A stretch of 63,774 nucleotides of DNA, filler included, from Globobulimina sp. (lineage: Eukaryota), in the NCBI GenBank assembly GCA_003354225.1. It is 46 parts of 46 records of this genome, joined end to end, with 100 filler letters (N's around TTAATTAATTAA, not from the genome) between each part and the next. Parts side by side here need not be neighbours in the genome. Positions count along the whole stretch, not along the records: positions 38,891 to 40,178 come from PIVH01019365.1; positions 40,279 to 41,566 come from PIVH01019366.1; positions 41,667 to 42,954 come from PIVH01019367.1; positions 43,055 to 44,342 come from PIVH01019368.1; positions 44,443 to 45,730 come from PIVH01019369.1; positions 45,831 to 47,118 come from PIVH01019370.1; positions 47,219 to 48,506 come from PIVH01019371.1; positions 48,607 to 49,894 come from PIVH01019372.1; 38 more parts are not named here. The stretch is one strand, 5' to 3'. The notes under the pieces are model-generated. The model saw only the letters and a program-made list of their open reading frames with translations, was not told the DNA's origin and searched no databases. A program made the position numbers and the translations under genes. Each line of letters opens with the position of its first letter. The stretch's first letter is position 1. Of the stretch, positions 1 through 63,774 are shown one piece after another.

Positions 1-1
1 G

Positions 2-1290
2 GTCATTTTCCATGTATCATATGGCGAGGTCATTAATTGCCAGAAAAATGTAGACGCAGAGTGCAGTTGTAATCCTACAAAATCTGGAGAAATATGCACC
101 TTAAAGTTTATATCCATTTACCTGCAATATATACCTAACACAGCAAATATTTAATTTTCCTCAATATTATTCAGTTGCAATAGTACTAACAAACAATGCT
201 GGAATGACATTCTACGATGCAGAGACAATGATGATTGCATAATTAATTGTGAAAAAGCCCGTGGATGCCAAGGGGCGCAACTCATCTGTCCAGCCAATGC
301 TAACTGTATACTTCATTGCAAACCAGGTGTCCAAGCTGTTTGTGATAGACTCAGTATCAATATCACTAATCTATTAAGCTATCAATGTACTGGAGATTGT
401 CCAATTGTGGCCACACAGTATGATTAATATATATATATATATATATATTTATCCATACAATCAACAAATTACATCATTAATTAGACCATCACCAATTACA
501 CAAATTCCCACTTCAATGCCAACGATATCACCTACGTTGAGGTTAGAAATACCGCCAATTAGCACAATACTCACAACGCTTGGATTGCAAACTCAAAATA
601 CGGAAAAACCAACGAATTATGGGGATGGCTCAGTTAATGAGCAAACAACGCAATCGTTCGAATATGAAAACGTTAACACGATTGTTTCAGATAACAATAG
701 CAAAAGTTTTGTTGTACATGTAGTGCTTATGCTTTTTTCCTTGGGATAAAGTGTCAAGTTTTTATATTTTTGTTTTGTTTTATAAGTCACAATGACAATG
801 ATTCTGGTTTGCGGTGTATTTGGATTCGTAGTTTGTGCAATGATATTATTTCATTTATTTGGTTGTTTTTATTGTAAACCGGTTGTTAAAGAACAGTTAA
901 ATGATCTTTCCGTTCGGCGCTCGCAAATGTAGCAAGAATCAGATCATGTTACTGATAAGTTACTGGTCTAATTCATGCATCGTTTGTGAGCGGGAAAAGC
1001 TGTTCGATGTTTTTAAATATTGCAACAACATAATTATATATTTAGACACAACAGACAGAGAACAGAACACATTGCGTCAAACTCCAGCACAGATACAGCA
1101 CAGACGCAGACACAGTGCACTGTCGGCTCCACAGAATCATCCCAGAGACCTCAAGTAAATGTTTCTCATATAATACAATCAGCGCAGAATGATGACGAGG
1201 TATTGCCATCGGATGAGGAGGATGCTGCAACAAAAGGGCATATGCGTAAATATAGTGAAGAAGCAGAAATTGTATTCTATAAAATGCAAA
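2..1290 (+). CDS. Partial Cys-rich type I membrane/surface protein with Pro/Thr stalk and one TM helix (multi-exon)
   Basis: Manual splicing of GT-AG introns 106-174, 418-484, 706-786, probably 882-932, and 959-1045 gives CQKNVDAECSC...CIINCEKARGCQGAQLICPANANCILHC...PTSMPTISPT...ILVCGVFGFVVCAMILFHLFGCFY. Confidence 0.7.
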
Positions 1291-1390
1291 NNNNNNNNNN
1301 NNNNNNNNNNNNNNNNNNNNNNNNNNNNNNNNNNTTAATTAATTAANNNNNNNNNNNNNNNNNNNNNNNNNNNNNNNNNNNNNNNNNNNN
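1291..1390. other. Artificial contig linker (44 N + TTAATTAATTAA + 44 N), repeated about every 1.39 kb (45 copies)
   Basis: Identical spacer recurs throughout. TTAATTAATTAA gives stops in all six frames. Flanking segments are near-identical in length, as in a length-sorted assembly. Confidence 0.99.
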
Positions 1391-2680
1391 ATGGATAAAA
1401 TTGCCATCAAAGATTTCGTGGAATTAAAGTCAAATAAGCGGTATCTGAACATTAATTATACGCGCAATTATTTGAATACCAATAATATACCGACGAACAA
1501 TGATAAATCGCATATTATAACTTTCCAAGATCATTATTATCAAAAATTAATGCAATTCAAATTAGAATATATCAAAATAATGCCAATCATCAAATCATTC
1601 CAAGAAAGTATGATAAGAGATAACCAAACGCGTATTTTGCAGCATAAGACACCAAATTATGTGATCTCAAAAAGATGTGTTATGGCCGGATTTTGTGCAA
1701 AGTTCGGTGAGCAGACAGCCAAAAACGTCATAAAATACGCAATCAGAGAAGAAATTTGGTGGTGCCGCAATAATAAAAACGATGAAAAATGCATCTTATT
1801 CCTAAATAAATATGAATATGACATATTCGTTAAAGATCAGATGCGAATCGCACGAAAACTGAATGATTGGTTGGCAAATTATCGAAATTATGATTTGACG
1901 ATGAATGGCATTGATACGCATCCCCATTCTAAAAGTTTTGTGATTTTAGGCATGGAATTAGATCAAAAATTGACATTTAGTATGCACGCAAATACTATCT
2001 TGAAAAATATGAGAACGATTCGGCGTAGCTGCTATAAGCTAATATGCAGCAAAAATCACAGAATAAGTGCCGGCGTTACAAAGTATTATATTGACTCGAC
2101 AGCGATGGTGCTATTAAACTATGCGGGATCTACGTATCTTAATTTGATTGAAAACAATAAGATTCGCATCGAATATAATAAATTGATGAAGACTCTCAAT
2201 CATAAATTGTATACGCTGTCTAATTTGGAACGTGCAAACTTTAATGGATTTAATACATACGAAACGTTCATAAAACGGCTGAATGCAAAATCATTCTCAA
2301 AACTAATGAGATATAATAAGAATAATGCAATGCATGAGAAAAAGCGTATGTTTATCAAAGAAATCTTACCATTTTATAATAAAATTAGTAATAGGCACGA
2401 CACCCAAAGTAAGTTCAAAGTAATACCAAAAGAGAAACAAAAAAAATACCATCTTTTGGCGATGGTATATGGCCGCGGTGGAATTAGGGACAACAGACGC
2501 AATCACATATATTCGTAGAGGGTTTGTAGAACGTTTTCCGTATAATTTCGTTCCGGCTCCAATTCCAAACTCAATTGAATTTATCAAATACGAAAATATG
2601 TGGAAAGACGAAATGGTACAAAAGAATAATTTGTACTTTCTTCCCGATGGGTCACTGTATCCATATGATAATAATCCAAG
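1391..2680 (+). mobile_element. Non-LTR retrotransposon ORF2 fragment (post-RT region leading into RNase H), frameshifted
   Basis: ILGMELDQKLTFSMHAN matches the LINE RT thumb motif LGxxxDxKLxF. After a frame change near 2460-2518, LYFLPDGS resembles the RNase H start (Y)TDGS. Confidence 0.7.
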
Positions 2681-2780
2681 NNNNNNNNNNNNNNNNNNNN
2701 NNNNNNNNNNNNNNNNNNNNNNNNTTAATTAATTAANNNNNNNNNNNNNNNNNNNNNNNNNNNNNNNNNNNNNNNNNNNN

Positions 2781-3482
2781 CAGAACATAGTTTTGTTACT
2801 TCCATTTCATCAAAATACATTATATCAGAATTGGCTGTTAATAATGCTCTACCATTAAATGTGGTTGTTCCTAATTCAAAATTTGTTAAACATACACTGT
2901 ATAATTGACCTCCATCGGCTGCGTATTTTTCATGCCATTGATAATATGAAAGATGTTCAAATTGTAAATGAATCTGATCCTATTTATATATATTGTACAC
3001 ATCATACAATTTAATATGAAAAACATTTGTATTTTGCTTGATTGTTTTTGCAAAACTTGATGTTGGACAATTAAGAAAGGGAATGGATCTTTGAATAATT
3101 TTGTAATAAACTCTTCCATAACATCTTGACATCCAATTAACGGTAATTCTAATGTGATATGATAGTCTGTGCCAAACGTTTGCTGCTCAAAATCTGTACA
3201 TGGTGCTTGATCACGCGATTCTATATTAATTATACACCAATTTAGTAGCAGGTTTGTCGGGATTTTGCGCGGATAATTATTTTTTTACATGCCTGTCCGT
3301 AAAAGATATCGATAACAAATCTCAGGACTTTGATACCAAAATCCTAAATATTCGAAAATCCATTGAGATCCATCTGGCGTGCATGCGGTGGGTTTTTGCG
3401 CAATAAAGAATGGATCTTGTTCGTATTGTTGAGACCTTGAACATAATACCATTAATAATATAGCCAATGCTGATTGTTTCAT
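2781..3482 (-). CDS. Secreted hypothetical protein, 5' part, with introns
   Basis: Signal-like MKQSALAILLMVLCS. Downstream exons (…IESRDQAPCTDFEQQTFGTDYH…, …DQIHLQFEHLSYYQWHEKYAADGGQLYSVCL…) are separated by AT-rich GT-AG gaps. Confidence 0.5.
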
Positions 3483-3522
3483 CTTTTTGTTGGCAATGTG
3501 TTAAATTCAGATGCAGTAAGAT

Positions 3523-4023
3523 ATGACAGCTAAAAAACTTGTAGTAGCAAAGCATGAAAACATTTTAGCAGTAGATGTTCTGTTTGATGGTATTTATAAT
3601 CTCTGGAATTGGAAGGAAATAAAAAACTGTCCTGGACGGTATGTATTGAAGAAGCAAGTTTGTAATCAATTATCACCCATATATTTTATGAGGAAAACTC
3701 TACATAAATGGAACCAACATAATCAAAACAATGCTATTGAATCAATTCATATCAATGATAATCATCTATTCGAATTGAAGGAAACGTTTGGTTTAAAAAA
3801 TGATAAAATATTCCTAATATTTTTCAAAGATCAAGGAGGTGTAATGTCATATCAAAAAAATATGGAAAACAAGGATGATCATGCAATTAAACAACAAATA
3901 TATGTTCATACATTGAATAAGCCATCTGGCATGTTGCGGAAATTGAAATCAATGAACGTAAGCTCTCACTACAACAAAAAGACGAACACTGTTATTGTCA
4001 AAGAAAAATATGCCAACAAATAA
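3523..4023 (+). CDS. Small conserved-looking hypothetical protein
   Basis: 166-aa ORF with motif-like blocks WKEIKNCPGRY, GGVMSY and YVHTLNKPSGMLRKL. Confidence 0.6.
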   Translation: MTAKKLVVAKHENILAVDVLFDGIYNLWNWKEIKNCPGRYVLKKQVCNQLSPIYFMRKTLHKWNQHNQNNAIESIHINDNHLFELKETFGLKNDKIFLIFFKDQGGVMSYQKNMENKDDHAIKQQIYVHTLNKPSGMLRKLKSMNVSSHYNKKTNTVIVKEKYANK

Positions 4024-4354
4024 ATTGGAGAAACACGGACAACAAGAATTATTTAGAAAATATATGTAACNNNNNNNNNNNNNNNNNNNNNNNNNNNNNN
4101 NNNNNNNNNNNNNNTTAATTAATTAANNNNNNNNNNNNNNNNNNNNNNNNNNNNNNNNNNNNNNNNNNNNATTTGAAAAACTATTTGATAATTCTAGCTA
4201 TTTCTATGTTATATTTCTAATAATAAATTTTATTCATTTAGTGTTTTACATTGACTTTCAATTTCATCATTCAATTTTAACATCCATATCATACATTATT
4301 CGATGCGCCTCTATGACCATCAATGATATTTTCAGTCAAGTCACCGCAGCAATC

Positions 4355-5386
4355 ATGTCCATATTACTCCTTGTTTGTATTTGTAGGTTAATTGTAGCCG
4401 ACAACACCAATGCTTACTCAAACACAGTGATTCCAGTGATTGATCTGAGGCAAACTGAAGAAACAATTATATCAAAGTTGTATTCTGCAGCAACTCAATA
4501 TGGTTTTTTCTATTTAATTGGACATAATATATCATTTGAAGTGAAAAACAAATTATTTTATGAAATGAAATTATTATTCAATTTGGACGATTCAATAAAA
4601 AATCAATTGCTTTATGTACCAGGTACTAATTTTGGTTATACACCGTTTGCGGCCGAGACATTGAATAAAACATTGTCAAATTATGGTGATCAAAAGGAAG
4701 GGTATTATATTTGTGACGATTACATACAATACAATGAAGACAATGGATGGAGTTACAAAAACATATGGCCTCCAAATGATTTGTTACCGCAATTTAAACA
4801 AAGTGCAATAAATTATTTCAACGCAATGAAACATTTAGGATACAAAATGAATGAATATGTGGCTTTATCTTTAAATTTATCACGGAATTATTTGAACCAA
4901 GATCAGATATTTGGTGACAATCCATTGCCAGTTTTAAGAATGTTACATTATTTCCCGATAATATCAGACATTGAAATTGGTAGATTTGCTGCTGGACAGC
5001 ACACAGATTATGGTATGATGACATTTTTAGTAACTGACGGAAAGCAGGGATTGCAAATATTGCATAATGAGCAATGGATTGATGTTAAAGAGTTAAACGG
5101 TGCGATTGTAGTAAACATTGGTGATGAATTAGAAATGAGTACAAATGACCATTTTTTATCCAGCAAACATAGAGTTGTTATGAGGGAGGCATTGGATCGA
5201 TATTCTGCTGCTTTTTTCTGGGAACCAAGTCTTGATCATATTGTAAAATGTGTTGAAACCATCTGTGGTGAGAATGCAAAGGAAATACCAAAATATGAGC
5301 CAATTACGCATAGAGACCACCTTACAAAGAAATTTAGCGCGGCATATGACACTGTTAACAATGCCATTTGGAAGGATGAGTTGTGA
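4355..5386 (+). CDS. 2-oxoglutarate/Fe(II) dioxygenase, IPNS/DIOX family, with signal peptide and KDEL
   Basis: IPVIDL and YGFFYLIGHNI (DIOX_N), HTD…H iron triad, RYS co-substrate motif, N-terminal MSILLLVCICRLIVA, C-terminal WKDEL*. ATG at 4355 is in frame with ORF 4241-5386. Confidence 0.92.
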   Translation: MSILLLVCICRLIVADNTNAYSNTVIPVIDLRQTEETIISKLYSAATQYGFFYLIGHNISFEVKNKLFYEMKLLFNLDDSIKNQLLYVPGTNFGYTPFAAETLNKTLSNYGDQKEGYYICDDYIQYNEDNGWSYKNIWPPNDLLPQFKQSAINYFNAMKHLGYKMNEYVALSLNLSRNYLNQDQIFGDNPLPVLRMLHYFPIISDIEIGRFAAGQHTDYGMMTFLVTDGKQGLQILHNEQWIDVKELNGAIVVNIGDELEMSTNDHFLSSKHRVVMREALDRYSAAFFWEPSLDHIVKCVETICGENAKEIPKYEPITHRDHLTKKFSAAYDTVNNAIWKDEL

Positions 5387-5805
5387 GAGACATTGATGAA
5401 CAAAATTCATAAATCCGCATAATTTTCTATATTTCTAATTTAATTAATTAAAGTCAAAAANNNNNNNNNNNNNNNNNNNNNNNNNNNNNNNNNNNNNNNN
5501 NNNNTTAATTAATTAANNNNNNNNNNNNNNNNNNNNNNNNNNNNNNNNNNNNNNNNNNNNAATATGATGTTCTTTTCAGCCTTTGATTGTTGGGAGGATG
5601 AACACTCCGAACTTGATAATATATATATTACACAATTATATTTTGGTATAAATGGTGTTAGTCTGTAAAGATAGTGGTATTCTTGTACCTGGATAGGGTC
5701 TGCGTTGTACTCGGGACTGTAGACATGATTTAGTTAAAATGACAATATGTTTTCAAAAAAAAACAACGTTACTTTTCTTTAACTCAAATATTAATCACAC
5801 ACAAA

Positions 5806-6850
5806 ATGGAAGCTTCTCGAACTAAATGCGGTTTCTCTGACGAATTCGAGTTCAAACGTAACATTCAATATCAACCTTTACCACAAATCATAAAAGCTAC
5901 TGCTTCGAAAGCAAACAATCTAATTACAAGTTAAATAACCATAACAAATAGCAATGTACACAAAATAAAATATATTGATTCCCGTAAAACTGAGGGTATT
6001 TCAAATTGTATACAAACAGATAACATCAATGCAATACAATGTAATAAATCAACACTATTTAAAGTATTGCCAATTCTCGAATGGATATCATGTTATAACT
6101 TATCATGGTTTAAAAAAGATTTGATTGCAGGCATAACAGTGTCAATCATCTCAGTGCCACAGTCATTGGCCTATGCAGTATTAGCGGGTTTACCGCCAGT
6201 ATGGGGATTATATGCATCTATAATGCCGGTAATGGCATATATGATCTTCGGAACCTCCACACAAATGGCAGTGGGACCTGTGGCCACCACATCAATTATG
6301 TTTGCATCCGTCGTCGAAAAAATTGCGAGCGGAGGTAATGAATTAGAATACGAACAAATAGCAATAGCATTATCATTTGTGACTGGTATTATGTTGATTT
6401 TGTTTGGTTTATTACGCGCTGGCTTTATAACACTGTTCCTCTCAACGCCTGTCATGGTTGGTTTTATTACGAGCGCCGCTTGCATTGTGTTAACGGAACA
6501 ATTCCGCTCCTTGCTCGGTTTGGATATAGTTAAGAATTTGCATCATTGCATAACTATGTGTATACACTGTAAATTGTATACTATTTAGCCACGCTCGCCG
6601 GTATTGTATGAGACTGTGATGAATATATTCAATTCAATACACACCTTACACACAAAAACAACATTAGTGGCAGTTATCTCTTTATTTCTATTGTGTGCAC
6701 CCAAGTGGTTTCCGGATAAAATACCAAAATGGGTTCCGATGCCGTTATTTGTTCTGATTATAATGGTGATAGCATCGTGGTTGTTAGACTTGCAATCTTT
6801 GGGTGTTTCAGTGGTTGGAAATGAAGTCGAAACTGGCATTCTTGTACCGA
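5806..6850 (+). CDS. SLC26/SulP anion transporter, 5' part
   Basis: DLIAGITVSIISVPQSLAYAVLAGLPPVWGLYAS and GTSTQMAVGP signature; introns 5930-6019 and 6529-6588 restore the frame. Confidence 0.93.
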
Positions 6851-6950
6851 NNNNNNNNNNNNNNNNNNNNNNNNNNNNNNNNNNNNNNNNNNNNTTAATT
6901 AATTAANNNNNNNNNNNNNNNNNNNNNNNNNNNNNNNNNNNNNNNNNNNN

Positions 6951-8239
6951 TTACGAACGAATAATTAAACGATTTAAACTTATTTGCATTTCCATTGTTT
7001 TTGTTCGGAAGTGGCACTTCTTCAGAAATGTGTGCTTCCTCTTCTATAATTGGTGTGATGGCAAAACCGGCACTTTGAGCTGTAATTTGTGCTGGTTTTT
7101 GATGCTGTAATTTGTGCAAACTGTTAGCTATAATTTTGGTACTCACACTTCGTTGCATCAAATTCTTTTTAGATTGATGTTTTGAAGGAATATTCTGTGG
7201 ATGTTTTTTATTTGAAATTAAATTAATTGCCCTTAGTGTCAATATTTGAGTTTGTGAACTCCTCTGTTCATAAATTAATTGCGATCGCGATGCAGATACA
7301 GATAAATTATCTAAGTCTTTTTTAATATCATACCTAATTTGCCAGCATATATTTCCAACACCAAATAACAACATAAATCCACAAACTCCCCAACTAATAT
7401 ACCATGCAAAATTAATCAAATCCACAAACTGTGAATTATTTGCCATTACAACGTATCCATACTGTGATTCAGTCGCATTCAATATCAATTTGTGCATAGA
7501 TTGTGAAAAAAAATCTAAATATATCATACTGAATGGAAAGACACTCACATAATATCCTGCTGCTTTGTCATACAATAATTTAACAGCATCGCCAGATGAT
7601 TCAATATCTGTTGTATTATTTCGTATATAATTCATAGATTTGGCAATCAAATCATTATCACTTTTGCAACTCATCTCGACACAATCATCAATACCTTGTA
7701 TATCTACTTCGTATTCCGACGATAATACCACTTCCAAATTATCTGTAACTACCATTAAAATACTGCCAACTGGCAAATTATTGAAAGTGGTCTGATGATT
7801 CTGATCGGATAAAGTATTCACTGTGATCTCTGCCAATAATATTAACAATGTGCCATCCTCTATGAATGAGGAAACCAATGCCATGCCGGCATAGCCATTT
7901 ACAAACGAATATGGTGCAGTCCACCCAGCTTTATTGACACCTAATGTGTTAACAGCAAACTGATACCATGGCCGTTGTCTCGGTTCATATGGTTCTAACG
8001 CATATTTACGATTTAAATCGCGTTGTTTTGTGAGAGGGTTATAATAATATTCATGGCTGACACTGCCGTTATACTGACTTATAATCATTTCATTATCGGA
8101 GTGGTGTCTGAAAGCTCCAATAAATCCATTTGTATCGTTGTTATACAACCACAATGCCCATACATTATCTGTCTCAGATATCTCACTGAATGATGCCAGA
8201 TATTGATCGAATTTGTAGATATTAGTATCGTATATATCT
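6951..8239 (-). CDS. Membrane protein with extracellular Cache (dCache-like) sensor domain, partial
   Basis: YEPRQRPWYQ…GWTAPYSF motif followed by a TM helix (AWYISWGVCGFMLLFGVG) and a cytoplasmic tail. Confidence 0.7.
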
Positions 8240-8339
8240 NNNNNNNNNNNNNNNNNNNNNNNNNNNNNNNNNNNNNNNNNNNNTTAATTAATTAANNNNN
8301 NNNNNNNNNNNNNNNNNNNNNNNNNNNNNNNNNNNNNNN

Positions 8340-8937
8340 ATGTCGCCGTTCATTATTTTGATCATAATACCAATTAAAGCTACTATGCACAACACATAAT
8401 AATACCACAATAATCCCATCAAATCTGTGCTCATTTTTATAATATTCGTTGTTAATAATGTCAGTGATATTCGTTTTTATGTCTCTATGGGTCCTTCCAT
8501 ACGCAATCGCAAAATTATCCTGTTTTTCCATCTCCCTTTGTTCTTTTGCATCGACAAAGGTGAATTTGTTTGATTTTGTTGATAAACAAATGACAAATGG
8601 ATTGTATATATGGTTCTGTGGATAGCCATACTTCAGCATACGTCGAATATCCATCGGATTTATACGTCTCTCCTTTAAATAACATTATCACACAAGTACG
8701 TCTACATATATATACTGCACAGAATCAGATCAAACATACATTTAATTCGAATTCACTCGCTTTCTCTGCTTCCTTGGAATTCTTGGTTCCCATCTCTGAC
8801 TTTGAATGAATTGCTGTTCCTTTTGTTCTATTAAAGGTTAGTTTCTTGTCTTTTATTGCTCTAAACAACATGTACACAAATGCACTGCCTATCACTATAC
8901 AGATAATGGTCAACGTTAATGTTGTTTGAAAGTACAT
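8340..8937 (-). CDS. Hypothetical protein with N-terminal TM anchor (intron-containing, partial)
   Basis: ORFs 8725-8937 and 8292-8654 on the same strand are separated by an intron-like gap. Confidence 0.45.
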
Positions 8938-9016
8938 TCTTGTTGATGAAAATATAAAAAAACTCGGAAGTAGCGTTAATTCCTTAACAATCCAAGCGTT
9001 AATAGTTTAAAGAAAT

Positions 9017-9628
9017 ATGGCGCAAGATCCAAATGTTAAAAAGGAAGTGCCTAAAAACATCGCAGCGATAGTGTCCAAAATGCCGTTAACTGATGAAGAT
9101 GAAAACGCATTAAAAGTAACAAATATTCGTTATTTAGAACATATCCGTGTTGGAATCTATGGATTGAAAAATGATGTAATTAAAACAGGGGAACATGTGT
9201 TGTCCGTTGAATGCGTGGTTGAGAATGCAGCCGACGATGATATAAAATCAGAGGATTGCGACGTCATTGAGAAAATATTAGTATTTAAAGAGAATAATGT
9301 CGAAGTGATAGAGTTAGAGGATAAGATATTAATGGATGATGTATCAATATCCCAATGTGTGGAATACACTTTTTATGAGAATGGGCCATGGTTTATTGGT
9401 GAAATAACATTGCCATCGTTGGAGTATTACCGTCGATCGAAATTTGCAGTTTGGCAAAAACAAATCACTGAACCAGTTTGCGAAGCTGCATTCAAAAGGC
9501 TTTTGTGCATTGGATTAATTACTACAATTTTTGACCGCATTGTATTTGCATCGCCTGAGGAGGAGAAAAAAGAATATATTGTAAAGGTATTATATAAATA
9601 TGTATCAATAATATGTAAATTGTAAGTA
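9017..9628 (+). CDS. Hypothetical protein (partial)
   Basis: 202-aa ORF with protein-like composition; probable donor GTATTA near 9587. Confidence 0.6.
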
Positions 9629-9728
9629 NNNNNNNNNNNNNNNNNNNNNNNNNNNNNNNNNNNNNNNNNNNNTTAATTAATTAANNNNNNNNNNNNNNNN
9701 NNNNNNNNNNNNNNNNNNNNNNNNNNNN

Positions 9729-9928
9729 GCATATCAAAATGTTTTTCTGTACCCAATGTTTTGCCTATCAAAAAAAGCAATATCCAACTACACTGTATTT
9801 ACATAAAAAGCAGTGGCTAAACAGTAAATATACTGTTTGACTATTTGTTTTTTCAAAGAAAAACAGTGGAAGTGGATATTGTTTTTTTGATAGCAAAACA
9901 TGGGGTACAGAAAAATGTTTTGATATGC
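9729..9928. mobile_element. Degenerate foldback/MITE-like element (~200 bp)
   Basis: ~70-bp imperfect inverted arms (9729-9800 vs 9859-9928) plus a central AAACAGTA/TACTGTTT hairpin. Confidence 0.7.
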
Positions 9929-10004
9929 GCCATCTCATGCCAGTGGTGGACGCTCAACTGCAAAAGTCGAACTCCGATCACCCCGGAGGGTTTTTGAAAA
10001 AACA

Positions 10005-11017
10005 ATGTCAACAACACAGTCAACACTGTCCTTTCTGCAACACGAACCGAGCAAAGGTTGCAAGATACTATTCCAAGACGACAAGACAAATTCAACTCAA
10101 TTGTGGGAGATATTCGATTTCTTATTATGGCGTTGTATGCAAAATAGCAAATATTCATTAAACACATTAGTTGCATGGTATCGCAATCTGCTCTCATTAG
10201 GCGATGATTTTAATTCGGTATTTTGTTCATCGTCGCATAAATTTGTATGTGGAGTGACAATCTGTAGCGGAGATCCAATATATCGATGTCGAACCTGCCA
10301 ATCCGACAATAATACCTTAATTTGTGTGGACTGCTTCAAGAACAGTGACCATTCGGGACACGATTGGTTCGCCACCTTTACCTCAGGCAGCGGCTGTTGT
10401 GATTGCGGTGATCCATTAAGTTGGGATCCCATTGGTTTCTGCACAAATCATCCCGGTCCATCAGCTGGCGACAATATTGAAATTACAAAAAATATTGAAT
10501 ATGTTGCACGTTTATTATCTGCCTATATTATTTACATTATTTCACATTCATTCAATGACAATAATAGCTGTTGCGATGTTATTTATTTATCAAATTACAA
10601 TCAATGCAAAAAATCCGTGTTTTTTAAATCTTTCCTCCGATCTCATCCGCAATTAAACAAAAATGAAAACACTTCGGTGAATGTCCGAAATAATAATAAT
10701 AACACTCGGAGTGTGGCATTGCAGCAATTAATGAACAGTCCATTGTGGGGCTTTTTGTCCAATAACAATAACAATGAAGATTTAGCAAATAATGAATTAT
10801 CCGATCTTATGAATGTAATACGCAATGAGTCGCAAATGGAAATCGATGGCGATGCTGATGAGGACAATAAATATGAAAACGAAAACGAAGCCAAACACTT
10901 TCAACTAAAACTAAGAGATATAAACGCAATAAATGATGATTTTGTGGCTTTTAAAAATATGCAAAAAGAGTCAAAATTACATGATAAATATTTACAGATT
11001 GCAATGAAAAATACGGC
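10005..11017 (+). CDS. UBR-box N-recognin E3 ubiquitin ligase, N-terminal part
   Basis: CG…IYRCRTCQSDNNTLICVDCFKNSDHSGH…GCCDCGDPLSW…FCTNH is a zf-UBR. Confidence 0.92.
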
Positions 11018-11117
11018 NNNNNNNNNNNNNNNNNNNNNNNNNNNNNNNNNNNNNNNNNNNNTTAATTAATTAANNNNNNNNNNNNNNNNNNNNNNNNNNN
11101 NNNNNNNNNNNNNNNNN

Positions 11118-12406
11118 CATATTGATCAGAGAAAAAAAATTCATAGTTTCTTTACTTTTTAATGGATACCATTGGATAATTACTGGCGCCACGTTCTACA
11201 GTATACCATTCAAAACAAATAAAATAAAATTCTGGTTATCTCCATATTCACATTAATGTACTGCATCCCTCCCCGCTAAGTTGAACCATCGGGTTCAACT
11301 GCTTTCTATTTTGGACTTTTTCCTTGCACTGACTCTGGTTTGTTGTTGTGTTGATTTTTACTCTACTTGGTTCTGTTTTGACTACTTTTAAAGCTTGAGA
11401 TGCAGGTTCTGAGGCTTTTGCTTGAGTACAAGATGATCGTAGTACTACTATTGGGGTGTTGATTTCTATGTGTCTTCTCATACACTATTGATTATTGTTT
11501 CTCTTTCACTCAATTATTTTCAACCTCATACCCAGCATCGTTTGTTTCTTGGGGTAGCTAGTCCCATTCCAAAAACCATACCAATGGGGTGTACTTTCCC
11601 ATGGTTTGAGTTGAGATTCATCCATTTACTATCACACTTTAGGGTACTTGAGGGCACATTACTTTCATTTTCACTCCTGAGTACTTTGTTGAGCAGGTTG
11701 ACTAGTAGATATCTTTGATAATTCTCCTTTCTTATGATTTTTTACATCTTTCTGTTTGTTTGATTGTCAGTTCAATGATCTTAGTCGCTGCTGTTGGTAT
11801 AACGATTCTGTCAGCCTCTGCCTTTCTTGCTCGGTTTTAGGTCCATTCTCTCAGCTCAATTCATTCCCATGTAGTCTGTTAACACTCTTGTCTTTCGACC
11901 CTCACCAGTTTCCTTTTCCTTCTCTTTCTCTGGTGGTAAGACCAAGTAGTTGTCATAAGTTCCATCCTCCCTGACATTTGAGTCATCTTCTATTACTTCC
12001 TTTATTAGGACCATAAGTTCGTCCGGTTATTCGACCTTTTTACCATTGTTTTTGTTGACTGCACCGTACTGGTATCACTTTGTATCAGCGATTATACTCC
12101 AATTGAGTACTTTAAATACATCCTTACAATTCTTGGTCCAATACAGCATCCATCGTAGGTACAAGTAAATGGATTTGAACTTTTCCTTCATGATATTTTA
12201 CTTGTGCCTTAGCAGTAAACCGTCTTTTCTGCTTTGTTCAAGTTGAGCCTCAACTTCATTATGTCCAACCATATACGGCTGAGTCGATGTTGGGCAAGCA
12301 CCAGTTTTGCCTTCAAGATGTCATGCTGTTCAATCGCCGACCAGTAAGTCTGTTCTTCGTTAAATTTTACCCATTGTTTAGCACATATTTGTGGTAAAAT
12401 CCACAT
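11118..12406 (-). mobile_element. Degenerate LTR retrotransposon (Ty3/Gypsy-like) 3' region
   Basis: Minus-strand purine tract AGCGGGGAGGGA (11277-11266) is immediately followed by TG (candidate 3' LTR start, 11265). Broken GFYHKYV-like pol remnant; no intact ORF. Confidence 0.4.
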
Positions 12407-12581
12407 NNNNNNNNNNNNNNNNNNNNNNNNNNNNNNNNNNNNNNNNNNNNTTAATTAATTAANNNNNNNNNNNNNNNNNNNNNNNNNNNNNNNNNNNNNN
12501 NNNNNNTCTTTAATTCACATAACTTCAGTCTTTTTTGGTCTGAAATAAATACTAAATAGTTAAACTTTACAGCCCTGAAAC

Positions 12582-13548
12582 ATGATAGTTTGGCTATGGT
12601 TTGCACCGATATTGTTATGTCATTTGATGGATTGTTGTCAATTCGAAATTGAAAATGGTTCAATGATTTATGGTGCCGGAGGAAGATATTCAACAAATTT
12701 AACAGAATTAATGTTTGTATCCATCGTCAGAACAAGAAATAATTGAGTTAATAAATATGGCACAACACACAAATTCAAGCATATTCGTGCCACAGGCAAA
12801 TCGCATTCAAAATCAGGCGGAAGAAAATACACAAATCCAGCAACAATTATTTATGATTAATATGTCTGTAAATATGAAGAATATCATTGAATTGAATATA
12901 AATGAAAATTTCATGACATTTGAAGCAGGATTGGGTACATTTGAAGTCTTTGAATATTTAGAATCATATAATTTGACATTGCCGTCTAATTTCGTGGGGA
13001 ATATCATGACAGGAAGTCATGGGATGGGCACTGTGAAAAATCCCATCCGTTTAGCTGCCACAAATGTGATTCATTTAAGAATGGTTACTTCGAATGGAAC
13101 GATTATTGAAGCAAATAACACATTTAATAAAGACATTTTTGATGCTTACCACACAAATCACAGTGCGAACAGTGCCAATATTTTATGGAACGCGATATTC
13201 AGAAACTTATATTGACGGTGTTGATAATATGGAATTGGTCGCAGAAATCATTGAAAACAAAGTTTGATATTTGCTATAACCGATATTCCTTTTTTGAACA
13301 TCAGATTCGACTCACAAATAAAGTGAGATATATAACGAATGGCACCAATCAAACAGAATTGGCAGAGTCACAGTCAGAGTGTATACGTAGATTCTGCAGA
13401 TTCTATGGTGTGTACTGATGTGTACTACAAAGCATCGCTAACGAATCCACCGCCGGAAACAGCATGGCATCCAACCTATGCATTGTTGCAACCACTGAAT
13501 ATGAAATGTTTGTTAATGCGGCATCATAAATTCATTCTCGTTCACTGA
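12582..13548 (+). pseudogene. FAD-linked oxidase (aldonolactone/gulonolactone oxidase-like), frameshifted
   Basis: Signal peptide MIVWLWFAPILLC is out of frame with YPSSEQEI…TFEAG…TGSHGMG…LRMVTSNG. Several frame breaks and apparent deletions. Confidence 0.65.
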
Positions 13549-16500
13549 TCATTTGAAAGAATAAGAATTTTTTTAGTTTGCAATACGTAGGTGATTCGGG
13601 ATTTTTTTTTTCTGAATCACACGTTTTAGAGTTAATCGCTCACTACAAACTAGCTCAATAGTTGTGTCTGCAGTGAATTAATATGAACTGAATTAATTAT
13701 TTTCCCTTTGTTTCCTCTTAGATTTGGTATACACAAATATACACCGATTGTATGTTTATTTTTGGCATATTGCCAATTATTGAAGCCATTCAAACNNNNN
13801 NNNNNNNNNNNNNNNNNNNNNNNNNNNNNNNNNNNNNNNTTAATTAATTAANNNNNNNNNNNNNNNNNNNNNNNNNNNNNNNNNNNNNNNNNNNNGATGT
13901 AAACCACTGAAAAATTAAAAATAGATGACAAAATTCGATAACTCTTTTTATCTACCCCAAATATGAGTTGTTGCTGTTGGATTTTTTTGAAGGGAAGATA
14001 TTGCATGATGATAACTTATTATAGGCCATTTTACACAATACCAAAGGTATCGCCGTAGAGACTGCGTTTGGGCGGCGACAAATAGATGTTAGAAAACATG
14101 AAATTTACGGTCCATTGACCTGGGCCGACTGTGCGCGCATACCCTTATAAAAGGATTTCGGCGGCAACAATTACATGCACCACATAAGGTCCTACACTTA
14201 GATAGCGTTAGACAGCGATGCACGTAAAACGAATGCAGTGAGACTAAGGACGATTTTTAAGGGTTATACATTTTGGTCTTTTTATGAATTTTCAAATTTT
14301 CTGGATAAATTGATGTGTCACGGTGGTTGGTGACAGACTGGTGAAGCACGAGTTTTAACGCAGGGGGAAATGATGATGCTCGGGCATGGGCTGATCACAT
14401 GCACACTTTAACGCCTTTTATGAAAGGGTAAAACATGCCACGAGTTTGGTCGGCGCAACGACGCACAATTGTTTGACAGAAGAAATTCCGACACTTTTAA
14501 AAGCGTCAGACTGTGACAAAAACGAACAAACACCGTATACTATGATACACGATAACCAAATAGAATGATGTTTTCGGAAATTTTACGTTTTTAGGGGATT
14601 TTCTTGCATATTATAATAAATTCCATACACAATAATAATAGACGACAGTACAAGGGAGTACCGCGATGAGAAGAAAGAAAAGATGTACAGTTGAGCATAA
14701 AAATGACGAAAATATGTTGAATGTAAAAAGGAAACACATGCACGGCGAGACATAAGAATATACCATATGTACAGGTTGAATTTTGAATAATAGACGAAAT
14801 ATGTTGTATATGATGAAAAGACATGTATGTACAATTATGTTGGAGCGAATTCGGCGATACACTTGGTGTTGAAGGACGAACTGTCTGGTGACATGACTCG
14901 TTTTTGGTGCTATTGAACGGCGAAAGTCTTGAAAGAGACGACCACCAGATACTGCAGTATCGGTATGTAGAAATGACTACGTCGAAACGTCTAGTGTTGA
15001 GAGTAAGACTAATAAGCTAACTATTGATTGCTTTCAGCCTAAGTACAATGTAATCTTCACCGTTTTCAACTCCGTTTATAACAGAATCAAAAACAACAAA
15101 TAATAGGACGATTTTTATAAATATCAAAACAGTACTTTTTAGACATAAAAGTATTTCCTTGAGGAAACACAGTTTTTGAGCAAANNNNNNNNNNNNNNNN
15201 NNNNNNNNNNNNNNNNNNNNNNNNNNNNTTAATTAATTAANNNNNNNNNNNNNNNNNNNNNNNNNNNNNNNNNNNNNNNNNNNNCAAAAATATTCAAAAT
15301 TATGTGAAAAGATTTGAATTAAAACATGACATGACTGCGACTCGCACTCGTATTTATTATTTATGTAATGGTGCCTTGCATTGGCATCAATCCAAACCGT
15401 GGGAGATTTGAAGTTATTGTGCTTCTTAACATTTGAAACAAAAATTATACCATTCGAAAGACATGATTAAATGGCGGGATATTCTGCAAACAAATGATCA
15501 TATATTTTGCGTCAATGTTAGAAGTTATCAGAAATTGTGTGTTGTCAGTGCTGTGGTAACATATAAACTGGGTGAATTGCCTTAATCTGAGAATTTTTGT
15601 ATCATTTTTACGGGTGCAGTGTATTGGTTCGTAACACATGCAATGCGATATATAGCATCCAATCAAACGCGTATGTTTGATCATGGACAACACAAGGCAA
15701 CTGTGGTAACCACTGCACAGACAATATTCACATATAAAATATCTCAGTTTTAGGCAATCCACAGATTCTAGATACAACCCATGCACTGATGATACACATT
15801 TTTACACATCATCCCTTATTGATGCACAAAAGTGATCATTTTTTTATAGAAAGACAGGCACTTTGTGCATATCTATCGATTGGTATAAATTTTACATCAT
15901 TCATTCAAAATTTGTTGGGCTTGGTGAACTCGCAAGTGTGAGTGTTGTTTGCCCTTCACTTTGTTGCGACATCTGGTGCTTTGTCTTCTGCAACGACACG
16001 TTTTATCTTTTTTGTTTTTGAGTCTTCTCCTGCCTTCTGGTGTTTCGCATGTGCAGGCTGCATTTTTGACGAGTTTACAAGTTCCCTTCTCCAGCATCCA
16101 TTCAACAGTTTTTCGTTGATTGTCATTGTACCGTTCTTCAGCCATTTTTGTTGCTCTTAGTCTGGTAACTATCTGAATAGCACTTTGTAACAAAAACGTA
16201 AGTTTGACGTCAAACGCTGTATGGTTTTGTCAAAATTTTGGTTTAGTGACAACATGTAATTATATGTAAAGTTGTAGAATATTATTCATTGAAGTATTCC
16301 AATCAATTTCTACGATTCAGAGGGACAAAGCGACAGATATATTGCGTTTGACTACCAACTGGTTGGTCCACAATTTTAAAATGTCAGCTATGGTAGTTAT
16401 AGTACTTGCAACATAATATACAGTGTATCCACAGATAAATGCTTCCAAAACAGTAATTAACAAATGACTAAAAGTGTTTCCCGTAAATAAAATTGATAAT

Positions 16501-16674
16501 GTGACTATTGCACACAATGGATAAAAATAATAAGGGATCCGTGTAATTATAGCACTCTGGTTTGTTGCCTGTTNNNNNNNNNNNNNNNNNNNNNNNNNNN
16601 NNNNNNNNNNNNNNNNNTTAATTAATTAANNNNNNNNNNNNNNNNNNNNNNNNNNNNNNNNNNNNNNNNNNNNC

Positions 16675-17524
16675 CAGCCAAATCTAAATCTTGTTGGTAA
16701 CAGCAAACACGAATCTATATTACCATTAACATGCCAATTACAAGCAGCTGCCATTCAATTCTCAATCGTTGCTTCTTTATTATGGACATTGTGTTTTGCT
16801 ATTCATTTATTTCGTATTTCAGCCATTAATGTCAATCCAAATTCCACTCATTCATACGCTTCATTGTTTATATATTTATTAATATCTATCCCAATTCCAT
16901 TGTTTCTTACTTTTTATATATTTGCTAAAGATATTGTTGGTATGTATTGTATTTGCAATTTTGTATTTGTATTTATATTTTTTTGCAATAGGGGTATCCT
17001 CAGATTTTTGGTGTTGGATAAATAATGATTATTTGGATGAATGGGCCTCGAAAATGTTATATATTGAAGTGGGCATATTGGTGATGATACTATTTCTCTT
17101 ATATTTCGCTATGAAATTTCATTTGAGACTATTCATTGAAAAAAGTAATAATGAACTATTACATAATAATAATAACAATGTGGATGGCAATGAGCACAGT
17201 TTAATATTAAGTAGATCTCGATTGTCATTTGTACGTACAATATCTGGTGGGTTGTCCTGTTATTTATTTGCGCCATTTGTGAGTTTTATTCCTGCGCATT
17301 TTAATTATATTTGTACCATGGTTTCATTAGAATCTTCTCAGCATGTTTTGTCATGGTATGTACTGTCTGGTGTATTATTGGGTGTATTGCATATTGGTAT
17401 TTATATTTGTGGCATCTCCATTGTTCAATATTCGTGGAAAGATTCGTGCTGTAACAATCAGCCAAATAATAATGAAAATAGTCATGAAAATAATCACAAT
17501 AAACATTATATGGAATTAGTATAA
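16675..17524 (+). CDS. cAMP-receptor-like (CAR/GCR1-type) GPCR, 3' part
   Basis: CQLQAAAIQFSIVASLLWT and WCWI motifs; intron 16940-16991 joins the two ORFs. Confidence 0.8.
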
Positions 17525-18062
17525 AACTATCTTTTTTATATATATTTATTATTACTTATTCTTGCTTTATATAACCTTTGTAATTTTGTTGCTTGCTTTG
17601 TGATGTATTGTTTTTTTTGTGTTTGAGTAAACCTTTTTGTTTTTTTCCTGTTTTGGTGGTGATATACAATACATTTTTTATGTTTTTATTATTAAATATA
17701 CGTATTCTTGTTCACAACAATATTTTTTGCATGATTTATTTATATTGAATTGTTTTTAATTGTAAACAAAATTGAAACTATTATTGTTTGAAACAATACT
17801 TCAAATAGGTCTACATGTGCGTTTTTGTTACATCACTTTTTTGTATATTATTATATATGACATCCGTTTATCCGATATATGGACATTGCACTAAAACCTT
17901 TTTTTTTTTTGAGGATCAACTCGATGCATGTTCATTTAATATGTAATTTTTATGCATGTACTNNNNNNNNNNNNNNNNNNNNNNNNNNNNNNNNNNNNNN
18001 NNNNNNTTAATTAATTAANNNNNNNNNNNNNNNNNNNNNNNNNNNNNNNNNNNNNNNNNNNN

Positions 18063-18632
18063 GATGGTATTGATGATATTAATCAGTATAATCAACAATT
18101 TTTTACATGTTTTTTAAATGGACTTAAATTATTGCCAATAACTGATGCCATTGAATGGAAAGTCGTTGCAGCGAGTCATGAAATGGGCAGAGCACAAAAA
18201 TTATCGTCCAAACAAACAAAGGCTGCTAGTTGGAGTGGAGAGAGTGCGCGTTAAGTCTATGTTTACTTAAATTGTGTGAAATTGATGATATATGTTTGTT
18301 ATTCACCAGTTCCTCAATGGTTTGTTATTGAGGCTGATATTCCTGTATTGGTTGCACAATTTGAATGGAAGAATTACTATGAAGACGATGATACCATCAA
18401 GGAATTTAAATTGCAAGTCTCAAACCGATTGGATGGATATAATAAAGATAATAATAATTGGATTGATGTACAATCGTTTACCAGTAAGAAAAGTGATGAG
18501 TGGCAATCATTTGCTGTATCCATTAATAAAAATACACAAAGATCCAGATATTGGAGATTTTTTGTAGTGAGTACTTATGGCGGATATACCTGTTTGGCTT
18601 ATTTAAAATTGACATTTAGATATCACCGCTAG
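18063..18632 (+). CDS. F5/8 type C (discoidin)-like domain protein, 3' part
   Basis: PQWFVIE, IKEFKLQVS, WIDV and RYWRF pattern; intron 18250-18309. Confidence 0.65.
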
Positions 18633-18921
18633 CTGTAATCTATATATATATACTGATTGAAATTAATAATGCTTGTGATGATTGCTCGAATTTATGGCAA
18701 TATTATATGCAAAAATAAAATGTTGTATACTATACCATCTCTAACAAATTGTGAATATTTGACTTTTTAGGTTCATACTTCTTTTGTGATTGCTATGTTT
18801 TTACTAGAGATTATTTAGTTATTTTAGTAAAAGTATTAAACTATAAAACGTAAACCATAAAGAATAAATATGTTATGTAGTGGTTATGTATACATACAAT
18901 ATAGTATCAGTCTGATTCATT

Positions 18922-19351
18922 TTACAACTTTGAAAAAAGAAATTTTTCCGCTTTATTGCGATCACCAAATCGTTTTGTAAATTGTCGAACAAGATCAATT
19001 TCCATTCTTTTAACTTTGCAATACAGAGAAATAAACCAATCACCAAATGCTTTGCAAATAACTTTATCATTTTCCAATTCAATCAATGCAGACTCCAAAC
19101 TTGTTGGTACTTTCTCATATTTCTCATCTTGATGTAAATCGCTGTCAGTTTGTTTACAAGGTTTATATTTTGGTAATATTTTATTTCTCATCCCATGCAT
19201 TCCCGCAATGACTACACAACTAATAACGTAATATGGGTTGGATGCAGCGCACGGCAGTCGATATTCAAAATAACAATCATTAATATTATTGTCATCCATT
19301 TTAATTCGTAGTGCACATAATCTGTTTTTAAATCCATATGAAGCATTATTT
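18922..19351 (-). CDS. Glutamine synthetase type I-like (lengsin/GlnA-like) C-terminus
   Basis: SYGFKNRLCALRI…FEYRLPCAASNPY…VPTSLESAL…FG. Confidence 0.85.
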
Positions 19352-19451
19352 NNNNNNNNNNNNNNNNNNNNNNNNNNNNNNNNNNNNNNNNNNNNTTAAT
19401 TAATTAANNNNNNNNNNNNNNNNNNNNNNNNNNNNNNNNNNNNNNNNNNNN

Positions 19452-20740
19452 TTTATTTACATAAAATGATAACGATTCAAATGTTGCTAATGAATCAATT
19501 ATATATTTAATATATGGACATTGTGATAAGTCACTACAATTTTCTTTATTTTTAACAGTTAACGTGGTTGCAATGGTTTTGTGACTTAATTTTTTCATCC
19601 AATCTCTACAAAGTAGCCAATATGGAATTTGATCATTTTTAGTAAAATAGTTTTTGATGAAGCAAGTATTATTTTGATTGGCTTCAGCTTCGCCGATATC
19701 AAATAAAATTGCATCCGAATCATACTCATTTTCAATCAAATACTCGTTAAACTGTTTAATTATAAGTTGATCATTTTGTATATGTGCTGCTAATTGAATC
19801 GTTAATATGTCACTAAATAATAACATTCCCAGATCATCATATTTATAGTCATCAAATACAACATTACGGTTATAATTCAATGAAACAAATGTATGATTTG
19901 TAATCATTTTATAATATTTGTTAAATAAATCATCGTTCAATTTAAGGCAGAAACCATGTTTATAATTATTATCATATATATTATCTAAAAATTGAGCCTC
20001 TGACATTGCATTTGATTTAATAAATAATCGCGGTACAATTTGTGTGAGGAATTCAGGATAAAAACGCAATTTATCACCAATGCCATATCGCAAATATGCT
20101 CTGGTTACATTGTTACTCACTACATCACCAAATGAGACATAAAAATCAAAGCCAATAAAATAATTTGACTGTAATTCAGTAAACATATTAATATTCTGTG
20201 TTGAAAATAGATACAAAATATCATTTATTTCGTTATTTAAATGCCGTCGATCAATGATAATCATAATTTGTTTTGTTTTATCTTGTTTTATGTCATAAAG
20301 ATTATAATACTCAATTAACAATTTCTTAATATCATTAGCATGGTTAAGCTCATTTAATCGAACGATATTTCGATGGAAATTATATACTTTTTTAGATAAT
20401 AAATATCTATCAATGCTGTCAATACTCGGTTTAAATAGCAAATTATTGTCATATACACATGATATCTGTTGAGGTATAATCACGGAATATAATCGAAATT
20501 CTGCTGCAGTAATATTGTCTGCATGCTCTGCGTCTGATTTATCATCATCAGAATCTAAATCATCATCAGAATCATAATCATCTAATTCTTCTGCGACGCG
20601 TCCATTACCTTCTATCTCTTTCACATAATGTGATATTCCAAACACATACTTGATAATTTCAAACAAATCATCGTTAATCAAATAATGTGGATAGAAATTA
20701 AACTCTGGTTTAAATACAATATTTTTTAAATGCTTTGCTC
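19452..20740 (-). CDS. Lineage-specific hypothetical protein (internal fragment)
   Basis: Open frame across the whole contig; no recognised domain. Confidence 0.6.
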
Positions 20741-21526
20741 NNNNNNNNNNNNNNNNNNNNNNNNNNNNNNNNNNNNNNNNNNNNTTAATTAATTAANNNN
20801 NNNNNNNNNNNNNNNNNNNNNNNNNNNNNNNNNNNNNNNNAAGCTTTCATAATATTTTAATGCTTTCGTCACTCTTTGAACCGCTTTGCATCCATTTACT
20901 GCGCAGTTAGCACTGTCATTTATTTCTGTGCTTAAAAAAAAATTAAAATCAAGGCTTGGTTTGCTGGCTTTTGATGGTTTGGTGGTATTTGCAGTTTTAT
21001 TGTCTTTTGGATGTGGCTGATGATGATTCCCCATCGACAATTAATTGCTGAAACGAATGAGTTTAAAGGCTAAAATAATTATAATCAAACTGTTTCCATC
21101 CAAAAACAGTGCTGAATCTGTGTGGTTTCTTAAGTTATAAAAAACATTCCCTTTCCACAATGGCAATACCAATTACAAATTCTAGTTTTTATGTCGCGGT
21201 ATGTTAATATGTTTTTGTGTAGTTACTTCGCAATTATGATATATAAATTAAAAAGCAAACAAATAAGGCAACCAACTATTTGTTAATAAAGCAGGTTTGT
21301 CAAATGTAAGTTAACTAATATGACAGTTTATCTGACTATGATTCTTCTGGATCTGATAGATATTACGTCCTGACGTTAGTATAGGACGTCATGACGTCTT
21401 ATAAGATGTCCTGACGTCCACTTTAGTGATGCAAATGGATTAGCCCAGCAATCCACGCATGGTGGAACATTTCTTTGTTCGCTGATTTGATTTGACATGA
21501 AAAATATATATTTTTTCCAAATCAGA

Positions 21527-22075
21527 TCAGCGAACAAATGAGATTGGTGCTGGAAACGGATTAACCCAGCAAGTTATAATAAGTTCATCCAAAATATTAA
21601 TTGTTCCAATGGAATATGATGAAATTGGATGTCTTTTATGTTTAATATTATCGTTTACTACATAATTACACAGAAATTGAAAAGCATTGTTGCAGTCATA
21701 ATCGTTCCATTTCAGCGATGATGAGGCGAAATGAATGTAGTTTTGCGTTCCAGCATTGTTTGGTTCGCCATCATCCCATGGATAAATACTTAAATTGGTG
21801 CCATAATTAAATGGTGATGTATCTGTCCAGTAGTAATTACCTTCGTCATTTATGTCATTCAAACCTATCCAAATGTTAACATTTTCAGTTAATTCTGCTG
21901 CGGACATCATTTGATTATCATTATGTATTGAACATAGAGAGGAACCATGGTGGAATGAACAATATGAATCTGCGCCGCGAAAAGATAATGAAATATATTC
22001 ACGGGTGTAGTTTTGACAGAATATAATTTGGATGTTGACGGAAAATAATGAAAAGCAGAGCCATGGTAAGCACAT
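21527..22075 (-). CDS. Secreted C-type lectin domain protein
   Basis: Signal peptide; YC…LCSIH, WIGLND…EG…W.D, W…EPNN and WND..C…FLC. EPN is the mannose-type motif. Confidence 0.9.
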   Translation of the reverse strand: MCLPWLCFSLFSVNIQIIFCQNYTREYISLSFRGADSYCSFHHGSSLCSIHNDNQMMSAAELTENVNIWIGLNDINDEGNYYWTDTSPFNYGTNLSIYPWDDGEPNNAGTQNYIHFASSSLKWNDYDCNNAFQFLCNYVVNDNIKHKRHPISSYSIGTINILDELIITCWVNPFPAPISFVR

Positions 22076-22229
22076 GGTAAAATACTAAAAGTTTGTTATC
22101 TCATACTCTGTCAGTACCATTGACACAGANNNNNNNNNNNNNNNNNNNNNNNNNNNNNNNNNNNNNNNNNNNNTTAATTAATTAANNNNNNNNNNNNNNN
22201 NNNNNNNNNNNNNNNNNNNNNNNNNNNNN

Positions 22230-23518
22230 TTAAATTTCTCAAATTCGTCTTCATCAATTGTCACTGCGGCAGTTACTCCATATTTTGTATTTAATAAGCT
22301 TGAAATGCACAAATCTTCCCATTGTTTAACACCACAAATCTTATTATAATTGTTTTTTTTCAAATCATTCAGAATTCTGTTTACAATTTGTCTATTTATT
22401 AAATATCCTGCACCACCTGGTCACAATTGAATAATTCACTAAGGTTGACGTGCAAAATGAAAAAGTTTTCGCTTAAGCTTAACTAAAATTGTCTTGTAAA
22501 TTATTCAATTGTACACCTGACGTAAATATTGATTTTTTATTATTTGGATTGGTTTGTAATCTGTTGCCTAACCACCACATTGCTTTATTTTTATATTTTT
22601 CCATTGCTATTAAATAATTCAATAAGTTTTTCAGAATAACATAAGTTACATCGTCCAATTTAAATATCCATTCAATTGAACTATCTCCTCCAAACTGTTG
22701 AATTGCCCACAATAAACTCATACCACTTTCGGCTTCAAACGGTGGTTCAATAACATCATGAAACAGTTTACCATCACTATTATTGTTGAATTTTTGTGAT
22801 TCACTGTTTACAAATTTCATATTTAAATCACATGATTTATATCGTTTACCCCATGTTCTTAAAATCATTTCTCTTCCATCCACCCCTTTGTCTTGAATGG
22901 ATGACCGAAATATTAAAAACAATACGCTCGACAGCACTGCGCAATCACTGTTTTTTTGTATTTGTTTCATTGTACAATCACATAATAAGGAAACCGTTTT
23001 ATCTCTGTTTGATATCATATCTTCATAGCGAACTACTATAAAACTATTATTATTATCCAGGGCAAGCACGCCGCTATAATATGCATTCCATGCTGTTATG
23101 GCCTGTTTTGTGTTTGTATTTGTGTTTTCGTTGCGATATAAATCTATCCAATGTAATGGATCAATTATAACAATAACAGTTAATATTAATGATTCGTGAT
23201 CCGATTGTTTTGCGTTTGTGTTTATGTTTATATTTGAAGCACAGTCTTCATTCAATGCATTGGATACATCGTATTCAAATTGATGCTCAGTGTGGATTGA
23301 TAAACGTTTCCACTGTTTTGCATCACAATATTTGTCATAATTGTAAATGAATAAATTGTGTTTCCGTTGGTGCGGAGTGTATTTATTATCAATGTAGTTA
23401 TCTGCTATTGGTGCTGCGCCATGATAATGTATTAATGCAGTCACCATCAGATACATAATAGCGACAAGAAACAAATATGTAAGCAATGCGCGGGAATTAA
23501 AGTATTTGTGGAGATTTA
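22230..23518 (-). CDS. GT31 core-1 beta-1,3-galactosyltransferase-like glycosyltransferase (partial)
   Basis: TWGKR and WIFKLDDVTYVI..NL. Splicing the 22417-22516 intron gives FTSGGAGYLI, followed by WEDL. Confidence 0.85.
22415..22519 (-). mobile_element. Introner-like TIR element forming a 100-nt intron
   Basis: TIRs GTCACAATTGAATAATT / AATTATTCAATTGTAC are flanked by direct repeat ACCTG (CAGGT on the coding strand). Confidence 0.75.
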
Positions 23519-23618
23519 NNNNNNNNNNNNNNNNNNNNNNNNNNNNNNNNNNNNNNNNNNNNTTAATTAATTAANNNNNNNNNNNNNNNNNNNNNNNNNN
23601 NNNNNNNNNNNNNNNNNN

Positions 23619-23837
23619 CCAAGCATTATATTTGTTGACGAGGCAACGAGTGCTTTAGACTCAGTGAATGAGGAATTAATGTATAAACAATTGAAAGATA
23701 TGAATGTTTCATTGCTGTCAGTTGGCCATCACCAAGAACTGGCGCGATTCCATGACTTTGTTTTACAATTTCAAAAGGATGGTAAATGGCAATTATTTGA
23801 TTCAAAAGAGTTTGTAAATCATAAACATTCTATTTAA
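23619..23837 (+). CDS. ABCD-type ABC transporter C-terminus
   Basis: FVDEATSALD (Walker B/D-loop), LLSVGH (H-loop) and FHDFVL; not in the ORF track because it lacks a start. Confidence 0.85.
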   Translation, partial: PSIIFVDEATSALDSVNEELMYKQLKDMNVSLLSVGHHQELARFHDFVLQFQKDGKWQLFDSKEFVNHKHSI

Positions 23838-24125
23838 ATCTGTTTGGTTTTTAACTTACTTGAAAGGTTTTCACAGACAAAAGCACGTAATGCCGCTCAG
23901 CTCCGTAACATATTACTTTTGAAAACAATGTGTTGAACTTTCTGTAAGAAAAGTTGAGGTAAAATTAAAGTTACTAAATTAGTACAGTACATATAAGCAG
24001 ATAATATATAGAGTATACAAACAGAAAACTCGATCTACATATTGAGATCTGACAAACACAAATTAAACTTATTACATAATTGAATGATTCATACGCAATC
24101 AATGGAAATGACGTTGCAATAAACT

Positions 24126-24644
24126 TCAATCAATGATCGATAACTGTTTAATTGACGGCAATTTCTTGTTTGGTGGCAGTTTCTTGTTTGACTTTACTCC
24201 CAATTCATTTTTAAAATGATCAATGCTTAAATCAATCATCGCATCTGAAAAAGCACCAGGCTTTACAGGACCCATTGGAGCTGATTGTGGTGTCTTAATC
24301 GGTGAATATTTCTGTGATTTAAATGTGAATTTTGAAGAAGTTTCCTTTGGAGTTGTTGGCTGCTTTCGTTTCTGATATCGATGTTTGTTGCGCTTCTTTT
24401 CTGTAAAAAAATCAGTGGAAAATACGGGACCAATGTGAGAAGACTCATTAATATTAGTATTTATATTTTGAGTTCCTTCGAATTCATTGATTTGTTGTCG
24501 TGCTGTTTGCAAAATTAATTTTAAATGGTTTATAATATCACGTGGGTCGTCTGTTTCTTTTCTGGAATTGATGATCGATCCTAAGTTACTGAGGAATTGG
24601 GACGATAAGTCCTTTAGCTCCTGAAAATGTGTTGCTGCTGCCAT
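24126..24644 (-). CDS. Hypothetical protein
   Basis: 172-aa ATG-initiated ORF. Confidence 0.55.
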   Translation of the reverse strand: MAAATHFQELKDLSSQFLSNLGSIINSRKETDDPRDIINHLKLILQTARQQINEFEGTQNINTNINESSHIGPVFSTDFFTEKKRNKHRYQKRKQPTTPKETSSKFTFKSQKYSPIKTPQSAPMGPVKPGAFSDAMIDLSIDHFKNELGVKSNKKLPPNKKLPSIKQLSIID

Positions 24645-24677
24645 TCTTTTTACTATATTATCAGGTTTTTATCCCAA

Positions 24678-24907
24678 ATGAGTTCAGCTTTGCTTGTTAT
24701 CACATGGGCTCTGTTACTGGCTGTCACACAAACTACGTCCAGGTTTGAATGCAGCGAAACATCTCACTGTACATATGATCGGTTAACTTGTGACGCAAAT
24801 GAGGATTGTACCATTCTCTGCAATGGACCAAATGGTAACAAACAAAAATGTTTTTATTTATCATTACAAATCCAATTGTCTTGTTGCAATATACAGCATG
24901 CAATGGG
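24678..24907 (+). CDS. Secreted Cys-rich protein, 5' end (similar Cys spacing to contig 1)
   Basis: Signal peptide MSSALLVITWALLLA, then C…C…LTCDANEDCTILC. Confidence 0.65.
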
Positions 24908-25007
24908 NNNNNNNNNNNNNNNNNNNNNNNNNNNNNNNNNNNNNNNNNNNNTTAATTAATTAANNNNNNNNNNNNNNNNNNNNNNNNNNNNNNNNNNNNN
25001 NNNNNNN

Positions 25008-25756
25008 TTATCACCATTTATATTTGGTGTACCATGAAATTTAAACATTTCCATAATTAATTCCCATTCACAATATCCGACGAACAGTGGTGTACCTCTC
25101 GCCATTTCAGCAATAATTAATCCTAAACTCCAAATATCAACTTTGCCACAATATATATTTGCACCTAGCACTAATTCTGGCGCTCTATACCATAATGTAA
25201 CAACTTCCGTCGTTAATTCTTTTTTTATTGGTACTTGATGCTCTCGGCCTAATCCTAAATCGCCAATTTTTATGTTCATATCATGCGTTAACAGAATATT
25301 TTGTGGCTTCAAATCGCGATGCAAAACTCTTCGGGAATGCATATATGATATTCCTGATATCATTTGATGTGACCATTTCTTAATTAATTGCAACTCAATT
25401 TGATTTTCTTTTTCTTGTTGCAATTGCATATATTGAAATAAATCCATTTTGCAAAGCTCAAACACTAAACAAAAATCGTTATTAATTGTCCAAAATATAT
25501 CTTTAATTTCAACAATATATTCGCTATTTAAACTTTTTAATAATGATGCTTCTCTTAATGATGTTGGTTGTACTCCTTCATCATCACCAAATTGTTTCAT
25601 TTGTTTAATAACAACAATCTCTTTGGTTGCAATATTTTGTGCTAAATAAACAATTCCGTACGTTCCTTCTCCCAATATCTTATCTGCACTCTTTGAATAT
25701 ACTCGTTTATCGTCGTCATTGCAAATGTCGATTGTGTATTTTGTTTGTTCCGCCAT
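25008..25756 (-). CDS. Cyclin-dependent kinase (CDK1/2-like), partial
   Basis: GEGTYG, EGVQPTSLRE (PSTAIRE variant), HRDLKPQN, DLG and EVVTLWYRAPE. Confidence 0.95.
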
Positions 25757-25998
25757 GTTCAGTTAAAAAAAAAAGCAGAGTCGATGTTTGGGCTTGGCAG
25801 TTCTTACCGTACTGATCATGTAGCCAGTACTGTGGGTGTGCAATTAGTATAGTTTGTTGATAAATTTTATATTGTTTCTACGATGAGAGTTAGCATTTTT
25901 ATATTTTGCGTGTTCTTGATTTTTTCAATTTTGTTCATTTTTCGGAAATTCCAGGTTTTAGGAAAATTGGATTTGCATTATTTATATTCTTTGTGCTT

Positions 25999-26297
25999 TT
26001 ACTTGTCTGCATTACCTTTATTTTTTGCATATGCATAACGTATTAGATACTTTCTCTCAATTATCAAGGATCCAATATTTCTTTCATGTCCATGGCATAC
26101 AATGGGCGGAGTATATGATTCCAATTCATTTCTTACAAATTTTTTCAACACACTATCACCAATATTCTTAATAACTGAATGGTTGCCTCGACCAACAATC
26201 AATACCAATCCATTTGGGCATTTCTCCAAAATCCCATCCAATCTAAATCTAAATGCATAGTATAGCAGCCACTGAACCACACACCATTGCAACTTAN
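25999..26297 (-). CDS. Smr-domain protein C-terminus
   Basis: LIVGRGNHS…LK…L…PPI…N.GSLII. Confidence 0.65.
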
Positions 26298-26396
26298 NNN
26301 NNNNNNNNNNNNNNNNNNNNNNNNNNNNNNNNNNNNNNNNTTAATTAATTAANNNNNNNNNNNNNNNNNNNNNNNNNNNNNNNNNNNNNNNNNNNN

Positions 26397-26891
26397 TTAA
26401 TAAATAATAAATTAAATCAAGAAAAAGAGAAACAAGATATTGATCCATATATTCTTGATTCATTTCATTTATTTGTAAATAAAAAAACAGAATTAGTGAT
26501 TTTTATGCATGACATATTAACATATTTTGCGGAATTAAGTGATTTACTTTTTTATAGAGAGGATAATTCATTTTTAAATGTAATAAATCCGCAAATATTT
26601 CCCATATTTACAAATCTTAATAAAATTGTTATTCAAACAACAGATTGGAGTGGAAAAACAGAATATAGATTTAATTTATTATCATTTTTATCATCCATTG
26701 AATCATATAAATTATCCATAAAATATATTATTAAAGCAGAGAGAGTTTATGAAGATTCTGATGGGGTATGGAAAGCAAGCTGGTTAAGTGATATTTTGAA
26801 TGAGTCAGTAAAACAAAGATTTAATGATAAAAAATGGGATATAAATTTATCAGAAGACGGTAGCTGGGATTGTTTGATAATTAAGCAATGA
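26397..26891 (+). CDS. Lineage-specific hypothetical protein, 3' part
   Basis: Open frame from the contig edge to TGA at 26891. Confidence 0.5.
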   Translation, partial: LINNKLNQEKEKQDIDPYILDSFHLFVNKKTELVIFMHDILTYFAELSDLLFYREDNSFLNVINPQIFPIFTNLNKIVIQTTDWSGKTEYRFNLLSFLSSIESYKLSIKYIIKAERVYEDSDGVWKASWLSDILNESVKQRFNDKKWDINLSEDGSWDCLIIKQ

Positions 26892-26996
26892 TTTATCATG
26901 AACATGAATTGTAAATTGCCTTTAATTTTATGACCTAACTTGCACTCAAACCACTTGTTGAATAATTCAGTGTACGTTCTAACATTTCTCCATCAA

Positions 26997-27685
26997 ATGA
27001 ACCAGCATTGCAAGAGAACAACACTGCAATTATCCATTTTCTCTGCATGCTTGATTATATTTTTGTATTTCGAGATTTTAAATGAAATGAATGATACAAA
27101 AAAAGCATCCATATCAGCTCCGGCAATATCAAACATGAATGATTTTAATTGGAACAAGTACATTAAACTGAATTTCAACGATACGTATATATTATCAAAG
27201 TTACATAATTCTCACAATCGCAAGAAACACAAACACCCCTTCTCTATTCCTGAAGGTAACATATCATATTACAACATCCAATATGCGCAATGGATCGATT
27301 ACAATCATAAATTGCTATATTGCTTTATTCCTAAAAACAGCTGCAGTAAATTCAAGTCATTATTTTATTCCATAAACCATTTAACAACAACGACATCCAA
27401 AGGCGGAGTGTTCTGGAAAACAGAAAAATTTATAAGGTTCCATCAGGCCGGCAACGAGCATTTATATCCAACCATACAGAACGAATCCCATTATTTGAGC
27501 ATATTGGAAGATAATCAATACATAAAATTTGTAATATTGAGAGAGCCGCTACAAAGACTGTTATCTGCGTTTGTTCAGACATGCATTGTTCGAAAGTACT
27601 CTTTGTATCAAATCGAAAATAACTTAACTTGTCAGGGTGTATTATATGAATATTATTTTGTGCGTTGCAAACATTTGAACTTAAC
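26997..27685 (+). CDS. Golgi carbohydrate sulfotransferase (Sulfotransfer_2), 5' part
   Basis: Type II TM, LLYCFIPKNSCS (5'-PSB) and FVILREPLQRLLSAF (3'-PB). Confidence 0.85.
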
Positions 27686-27785
27686 NNNNNNNNNNNNNNN
27701 NNNNNNNNNNNNNNNNNNNNNNNNNNNNNTTAATTAATTAANNNNNNNNNNNNNNNNNNNNNNNNNNNNNNNNNNNNNNNNNNNN

Positions 27786-28929
27786 TCATTTCTATCCTTT
27801 TAGGATCATATACAGGCAATAAAACAGGATTAAATGGTTGATCCTCATTCAGTACATGCCACACCACTGTCAGTAGTTTTCTTGCTATGGCTATTAACGC
27901 CTTCTTTCTTGATTTGCGGATGCATAATTGTTCAAATTTTCTTTTATAATGCGAGCCTTTTGTTCTTGAAGTTGCCCAGGCACATTGTACCATAATCCTT
28001 CGTAAGTACTTATTTCCATGGGTGATTGCTTTGCTTTTTAACTTTCCGGCACTTTCATCATTTCTGGGACGCAATCCTGTCCAGCCGCTAAGTTTTCCGC
28101 TATCAGCAAAAAATCGCATGTCGGCTCCTGTTTCTGCTATAATCTGCATGGCAGAGTGACTGCTTATTCCAGGAATACTCATCAATAATCCCATCTCCCG
28201 GGAATAATGCTGCTCACATAATTCTTCCATCTTCCTTTCCAGACTATTGATCTGGGCTTTGTACAGTTTGTACTGGTCATAGGAAAGCGAAAGCGAAAAC
28301 CGATGATGTTCTGCAATATGACCTTCAAGGGATAATCTTACCATTTCTCCTTTTGAGTTTACTATCCGGCCGTGAATACAGCAGGCAAGTTCTTCCACTG
28401 TATCATTGCCAGCTATAATTTGTTCTATTACCTTTAAAACACTCATCCCATTACTCTTGCTCACAATAGAGGTAATACGAATATTACACATCTCAAGAAT
28501 TTGTTCCATCTCATGAATGATCCGTGTGCACATCTCCTGTGTCTTAACAAATCGCCGGCTATAGGTGCGTAGCTCCCGAATGATCTTACAGGGAACCATG
28601 CTGCCACGAAGCATCCCTTTGTGCAATAATTTTGCAATCCATTGGGCATCTTTTACATCACTTTTCCTGCCTGGCATCTGCTTTATCAGATAAGGGTTGA
28701 CCAACATCAACTCAAAACCGGCTTCCTCCAGAATATTCCACACCGGAATCCAGTAAATCCCGGTGCTTTCCATGGCTATTTTCTTTACCCCTTCCCCAGT
28801 AAGCATTTGAGCCATTTCTCGTAGGTTCTCTGTAAATGTTGCAAATTCAATTACTTTACCGTATTTCTTCCCATCATAAATGGCACAAAATACAGTATCT
28901 TTGTGTACATCAAGGCCGCTGACTTTCAT
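27786..28929 (-). mobile_element. Bacterial IS110-family transposase/recombinase (3'-truncated)
   Basis: GLDVHK, MESTG and KSDVKDA (DEDD RuvC-like); IPGI, ESAGK, GNKYLR and ALIAIARKLL. No introns. Confidence 0.95.
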
Positions 28930-29174
28930 AAGCTTTTGTTTTTAAGTTTTATAAACAGATTGAGCTTCGAGCTCGTATATACAAAAGTAAAGCAGTGGCC
29001 TTGATTTTTATGTGTCTGTGTTTAATCGTTGATTATATGTAAGTTTACTAAAAAATCACCATGAAAGTCAAACANNNNNNNNNNNNNNNNNNNNNNNNNN
29101 NNNNNNNNNNNNNNNNNNTTAATTAATTAANNNNNNNNNNNNNNNNNNNNNNNNNNNNNNNNNNNNNNNNNNNN

Positions 29175-29363
29175 TATTTCAACAAATATACTGCCGGCGT
29201 CGGCTGCGTCTCGTGCGCCTATGTCATGTTCGTCATGTCGTGGTTGTACGCCCTGTTGGCACTGCTTCCCACCATAGTCATATATGTATGGATCGAGTAT
29301 AGAAATCCTTCCGTTCATTGGCAAACTACCAAACAATTTAAAATACTTTGTTGCTGTAAATAA
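29175..29363 (+). CDS. SLC12 cation-chloride cotransporter-like TM11-12 fragment
   Basis: Unannotated frame YFNKYTAGVGCVSCAYVMFVMSWLYALLALL…IYVWIEYRNPSVHW. Confidence 0.65.
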   Translation, partial: YFNKYTAGVGCVSCAYVMFVMSWLYALLALLPTIVIYVWIEYRNPSVHWQTTKQFKILCCCK

Positions 29364-29485
29364 ATTTATATTTAGATACGAAATACTCTTATATATTTAC
29401 AGACTACTTATTAAAATTGTATATATATATATATTGCTTTACTTGTTTGCTGTTTTATAAAATAAATTTTCTTTAGTTCTGTACC

Positions 29486-30454
29486 ATGTCGCTGTTTCAA
29501 ACAGCAATGAAACTATTTTCTCTAATCCATATCACAATAATTGCTTCGTCATTTGTTGATCGAGGTTACGAATGGTATTCAATAACAGTAAACGATGTTG
29601 TTGCAACAAACAGCATTCAGATTTTAGCTAATTATACAACAGACAATAGCTCAAATGATTTAATAATATCAGCTAGTATATTGAATACAGGCTGCGAAAG
29701 ACATCAATTGACCACATATTTTGCAAATATTATTGAAACCAACCCATCAGCCAATAACGAATGGTCACGAATACGATATACACAGTCGTTTTCAGGATAT
29801 GCTAATTGTTGGTTCGCATTTGGTTCAACATATGATGATTTATACAGTGGTTTCCATCCGTTAGAGGTAGATGATATCATTGAGAATAATCTATGGTATG
29901 GATGTTGGGGAACAGGTGGTGTCACAGCAAACTGTGGAAATTCTAACTGTCCTCCACCAAATAATGCCACTGATTCAAATTTTTGGGATCAACACATAGC
30001 AGCTGCCGGATATAGAGGTAATGTCAGGGTTGAATTAAAGAAGGATTTAAAAAGTAATTCAGGTGAATATGCAGGTATTGTAACTATGGTTTCTTGTACT
30101 GATTCATCGTGGCAAGTTTATGATATTAAAGTTGGATTCTCCCTTCGTATGTATTGCATAATGTTTTATCTAAATTATTGTATGTATATATATATATGTT
30201 TTGATCATATAGCAACTGTCAGTCCAACAAAATATCCAACACAATATCCAACTTATGAACCCAGCAACAATACATCAAAGAGTGTGGGTGTTGCTGTATC
30301 ACAGAATGATGGAATAAATATCGATATCCATATAGTATTATACATCGTATTTGGAGTATTGATTATTTTATTAATTTTGATTATATTTTATCAATGCAGA
30401 AGGAATAACAATTTGAAATTACAAAATGAGGATGCACAAATATACACAAATTGA
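29486..30454 (+). CDS. Type I membrane protein with PT stalk
   Basis: Signal peptide, SPTKYPTQYPTYEPS and a TM helix; in-frame 66-nt intron 30147-30212. Confidence 0.75.
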   Translation: MSLFQTAMKLFSLIHITIIASSFVDRGYEWYSITVNDVVATNSIQILANYTTDNSSNDLIISASILNTGCERHQLTTYFANIIETNPSANNEWSRIRYTQSFSGYANCWFAFGSTYDDLYSGFHPLEVDDIIENNLWYGCWGTGGVTANCGNSNCPPPNNATDSNFWDQHIAAAGYRGNVRVELKKDLKSNSGEYAGIVTMVSCTDSSWQVYDIKVGFSLRMYCIMFYLNYCMYIYICFDHIATVSPTKYPTQYPTYEPSNNTSKSVGVAVSQNDGINIDIHIVLYIVFGVLIILLILIIFYQCRRNNNLKLQNEDAQIYTN

Positions 30455-30639
30455 TCACAATGNNNNNNNNNNNNNNNNNNNNNNNNNNNNNNNNNNNNNN
30501 NNNNNNTTAATTAATTAANNNNNNNNNNNNNNNNNNNNNNNNNNNNNNNNNNNNNNNNNNNNATGTTGACCATTCAAAAACAATACAACATTATAGTTAA
30601 GAAGTGAAACGTTTGTGTTCGATGGGGTTAACATTTTAG

Positions 30640-31360
30640 CTCAGAAAGCCCATCCCAGGCATTTCTAATTATGATGGATCATTTGCTAATTGCACTGGAC
30701 AAAATCGAAGAAAAAGACTGGCATAAATATACAATGGTATATGACAACATATGCCATGTTGACGATATGATTGCAGTTAGATCTATTTTACCAACTGAGA
30801 CACCTGATGGAGAAACATTGTTTCCAGAACCATTCAACAAGGCTTGGCTTTCAATAAACAAGGTACTGCGTTTGAACAGAGTCCATAAATTACTTTCATA
30901 CGAAAGAAAGACTTGGTACACTTTTTAAGTGAAAATGCAGTACTATAATAATTACTGTTGAAACTAAATATATTCATATATGAATAAATCAAACAAGGAG
31001 TATAACCATTCTGCTTCATTAAAACATTGTCTGTGTTTCAATAAAAATGAGATGTTCAATTTTCAGGCTATTGATGATAGTCTTCACATTTCAAATCACA
31101 CCACTAAAAGATGTCAAGAAAAATTTCGCCCTGAGAAAATTAAAGAGATGCATCCCAACATAACTTTAAATACAATGAGAGCTGAGCAAACATTTGTGTG
31201 GCTGTCGAGGTTTAAGAAAATATTGTGTGCCATGCCAAAGTGGCACCACATGTTCATGCTTTATCGTATCATTTTGCGAAGAAACAAATACACAATATGG
31301 AAGTTAAATTCTGGTTCTGAGCCAATACTCCCAAAATGTCGAAATGCAAAGACAACATGA
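30640..31360 (+). mobile_element. KDZ (Kyakuja-Dileera-Zisupton)-like transposase, 3' exons
   Basis: SESPSQ, YDNICH, IDDSLHISNH and NTMRAEQTFVWL motifs; intron 30863-31066. Confidence 0.7.
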
Positions 31361-31640
31361 ATTAAATATTTATCATCATCCGAATTCTAGCGATTTATTA
31401 TTATCATAAATTATTTTTCATGTTCATTTAGTTACTAAAATCCTTTATTTGTTCCTCATTTCAGTTCCAGAGTAATATAAGGATTGTTATGTGTTTGGAA
31501 TTGTTATTTAATATTTCATTATAAAATTTGAATTTATGATGCAGAAATGTCCAATTTTGGATTCTAATTATAAATAGCCATAACTTCCTTCATTAGAGGA
31601 CCATAAATAAAATTGAGTTAATTTTGTTGATAAGATAATA

Positions 31641-31850
31641 CAAAGTCCTGACATTAGTGGATCTTAAAGAGTAATGGTTCCAATGGTTCCAGGTTTTGAG
31701 CACAGGGGGGGCTCTTTGAGTTAGTATTCATCAGATAAGACAAAGTCCCGACATTAGTGGATCTTAAAGAGCAATGGTTCCAATTGTTCCAGGTTTTGAG
31801 CACATAGGGGGTCAGTTTGAGTTAGTATTCAACAAATAAGACAAAGTTAT
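31641..31850 (+). repeat. Tandem repeat, ~100-bp unit, 2+ copies
   Basis: CAAAGTCC..ACATTAGTGGATCTTAAAGAG at 31641 and 31741; a third start at ~31842. Confidence 0.9.
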
Positions 31851-31950
31851 NNNNNNNNNNNNNNNNNNNNNNNNNNNNNNNNNNNNNNNNNNNNTTAATT
31901 AATTAANNNNNNNNNNNNNNNNNNNNNNNNNNNNNNNNNNNNNNNNNNNN

Positions 31951-32816
31951 ATTCGTCAAAATACACAGATATTATTGGCTATGAATTATTTATTCAATCC
32001 AATAAATGGAAAAATGTATGGAATTACATAAAGAATCCATCAATGAACATAATAATTTACAAATCGCTATCATCACAAATAGAATACGAAAAGCACTGGG
32101 ATTACAACAATTTTGTTTATTTTCTCGAAATAATTTGTAACAATCGATTAATGCTTAAATACATTATGAATCGATCAGAATTGTGGAAACCATTGTTGTT
32201 ATTTGTGATTCAATTATTAAAGCATAAACTGTTTACAGATGAATTTGCCATTGCACTTCGTATAGCTCAAATACGCACTTACATGAAAATGAAACATATA
32301 TCATTTATTATTGAAAACAATTTTGCTGAAGCAATGGTTATATTATTCAAAAATAGAAACATTTTTCTCTTCGGAGTTATAGATAGGAAAACCATTGACG
32401 GTGCTGATGAAGTTTATTATGAGACTACATTTCGTTGTGCAGTGGATATATCAGCGTCTATTTATGTGCAATGTAATAACAATGATACGATGCATATTTG
32501 GAAGGAGTTTAAATTGAAAATAAATTTATTATTGCATAAAAGCCGAAATCATTTTAAAATTAACACACTAAAACATGAAACTTTTAAACACATTGTGGAT
32601 CGTTTTAAAGGTCGCTTACTTGTTTATGAAAGTGGTGGTCAGACCCATTCTATAACTGTAGATCGACGTTGTGGTTGGAGTAATTGTAATAAACAATCCA
32701 ATAAACCAAAGTTAAAGATTTGTAAGGGATGCAAGTTAATATATTATTGTTGTAGAAAACACCAAAAAAAAGATTGGAAATTGATTCATTCACAGCAATG
32801 TGCACAAATGCATTAA
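31951..32816 (+). CDS. MYND zinc-finger protein, 3' part
   Basis: CGWSNC…CKGC…YCCRKHQKKDW…H…C. Confidence 0.9.
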
Positions 32817-33338
32817 TGTTTGCCATTGATAAAAGGATTTGTCTTTGATAATACGTATCTCTCCCTAGCTAGGATATTTACCTTTTTGCAAATGATTTTG
32901 ATATAAATAATCTTTGATTAGCTAAATCATTATTTAATATTGATAAACACAATGCCAATTGTTTTTAGTGAAAGCATATTTCTATATTTTCACCATTTGA
33001 ATCTAACATTATCCTCCTCAACTCAGTCCTTATGGAGATCTTATGTTTGTTTGTGCATATACGATCTTTTTTGTTTTTGTGTGTATGATCTTCGGATGAT
33101 ATTTTTTGTTTTTGGTTTTTCGCAATCCCCAAATCTGTTTTCTAAAAAACGGAGGGCGGCGGCGAAGCGTAGGCGTAGCGAAGCGTAGCCGAAGCGTAGC
33201 GAAAACCAATAAATAAAAATTCATTGATAAATTGATGCNNNNNNNNNNNNNNNNNNNNNNNNNNNNNNNNNNNNNNNNNNNNTTAATTAATTAANNNNNN
33301 NNNNNNNNNNNNNNNNNNNNNNNNNNNNNNNNNNNNNN

Positions 33339-34429
33339 TTACAAGCAGCTGGATAGGTTTGCTTATTATGGCAATATCCACTACAATCGACAAACAAATC
33401 GGTTATACGCTATTATGTATTAGCAGAACTATCGTAGGGCCAAGCAACGAAGCCTTAAGAATTGCGTTACGGATATTTATTCTTAAACAGTTTGATGTTA
33501 CTAAATATGGCACAGTGATTTCAGTGTTTGAAGGAATGATATTTATCTGGTTATCTTTAATTAATGTCGTAATGCTTCAAATATATTTATCATTCTATTC
33601 AATTTCGACTACATTACTCATTCCCTCTATAATCTATCCAATTGTCGCAGTGCCTCTATTGAGCTATTTATTGCATCAAATTTATCAAAGAAGATATGCC
33701 AAACAAACCATTGGAATGGAATTGGTCAAACAGACACAAAAAGAATCAGAATCAACTCAATTAATCACTGACAATGTTAACACTTCAAACCAAGGAAAAT
33801 TCCGTTTAGCTGATATTAAATCGTTTGATTTAACATATTGGTTTCTTGTACTTAGTGGAGGTTTTTGCGGAACCTCTTTTATGGGATTTTTCAATATTCA
33901 AATTAGTTTCTTTCACCATATGTATGGATATACGTATACATTAGCGACCATATTGGGTGTTGCTGGCAGCATAACTGCAATTACAGCAATCAGTATATGT
34001 GGAATAGTGACAGATAAATACGGTATTAAATGTAAATTGATAGTGATAGCATGCTGTTGCAGCAGTTTGGCCCATTATCTTTATGGTTGGGTGCACATAA
34101 ACCTGTTTGTAACTGTTTGCAGTGTCATTGTCTTTAATATAGGATTAGGGATTGGCGCTGTTACGTATTGGTCGAGTATACCGGTTGTTGTCAATGATAA
34201 TATGGTTGGAACTGGATTTGGTATTGATACCTCGATAATATTTGCATTTAATGGTATTTGTTATATTATTGTTGGTTTATTAACATCGGAACAAGATGGC
34301 GTCAAAGAATACGAAGACGTTCAATATTTTTTGATAACGTTGCCTGCGGTTGCCGCAATATTAATATTTATTGTTTGGCAAATAGATATAAGGAATGGTG
34401 GAAAACTAGAAAACCCACAAAAAAAGTGA
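33339..34429 (+). CDS. MFS transporter (MFSD1-like), partial
   Basis: Multiple TM helices, GIVTDKYG motif and VGTGFG. Confidence 0.85.
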
Positions 34430-34726
34430 GTATATGTACATATAATTTTCTGTATATATTTATAATTAATATAAAAAAATATAATCCAGATCGCTGAAAC
34501 AAAAAAAGTATATTTTTGTGCGAAAAAAGCTCTATTTTTTCCGAACTTCAGTTGCCTTCGTTTGAGCGTTTACTCACAAAAAACTTTGTACTTAATAGCA
34601 ATTGTCACAAATCATGGGTTGTTGTGNNNNNNNNNNNNNNNNNNNNNNNNNNNNNNNNNNNNNNNNNNNNTTAATTAATTAANNNNNNNNNNNNNNNNNN
34701 NNNNNNNNNNNNNNNNNNNNNNNNNN

Positions 34727-36015
34727 ACTCGACGCCAACTACACCAATAATATTTGTATTATCCTCTGGTTCTGACCCAACGCAACAATTAATCTCATTG
34801 GCAAACAAAATGAACGCACATTTACACTCTTTGTCTCTCGGTGCGGGACAGGATAAGCCGGCCACCATTATGTTGACGAAGGGCGTCAAAAATGGCAATT
34901 GGGTATTTTTTGCAAATTGCCATTTAAGTATTAATTGGATGCCGCAGTTGGAACAATTGATTGCGAAGCTATTTAATACTAAAAATGAGCAATCCATCCA
35001 CAAGAATTTTAGGTTGTGGTTAAGTTGCAAGCCGCATCCATCATTTCCCATTGCTATCCTTCAGCGGTCGCTAAAAATTACAAATGAGCCGCCAAAAACA
35101 CTGAAAATGAATATGAAAAGAGCATATAGTGACAATTTGCAATTATTAAATCTGAATCTAAACAGAATCAATAATAATGAAAATAAGGGGAATTATAAAA
35201 AATTATTGTTTTGTTTGGTATTTTTTCATTCATTGTTATTAGAAAGACGCAAATTCGATTCTTTAGGCTGGAATATACCATATACGTTCACACAAAGTGA
35301 CTTTAAGACTTCCTCATTGATTTTATGTAATATGTTATCGAAAGCCGCCGGCAATAATAATATAGCATGGAATGCACTGAAATACTTAATATGCGATGTG
35401 ATTTATGGTGGCCGCATCACAGATAATAACGATCGACGATTAGTCTCTGTTTACGTCCATTCCTTTTTTAATGAGAAAGCAATTAAAATCACAAATTATG
35501 CATTGTCAGAATTGTCGACCATATATATTCCAGATGATAACAAAAATTCACTTAGATCCTACATTGAATATATTGACTCACTGCCCGCCGGCGATGACCA
35601 TCCGATGTTATTTGGACAACATCCCAATGCCGACATGTCGTCGCATATGAAAGAGACCAATATTTTGTTAGATACCTTATTATCATTTGAGAAAACGACT
35701 GCGTCCACTTCTTCATCGGCAGAGGACTGCAAACAACAGTCGCGAGAGGACATTATCTATGATATCAGCCAACAGCTTTTAGAGTCCATCCCCAATGCAT
35801 TCAATATGAACGAATTAAAGAAGAAATACCAAACCAATGACGCGCCATTAACCGTGGTGATGTTGCAAGAAATTGAACGATACAATTTATTATTAAGCAC
35901 AGTGTCGAACTCATTGATCAGTTTACAAAAAGGAATGAGAGGTTTAATCTCAATCTCTGCGGAATTGGAGGAAATTGCAAATTGTGTGTTTAATAATAAA
36001 GTGCCGAATTCATGN
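34727..36015 (+). CDS. Axonemal dynein heavy chain, AAA6/C-terminal fragment
   Basis: PIIFVLSSGSDP, SLGAGQ, GNWVFFANCHL, FRLWLS, KITNEPP, ERRKF..LGWNIPY and YGGRITD. Confidence 0.95.
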
Positions 36016-36114
36016 NNNNNNNNNNNNNNNNNNNNNNNNNNNNNNNNNNNNNNNNNNNTTAATTAATTAANNNNNNNNNNNNNNNNNNNNNNNNNNNNNN
36101 NNNNNNNNNNNNNN

Positions 36115-36713
36115 AATAACACCATCATTGATCAAAGTAGCAATTTAAAATTCCAATTGGGTGTTGGCAATGTCATATGTTGTTTGGATTTGGCTGTTGC
36201 TACGTATGTTTAATAAAAATGTATGTTATGAATTAATCCATTTTAAATACATTATGCATAACAAATGCCAGTATGAAAATGGGCGAAGTGTCATTGGTAC
36301 GGTGTGATACAAAATATGTATATGGCAGTCAACAAAAGTACCAATCATTGGATTTTGAGATAGAAATCGTTAAATGGAGCAAACCAAAGAAAGTGAAACC
36401 AATATCCAATGTATATGGAATAAGTTGTAATGGTATGAATAAAGAAAGAATTATACGACGTTTAAGCTCCATTGATTATAACAGAGAGTATAATATTAAT
36501 GATTATGATCAATGGTCATTTTATATCGTCTGTGTTATAATTATTATGAATGCATTATGTTTGCCATATGCTTGTATCCAATGCATTGGACAAAATTTGA
36601 AACCTATGGCCAAAAATCATAAAGAATATTATGCCACAAATTCAATGACTTCAATTATTGCTCGGTCTGGGTCTGAGCTGATTGATTTGAACCATACTGT
36701 AAGTTTACCGTAG
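36115..36713 (+). CDS. FKBP-type PPIase-like domain protein, 3' part
   Basis: FQLGVGNVICCLDLAVATMKMGE…YVYG…LDFEIEI after splicing 36204-36271. Confidence 0.7.
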
Positions 36714-37206
36714 ATATAATTATAGTGTGTAATGTTTTGATTATTTTTATATTTTGTCTTTCTATGTTTTCCCGTTTGTCTTTTTTTTCCTTACATTTTT
36801 TTTTCTGTTTTTTTTTGATTTATTTTATTTAGCATAAAAAACTGTGATTTTGCGTCATTTTTGCTGACAATCCTTGAAGAAACGTGCGTCGCTATCATTG
36901 TTCCAATTCGGTGATCCTACAACTGTCTACAATAGAACTTCTACAACAGATCATAGTATAATATCAACATATGCACTAAACTGAAACTGCCGCACAATCG
37001 AGCCAATATGTACGTATGTGTATCTTTTAAAATTGAGGCCATTCAAACAAAAAAATGCAAATAATACTATATTTTTAGTAAAAGTTAAAATATTAATGGA
37101 TATTTTATTGACGATGTTGATTTTTTTTGTTTGAATGGCCTCAATTACGGATAATACAAATATCACACTTGTGAAATTTATCGAGATGTCACTATCGTTA
37201 GAATGA

Positions 37207-37402
37207 CTATCGATCTCTAGTCCTCAAGGACATTTGCTGCAAACAGTAAGCGAGCGTTTTACCAGAACCTGTTTTTGCTCGCATTAATATGTCTTTTTTT
37301 TCTAAGGCAATAGGGATGCATTTGAGTTGTACTTTGGTTGGGGTTATCAAGCCACATTTTAACAATGCTTTAACTACGCGGTGGTCCAATCCCAATGCAA
37401 CA
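37207..37402 (-). pseudogene. DEAD-box helicase (DDX56/Dbp9-like) Q-motif/Walker A fragment, apparently truncated
   Basis: GLDHRV…PTKVQ..CIP…[17 protein letters not shown], then similarity ends and a stop follows. Confidence 0.6.
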
Positions 37403-37663
37403 NNNNNNNNNNNNNNNNNNNNNNNNNNNNNNNNNNNNNNNNNNNNTTAATTAATTAANNNNNNNNNNNNNNNNNNNNNNNNNNNNNNNNNNNNNNNNNN
37501 NNAGTTAAAATTTCTGTCAATTGAGAACCTAATCGACTTTGTGATGACATGCTCGATTCAACCAAAAATAAAACTTGATCAAGTTAACTGTACTCAAACT
37601 TGACTGAAACACACACAAAACGTTCAAATGCAAAAGCAATCCATACAGATTCACAGCACAAAA

Positions 37664-38790
37664 TCACTTTTTTTTATTTACATAAACCTCCAACTGAGGG
37701 AAAGCATTCACCAACAAATGGCCCATTATCCTGATCACAGCCCATACTGCCAAGACATACGCAGCCAATCCGCCAAGAAAGGCCCTGTAATCCTGACTCA
37801 ACATCACTTCGCAACATCCAATACCATCCTCATAGCACAATTTTTCCTCATATACATCGGCATCATTATCCCCACATAAATACAACAATTCGTACTTTTC
37901 ATCCACTATAAAATGTGCCACATAGCCCACAATCGCAGCAGGCAATAAACTGACAATCGCAGGGAACAAATAAACAGTGCCAATAAACGTAGTCCAATCC
38001 AAATCCGTAGAACCTGTGTGGATGATATCCAATTTACTAAAGTCCCAAAACAGTATAGCTATAATGAACTGGCTCATGCTCTCATATCCTTTCTCCAAAT
38101 AAGCAGTCCCCACATAGATTGTTGATAACGTATAACAAGAAAGCCCCCAAACTACGTAAGCAATCCACAGCGATGATCGCTTCTCATCGCCACCATAAAC
38201 CTCAAAAAAAGATGCTGATTTATCATATTTGAATGCAACAATAATGTCAAATAACGGCACTAAGACCATTCCAAAATATGAAATAGCAAAAATCGCCACA
38301 ACAAACCATACCGAAACAGTGGCACTTAAGTCACATCGACACGGCGTTATAATGCACCATAATATTGACGATAGAAAAAGGCCAGGAATGATTGTCGGGA
38401 TACAGTGCAATAACAATATAACTGCTAGAATGACTGTAGTAATTTTGCCAAGAATCCGAAATATTGTCCGGGAAATCGACACATTTTCTTCTTCGGCGGG
38501 TATGCCGCTGGGGACCTGCACCATTCTTAATTTCCCACTCAATACATCCTCAATCAGCGCATCATATATCTCTGGATACTTTTCTTTAATGTCACTGTTT
38601 TTGCGAGCACATTCTTGGATTAATCCGAAGCGTTTTTCATCGAATTCTGAGAGTTCCGTATAGATATTTTGTGGGAAGGTTAGTTTTGTCCATTCGCGGC
38701 CGGCTTGGTCTGCTCTCATAACATACATGATTTTGGTGTGCAACTTCCGTAACAAGTAATTAGTGATTATTTCATCCATTAAGTATGGCC
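37664..38790 (-). CDS. Multi-pass membrane hypothetical protein
   Basis: 371-aa ORF with several hydrophobic helices. Confidence 0.7.
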
Positions 38791-38972
38791 NNNNNNNNNN
38801 NNNNNNNNNNNNNNNNNNNNNNNNNNNNNNNNNNTTAATTAATTAANNNNNNNNNNNNNNNNNNNNNNNNNNNNNNNNNNNNNNNNNNNNTTCAAGCACG
38901 TAGACGAAAAAAACTACAGAAAACTAATTCGATTAGTGATTTTACTTTCAATTCACTTAAATGCACAAACTC

Positions 38973-39224
38973 TATATGAACCTTTCCATAAATAATCCGT
39001 CGTTTCGTGGCCTTTTGTGTATACCATAATTTCAAATAACATCGTATGGCCTGTAATGTTTTTAATTATATGATAACGTCATAATAATAATAAGTTATAG
39101 TTAACACATCTCTCTCTCTCTAAGTGCATGCCATATTTTGCATGATATTTTTGTATGTTATTTGAAATTATGGTATACACAAAAGGCCACGAAACGACGG
39201 ATTATTTATGGAAAGGTTCATATA
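38973..39224. mobile_element. MITE with perfect 70-bp TIRs
   Basis: 38973-39042 is the exact reverse complement of 39155-39224; TA at both ends. Confidence 0.9.
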
Positions 39225-39311
39225 CACCACTTCAACTTTTGGAGTTCTTCGCAGTTTGGGCGTAAAATTCTCAATTAGCTCATTCAACTCATTTCTGAAA
39301 ATTAAGGAAAA

Positions 39312-40178
39312 ATGAACAATGCTGTCAGGAAAAGACGATCGCAATTATTAGTAAGTGGATACGTTAGAAACTGTAGGACTCAGTACATCCATACAGATAT
39401 TATTAGTATCATTCATGCGTTCCATTATTTTATTTTATTGTTGCTATATTCTATCGGTAACAACAGATATGGACAGCAAGGAAACGGAGGAAACGAAGAT
39501 ATTGAAAAAATAACAAAAATAAAAGCATTTGATAAAAAAATAAAAAATATTGTTACTTGTGGTGGTTATGGTGGTGTAGCAGTATATATTTTATTTGATG
39601 ATGAAACATATGAATGTTGTGGTTGTAATAAATTGGGTGTATTAGGTGTTGGGCATTATAATAATATTAATATATGGCATCAAATGAAAGATATGAAAAT
39701 AAAAAATATATTTGCAACACCTCATTCACGGCATTCATTTTGTATTTCAAATGAGAATAAATTATATGCTGTCGGACGGAATTATCATAATCAATTTGGT
39801 ATAACAACAAATCAAGATACTAATAATAAATGGACACCAATTAATACAACATTATCGATTCAAAAAGTAGCCACAGCAGATGGGTATACAACATTTTTAA
39901 GCACAAATGGTAACATATATGTTGCTGGCACTGATTATGGTTATGGTGGTTTAGGATTAGGTGAATATATTAGATCATCACCAAATATTCAAGAAATTCA
40001 AATAAAAATAAAATTTAAGGATATATATTGTGGACGTGAACATACCTTAGCAATTGATGATAATTATGGTGTTTGGTCGTGGGGAGATGGTACAGAGGGC
40101 AGGTTAGGTCATGGAAATGATAATCATAGATATTCACCAACAAGAATACAATATTTTATTCAAAACAATATTAAAATT
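39312..40178 (+). CDS. RCC1-repeat protein with N-terminal LLVSGYVR module
   Basis: GNNRYGQQG, GRNYHNQFG and CGREHTLAI…VWSWGDGTEGRLGHG repeats. Confidence 0.92.
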
Positions 40179-40335
40179 NNNNNNNNNNNNNNNNNNNNNN
40201 NNNNNNNNNNNNNNNNNNNNNNTTAATTAATTAANNNNNNNNNNNNNNNNNNNNNNNNNNNNNNNNNNNNNNNNNNNNCAGGTTTTCTGAAATTATTCAC
40301 TTTCACCGAAAATTGCCAATGATTCAATTTATGAT

Positions 40336-40404
40336 TTGACAAACATCCATTTTTAAAGGATAAAATTGTTTGTACAGTAGAATATTATGAGTGATAAAAA
40401 GGAG
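40336..40404 (+). promoter_or_regulatory. Possible sigma70 promoter and RBS for the aspartokinase
   Basis: TTGACA at 40336, TAAAAT at 40361 (19-bp spacer, longer than ideal), AGGAG at 40400 before ATG 40415. Confidence 0.4.
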
Positions 40405-40414
40405 CAACACTGTG

Positions 40415-41566
40415 ATGAAAAATCCAAATTTACGTGTTGAAAAAATCGGCGGCACATCCATGTCTCGCTTTGGTGAGATCGTTGACAATATTATTCTCAG
40501 GGACAAAACCGATATTTTCAACAGGATCTATGTTGTGTCAGCCTATGGCGGTGTTACCAACGAGCTCCTTGAACACAAGAAAACCGGGCAGCCCGGAATT
40601 TACGAAAAATTTAAAAATCACAGTGATTATCAGACTGCTCTGCTGGGTCTAAAAGAAAAACTCTGCGATATGAATAAGGCGTTTGTTGATGCGGGGCTTG
40701 ATCTTGATGATGCCAACGAGTTCATCAACGAGCGAATTGACCAGGCTGTCAACGTCCTGAAAAGTATGTCTGCCGTTCTTGCATCAGGATATGTCAGCAG
40801 GCACGAGCTTCTTCTGGCTGCCCGCGAGTTGCTGGCTTCACTGGGCGAAATGCACAGCGCATATAATTCCGCCAATATTTTACAGAATCGCGGATACGAT
40901 TCCACATATATTGATTTGAGTGGATGGCAGGATGGCCGCGAGTTGATTATTGATGAACGTATCAAAGATGTGTTTGTCTCCATCGATCCGTCGAGTACAA
41001 TCTGCTTTGCAACAGGTTATGCAAAAGGGACGGAAGGGATCATGCGTGAATTTGATCGCGGTTATTCAGAAGTGACTTTTTCTAAGATAGCCGTATTGTT
41101 ACGGGCCAAAGAAGCTGTTATTCACAAAGAGTTTCATCTGAGTTCGGGTGACCCGGTCATCATGGGTGAAGAAAATATCAGCCCGGTATGCGATACAAAC
41201 TTTGATGTGGCTGATCAGCTTGCCGATGTGGGAATGGAGGCAATTCACCCGAAAGCATCCAAGCCTCTTGAGGTAAATGGAATCCCCATTCGTGTGAAGA
41301 ATGCTTTTGAACCGGAACACAAAGGTACACTGATCACAAAAGAGTATATCAGTCCTGAATCAAAGATTGAAATCGTGACAGGGTCCGATAAGGTTGTATG
41401 TCTGGAAATTCACGATACAAGAATGGTCGGTGAAGTCGGGTTTGACTTGAAGATAATGAAGATTTTGTCATGGCATAATGCTTCTTACATCAGCAAGATG
41501 ACAAATGCCAACACGATCGAAATGATTGTGTTTGAAGAAGACTGCGCGCCCGCTATGATGGAAGAT
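40415..41566 (+). CDS. ask: Bacterial aspartate kinase, ectoine-associated (Ask_Ect) type, partial
   Basis: VEKIGGTSMS, VVSAYGGVTNELLEHKKTG, FDRGYSE, HKEFHLSS.DP and GMEAIHP; no introns, RBS present. Confidence 0.9.
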
Positions 41567-41778
41567 NNNNNNNNNNNNNNNNNNNNNNNNNNNNNNNNNN
41601 NNNNNNNNNNTTAATTAATTAANNNNNNNNNNNNNNNNNNNNNNNNNNNNNNNNNNNNNNNNNNNNTTAATTTGCAATAAATAAATGAGCATTAATAAAT
41701 AAAGCAAATAAGAAAAAAAAGCAAGTTCGTTCTCCCCAGGAAATATTAGAAATTCAACAAATCTTTAAAATACTCAAT

Positions 41779-42831
41779 TTGAATCAAACTGAACATGATG
41801 ATTTCCATTATAATAATACGAAAAAGAAAAAAGAGGAAACACCAAAGAGATTACCGGTACCTCCTTGTTGCTTTGAAAGGAGTATAAAGAAAAATGAGAA
41901 AACGAAAATAATAACTTGTGGTATAAAGAAAAAATCTGACTTGGATGCAAACAGCAAACACGACTTAAAAAATGATATATGGTCTAATAACACAAAAATT
42001 GATTTATTAATGTTCGGATTTATTCGGAATTATTATACGCATATATTTCCATCAGATCTTTATCCGTTGATATTTTGGCACATTTTACAGCCACCCATAT
42101 TTATTGAGATTTTAATATCAGAAAAATTATCTGTAACCTTTGATCGTAATGGAGCAATAAAAAAATTTGAGGTTAGAGGAGATTTAGACATTTGTATATT
42201 GGATCCATCAGCAACACAATGTGTAATTGACACAAATATAGATCCAAATTCAAAACAATTTATTAAACCAAGATGGAGGGCACACCCAAGGCTGGATGCT
42301 GCTGAATGGAAAAACGGTATTTTATGTTTAAAAAGTAGAAAGAAAAAGTTTCGTGTTGGTAGGTCTCAGCAAACTACAATTGCAAAATGGAAGTTTCTGC
42401 TTAATGAGGATTCAAAGGTACCGATTGCTATTAAATTTTGGCCAAAACAGGAATCGGATGATATAATTAAAAATATTATTGTTAAGGTTGAATATCAATG
42501 TCATATACCAATGGAAAATGTAATTGTTACGTTTCCAAATCCAACAGATAAAGAACCAAACATTTTAAGTTGTGACAATGGTGATATTACGTTTCATGAT
42601 GATGAATTTCGTTGGGTTTTAAATCATTTGGATGGCGATGCTCAAGGATCGATGGAGTGTATAATACCTGGTGTTGAATTAGATGATTTGTGGCCAGTTT
42701 CAGTGCAGTTTGAAATGGAAAATATGTCTTACTCACAAATTCATATTAAGGGTATTCATCATATTGACAGCAAACACAAAATTGAACATGTTGTTAAAAA
42801 AAAATGTGTTTCTGAAATAGTGTATGATTGA
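41779..42831 (+). CDS. Coatomer delta-subunit mu-homology domain with non-native N-terminus
   Basis: ISEKLSVTFDRNG..KKFEVRGDL, HPRLD, VPIAIKFWP, GSMEC and WPVSVQF; no longin domain. Start codon uncertain. Confidence 0.75.
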   Translation: MNQTEHDDFHYNNTKKKKEETPKRLPVPPCCFERSIKKNEKTKIITCGIKKKSDLDANSKHDLKNDIWSNNTKIDLLMFGFIRNYYTHIFPSDLYPLIFWHILQPPIFIEILISEKLSVTFDRNGAIKKFEVRGDLDICILDPSATQCVIDTNIDPNSKQFIKPRWRAHPRLDAAEWKNGILCLKSRKKKFRVGRSQQTTIAKWKFLLNEDSKVPIAIKFWPKQESDDIIKNIIVKVEYQCHIPMENVIVTFPNPTDKEPNILSCDNGDITFHDDEFRWVLNHLDGDAQGSMECIIPGVELDDLWPVSVQFEMENMSYSQIHIKGIHHIDSKHKIEHVVKKKCVSEIVYD

Positions 42832-43442
42832 ACAGTGACGGAGTTTGAATGTTAGTTTTGTTTGTTCTTTCATGCCAGTACACTTCATGCGGCGCCATCT
42901 GTGATATTGGAAGGAGCCACTCAGTTGTCTGGCATTTGACGGCGCAACATTTTANNNNNNNNNNNNNNNNNNNNNNNNNNNNNNNNNNNNNNNNNNNNTT
43001 AATTAATTAANNNNNNNNNNNNNNNNNNNNNNNNNNNNNNNNNNNNNNNNNNNNTGAAATATCATTTAACGCCGCGCCACCTGTCGTACATAAGCGATAA
43101 TGGCCAATTTTGGCTGAGGTACGTTTTTTCTTTGATATATTACCATTGATCTCATTATTTAATTCATTTTGATCCTTCTGATATTCCATAAATTGATAAT
43201 AATCTAAGTTTTTAGGGGGAATTTAAGGGGGGATTATATTGTGTATATATTAACATTATAAAAATACTTAGAAAGTATTTTACGCACTTATTCAAAAACG
43301 GATATCTGAAAAAACGGATTACGCAAAAAGCAGATTACTGAAAATGCATACACTGCACACCGAAAACACCGTTTTTTTGCACTGACAATGCATGAAATAA
43401 ACAAAACATGCACACAAATAAAAGAGACAGAATGTACAGATT

Positions 43443-44342
43443 CTACATACTCTTCATGACAGAATTACGGATATCTTCATCCGTCACATGATTGCCACCA
43501 TATTTTTGCATCAAATCCGTGAAACAAATGGTGTCATCTTCATCGTCAATGCCAGGATGCATAAACGTGAGACCTTCTACTAAGGCCGACTTATTATTTG
43601 ATTCTAAATCATTATTAACTCTCTGTTGAATATTTTTGGCGTTATTCACCAAATCAATGTTAAATGCATCATTTTCTATATTGATGTTGCCATCGCGATC
43701 GATGGTACGACGATTACGTATATTCACTGCTAATTCACGTTGTTTATTGCGATTATTTAATTGATCCAACAACGAAGGTTTCGACCCTGTAAATCTATTT
43801 TTGCCCCTTGCATTATTACCGTTGTTGCTGACTTGTTGAAGATTATTGATCCACGAATTGCCATTATTCTCTTCCTCTTTACTTTCAACCTCTTTCTGTA
43901 CGTCTGCAGTGTTGGTGTTATTGTTGGAATTGGTGTTGTGTTGATTGTTGGTATTGGACCTCGGCAGCGTATCTAATATTTTCTGTTTATATAAATCGAA
44001 TTCTTCTGATTTGTTTAATGGCGACAATAAACGTTGAATTATTTCGGCCAAATTTGAGAAATCAGGCTTGAAGTTTGCGACTTTCTATGTTAATGACGTT
44101 TCCGTTAATCCAAAATAAATATACATCTTCGATTTCGGAGTATTTTTATACGTCACATTGGTCGCATCACTCACAAATTGATTGAATTGATTAATAATAT
44201 TATGCCACGAAATTCTCGCAAAATTACAAAATTCGTTGACTTGCTCTTTGTCAAAATTCGAAGGATTGCCACGAGCTGAAATTAATAGATTTTCAATCAC
44301 CTGCAACGACGCAAAATCTTGCCGTTGAAAGTAGTCAATAAG
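43443..44342 (-). CDS. Hypothetical protein, 3' part (intron near 44085-44125)
   Basis: Two same-strand ORFs separated by a GT…AG gap; Asn-rich. Confidence 0.55.
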
Positions 44343-44442
44343 NNNNNNNNNNNNNNNNNNNNNNNNNNNNNNNNNNNNNNNNNNNNTTAATTAATTAANN
44401 NNNNNNNNNNNNNNNNNNNNNNNNNNNNNNNNNNNNNNNNNN

Positions 44443-45500
44443 ATCTTTATTTGATCGCACATTGAAAGTAATTTGTTTTGCAGCTCCACTCGTTGATTGC
44501 TCTGCAGATTTTAGAATTGCGCCAACGACAATGGGCTATTTTTATTCTTATGGTCTTTCAACACAAATAATTTCCATTCGCTAATGGAACAGCAAAGTTT
44601 ACGTATTTCAAACAGCGGTTTTCGTAAATCTCTATTCAAAATAAATAAGTTCTCGTTCATGACATTATTACACAACTTAATCTTATGTCGTTTTATGCAT
44701 TTCTTCCATCTTCGAAAGGATTTCCAGATTCGGAAACGTTTAAAAAATGCGATGTTCATCATCGAGGTAAACAGATAATATTCGCGCTGCCATTGGTCCG
44801 AAGGGCTGAAGCCAACTCGGGTCATACCGTCCAATTTGTAAAAGTGGGTCAATCCTTTGGATGAAAGCGTGTAATAATTGTTTTTATTTATTAATTGCAG
44901 CGAAGGCACTATCTCTAGCTCGTAGGGACTGATCTCGTTCAAATATACAAATTGTGTGTCGGCCTCATTTCGTACGGCATCAAAAAAAGCAAAAGGTGAA
45001 CGTATATATTGTTGGTAGGATAACTGCGCCATTTGTTGACGAATAAAGTTTTTGGTCACAATTTTTTCGCGTTCTTTTTCGTTGCCTTTCTTCATTAAAT
45101 ATTTTGTATTGTATTTGGGGAAATAATTTGAATCGTTTTGCTTTTGTATCGCGGCATATCTTGCTCTCGTTTCTGCAGTGTCGAGGATGTTGTTACAATT
45201 TGTTGGATTGGCTTTTTCCGCAATTTCAGAAGTATGGAATTTGTGTGTTTGTTGAGATGAGAATATTTGCTTTTTGTTGTTGTTGTTATTTGTATTTTCG
45301 CCATTTGGGTTTGATTGTATTTCGGAATCTGCACAAAAATATGTTGGGACAGGTTTACCAGTTTTGTATATTAATCTATTTGTTGAATCTCGTTCAGTTA
45401 AAATGGATGAAGGTTTCTTCCTTCTTCTTTTCGATGTAACATTAGGTACTGCCGTTGTATTATGCCGAGACTCACGGTCGTCATTGTTAGATTGAGACAT
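44443..45500 (-). CDS. Inner-arm dynein heavy chain N-terminus (DNAH6-like)
   Basis: FVYL…PYELEIV…YYTLSSKGLTH…W.REY..F…FF..FR.WK.F..W…LFILN; in-frame TAA at 44511-44513. Confidence 0.8.
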
Positions 45501-45949
45501 TCTTAAAACTTGAACATTTTGAACTAAGTTTTTAAAAATACTTAAAATATAAAAAATATAAAAATAATTAATGCATATCAATCGGTTGAGATTACGCAAA
45601 GCGTCTAACAAATTCGAAACAACCTGGTAAGAACCGTTTCATGTTATGGAGTTGTCCATATCCAGTATTATCTATGTTGTTGACAGTGGGTCATCATCAT
45701 CGACATTGACAGCAGAATGTTGAATTATCANNNNNNNNNNNNNNNNNNNNNNNNNNNNNNNNNNNNNNNNNNNNTTAATTAATTAANNNNNNNNNNNNNN
45801 NNNNNNNNNNNNNNNNNNNNNNNNNNNNNNGGCCGCCACCGTGTTGCGCAGCGCTTGGGCGGCTCGGAGGGCCTGCTCGTGTTCCGCGGCGGGGACGTCA
45901 CCGAGGTCGGGTGCTGCGGCCTCGCCTAGCCGGTCAGCCGCTTTGGTCT

Positions 45950-46706
45950 GATGTTTCGACACAAGCTGTGATGCATACGCTTCAGGTTTATAATAAATAC
46001 TCAACGTGTCGGCCGCTGGTTCTTTTTCATCATCTTTTGTATCGTCTTTTGCTTCTTCTTCTTTACTCTCTGCCACTGCACCACCACTGGCTGCACTACC
46101 ACTGCCTAAATGTTTTTCTTTCAATAAATATAAATCTTTCTTCCAATATGGATCTTTTTTCACCATTTTCCAATACTGTGCGGCAGCTTTACTCCGTGCT
46201 TTTTTCTTACCATTGGCGAATTCATCAGATGTCGAGTTTTCAAATATGCTTTGCACTTCTTTGAAGTCATCGTTATTGGGAGAATCGCGGCTGTATTTGC
46301 CCGAAGCGCTGATTTCCTGGTTCATTGTGGCTTGCTTATCGTAGAAAAACTGCACTTGTTTCATAGCTTCTGCTCGTTCTGTGTATCGTTAGGTTGTTTA
46401 GGATGCATTCTCTGCAATATATTGATGTGTATTGTGTATATATATACCATTATCATCAGCCGATGCAAAATTATATGTTTTGCCTTTGTACTCAAACTGC
46501 CAGCAAGATTTCATAGTTTTACCTTCGCCGCTCGCCGTTTTTAAATCACCCCATTCTTCTTTGACTAAATGGATACTAATTCTTACTTTTTTCTTTTCGT
46601 AACATTCGAATATGCCATCACTGGTTATTCGGATCGTTCGCTGTTTGTATTTGTCTCGTTTACCGAATCCTTTATATTCTGCGTCTTTATCGTAGACGTA
46701 AGACAT
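45950..46706 (-). CDS. PH-domain protein, 5' part
   Basis: YKQRTIRIT…TYNFASADDN|ERAEAMKQV after splicing 46379-46447. Confidence 0.65.
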
Positions 46707-47036
46707 GGATGGTTAGATCTGTTTCGTTTTGTTTGTGGTGTTGAATAAATTAGTTTATAATAGAATTGTGGATGGTGTTAAACTCTTTCAGAAATGAGAA
46801 ACTGGGTCAAATTGGTTAGGTGTAGTGAAAATAGAAACAAAAAAACTTTCAGAACTCTGCTATATATTGGATTAGTGTGTGGATATCGGAGTTTTACCTA
46901 AAACAGCAAACTTCTTTTTTAAAAATCGACTAAAAAACATCCTCACAAGGCTCTGACACAATAAAACCGGTTCGTTTCCTCGTCAAACCTTCCAATTCGA
47001 ATCTAAATCAACATAAACATAATACCGACAGTCCAT

Positions 47037-47118
47037 ATGGCCGACGTTCAAGAATTTTTAGACTCCATTAAATTATCAAAATACTACGATGCATTGGTAG
47101 AAGGTGGTGCAGAAAGTA
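47037..47118 (+). CDS. SAM-domain protein N-terminus
   Basis: MADVQEFLDSIKLSKYYDALVEGG. Confidence 0.55.
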
Positions 47119-47218
47119 NNNNNNNNNNNNNNNNNNNNNNNNNNNNNNNNNNNNNNNNNNNNTTAATTAATTAANNNNNNNNNNNNNNNNNNNNNNNNNN
47201 NNNNNNNNNNNNNNNNNN

Positions 47219-48317
47219 GTTTGATATCCCTTTTTGTGCCATTAATTGACCGATGTAAACATCATTTATTTTCTCCATCGTTCCATCTGAACATATCCCC
47301 AATCTCCACAATTTATTTTCTTCTAAAATGTCATTATCAGAAAGAACAAATCCACCAATAAACAGTTTCAAAATTTCTGGTTTTATATCTCCTTTTTTTC
47401 CTTTTTTTCCTTTTTTCCCCTTTTTGATGATCTTATGCTCATATTTATGACCATACCTTTCCCAATGTTGCGCACGAACAATGCCGTATGCCAATCCCTT
47501 TTCCATACTTATCCATTGTTTTCTTCCTTTTTTCAATCCGTTGGTGTATACACGATAAGTGACGTTATCACTCTTCGATAAACAACATGTCATCAACGAA
47601 GTACCTTCCAATATAATATCTTTATGCAAACACTCAGCTTTACCACCACATTGCGCATCGTCAAATCGTATCATTATCGATGTTACAATTGTTGTCATTG
47701 GATCGAATTTGGACCTCAGGAGCTCAAAAGATAACAAAAACAATTCATCGTTGAACCGTTTGCCATTATCATCCATTTTTATACCCATATTGTTAACATG
47801 TGGAAATGATTTCATTTTTTCATACATTAAGGCACATTCAGGAGCTCCATCAAATAACGAATTGTTGATCAACACTATGTTTCTTCATTAAATCACCCAA
47901 AACACAGCCTTTTGCCACAAGTCTGGCATCTAATCCATACTGATGGTATGGGCTATACGTTGAGGGATATTTAGGAGGATCTCGGAGGCAAACAACTGTT
48001 TTTTGTGTTGTCTGTAGAGGTGAATTTTTATAACAGAAACAAACAAACATACTGGCAAAAAATGGAGATTGTTGTTGAACGTCGTATGAATATCTAGTCG
48101 TCTCTTTATAATTCTTTATGTCATCATCATCCTTTTCAACATAAGTCTTAATGTCATCATCATCTAATAGTTGAACCGGATGGATGTCCGCTTTGATATA
48201 ACACCTCGTGTGTCTTTTTGGACGACGATTATGACGACGACCACGTGACATTGTGATGTTTAAGTTTGGTTTTGAAAAACTGTTCTTACAATCATTTTCA
48301 AAAAACTTTACAATCAT
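47219..48317 (-). CDS. Hypothetical protein(s): two overlapping ORFs, possibly one frameshifted gene
   Basis: ORFs 47850-48317 and 47171-47875 overlap on the same strand. Confidence 0.4.
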
Positions 48318-48635
48318 CTACATTTAACGGTAAACAATCAGAATTGAATTAGGAAAACGCCAACATTATCAAAAAACACATAGATCATCGTAAACAATCA
48401 GTGGTTTTATTGTTAAGTGTTTGCATTGTTTGGATATTGCTGACATTATGGCATTGTGTTTGTAAATTGCTTCAAATAACAAATTTAAACAAATTTAAAC
48501 AAATTTNNNNNNNNNNNNNNNNNNNNNNNNNNNNNNNNNNNNNNNNNNNNTTAATTAATTAANNNNNNNNNNNNNNNNNNNNNNNNNNNNNNNNNNNNNN
48601 NNNNNNCTGATTGATTGACTCGAACATATGTGTAA

Positions 48636-49894
48636 TCACTTTATGACGCCAGAACACACCCCACACACCACACAAAAGAGCAGACAGAACACACACCTTT
48701 TCAACATTTCGCAATTTACAAATAAATGTTTTAAAATGCGCCGTCTAAATATCATCGATAAATGTATTAATCTCCGAAAAAGTGATAAAAACAGATTGTT
48801 ATAGTCATATTCAAAAACCATATTTAATAATTTCTCCCAAAATGCGAATTTCATCAAACTCAAAACTTGTCCACATTTATCTTGTGCGAAATCACTGGAA
48901 ACAACTAACAAACTTAAACAATTCAGGCGAATTTGACCAAATGGTTTCATTATCTCACCGCACGACAATTTGATTGAATTTATTTTAAAATTCGGATTGA
49001 TAATAACCTCACATATTTTTGGTATGAACGAGTGTGTTCTATTTAACATACCTTCAAACATTGAATGTAGCATATTTTCATTTGATGTCTGCTCTTCGTT
49101 TACTACATTGATATTTTCTCGACTTAAAATATCTAAAAATGTGATTAATATCTGCCCATAATATATTCTATTCTGATTATCGACATCCAACAAAGCATTC
49201 ATAAACGAGTCGATAATTAAATAATTATCGCTATACTCTTTGAATAATTCGCTACTTTCTGCATTTGCTGCACATCGAATGACTAAATCAATAAAAAAGT
49301 TGGCATATTTTGCTGCGACGTCACAATGTTTCTCATCGCACGAAACAAATAAAATATATTCCACAAATTTCCAATCGATTAACATTTTTATTAACTTCTT
49401 TATGGATGGAACAGAGATCAAATCTAAAATGAACGAATCCAGATTTCCTCGATGCACATTTCTAAACAATGCACATTTCAGTAAGGATTCAATGCGTTTT
49501 TCATTTATCAGTGTATTTACAAATTGTTTGGGGTCGTTATAAAATAACACCTCTAATACAACGCGACCGTGATATTTATTTCCCTTTGACAGCGGATGAA
49601 AGACCGCCAAACTATGTAGACATATTTGCGTACATTTCTTGGCTAAAAATGATTTTATAGTTTCCGCGTCATTTATATTCGATAATATTTTCATCAGCGC
49701 GTAACTTAATTGTGTCGCTCTTATTTCATCCACGTCGTCAGAGCCTAAATTATCTGCAGTATCCGGTATAACATCATCAAAATTAATGTCATGATTGTCA
49801 TATAACTTTGTTCCATGTGGCAATCTCGACAAATAACTCAATAATAGGGATGTTATATTATCCTCACTCAAAAACTCCACCATCTTCCACGTAA
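48636..49894 (-). CDS. SAPS (SIT4/PP6 regulatory subunit)-like protein, internal part
   Basis: MVEFL…LLSY, KPFGQIRL and W..LL..VFEY.YNNLF. Confidence 0.7.
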
Positions 49895-50065
49895 NNNNNN
49901 NNNNNNNNNNNNNNNNNNNNNNNNNNNNNNNNNNNNNNTTAATTAATTAANNNNNNNNNNNNNNNNNNNNNNNNNNNNNNNNNNNNNNNNNNNNATTCAT
50001 CATTTCGTGTTAAATGTTGAAAGAGATATTGTATTTTACCCAACTGCAGTGAATCATTGTTTGAT

Positions 50066-51009
50066 ATGGACTTTACTGGCAGGAAAAGACGGTCCCGCTT
50101 ATTAGTAAGTGGATATGTTAGAAAATGTAGGTCTCAATACACCCACACAGATATTATTAGTATCATTCAAGCATTCCATGGCCAGTCAGTATCATTCATC
50201 CATTCCACGGCATATGATCATTTATTTAGGTTTACGCTTATTGGAGATTCAGGTCAATTTAATGCAATTAAAAAATGCAGATACATACGGTCACTGTGAT
50301 AGCTGACAGCTCACTGAAATAAGCTGATCAATCCAGGTCATACTCAACTGACTGATTTCATTCTGATCGGTCAGACTCATTTTCTGATCGACTGAAATTC
50401 CTCAGCTGACCATCAACAATGACCGTACGTGTCTGCAATACATAAATGTACAATATAGGCGTAGGGAAAACCTGTCTAATGACGCGTTATGCCGATGATA
50501 AGTATACGGAATCACTATTTTTAACGGTTGGCGTGGATTTTCGCTTTCGTACAATTAATGTGGATGATCAAATTGTAAAATTGCAAATATGGGATACCGC
50601 GGGAATTCGTAGATTTAGGACAATTACATCATGTTATTATAGAATTGCGGATGCGGTGATGATTGTGTTTGATGTCTCTGATCGAGTATCATTTAATAAT
50701 ATCGATGAATGGTTATCTGATCTGGAGATATTTGGTCCAAAAGAAGTCTGTAAGATGATAATAGGAAATAAATGTGATATTCCATTATCAGACAGAGAAG
50801 TTACAGCACGACACGCTGGCCAATATGCACAAAATATGAAAATACCATACATTGAAACGTCTGCAAAAACTGCTGACAATGTTGGAATGGCATTCTATAG
50901 AATGGTACAGCAATTAATTAAAAAAAAATTAAAAAATACCATAGATGTTCTTCATTTAAATACTATACGGCAAAATAGTAAGGCTTCCTGTTCATGTATA
51001 ATCATATAA
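50066..51009 (+). CDS. Rab1-like GTPase with N-terminal LLVSGYVR module
   Basis: Intron 50253-50458 joins YDHLFRFTLIGDS|GVGKT. Also TVGVDF, WDTAGIR, YYR, NKCD, ETSAK and C-terminal CSCIII. Confidence 0.92.
50277..50436. mobile_element. MITE inside the Rab intron
   Basis: Imperfect TIRs GCAGATACATACGGTCACTGT / ACAATGACCGTACGTGTCTGC, flanked by AAT on both sides. Confidence 0.7.
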
Positions 51010-51382
51010 ATACGTTTTTTTTTGTGTTTGTTACGACTGAGTGAAGTGTGTTTGTTATGACTGAGTGCAAGAATATGAACCAAGCTGAAAACCTTGTTCA
51101 ATTTGTATTTAGTCTGTTTGCTAATTTTAAGCGCCATATAGAAATTTCAGCGCCATATATGGCAAGAAATTTCGGAGCCATCCAATATATCTAAAACAAG
51201 CTTGTATGTACAACTGAAACAATATACTGTTGTATGTACAAGTCTACAAATACTGTTTCCATTTGACCCTGTATTGTTTCTGNNNNNNNNNNNNNNNNNN
51301 NNNNNNNNNNNNNNNNNNNNNNNNNNTTAATTAATTAANNNNNNNNNNNNNNNNNNNNNNNNNNNNNNNNNNNNNNNNNNNN

Positions 51383-51519
51383 ACATTCATGGCTCTTTTG
51401 CTCATTCCAATGTCCGGATGCACTTGTTTCAAAACCTTGAAAATGTAAATATTAAATGTCTCTTTTCTTTTTCTGTTATAAGTTCTTGCTGAACCTGCTG
51501 CTGCTGTTTTGGCCGACAT
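51383..51519 (-). CDS. H2B: Histone H2B, N-terminal part
   Basis: [29 protein letters not shown]. Confidence 0.95.
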
Positions 51520-51927
51520 TATGGTGCTGTTTCTGAATTACTTTAATTTGTTTCTGAAAATAAAAAATAAATTGTTTAGTTGTTTTGGTGGTGAAAATAA
51601 AGAAAATGCCTCACCTGTTATTTATGAAAATTAATTATCAAAATAATATATGGCAGCATATGATTGGCCCATACAACATATGCGTCTGACATCACTTACA
51701 TTCATAATGACAATATTTTTTTGAAAACGGACAATAAATGCATTCATAATTAAATAGATTTTACTGTCAATGATTCGCAGACAATATTACAATGACAATG
51801 ATAGTTTGATAATATGGTATTCCGTATTCATAGAGTCTAGGTGGGCAAGGTGGAGAAGGTGGTCATTAGACAATGACGAGCTAGCTTAGATGTTAAATTG
51901 TAAATTAAAGTAGAAAACAGTGTCAGT

Positions 51928-52670
51928 CTAAATTAGTTTATATCGATCATTGTTGTTGTTATTATTGTTGTTGTTGTTGTTAATATTATTATTCACTTGC
52001 TGCCTCATACCGGCTAAACCATCCAATGCTAAACATTCATCAACTGTTAGACCAAAGTTAGGTGGTTTGCTTCCAAGGAATCCAATACTCTGCATCCTTA
52101 ATAAATCCCCAGTCTTCTGTGCAAACACTTTCCAGTCAACACCACCTGGAATCTCCGGTGTTTTTTCAGTCCTTTTAATAAATTGATATAACTCTCTCCT
52201 GCTTTCTGGTGTTGCAGCATCATATGTCTGCGATACTACATTCCGATTAATACTTCCTTTCCATGTTGGATTACCACCATTAATACTTCCTTTCCATGTT
52301 GGAGTCCGAATCAATCCCAATGTTTCCAATCGTAGACAGCCGCTATACCCCATCATCACCGGGCTATTTGGCCATCCATTACCATCATTATAATATCTCA
52401 CTGCCTGATAAATACCATTCTTTGTCTTGGTGCAAATCGCCTTTCGTATAGTTTGGATATCCGTGCTTTCACACTCAACTAATATCACACTATACACTGC
52501 GTTTCTTGTGGCCCTATATTGGAAACGAGTGGGCACGCCATTCATTTGTATCCTCCATCGTCCGTTCGTTTGTTCAACCTGTTGTGGTGGGGAAGATTGG
52601 GATCTCCTCCGTGCTCGTCTTCTAGTGACATGAATGTTGGATGATGCTGGAGATTGTGGTGATCGGCCTG
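51928..52670 (-). CDS. Hypothetical protein, 3' part
   Basis: Open frame from the contig edge; duplicated PTWKGSIN; poly-Asn tail. Confidence 0.55.
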
Positions 52671-53115
52671 NNNNNNNNNNNNNNNNNNNNNNNNNNNNNN
52701 NNNNNNNNNNNNNNTTAATTAATTAANNNNNNNNNNNNNNNNNNNNNNNNNNNNNNNNNNNNNNNNNNNNGCATTATCAGCATGGACATAAAGAAAGAGA
52801 TGGCGATAATAGGACATGTACAACAGAAACAGAAACAAGTACAATCCATGCAATTCCTATAAGTATGAGAGCAATGAAATCAAGAAGATTTTCTGAGGTG
52901 TTTTTGCAGCAATTGCAATCTCCGGAGCACACAAATGACACTAGTACGAATACTGCACTCTTTAACAAATACATAAATGATAAAAAATAAATGCTTTGCC
53001 ACTAACTAATTATATGTATATATCAACAATTTGTAATGTTTAATATACCGTGTCATAATTGTTTATTTCCCCGCTTCCTCGAAAAATACATGTACGAAAA
53101 AATCTGTCGTAAACA

Positions 53116-54058
53116 ATGACTTCTTTGCAACTGTCTTTACCAACAGCCAGTGTAATATCGCTAATATCGACAAGTAGAGCTGATTTAAAAACAAAGCGGC
53201 ATCATGACAGCAGGTCATACGCAGCTAAAACATTGGAATTGCAGTTCGGATTTATCATCGAAGATTACATAACCAAAGGAAAGGATAGATTCAAAACCTA
53301 CATCGAAGAACATAGGCGATTTTGTGCTGAATTTATAAAAAAAGACGAAATTAAAAGAGGAAATTCGCATAAAATGAAAGAGATTAAAGTACAACATCGT
53401 GTATGGACGTTATTATTACATTTATTTAATTCAAAAACCGTCAAAAATAAAAGTCGCAACACCACCACCAACAACAATTATTATTTTAACCCGAAAGCAT
53501 TCATTCATGACAGATTCAATGGAGATTATAAATTACGCAAATTGGAACATGTAATACTTTGGTTACAAGACATCGCGCCGTCGCCTTATTTTTTAAATCG
53601 AGGAGACATATCATATTCACGTACATTGAATCAATCCAATGACTCCAAGCATCCCTCGCTGAACTCATTAGATCCCGATGTTATGAGCAGAATGAATATT
53701 AACATCAACACCTTATCCAAACAGGAAATGGATGACCTCAACGATGAGGAAAAATTATTAAACATTGTTTTCCGTTTAATACGAAAAGGAAAATGGGATC
53801 AAGCTGTTATGTATTATGCATTTTTGTTTCTATCCTTGCACTCAAATCTAAATATATAATACAGGCCGATTTATGTCGTAATTATGGTTGTCATTACCGG
53901 GCCTCCTCAATAAATGGTCGTCAGTTATTTTCAGATCAATGCAATGTGGTGAATGGAGTGGATGGCATTGGCGGCAATGACCAATATTTGATGTGGCTGC
54001 GAGTCTGTAATCAAATCTGCCGCAAAACACACTCCTTGTCAGAGAAATGGATCTATGC
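53116..54058 (+). CDS. NUP107: Nucleoporin Nup107/Nup84-like, 5' part
   Basis: VW.LL..LF, VILWL and LDPD…D..DEEKLL..VF.LIRKG..DQA|ADLC…YRASSING; intron 53806-53864. Confidence 0.8.
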
Positions 54059-54158
54059 NNNNNNNNNNNNNNNNNNNNNNNNNNNNNNNNNNNNNNNNNN
54101 NNTTAATTAATTAANNNNNNNNNNNNNNNNNNNNNNNNNNNNNNNNNNNNNNNNNNNN

Positions 54159-54315
54159 TGTGTTTTGTGTGATTATGGGTGTTTGTCAGAATCGGAGTGT
54201 TTTTAATAAAATAAATATGATACAGTCCGCTTCCGTCATAACATGTTCCTCTTGCATTTGCACATTGTGTTACTATAAATAATGAAATAGATACATAAAT
54301 GAGTGCATTACTCAT
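54159..54315 (-). CDS. Secreted protein, first exon
   Basis: MSNALIYVSISLFIVTQCANA signal peptide. Confidence 0.45.
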
Positions 54316-54392
54316 GATGTTTAAACTGAAGTAAAGCGAAAACTCCACAAATCTAGAGCTAGTAACAAAAAACCATCCTGTCTCAGTTAAGA

Positions 54393-55446
54393 ATGTACAG
54401 CACAAACCTTCATATTCGGCTGAAACGTAATTTGTGCATAACATATTGTTGTATAATCTGGTTAATTTACACACCAATATGTTTATATGGTATAATTAAA
54501 TTCTATCGACATCGGCAAAATATTGTTATTTCCAAACGACACAGTGTCATCACCATTTGTTTATTGATTTGTATGTTGTTATTACTATCAATATTCTTAC
54601 CATTTACAATCATTGCATTTTCAAATAGCTTTTTAAATATTGAATTCTTAAAATGGGGCAAATATGGATTTTACGTATCTTTTTATCCAATGATAATATT
54701 ATTGTTTCAAATCATTTATATGTTTATATGGCGACAATGGTTATATTATAAAGATATTTCGCTAATAAAATTTTCATCAAATCGAGAATGGACAGACTTA
54801 TTAAATCCACCCAAAAATCTGCAATTTACAAACAAATTACTTTCATCCTTCAATTTTTGCAAAATTATGCTTTTCCTCTTCTGTATAACTACCATATCCA
54901 TCATATGTTGGTCCATTATATTCTCCTCAAACAACGACAACATTGACACCCTACGTAGCGGCAGCACAGCAACGGCATTTTTTTGGTGCTGTTTATGTTC
55001 CATTTTTTTACTAATTTTACGTTGTATCACTCCAAAATTTGAGGATGGTTTTTTTATTCGCAAAGAGATGATATATTGGATATACATTATATTCATTGTC
55101 GCTTTGTTAATAATCACCGATTTATTCATTGACTATTTTCTATTATTAAACAATTCAAAATTCCATGTAATTGTCACTATGACCAATTATTTTCTACTGT
55201 GTACTGCTACTTTTTTGATTATTTGTATTTCCTCACATTATGTGATTCATAAAAATAAGTGTTGGATTATCATGAATCACATGCAATATAATCACCATAT
55301 TCATATTGATATCAATGATGAAGCGCAATTGCAAAATATTACAGAAAAAATAATATCACACTGTGAGACTCCATCACATACACAAACAACTCCAAAACCA
55401 TTAAAATCGCAGCATAATTATAAATATTCCATTACCAGCACCACCG
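54393..55446 (+). CDS. 7TM protein resembling the membrane part of 7TM-RGS proteins, partial
   Basis: Seven hydrophobic segments, ISKRH after TM1 and FEDGFFIRKE before TM6. The RGS box is not within the contig. Confidence 0.6.
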
Positions 55447-55833
55447 NNNNNNNNNNNNNNNNNNNNNNNNNNNNNNNNNNNNNNNNNNNNTTAATTAATT
55501 AANNNNNNNNNNNNNNNNNNNNNNNNNNNNNNNNNNNNNNNNNNNNTAATAATTCTGCCTTCAAATTTGCATATTTTCTATCAATATACCAATCGCATAA
55601 TTTATATCCAATGTTTTCTTCAAAAAATGCATGTCCAACATCCCTATGCATGTCCAACATCCTTTTATTTTGATTATTTTTATAAAACGGCCAATAAAAA
55701 TACGTTTGCCGGAGCTGTATAGTTTTTTTTTAATATTTTTTTCGTGAATTAATTTGTTTGTGAGTAATTCCCAAAATTACTTAATTATAAAAAAAAGATG
55801 TTTTTCACTTAAACTTTAATAAGTAATCCAGTC

Positions 55834-56834
55834 ATGACAGCAGAAACGCAGATAATTTATGACTATGGTGACCAAAAAGACACAGATCCGACAGTCTTAT
55901 CATCAGAGAAGAAACAAATCGAAATGGGAATCCGCGTAAGAATCGACCAATTGATTGATGTGGACACATCCGCCCAGCAGTACAATATGACTGCTATATT
56001 TGACAAAACCTGGTTAGCGACAAAGAAAGACATTGCTGCATTCAACAAAAATGGCAAAGAATATATTCCAGAAACAGTCCCAAAGATCGACTTAAAAAAC
56101 TGTGTGGATTCTGGCAACATCAGATATCAAACATGGGCCAATGGCAATGTATTCACTCTTAAGAATGCCTCAGACACTGAGCAATATTATAACTGCCAAA
56201 GGATTAAGTTTTCGGGGCGGTTTACCGAAGAATTCGAGCTCAATAATTTCCCGTTTGACGTTCAAGATTTATCGATAGTCATTGGAAACCCGACAGAGCC
56301 AAGCAAATATTTCAAATTTGTGCCTGACCGCACCCACAGTGATTACATCTCGATCGATAAAACGTGGTGTTCTGCGACGGAATGGAGCATAGAAAATGTC
56401 GGTGCTCGGACCACCGATGTTGACCTAGTCTTTGCTCGAAGCAATGGTGGGCGGAGTGGCTCTGACAAACAAATATTTCCTTATGTCGTGTTTCGTATTC
56501 AGGCTGCGAGGCGCTGGAAATCTGTATTTTTTGGCATTATTTTATGGATGACATTGTTGGGGATCCTCTCATTTTGTATATTTGGATACGAGGCGACTGA
56601 CATTAATGGACGGCTGAGCTTTGCGGTGACTATGATTTTGACCATCGTAGCCTTTCAATTTGTGATTTCTTCAGAATTGCCAAATGTGCCCTATTTAACA
56701 TTGATTGACAAATATAATTTTAGTATCTTTATCTTTGTGCTATCCATCTCTGTGGAAACAGTCGTTGTTGGATATCACAATGAAGGAATCATTGAAAATG
56801 TGGATGCTTTCGACGATTGCTTTGCATTTGCAGC
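55834..56834 (+). CDS. Cys-less pentameric ligand-gated ion channel (Pro-loop), partial
   Basis: FELNNFPFDVQDL loop without flanking Cys; M1-M3 RLSFAVTMILTIVAF…LPNVPYLTLIDKY. Confidence 0.88.
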
Positions 56835-56986
56835 NNNNNNNNNNNNNNNNNNNNNNNNNNNNNNNNNNNNNNNNNNNNTTAATTAATTAANNNNNNNNNN
56901 NNNNNNNNNNNNNNNNNNNNNNNNNNNNNNNNNNATATGGCAACTTCCATAAACCTCATAAACCTCATACACTTCATACACCAATC

Positions 56987-58222
56987 GTGATTTTTCTAAG
57001 TAAACAACATAAGTTTTCCAATCTCGACAGTCATGGCACCTATAGCACAATTAAAACTGCCACCAAAAAAATGAAAAATAAAGAGACAAAATCATCATTA
57101 TTGGATAATAATAATAGTAGCAATGAAATAAGCAATAGAAAATCAAAAAAAACAATTGGAGTGAGATCAATTAATAAGAAAATGAAGAAAGCAGAACCAT
57201 TATCGTCGTCATTATTAATGTGCCAGTTGGACAATTTCAAGGAAAATGAGAATATCGATCCAATTCTCCACGAGCCAGAAATATTTATTAATACAAAATA
57301 TAATGAATTATCAATGAAATTAAAATCAGAAACAGACTTTGAATCAATTTCACATAAAAATCCATCATTGCAGGAATTCTTAGATATTTGGGACGATACA
57401 TGGTCTGATCAACAAATATCCGCATATTTTACACATTATTTATCTGATCCACGTGTCGTGGCATTATTAAATATTGAAATTATTGAAAATATGGCTATAC
57501 CAAAAGAAATATGGCAAACCATTGTTTCATTTGAATTTGGTTCAACTGATATGGCAAAACGAAGATATTATCATTGGATATCACGACAAAGAAAAGAAAT
57601 TTATTGGCTACCATTTATTTTAGGTTCAATCCAATGTTTTGGTGTATTTTTTGTATTATTTTATGTTTTTGTATCTGGCTCTTCATTGCATGACACTGCT
57701 GTCGCTGACATCGGCACTTCTGATATTACAGATGATGATACTTCGGATATTCCAAATAATAATAATAATAATAAAAATAACATTTTTGATATAAGATTTT
57801 ATATGGCTTTGATGACCGTAATTGCTGCGGCCATACAAATATGCGGTGCATTGAGAGCATATTATTTAGCGCGATATAGATATGCCCCAAAATTAAAAAG
57901 ATTCAAACGAATTATTCATTTACAAACACATATTCATTTAAAAACAAATCATGAGAGTGATGAGAGCGATGATGATGATATTGACAAAGATCTCGAGACA
58001 GCACAATATGAAACAGTTCGTGATTTACCAAACGTAGAACTGAATTTTGATATAAATCAGGTACCACAAGAATTTCGACATATTTTTTTGATGAAAAATG
58101 CACCAAAATATCATGATTTAGGCAGTGATTCTGATGATTCTGAAGATGAAAAAGATAATGACAATGATGAGGGAAAACATCTAGCTCTCGATGATGATGA
58201 TGATGATGAGAAAGATGATAAT
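56987..58222 (+). CDS. Hypothetical membrane protein (2 TM, acidic tail)
   Basis: Long ORF; contains IPKEIWQTIVSF. Confidence 0.65.
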
Positions 58223-58823
58223 NNNNNNNNNNNNNNNNNNNNNNNNNNNNNNNNNNNNNNNNNNNNTTAATTAATTAANNNNNNNNNNNNNNNNNNNNNN
58301 NNNNNNNNNNNNNNNNNNNNNNAATAGAGTGAGGACTATTTATTAATCCACGCTGCTGGCAAGCAATCCTCTTAGACATAAGTAGACTTGAAATGTAACG
58401 GTCTCGAAAAAAACTTAGTTGAGCATAGTCTAATGTTTAACCTCCGAACTTAGTTAGTCTTAGTCTAATGTACAGTTATTTAGAACAATTGTATTATTGT
58501 TAACTGTACATTTGTGTGTATATATTTAGAAGGTGAACAATAAGAGAACCACGCTAATAGGCACTCTATGTAAGTTTGTACCTTTTGCAGAAAATAAATA
58601 CCACTCCATATTGAGTTGATTTACAAGCTCACTCAAAAAAACTCTTATTTTTCACTTAGTCAGTTCAGGTAATAGTGTCGTTTCAACTGTATTTTGTCAA
58701 TCGTCAATCCACAAATCTGGTTTTAATCTTGCGGTTGATTCCAACTCTTCAATGGACAATTTCAACATTCCACGTATGTCCCAGATACCATAATATTTCC
58801 GATTTTTCTGTCCCATTTATGTA

Positions 58824-59610
58824 GCCACCCACACAAAACAACACACCCAAACTAGAAACGAAACCAATCACAGAAGATAGCTATTATTTAAACCAAGAAA
58901 GTGCATTATCCCAATCCGCACAATTAACCACACAAATTGAAGAGGACGCAATTCCATCTTCAGACGACAACGTATCCGACGACGACGATGATGATTACCA
59001 AAATATCACTCAGTCTGCCTCTGATTTAGACGTTCATAGCAGCGAGGAAAAAAACGATATACTCACCGACCACCACACAGACACAGACACAGACAATGAT
59101 GATGATAATGATAACGATGATAATAATGACCTAAACCCACCCAATGAGAATAAAGCCAACGTCGAATACGTCGACGACGAGTCAGTACACGGGCGCATCG
59201 GCGATATCTTGCAGCCCACCGATCCCTTCACCCACTCCAAATTCAACGATTCTGGCCAAGTCTTGAAAGAAAACGCACGTAAAAAGCTGGAAAAAGAAGC
59301 AAGGATTAAATCCAAAATCCAAACTCACGCTCAATTCGTAAAAGAATGTAAAACGGCCTTAAAACGTCTGCCTAAAAGCGAAAAAAAACAACGCGAACTC
59401 GCCAAACGTCAACGAAATAAATCGCAGAAAAAAATAAAAAAATACCGTGCTAAATTAGCAAATGGCGTAGAATCGGCAGCTATGTCCTCCTCCTCCTCCG
59501 ATGACGGTGGCGCCTTTGACCCGGCCTCGTTGTTACAAGGTATGGCGGGCCTGAATCGCAGGGAAATGGCCATGAACAACATGAATATGATTGGCTATGA
59601 TAACAACGAT
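58824..59610 (+). CDS. Low-complexity acidic/basic hypothetical protein exon
   Basis: Frame is open from the AG at ~58823 through ORF 59209-59658. Confidence 0.5.
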
Positions 59611-59830
59611 NNNNNNNNNNNNNNNNNNNNNNNNNNNNNNNNNNNNNNNNNNNNTTAATTAATTAANNNNNNNNNNNNNNNNNNNNNNNNNNNNNNNNNN
59701 NNNNNNNNNNGCGCTTCGGCCCATTAAGTGGTGCACTTGGGAGTTATTTCGGGAAGGAATAGATAAACCGACTTTGGTGATTGGGCCGATTTGTGGAACA
59801 ATGGCTGGATAACTAGAACAAGGTATCGGC

Positions 59831-59890
59831 GTGATTGACTCGGATGGCTTTCGTCCCAATGTGGGAATTATTATCGCAAATGACCAGCAA
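59831..59890 (+). CDS. rppH: Gammaproteobacterial RNA pyrophosphohydrolase N-terminal fragment (chimeric junction)
   Basis: GTG-initiated MIDSDGFRPNVGIIIANDQ; stops at 59894 after the switch to AT-rich DNA. Confidence 0.8.
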
Positions 59891-60998
59891 TATTAATATG
59901 AACAATATGTGCAACGATGACGCAGAAATCATTGCAATGTCACCTATTACGCCATACACAGACGCCTTTACACCACCAAGTGATGAGACGCCTACACCGC
60001 AGTCATACCAACTATTAAATACTTCGCCTTTTACGGTGGCTGCCAGTCTAAACCTGCTCCATTTATGTGATGCAAATTTAAATTTGATATTGCAATTTCT
60101 GTCTACGTCGCACCGCATTATGTGCAGCTTATTGTGTACGTTTATGAACGATTTGGTTTTTCATAACTGCAATTTCGATGATACGTGGCTGACGTTTGGG
60201 AATAATGGGCGTAACGACATGCGTTTAATTAAAGCGAAGTCCATTTCAGAGCGGTATTATAAAAATTGTATACATGTTTCTGTCAAATGTATACAGTTTG
60301 TAGATAATTATAATAACGTTGCTGAGCATAATATTGATTTTAAAAATGTTCTGACGCGAAGTCGCAGAGTGGTTCGATTCAGCAATATAAATAATATAAA
60401 CATTCCAAAGTACGAGAAACGTCTATCATCGACACAGTTAAATAACTGTTGGATCTGGAAATATTTACATTGTTTGGAGTTGAATAGTAATTCTAAAATG
60501 GATTATATTTTTAATTCATTTGAATGGAATTTATTATGTAAATATAAACTATCGAAATCTATATTTTTTTTGTCGTTTGATATGCATTCAAATATATTAA
60601 ATCCGGATAATTTTAATTTAATCTCTTCCTATTTCCCAAACCTACAACACTTAAATCTGTCAAATTTTGCCTATTTTGATAAATATAAAGATATAATTTT
60701 AGAGTTTTTTAAATTGAAACATAATGAAATCGGTGATATGAATGGATGGGAAAAAATGGAATCGTCACTTGTCAGATTAAAAGGGATTGAATTTAATAAA
60801 TGTGATGCAAATATTGTCAAATTGTTAGCGCATAATATTAATTATGAAGTGATGACAGAATCGTTGTTTACGCAACTTATTACATTACAGATAAATGAAT
60901 GTGTCTTATCCAACATTATTGATTTGCAATTAATTCTTAATGGATGTATAAATATAAAATATCTCAATTTGTGTTATATCACAATCGCAATCCCGACA
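59890..60998 (+). CDS. F-box/LRR-like protein, partial
   Basis: LLHLCDANLNLILQFL…CSLLC (F-box-like) plus PNLQHLNLS and CINIKYLNL LRR-like repeats. Confidence 0.6.
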
Positions 60999-61098
60999 NN
61001 NNNNNNNNNNNNNNNNNNNNNNNNNNNNNNNNNNNNNNNNNNTTAATTAATTAANNNNNNNNNNNNNNNNNNNNNNNNNNNNNNNNNNNNNNNNNNNN

Positions 61099-61563
61099 GA
61101 AGAATAAAAATAATAACTTGGAAGCAGGGATACATTCCACAAATTCACTGAAATCTATTTTTTGTGCATCAATAATATCATCCAACGCATTGGTGGATAA
61201 TGGATTATTTTTGAAAACTTGGCTGTTTATAAATGCTTCTTTTGTAATGAATCCGTCATTGTCGGTGTCCATTTGCTTGAAAGTCTGAAATAATGCTTTT
61301 AATTCCTTGTTATAATTTTCTTTTCTTTTGTTAATTGATTTTAACATTGTGATTGCTTTAGGATTTCTCGTTTTTGCGCATGAATATGTTGGATTGATAA
61401 GATGGTCATTTTTTTGTTCTTGATCATTATTTTTCGTTGGGAAATAATAATCGTAATATAAACCTTCATATGTTAACGAGGCGATATCTGGCATTTGGTT
61501 TGAACTCATACAGCCTGTAAAGTGACTTACGTCCTTTGAACCACCAACACTTGCGTTTCCCAT
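61099..61563 (-). CDS. VWA-associated N-terminal region with EF-hand, 5' part
   Basis: SVGGSKDV…LTYEGLYYDYYF…PTYS; EF-hand DTDNDGFITKEAF; MG start. Confidence 0.6.
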
Positions 61564-62036
61564 TCTAGCTCTGTTTCTAGATAAAAAATGTAAAGAAAAT
61601 GGTTTAAAAAATGCAAAGAAAATGACAAACTGACTGAAGAATTGGGTAAAAATATGAAGAGCAGTATTGAGTAATAATAAATAATGATTGCAACGTAGTT
61701 GATTGAAAAATCAAACCTTTTCATGGTTAATATCAGAATGAATTAATCTAAAGAGTTCATTCTATATACATTATAATGATTTTGTTATAAAATAATTACT
61801 ATATGTGTTGGCTCAGTGAACATGGATTATTGCATGCGACAACTGAATAGATGCTTTTTCTTATTTTCTTGTGCCATAGTTTATTTTCTTCACTTACCTA
61901 ATTTGTATGAAAGCATCACCAATGGGTGCTAACATCCAAACAAATATATCGAAAAAGAGATAACTCGCCGTTATCTCTTCAAAATTTACAAGCGAAGTTT
62001 TTGAGGTCAGCTAGTCATCATTTTTGAAAACTTTGT

Positions 62037-62386
62037 ATGGCGAATAGCTCGATGAAAAACGTTTGTCCAACTACTTTATGCGCAATGTCCCGGAGCGCAA
62101 CACCAACAGAAAATTTGTTTGGAATTGCATCTGCTGTGACCATCATTATTATATCAATATTGTGTTTAATTTACCGAAAATATGCACATAATACCACCAA
62201 CCAGCCAGCTGCAGTATTATGCACTGATAATGGTGGCAATAATGTTGACATTGATGAAATAATCCCACAAAACAATTTGCAATTATGGCTAGATTCTACG
62301 GATACATCAGCGATTACCTGCTTTAATAATAATAAAAACCATGGCGTTTTGTTATGGAAATCAAAGGTAAATGACATAAAATTAAT
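62037..62386 (+). CDS. Hypothetical membrane-anchored protein, 5' part
   Basis: TM segment followed by LQLWLDSTD. Confidence 0.4.
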
Positions 62387-62486
62387 NNNNNNNNNNNNNN
62401 NNNNNNNNNNNNNNNNNNNNNNNNNNNNNNTTAATTAATTAANNNNNNNNNNNNNNNNNNNNNNNNNNNNNNNNNNNNNNNNNNNN

Positions 62487-63774
62487 AAATATGCCAGAAA
62501 TCGTGGAAATAATGCAAACTTATTCCATACTCAATTAATTGTTAATCAATTAAAAGATGGAAACAAAAAGAAAAAGAATGAAAATGTATTACCATTTGTA
62601 AACATCAGAGGCAAAGGAAAGAAGATCAAGACAAGAAAGAAAGGAAAGAATACAATCAATAGCAATAATGATAATCATGGAAAGTAAATTAAATAAAAAG
62701 AATAAAGTCAACCAACCAATCTCCAATATAATTAAACCTATTCTCCACCTTTTTATCTGCTACTTTCTCTCCCTATGTATCTATTCCCTGTATAGTCACT
62801 TTGTAGCTACAGCTGCAGACAGAGAACATTTTATATTTACGAATTTGTATATTGAGTATTTTACTCATTACAATCCGTTAAATCACCATATAAAATCCTC
62901 TACTGCAGCTCCAGCTTTTTATTTTGAAACACGCCGAAATCAAAGTTTGAACAACAATTTTAAATTATTAATTAATCCCTCAATCTTATACAATTTAATT
63001 AACAACGAAAAACCAATTAAAACGACCTATAAACGCACACAAAAACACTCACAAAAACGCATTGAAAAACACAAACACCGATGGTAATATATAAAATACT
63101 GCAATACAACATAAATGGCCTAATAAACCCATCCAAAATGTCACAGGAAGATAAGTGCCATAAAATCTACCAATTAATGAAAGCTAAACAGATTGACTTC
63201 CTCCTATTGCAAGAGTGGAGCGCTACACTTCGATACCAGATAACCCCAAATGACACCCACTACACTGATAAAAATGACATAAAACATAACCTCAAATTCC
63301 CCATACACTATTTCCAAAACTATAAAGTTCACCACGTTGGTACAGAGACTGCCATTCTGTACCGGGAAACGCTTAATGTCACTCCATTACCTTCCCCACC
63401 AAATTATAACCATAAAAAAAGAACACATAACTGCCACATAACAAGCATAATATTACACAGTGGAGACCGAGATATAGGAATCCATTCACTGTATAACTGC
63501 CCGAAAAATCCGAATATCGACCAATTATTTGATTACCCAATGACCGTGGATCAGAACGTCATTGCGGGCGACTTCAATATCCCCAATACTGTATGGGGCA
63601 GCAATAGATCAACAACAGAATCCAGTAACTTTGTTGATGCGATCCATTTCCACAACCTACAAATCCTTAATATTAATAATCCATCATTCACTCATATACA
63701 TAAATCATATGGCACGAAATCCAATGTAGACCTCACGTTAAGCTGCGCCGAATTACAACGTACGAAATGGGATA
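62487..63774 (+). mobile_element. Non-LTR retrotransposon: end of ORF1 (to ~62687) and ORF2 APE endonuclease (63081-end)
   Basis: Unannotated open frame from ATG 63081: ILQYNING, LLQE, TAILY, SLY..P, IAGDFN…WGS, TH and VDLTL. Confidence 0.9.

Follow-up and report, generated by a model that had tools for sequence, protein, structure and literature searches.

The stretch of DNA analysed here, referred to as the window, is 63,774 nt long and consists of 46 unrelated contigs of 1288-1290 bp each, apparently sorted by length and joined through linkers of the form N44-TTAATTAATTAA-N44. Since the window is a chain of separate contigs, whatever lies across a linker is not a genomic neighbour of the contig that carries the intron described below (positions 22230-23518), and readings that make use of such neighbours are void. 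The gene content of the window is eukaryotic, with dynein heavy chain, Rab/Ras, nucleoporin, C-type lectin, ligand-gated channel and LINE-type endonuclease sequences, and the G+C content of the 46 contigs ranges from 27% to 43%. Two other conserved genes in the window found their best database matches at 54% identity (EukProt/MMETSP protist transcriptomes) and 63% identity (an ENA contig), respectively; since the nearest database proteins match these two genes at such levels only, the lineage is thinly sampled. The Atlas rows obtained for the dynein fragment mirror the composition of the database only. At the locus itself, two exons of a glycosyltransferase-like gene are separated by 100 nt that are filled nearly from end to end by a hairpin and bordered by a short direct repeat. 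The features are as follows.

22517 to 23516, minus strand: upstream exon of the Fringe-like glycosyltransferase-like gene, an open frame of 333 complete codons, followed by base 22517, which opens a split Gly codon.
22417 to 22516, minus strand: putative intron, GT..AG, 100 nt, phase 1, 30% G+C; its removal restores ...IFTSGGAGYL..., and a contig from a related organism (run X2, see below) skips 100 nt here.
22230 to 22416, minus strand: downstream exon, which completes the split Gly codon with its first two bases (22416-22415) and reaches the contig end.
22420 to 22513, unstranded: presumed inserted piece, 94 bp given a 6-bp duplication (22420-22514, 95 bp, given a 5-bp one).
22423 to 22439, unstranded: left arm of the terminal inverted repeat, 17 nt, 94% complementary to the right arm.
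22496 to 22512, unstranded: right arm of the terminal inverted repeat, 17 nt, 94% complementary to the left arm.
22414 to 22419, unstranded: copy 1 of the direct repeat, CACCTG (coding strand CAGGTG), spanning the 3' splice AG and the start of the downstream exon.
22514 to 22519, unstranded: copy 2 of the direct repeat, CACCTG, spanning the end of the upstream exon and the 5' splice GT.

The upstream exon extends to the contig end, with the start codon at or just past 23518. Its product aligned with P0001, a EukProt protein of 576 aa, at 43% identity across 99% of the exon product length, and the downstream exon matched residues 337-399 of the same protein at 56% identity. P0001 was the sole relative found in the protein database within the length range searched. 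In metagenome contigs, 182 pattern matches yielded no confirmed protein relative, and no solved structure related to the host protein was found by sequence search. The Pfam Fringe-like profile PF02434 scored 18.8 bits (E 0.0011) with exon 1 and 20.2 bits with P0001, both below the curated cut-off of 21, and the nearest Atlas clusters carry Galactosyl_T with scores of at most 0.88, which we treat as a lead only. The host gene is probably a distant relative of the Fringe-like/GT31-type glycosyltransferases, its profile score lying below the curated cut-off. The sequence-only reading, on which this analysis followed up, had called the peptide across the junction the conserved GT31 motif; the conservation was seen again in P0001, while the GT31 label goes beyond what the two Pfam scores allow.

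On the coding strand the locus reads ...ACG TCAG|GTGTACAATTG...CAATTGTGACCAG|GTGGTGCAGGA. Joining 22517 to 22416 gives a stop-free frame of 395 aa reading ...KSIFTSGGAGYLINRQ..., and this joined product aligns gap-free over the junction with P0001 (...RSIFTSGGAGYLMNK...). When the intron is read through instead, a stop is met after 12 further codons. The earlier proposal that excision of 100 nt restores FTSGGAGYL was borne out by both the open frame and the gapless alignment at the junction. The exact return to colinearity with a homologue supports the view that 22417-22516 behave as an intron, and the spliceosome of this organism presumably uses these splice sites.

The two arms of the terminal inverted repeat are 56 nt apart and pair at 16 of 17 nt, 14 of which form a perfect run, in agreement with the 14-bp perfect core noticed before. 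This 14-nt core, ACAATTGAATAATT, is present in the window solely at the two arms. None of 3000 mononucleotide shuffles of the intron gave a 14-nt perfect inverted repeat, the maximum being 13. Folded as RNA, the 100 nt form one long hairpin of -22.1 kcal/mol (z -3.95), and 0 of 200 shuffles folded as well; for the DNA fold of the intron z was -2.54, with 3 of 200 shuffles folding as well. Between the arm ends and the splice sites there are 3 nt on the 5' side and 5 nt on the 3' side. The piece has no long open frame, and Rfam returned no matches to it at E up to 1.

The flanks had been described as ACCTG on both sides. A direct repeat is indeed present, with a length of 6 bp (CACCTG) rather than 5, and the element size of 95 bp given earlier applies if the duplication is 5 bp and becomes 94 bp if it is 6 bp. 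A GT..AG intron is obtained in only one register of the 6-nt repeat. In that register the arrangement CAG|GT...CAG|GT was found as proposed, with GT taken from the upstream copy of the duplicated CAGGT(G) and AG from the downstream copy. Apart from 3 and 5 nt beyond the inverted repeats, the insert makes up the whole intron, and its removal is precise in the joined frame and in the X2 contig, as expected of an introner. It also resembles MITEs in being ~95 bp long, non-coding and AT-rich, with terminal inverted repeats (17 nt, 94% complementary) and a flanking direct repeat, from which an origin by transposition may be deduced. Unlike MITEs, it was found as one copy only in the data searched, and its 5-6-bp duplication is not tied to a superfamily.

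For comparison, all GT..AG pairs of 40-400 nt that would connect two open frames, each 50 aa or longer, were collected over the whole window, giving a candidate set of 1655 pairs. Among these, only 22417-22516 has AG|GT...AG|GT or a 5-nt boundary repeat. In addition, 12 other putative introns were chosen by eye, heuristic intron lists being noisy, and only one of the 12, in a Rab-like gene, was verified. They were mostly 43-105 nt long, with one of 206 nt, and their exon ends varied. No boundary direct repeat was seen by eye in any of the 12, and terminal pairing was mostly absent, the fold z being above -1.5 in 9 of the 12.

The locus was also recovered from public sequencing runs. A 1243-nt contig from run X1 (organism A, probably the source) carries the intron; this is an independent Logan contig, and the insert is therefore real DNA and not an assembly artefact of the window. 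Over 1228 nt the X1 contig departs from the window at two adjacent positions inside the insert, 22442-22443 (AG to CT), and nowhere else; this difference reflects either another allele or copy or a mistake in one of the assemblies. Run X2 (organism B, a close relative) gave a 1667-nt contig with a depth of 30.1, which joins 22413 to 22514 and skips exactly 100 nt. Six letters at the joint fit either side, matching the 6-bp direct repeat. The X2 contig shows no differences in the 184 nt on the shorter side (22230-22413) and 9 in the 1005 nt on the other (22514-23518). It is either spliced mRNA or an intron-less allele, and in both cases the same 100 nt form a removable unit, while a recent gain would follow only from an allele. 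In run X6, guessed to be RNA, contigs stop at 22405 and resume at 22514, and no contig spans the intron. Contigs of X2 and X6 extend 30 and 41 nt past 23518, and 448 and 433 nt past 22230, respectively. The ends of the X2 and X6 contigs are thus 11-15 nt apart at either side, which fits transcripts of ~1.67 kb, and from these contig ends we lean towards mRNA splicing as the origin of the X2 joint.

The reading that best accounts for these observations, and to which we give a probability of about 0.55, is that one insertion event created the intron: a piece bounded by inverted repeats landed on a CAGGT(G) site, which was duplicated in the process. A non-coding piece of ~94-95 bp carrying 17-nt terminal inverted repeats would have entered a CAGGT(G) site in the glycosyltransferase-like coding sequence, and 5-6 bp of the target would have been duplicated on both sides of it. 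On the mRNA strand, the donor would then come from the upstream CAG|GT copy and the acceptor AG from the downstream CAG|GT copy; splicing would take out the insert together with one repeat copy, by which the original codons ...TCA GGT GGT... (S-G-G) would be regained, and the paired ends would place both splice sites at the base of the hairpin. We infer that the piece arrived by insertion and that the direct repeat is a target duplication. Only 3-5 nt lie outside the hairpin, which is too short for an earlier intron and suggests that intron and insert were born together.

Insertion is favoured by the related X2 contig, which is without exactly these 100 nt. The interior of the insert matches the flanking exon over no more than 14 nt and was hence not copied from it; an origin by tandem duplication was for this reason rejected. 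Foldback-type elements are common on the other contigs sampled from the assembly, so such DNA exists in this genome. There are also points against the one-step origin. The repeat CAG|GT...CAG|GT partly overlaps the splice-site consensus, and convergence may account for some of the apparent duplication. These termini, taken with a duplication of 5-6 bp, point to no transposon superfamily that could be tested. The X2 joint, moreover, may be plain mRNA splicing, in which case it lends no support to absence of the insert from the DNA of a relative. The scarless, transposon-driven gain suggested by the sequence-only reading agrees with the architecture, the exact removability and the X2 contig without the 100 nt, but no further copy was found in the data searched and mobility of the piece was left unsupported.

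That the piece belongs to a specialised introner family with many copies, i.e., a non-autonomous transposon making introns at many sites, is in our judgement unlikely. The architecture would suit such a family, since introner-like elements of the same layout, with inverted repeats and target duplications, have been described; several unrelated foldback elements lie within only 59 kb of assembly, and a second intron, in the Rab-like gene at 50253-50458, has a strong hairpin (z -6.6). However, the 46 contigs of the window held no second copy of the piece, the best other match being 12 nt long (E 0.29). This arm match, at 26958-26969 in the 3' end of a putative 99-nt intron, is without a partner arm and was dismissed as chance. 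Of the 1,718,462 contigs of run X1 (271 Mb), a single one matched the 1289-nt stretch with at least 80% likeness and there were no partial alignments, a null result that is weak evidence of absence, since contigs are better at showing presence than absence and diverged copies may escape. The pattern of the inverted-repeat pair had no matches in metagenome, prokaryote-genome or viral collections. The introner family put forward earlier, and with it the expectation of further copies of the piece or of its inverted repeat, accordingly found nothing to rest on in the window contigs, the X1 contigs or these three public collections. The X1 contig also passes straight through the piece, where near-identical repeats would tend to break contigs. 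Neither the AGGT boundary repeat in any other intron candidate of the window nor, by eye, sequence in common with the piece in the other window foldbacks was found. The transposase-like frames of the window, one of IS110 type and one endonuclease/reverse-transcriptase, are located on unrelated contigs, and neither is tied to the ends of the insert.

The main rival that involves no transposon is repair of a staggered double-strand break as in Daphnia, in which filler DNA would have been captured and fill-in of the overhangs would have made the direct repeat. The available text on Daphnia pulex neointrons reports 33 cases in which 4-12 bp from an exon end recur as a direct repeat at the far end of the intron, and ascribes them to such repair (PMC4202315). 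The intron described here shares with them the flanking direct repeat of exon sequence, which is a point in favour of filler DNA, as well as a single event and the lack of a family; one copy in the data at hand suits a one-off event. Captured filler gives no reason for 17-nt inverted repeats placed exactly at both ends, and the inserts of Daphnia neointrons, unlike the present one, are not described with terminal inverted repeats in the accessible part of that study. The source sequence of the filler was not found in the window, and we consider this origin improbable.

An ordinary, older intron, whose boundary repeat is consensus plus chance and whose end-pairing arose in place and was possibly kept as a splicing aid, appears very doubtful. 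CAG|GT and CAG|G do resemble the consensus, and euglenid 'intermediate introns' combine canonical borders with pairing ends, as far as the source at hand describes them (PMC4770533). Against this, the repeat matches at 6 of 6 positions and is unique among the 1655 candidates, the 14-nt perfect inverted repeat did not arise in any of the 3000 shuffles, and terminal pairing is missing in most of the other putative introns (9 of 12 with z above -1.5).

Finally, the piece could be a mariner-like miniature element with its own terminal repeat starting CAGGTG, so that the 5' CAG|GT would be part of the inserted DNA and the exon would contribute the acceptor alone. A resemblance to Mos1 was checked in one paper, and we take it to be a lead only. 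On the coding strand, the 12 nt at the 5' boundary, TCAGGTGTACAA, are identical to those with which the Mos1 3' terminal repeat begins (PMC2642840), and the other end agrees with that start at ~10 of 12 positions with one gap, by eye. Yet a TA duplication is absent at either possible end, of the 12 identical bases, 7 belong to the exon and are required to encode S-G-G, the likeness ends after 12 nt, and excising an element so delimited fails to restore the conserved peptide, which makes such an origin highly improbable. A Transib-like reading, with termini which we take to be CACAAT... and a 5-bp duplication, was rejected, the 5 bp beside such ends being, by eye, different from each other.

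Creation of the intron by a single insertion has parallels in several described systems, and the introner elements of Amoebophrya are the closest architectural match, judged from the available part of their description. They carry inverted repeats of 8-20 nt between the 5' and 3' ends of one intron and direct repeats of 3-5 nt over the boundaries, the exon ends are brought together by a hairpin, and for most copies no family could be assigned (PMC7789003). These introns are mostly non-canonical, and the same organisation is given for only 1-15% of the canonical ones (PMC7789003), while the present intron is GT-AG. In Polarella glacialis, according to the accessible text, introner-like elements of class 14 duplicate 4 nt, AGGH, and those of class 12 duplicate 5 nt, NAGGH; in both classes the two splice sites are taken from the duplication copies and the mRNA is restored exactly (10.1101/2020.10.14.339549). 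As in these classes, a short target duplication containing AGG and H would supply both splice sites here. In contrast to them, one copy is known here, compared with 123 to >1000 copies per genome reported in that text for the Polarella classes, the duplication, (C)AGGT(G), measures 5-6 bp, and there is no relationship in lineage or sequence.

Introners of Florenciella likewise take both splice sites from the insertion site, and introners are defined, in the part of that survey at hand, by families of similar introns in one genome (PMC9860276). The present insert would agree with the surveyed introners as a non-autonomous insert with inverted repeats and a target duplication that makes up the whole intron and takes its splice sites from the target. 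It differs in that no family of similar introns was found in the data searched here.

The origin of new spliceosomal introns is a long-standing question, and the best-supported route is through small inserts whose target duplication supplies the splice sites. A clean single case, with inverted-repeat ends, a position in the middle of a conserved peptide and exact removal, would show that this route needs no specialised element, and any short insert that duplicates an AGGT target would be spliceable from the start. The locus is one real and clean case of a mechanism already in print for dinoflagellates and other protists. Should the piece prove to be multi-copy, or should relatives be found to be without the insert in their DNA, the lineage would offer a new place to watch intron gain. 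A broader conclusion, namely that this eukaryote is now gaining introns through diverse, sequence-unique foldback inserts in AGGT sites that are spliceable at birth through target duplication, can be offered only as a speculation with little probability. If true, a process like that of Amoebophrya and Polarella would operate in a lineage where it is undescribed, with this locus as a fresh example, and the hairpin-filled Rab intron and the other foldbacks of the window would be further traces of it.

Several additional structures of this general kind were observed on other contigs. The Rab-like GTPase intron at 50253-50458 (plus strand) is 206 nt long, GT..AG and phase 1, follows TCAG and splits the P-loop; joining its flanks restores LIGDSGVGKT. 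Most of it is a long imperfect hairpin of 162 bp, from ~50276 to 50437 (-61.7 kcal/mol, z -6.6). This hairpin begins and ends ~21-24 nt inside the two splice sites and so appears to lie within an intron that already existed; this foldback showed no flanking duplication. A foldback of 116 bp at 37031-37146, with perfect 25-nt terminal inverted repeats (AATTGAGGCC...), is located downstream of the N-terminal frame of a DEAD-box helicase (minus strand), and a 252-bp element at 38973-39224, upstream of an RCC1-repeat frame, has perfect inverted arms of 70 nt around a 112-nt loop. At the start of the contig with a UBR-box gene lies a palindromic element of ~174 bp (9742-9915), the flanking bases of which are inverted too; it may be longer and cut by the contig end. 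At 21474-21538 a 13-nt perfect inverted repeat encloses a 39-nt loop; a C-type lectin frame terminates within the first of the two arms. Beyond this hairpin, a second stretch resembles the CW.NPF end of the C-type lectin frame. A second insert-born intron was considered at this hairpin and rejected, as no GT..AG pair, searched by hand, joins the frames.

Two frames of mobile-element type were also recorded in the window. The first, at 27787-28941 on the minus strand, encodes 385 aa with DEDD_Tnp_IS110 and Transposase_20 domains (IS110-family transposase, bacterial type) on a contig of 39.8% G+C, and could be contamination, a symbiont or a transfer. The second, at 63066-63773 on the plus strand, is a LINE-type endonuclease/reverse-transcriptase frame reaching the contig end.

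Follow-up and report, generated by a model that had tools for sequence, protein, structure and literature searches.

We favor, with moderate confidence, the interpretation that the DNA analyzed here encodes a hitherto undescribed, portable mini-domain of foraminifera that serves as a docking tag, is old on RCC1-repeat proteins, came later to a Rab protein, and is mimicked by effector-like proteins of a Rickettsiaceae bacterium. The window, i.e., the whole stretch of DNA that was analyzed (63,774 nt), consists of 46 contigs of 1288-1290 nt each from an AT-rich foraminifer close to Globobulimina, placed end to end with N/TTAATTAATTAA spacers. A preliminary description of it had proposed that a 33-aa module was recently fused to unrelated housekeeping domains as a cullin adaptor; a translated, lineage-restricted and portable module on unrelated domains is what stands of that interpretation, while the recent age of the RCC1 fusion, the cullin-adaptor role and the housekeeping nature of the partners are not supported.

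The two close copies of the segment lie on different contigs, at 39327-39425 in an RCC1-repeat gene (contig 38891-40178) and at 50081-50179 in a Rab1-like gene (contig 49995-51282), on the plus strand like all features given below, and are alike at 87 of 99 nt and 28 of 33 aa (12 nucleotide and 5 amino acid changes). In both genes the copy occupies residues 6-38 of an ATG-initiated ORF, the similarity ends abruptly at its borders (the adjoining 60 nt match at only 24/60 positions upstream and 16/60 downstream in a pairwise alignment), and there is no intron at the junction of motif and domain, all of which agrees with what had been described. A diverged third copy, previously noted ahead of a delta-COP domain, is likewise real and lies at 41989-42096 (residues 71-106 of ORF P0003; E 0.0027). 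This E value comes from an independent test with a profile HMM of seven motif instances, all from other organisms and including no window sequence, which was run against 1329 six-frame pieces of the window and placed the three copies on top, at E 1.3e-6 (RCC1-repeat gene), 2e-4 (Rab1-like gene) and 2.7e-3 (delta-COP-type gene), with the next piece at 0.072. The half-motif that had been reported at about 57496 is a chance resemblance (1.5-3 bits, E 5.4) and is not among the top eight pieces for the HMM of non-window instances.

The tag is under purifying selection. The 12 changes between the close copies comprise about 6.5 synonymous and 5.5 non-synonymous ones (dS 0.40, dN 0.074), consistent with the earlier statement that about half are synonymous and that this reflects coding constraint, and dN/dS is about 0.18 for this pair and 0.17-0.18 in 3/3 pairwise comparisons, the dS and dN estimates for the tag standing on about 21 synonymous sites. 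Between the RCC1 paralogues, dN is 0.039 in the tag vs. 0.111 across the remainder of the protein. The claim of a recent fusion fails for RCC1, given that a diverged motif copy is already present at the N-terminus of the Bolivina RCC1 homologues, and an HMM made without these N-termini still detects 4/4 of them, at 19-22 bits. That is, the RCC1 plus motif architecture is old because it is common to Bolivina. The Rab copy, judged by its sequence divergence (dS about 0.4-0.5, dN/dS about 0.18), is probably a later, within-genome transfer. The donor would have been the RCC1 paralogue family or something closely related to it, and the Rab1-like gene would have acquired the tag by an in-frame transfer or conversion, in either case confined to the tag, which purifying selection has kept since. 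The Rab fusion has to date been observed only in the source organism and its near relatives; all database partners of the close subfamily (P0005, P0015 and P0023) are RCC1 proteins, and a word-indexed search with the tag of Rab exon 1 returned no candidates.

The three partners are recognizable members of their families, and each departs from the family pattern. The RCC1-repeat gene (P0001, 39312-40178) is a partial ORF that leaves the contig end, and its beta-propeller blades, at 39447-40151, match Pfam over residues 46-280 (PF25390 at 1.8e-38; PF00415 at 8.7e-24 with 4 stretches); repeats of this kind forming a propeller define an RCC1-repeat protein, and AF2 models the Bolivina homologue as a beta-propeller at high confidence. 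A paralogue (P0005, on contig L002) is 80% identical, and this contig was also the sole match in a metagenome scan with P0002 as the query. The Rab1-like gene has a first exon at 50066-50252 that holds the start codon, the motif, a linker, the first Rab strand and the first half of the P-loop, and a second exon at 50459-51009 that runs through the stop codon (PF00071 at 4.8e-49); the top 21 matches in a search of PDB sequences are Rab-1A/1B (2.7e-50 to 1.4e-46), with Rab-1A best, which places the protein closest to Rab1 within the Ras-family fold. Its switch II reads DTAGI, with Ile where Rab and Ras GTPases have the catalytic Gln. Right behind the third motif copy, a delta-COP-type mu-homology domain extends from 42103 to 42831, up to the stop codon (PF00928 at 9.3e-19, residues 109-346 of P0003), and all four PDB sequence matches of this ORF are coatomer delta (best 2.1e-15, residues 267-494), in agreement with the C-terminal mu-homology domain of that protein. 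The coatomer delta architecture also includes an N-terminal longin domain. The 350-residue P0003 ORF matches no further Pfam family, an upstream exon being possible, and the 108 residues ahead of its mu-homology domain are K-rich sequence and the tag. Hence, instead of housekeeping proteins, the tag adjoins atypical paralogues: an RCC1-like family that evolves fast (dN/dS 0.67), a Rab with Ile for Gln, and a mu-homology domain without a longin domain in its ORF.

A search with the motif profile over 1.84e9 representative proteins yielded only 8 matches at E<=0.001, which makes for a thin census, namely three RCC1 proteins (two from Bolivina, one from NCBI), a 1608-aa protein with FKBP domains and five motif copies, a Nonionella/Bolivina FN3 protein with two copies, two proteins without a Pfam domain, and one Rickettsiaceae protein. 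The idea of a portable module with many partner domains is supported by RCC1, FKBP and FN3 carriers in several foraminifera; the carriers are from Bolivina, Nonionella and contigs without a taxon (P0016, P0017 and P0019), which makes the taxonomic range uncertain. Copies per protein range from one to five (five in P0016, two in P0017, two in P0018/P0021), many carriers having a single copy, and the motif is mostly directly N-terminal to globular domains but can also be internal, C-terminal or arranged in tandem arrays. A word-indexed profile search gave 9 matches at E<=10, one of which (P0022) was false; this protein was rejected as a motif carrier since it has a different repeat (SGYLRN...DISGGNI) with only 9-11 residues matched.

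The bacterial matches provide an unexpected, indirect echo of the earlier idea of a link to pathogens, in three motif proteins of one Rickettsiaceae MAG. This genome (G001) has three matches at E<=3e-4, all on ORFan proteins, which adjoin the bacterial genes IspA, MFS, RecO and Hda. Among 40 relatives there was only one match at E<=0.01 (in G030, E 0.0024), which we read as chance given its 61% GC locus and poor fit to the second helix. When 400 further genomes from this order were scanned at E<=0.001, a single one (G086) had a match, at E 4.9e-4 and limited to model positions 11-29; chance alone should give about 0.4 such matches in a set of this size. Effectors of Legionella and Rickettsiales are known to carry eukaryote-like motifs, as in F-box, U-box and ankyrin proteins. 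The situation in G001 is similar in that an otherwise eukaryotic tag occurs in an intracellular bacterium, on three ORFans with bacterial neighbors; it differs in that the tag is no recognized eukaryotic domain and the effector role is putative. The tag on the three bacterial proteins may be a host-interaction module copied by putative effector-like proteins.

The motif spans about 35 aa and consists of a short basic patch, the block LLxxG[YF]IR as the predicted first helix, a loop of 6-11 residues, and the block IPxDIxxIIxxF[CH]G as the predicted second, amphipathic helix. By sequence comparison, it is uncatalogued, with neither a Pfam nor a PDB sequence match: the only thing that eight tag sequences brought up in Pfam at E<=10 was one unrelated match (0.23), P0002 alone matched no family at E<=1, a profile search of PDB sequences gave nothing at E<=10, and the ESM Atlas returned no usable match (best score 0.77). 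No description of the motif was found in the foraminiferal and Reticulomyxa filosa literature, supplements being outside its scope. AF2 predicts a helix-loop-helix fold for the tag alone (42 residues; helices 3-20 and 28-40, mean pLDDT 79.8), and the model of the full-length Bolivina RCC1 protein also has two helices in the tag, with a pLDDT of only 42-54. Searched with the 42-residue model, Foldseek gave nothing at E<=0.001 (best E 5.5), and VIA-align wide found 8 chains at Z>=5, which were tied and were all generic helical hairpins, with no F-box, SOCS or LisH among the matches listed. The invariant Gly of "helix 1" would also fit a strand or a turn.

The occurrence of the tag on many unrelated foraminiferal proteins and on three bacterial proteins indicates that it is probably a docking handle. 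The tag would carry the domain fused to it to one common cellular partner or to other tag carriers. If this is true, the trafficking, Ran-pathway, prolyl-isomerase and adhesion-type domains that share the tag point to an unrecognized interaction network in ecologically important foraminifera, whose lineage-specific cell biology is almost entirely unexplained at the molecular level, and a single 35-residue bait would offer a simple handle for the hub of this network. With its three copies in a bacterium, the tag also hints at a symbiont or parasite that uses this network, and it could help to tie an orphan Rickettsiaceae genome to a group of hosts. Should the tag prove to be no more than a leader of the RCC1 family with one stray transfer to Rab, the finding shrinks to a small curiosity.

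A bolder version of the docking idea holds that the common partner is a foraminifer-specific ligase or a transport/sorting scaffold, with dozens to thousands of tagged domains acting as receptors or decoys and with the tag copied by Rickettsiaceae onto at least three effectors; we regard this as possible yet doubtful. Such a hub would count among its clients, for example, a Rab1 paralogue that is GTPase-dead, a delta-COP cargo-binding domain that stands alone, and RCC1 propellers that evolve fast. It is rather unlikely that the tag is instead a self-association motif, LisH-type in size and shape, that clusters the fused domains within or between proteins. LisH mediates dimerization and, like the tag, has about 33 residues in a helix-turn-helix and occurs on many unrelated proteins; the predicted two-helix hairpin with conserved hydrophobic faces, the two to five copies in several carriers, and the poor confidence of the tag when modeled as a monomer within a full-length protein (pLDDT 42-54) would all fit such a role. 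However, the LisH consensus is different, neither LisH (PF08513) nor another Pfam family matched the tag at E<=10, and many carriers have a single copy. A complex prediction for two tag copies, run without alignment and without controls, scored 0.02 vs. a mark of 0.32, which speaks neither for nor against self-pairing.

The cullin-adaptor role that had been proposed, in which an F-box- or SOCS-box-like tag would couple via Skp1 or Elongin C to a cullin-RING ubiquitin ligase and the fusions would be substrate receptors, found no support in our searches, and we consider it unlikely. The tag resembles the F-box in being short, helical and modular, with variable domains next to it, and its second helix, with a Pro, an acidic residue and spaced Ile/Leu, is loosely similar to the amphipathic, Pro-initiated start of an F-box. 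F-boxes also occur in intracellular bacteria, from which copies of host ligase-adaptor motifs are known, and the Rickettsiaceae MAG has three tags. Nevertheless, none of the eight tag sequences matched F-box (PF00646), F-box-like (PF12937) or SOCS box (PF07525) at E<=10, and PDB sequences gave no match. Further, the F-box is a unit of three helices and roughly 45-50 residues, as opposed to the two helices in about 35 residues predicted for the tag, and the region upstream of its Pro helix is not known to be conserved, whereas the best-conserved block of the tag, LLxxG[YF]IR, lies precisely there; the tag can also be internal, C-terminal or in tandem. The SOCS box (or BC box), which binds Elongin C, is comparable in length (about 40 residues) and layout, with a helix that has a small residue at its center and then, after a loop, a second element that contains Pro, but it is C-terminal, while the tag is mostly N-terminal to domains, and its conserved residues differ.

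Decidedly unlikely, in our view, is a targeting signal, in which the basic patch (RKRRS) might serve nuclear import or be a kinase site and the amphipathic helix might bind membranes or microtubules. A basic cluster does precede helix 1 in most copies, and the Rab, COPI and RCC1 families have established roles at membranes or chromatin. However, the cluster is not kept in the Bolivina RCC1 copies, internal, C-terminal and tandem placement is unusual for sorting signals, and the model suggests a folded unit with a conserved, hydrophobic core. An artefact, be it a chimera of the assembly or a dispersed repeat that is not translated and is in frame by luck, is very improbable and already largely refuted: the assembly is extremely fragmented and run X4 shows a repeat-like summed contig depth of 1146 in the tag region vs. 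71.6 for the rest of the gene, but the frame is kept in all copies, dN/dS is low (about 0.18), the motif is conserved across genera as protein, and spliced contigs bridge the Rab junction.

Specifically, the junction between motif and Rab at 50179/50180 is bridged, with more than 31 nt per side, by one contig in each of four runs (4/4) from three studies, so the motif-Rab fusion is not an assembly artefact. In all four runs the bridging contig skips the 206-nt GT..AG intron at 50253-50458 (donor GT at 50253), which lies 73 nt past the motif, within the P-loop; the transcript-like status of these contigs rests solely on this clean skip, the kinds of run being unrecorded. Finally, within this intron, the segment at about 50329-50389 is matched by other contigs with unlike flanks, which marks it as a dispersed repeat.

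The tag, a motif of ~35 residues common to RCC1-like, Rab1-like and delta-COP-like genes, is conserved and translated, has two parts and is portable: purifying selection acts on it, several foraminifera have it on many unrelated domains, and a bacterium has copied it. In the window, an ATG-initiated ORF on the contig at 38891-40178 (P0001) carries the tag at residues 6-38 with RCC1 repeats directly after it (PF00415, 8.7e-24), and another on the contig at 49995-51282 (P0002) also carries it at residues 6-38, after which come 15 linker residues and then the first strand of a Rab and half of its P-loop. As the preliminary description had proposed, the two genes have a 33-residue segment in common: the two copies differ at 12 of 99 nucleotides and 5 of 33 residues, and identity in the flanking 60 nt is at background (24/60 and 16/60). 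Its claim of a diverged copy before a delta-COP domain was borne out as well, since an HMM of seven instances, all from other organisms, placed the three window copies first among 1329 six-frame pieces (E 1.3e-6, 2e-4 and 2.7e-3; the next piece, 0.072), the third being this copy (~20% identity; residues 71-106 of the P0003 ORF, with the mu-homology domain directly after). The "half-motif" reported near 57496, on the other hand, reached 1.5-3 bits, a chance-level score, and was not among the top window places of the HMM.

The Rab1-like gene has a 206-nt GT..AG intron (50253-50458) that interrupts the P-loop, and its exon 2 (P0004) encodes a Rab1-type GTPase (PF00071, 4.8e-49; best solved relatives Rab-1A, 2.7e-50). 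The fusion itself was confirmed by comparing four public runs from three studies with the Rab contig: every run has one contig that covers the tag, crosses the tag/linker junction with >31 nt on each side, and passes straight into exon 2 with exactly the 206-nt GT..AG intron absent. These contigs are transcript-like, the clean intron loss being as expected of cDNA (library kinds are not recorded). One run contained a variant of the fusion with 29 differences in 486 nt, and thus the fusion is present also in a diverged allele, a paralogue or a sister species. In run X4, up to seven contigs overlapped the tag at ≥90% identity; among those departing from the Rab sequence past 50179, the continuation was RCC1-paralogue-like, and one continued differently. 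Within the intron, ~60 nt (50329-50389) are found again at 93-95% identity in further contigs from three runs, between different flanking sequences; this is a small dispersed repeat.

A profile search with seven N-termini, covering 1.84 billion representative proteins, returned eight matches at E<=0.001. RCC1 proteins account for three of them (two from Bolivina and one from NCBI). The others are P0016, a 1608-residue protein on an ENA contig with five tag copies plus FKBP domains; a protein of Nonionella stella/Bolivina in which an FN3 domain has one copy on each side; two proteins without a Pfam domain (one of them with two copies); and P0020, annotated from a Rickettsiaceae MAG. When aligned, the motif comprises a few basic residues, LLxxG[YF]IR, a loop of 6-11 residues and IPxDIxxIIxxF[CH]G. 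All four Bolivina RCC1 N-termini were recognised at 19-22 bits by a model that contained no Bolivina RCC1 sequence. P0016 is built of a ~330-residue unit repeated four times, each unit consisting of a proline-rich linker, the tag and an uncharacterised domain of ~250 residues (no Pfam match), followed by two FKBP domains with a tag also before the last. A further candidate carrier, P0022 (1366 aa, JGI), was rejected: it has an unrelated repeat of many SGYLRN...DISGGNI units that resembles the first third of the tag, and such repeats are a pitfall for any census by the first helix alone.

On its 3042-nt contig, the P0020 gene is flanked by those for intracellular septation protein A (IspA) and an MFS transporter. 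When the whole MAG (G001, 1.8 Mb) was searched with the tag profile, two more independent matches came up, at E 1.2e-4 and 3.0e-4. One is close to the C-terminus of a 453-residue ORFan that adjoins an Hda gene, the other in a 149-residue open frame that adjoins recO. A fourth locus has a strong match to the second half only (IIPNDII..FCG; E 0.017). The full tag is found on three ORFan proteins of this genome (loci L001/L003, L004, L005 and L006, including the half-match locus). Among 40 relatives of G001 there was one match at E<=0.01, in a 61% GC locus, which we read as chance; a further 400 genomes from the order yielded one at E<=0.001, where ~0.4 would be expected by chance. One intracellular-type bacterium has thus acquired this eukaryotic tag, in three proteins or more. 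Rickettsiales are reported to associate with foraminifera, as in the case of the Midichloriaceae symbiont of Reticulomyxa (PMC10847448).

Between the two RCC1 paralogues, no part is as well conserved as the tag (dS 0.23 and dN 0.039 vs. dS 0.167 and dN 0.111 for the remaining 246 codons), and the Rab tag differs from the two RCC1 tags by dS 0.40-0.50 and dN 0.074-0.088 (dN/dS 0.18 vs. either one), although the tag estimates are rough, with ~21 synonymous sites. Outside the tag (the paralogue contig L002 vs. 39447-40177), dN/dS is 0.67 (246 codons, with 61 non-synonymous changes and 22 synonymous ones), suggesting that selection on the RCC1 propeller is relaxed or diversifying. The RCC1-like genes form a multi-copy, fast-evolving family. 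Among named relatives, the RCC1-like protein is closest to those of Globobulimina turgida (82% identity, 57% of query) and Bolivina argentea (49%), which places the source organism among the rotaliid foraminifera, near Globobulimina. The tag/RCC1 junction was seen again on three further paralogue contigs (P0005/L002, P0015 and P0023) and in Bolivina transcripts. Because Bolivina RCC1 homologues already have the tag, its union with RCC1 is old, and the earlier view of a recent fusion does not hold for this partner. Nor is there genome-wide homogenisation, since the delta-COP copy is ~20% identical in the same genome. On sequence comparison, the most parsimonious account is that a tag from the RCC1 paralogue family, or from a close relative of that family, passed to the Rab1-like gene somewhat before the split of the sampled RCC1 paralogues, through a transfer or conversion tract that would have been bounded by the tag's own borders. 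L002 (1171 nt) has an unspliced intron that is read through in the database protein P0005.

The partners had been described as housekeeping domains. The genes are not ordinary ones of that kind: the RCC1 family evolves fast, and the other two partners depart from their canonical relatives. In switch II of the Rab (50554-50600), the alignment shows Ile then Arg where Rab/Ras GTPases have Gln and Glu; the Gln is the catalytic residue, and the substitution suggests a hydrolysis-deficient paralogue. The protein ends in CSCIII (50990-51009), which differs from the di-cysteine end typical of Rabs. All four solved relatives of the P0003 mu-homology domain are coatomer delta, and this ORF has the cargo-binding mu-homology domain without the longin domain. 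Ahead of its tag lie ~100 K-rich residues (41689-41988), with no in-frame ATG upstream of the tag on its contig, which begins 22 nt ahead of the frame opening; an upstream exon, absent from that contig, probably holds the real start.

AlphaFold2 predicted two helices, 3-20 and 28-40, for the tag alone (10-sequence alignment; mean pLDDT 79.8). The model of the full-length Bolivina RCC1 protein has the same two, at pLDDT 42-54, alongside a confident propeller. Hydrophobic spacing in both halves is compatible with amphipathic helices; the first half, however, has a near-invariant Gly, unusual for a helix, and hence the two-helix fold is still a prediction. We lean towards the tag being a docking tag, one that would bring its attached domain to a shared partner or to further carriers of the tag; it would belong with the short, promiscuous helical modules through which proteins interact. 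That it serves instead for self-association appears unlikely. The cullin-adaptor role first proposed is quite unlikely: we found no positive evidence for it and the profile tests failed, with 0/8 tag sequences matching Pfam at E<=10 (save one unrelated match at 0.23) and no match among PDB sequences at E<=10. Fold comparisons with the tag model retrieved generic helical hairpins with tied scores. The motif was likewise not found in the literature searched. A targeting signal seems distinctly improbable, and an artefact or junk is largely excluded.

Finally, the 63,774 bases of the window comprise 46 contigs, each of 1288-1290 nt, with spacers of N and TTAATTAATTAA between them, and most of these contigs are AT-rich (27-40% GC). 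The contig at 40279-41566 has 43% GC and a bacterial-looking ORF of the amino-acid (aspartate) kinase family (PF00696, 6.7e-17), and is probably from an associated bacterium, not the foraminifer. A Shine-Dalgarno-like AGGAG lies upstream of this ORF.
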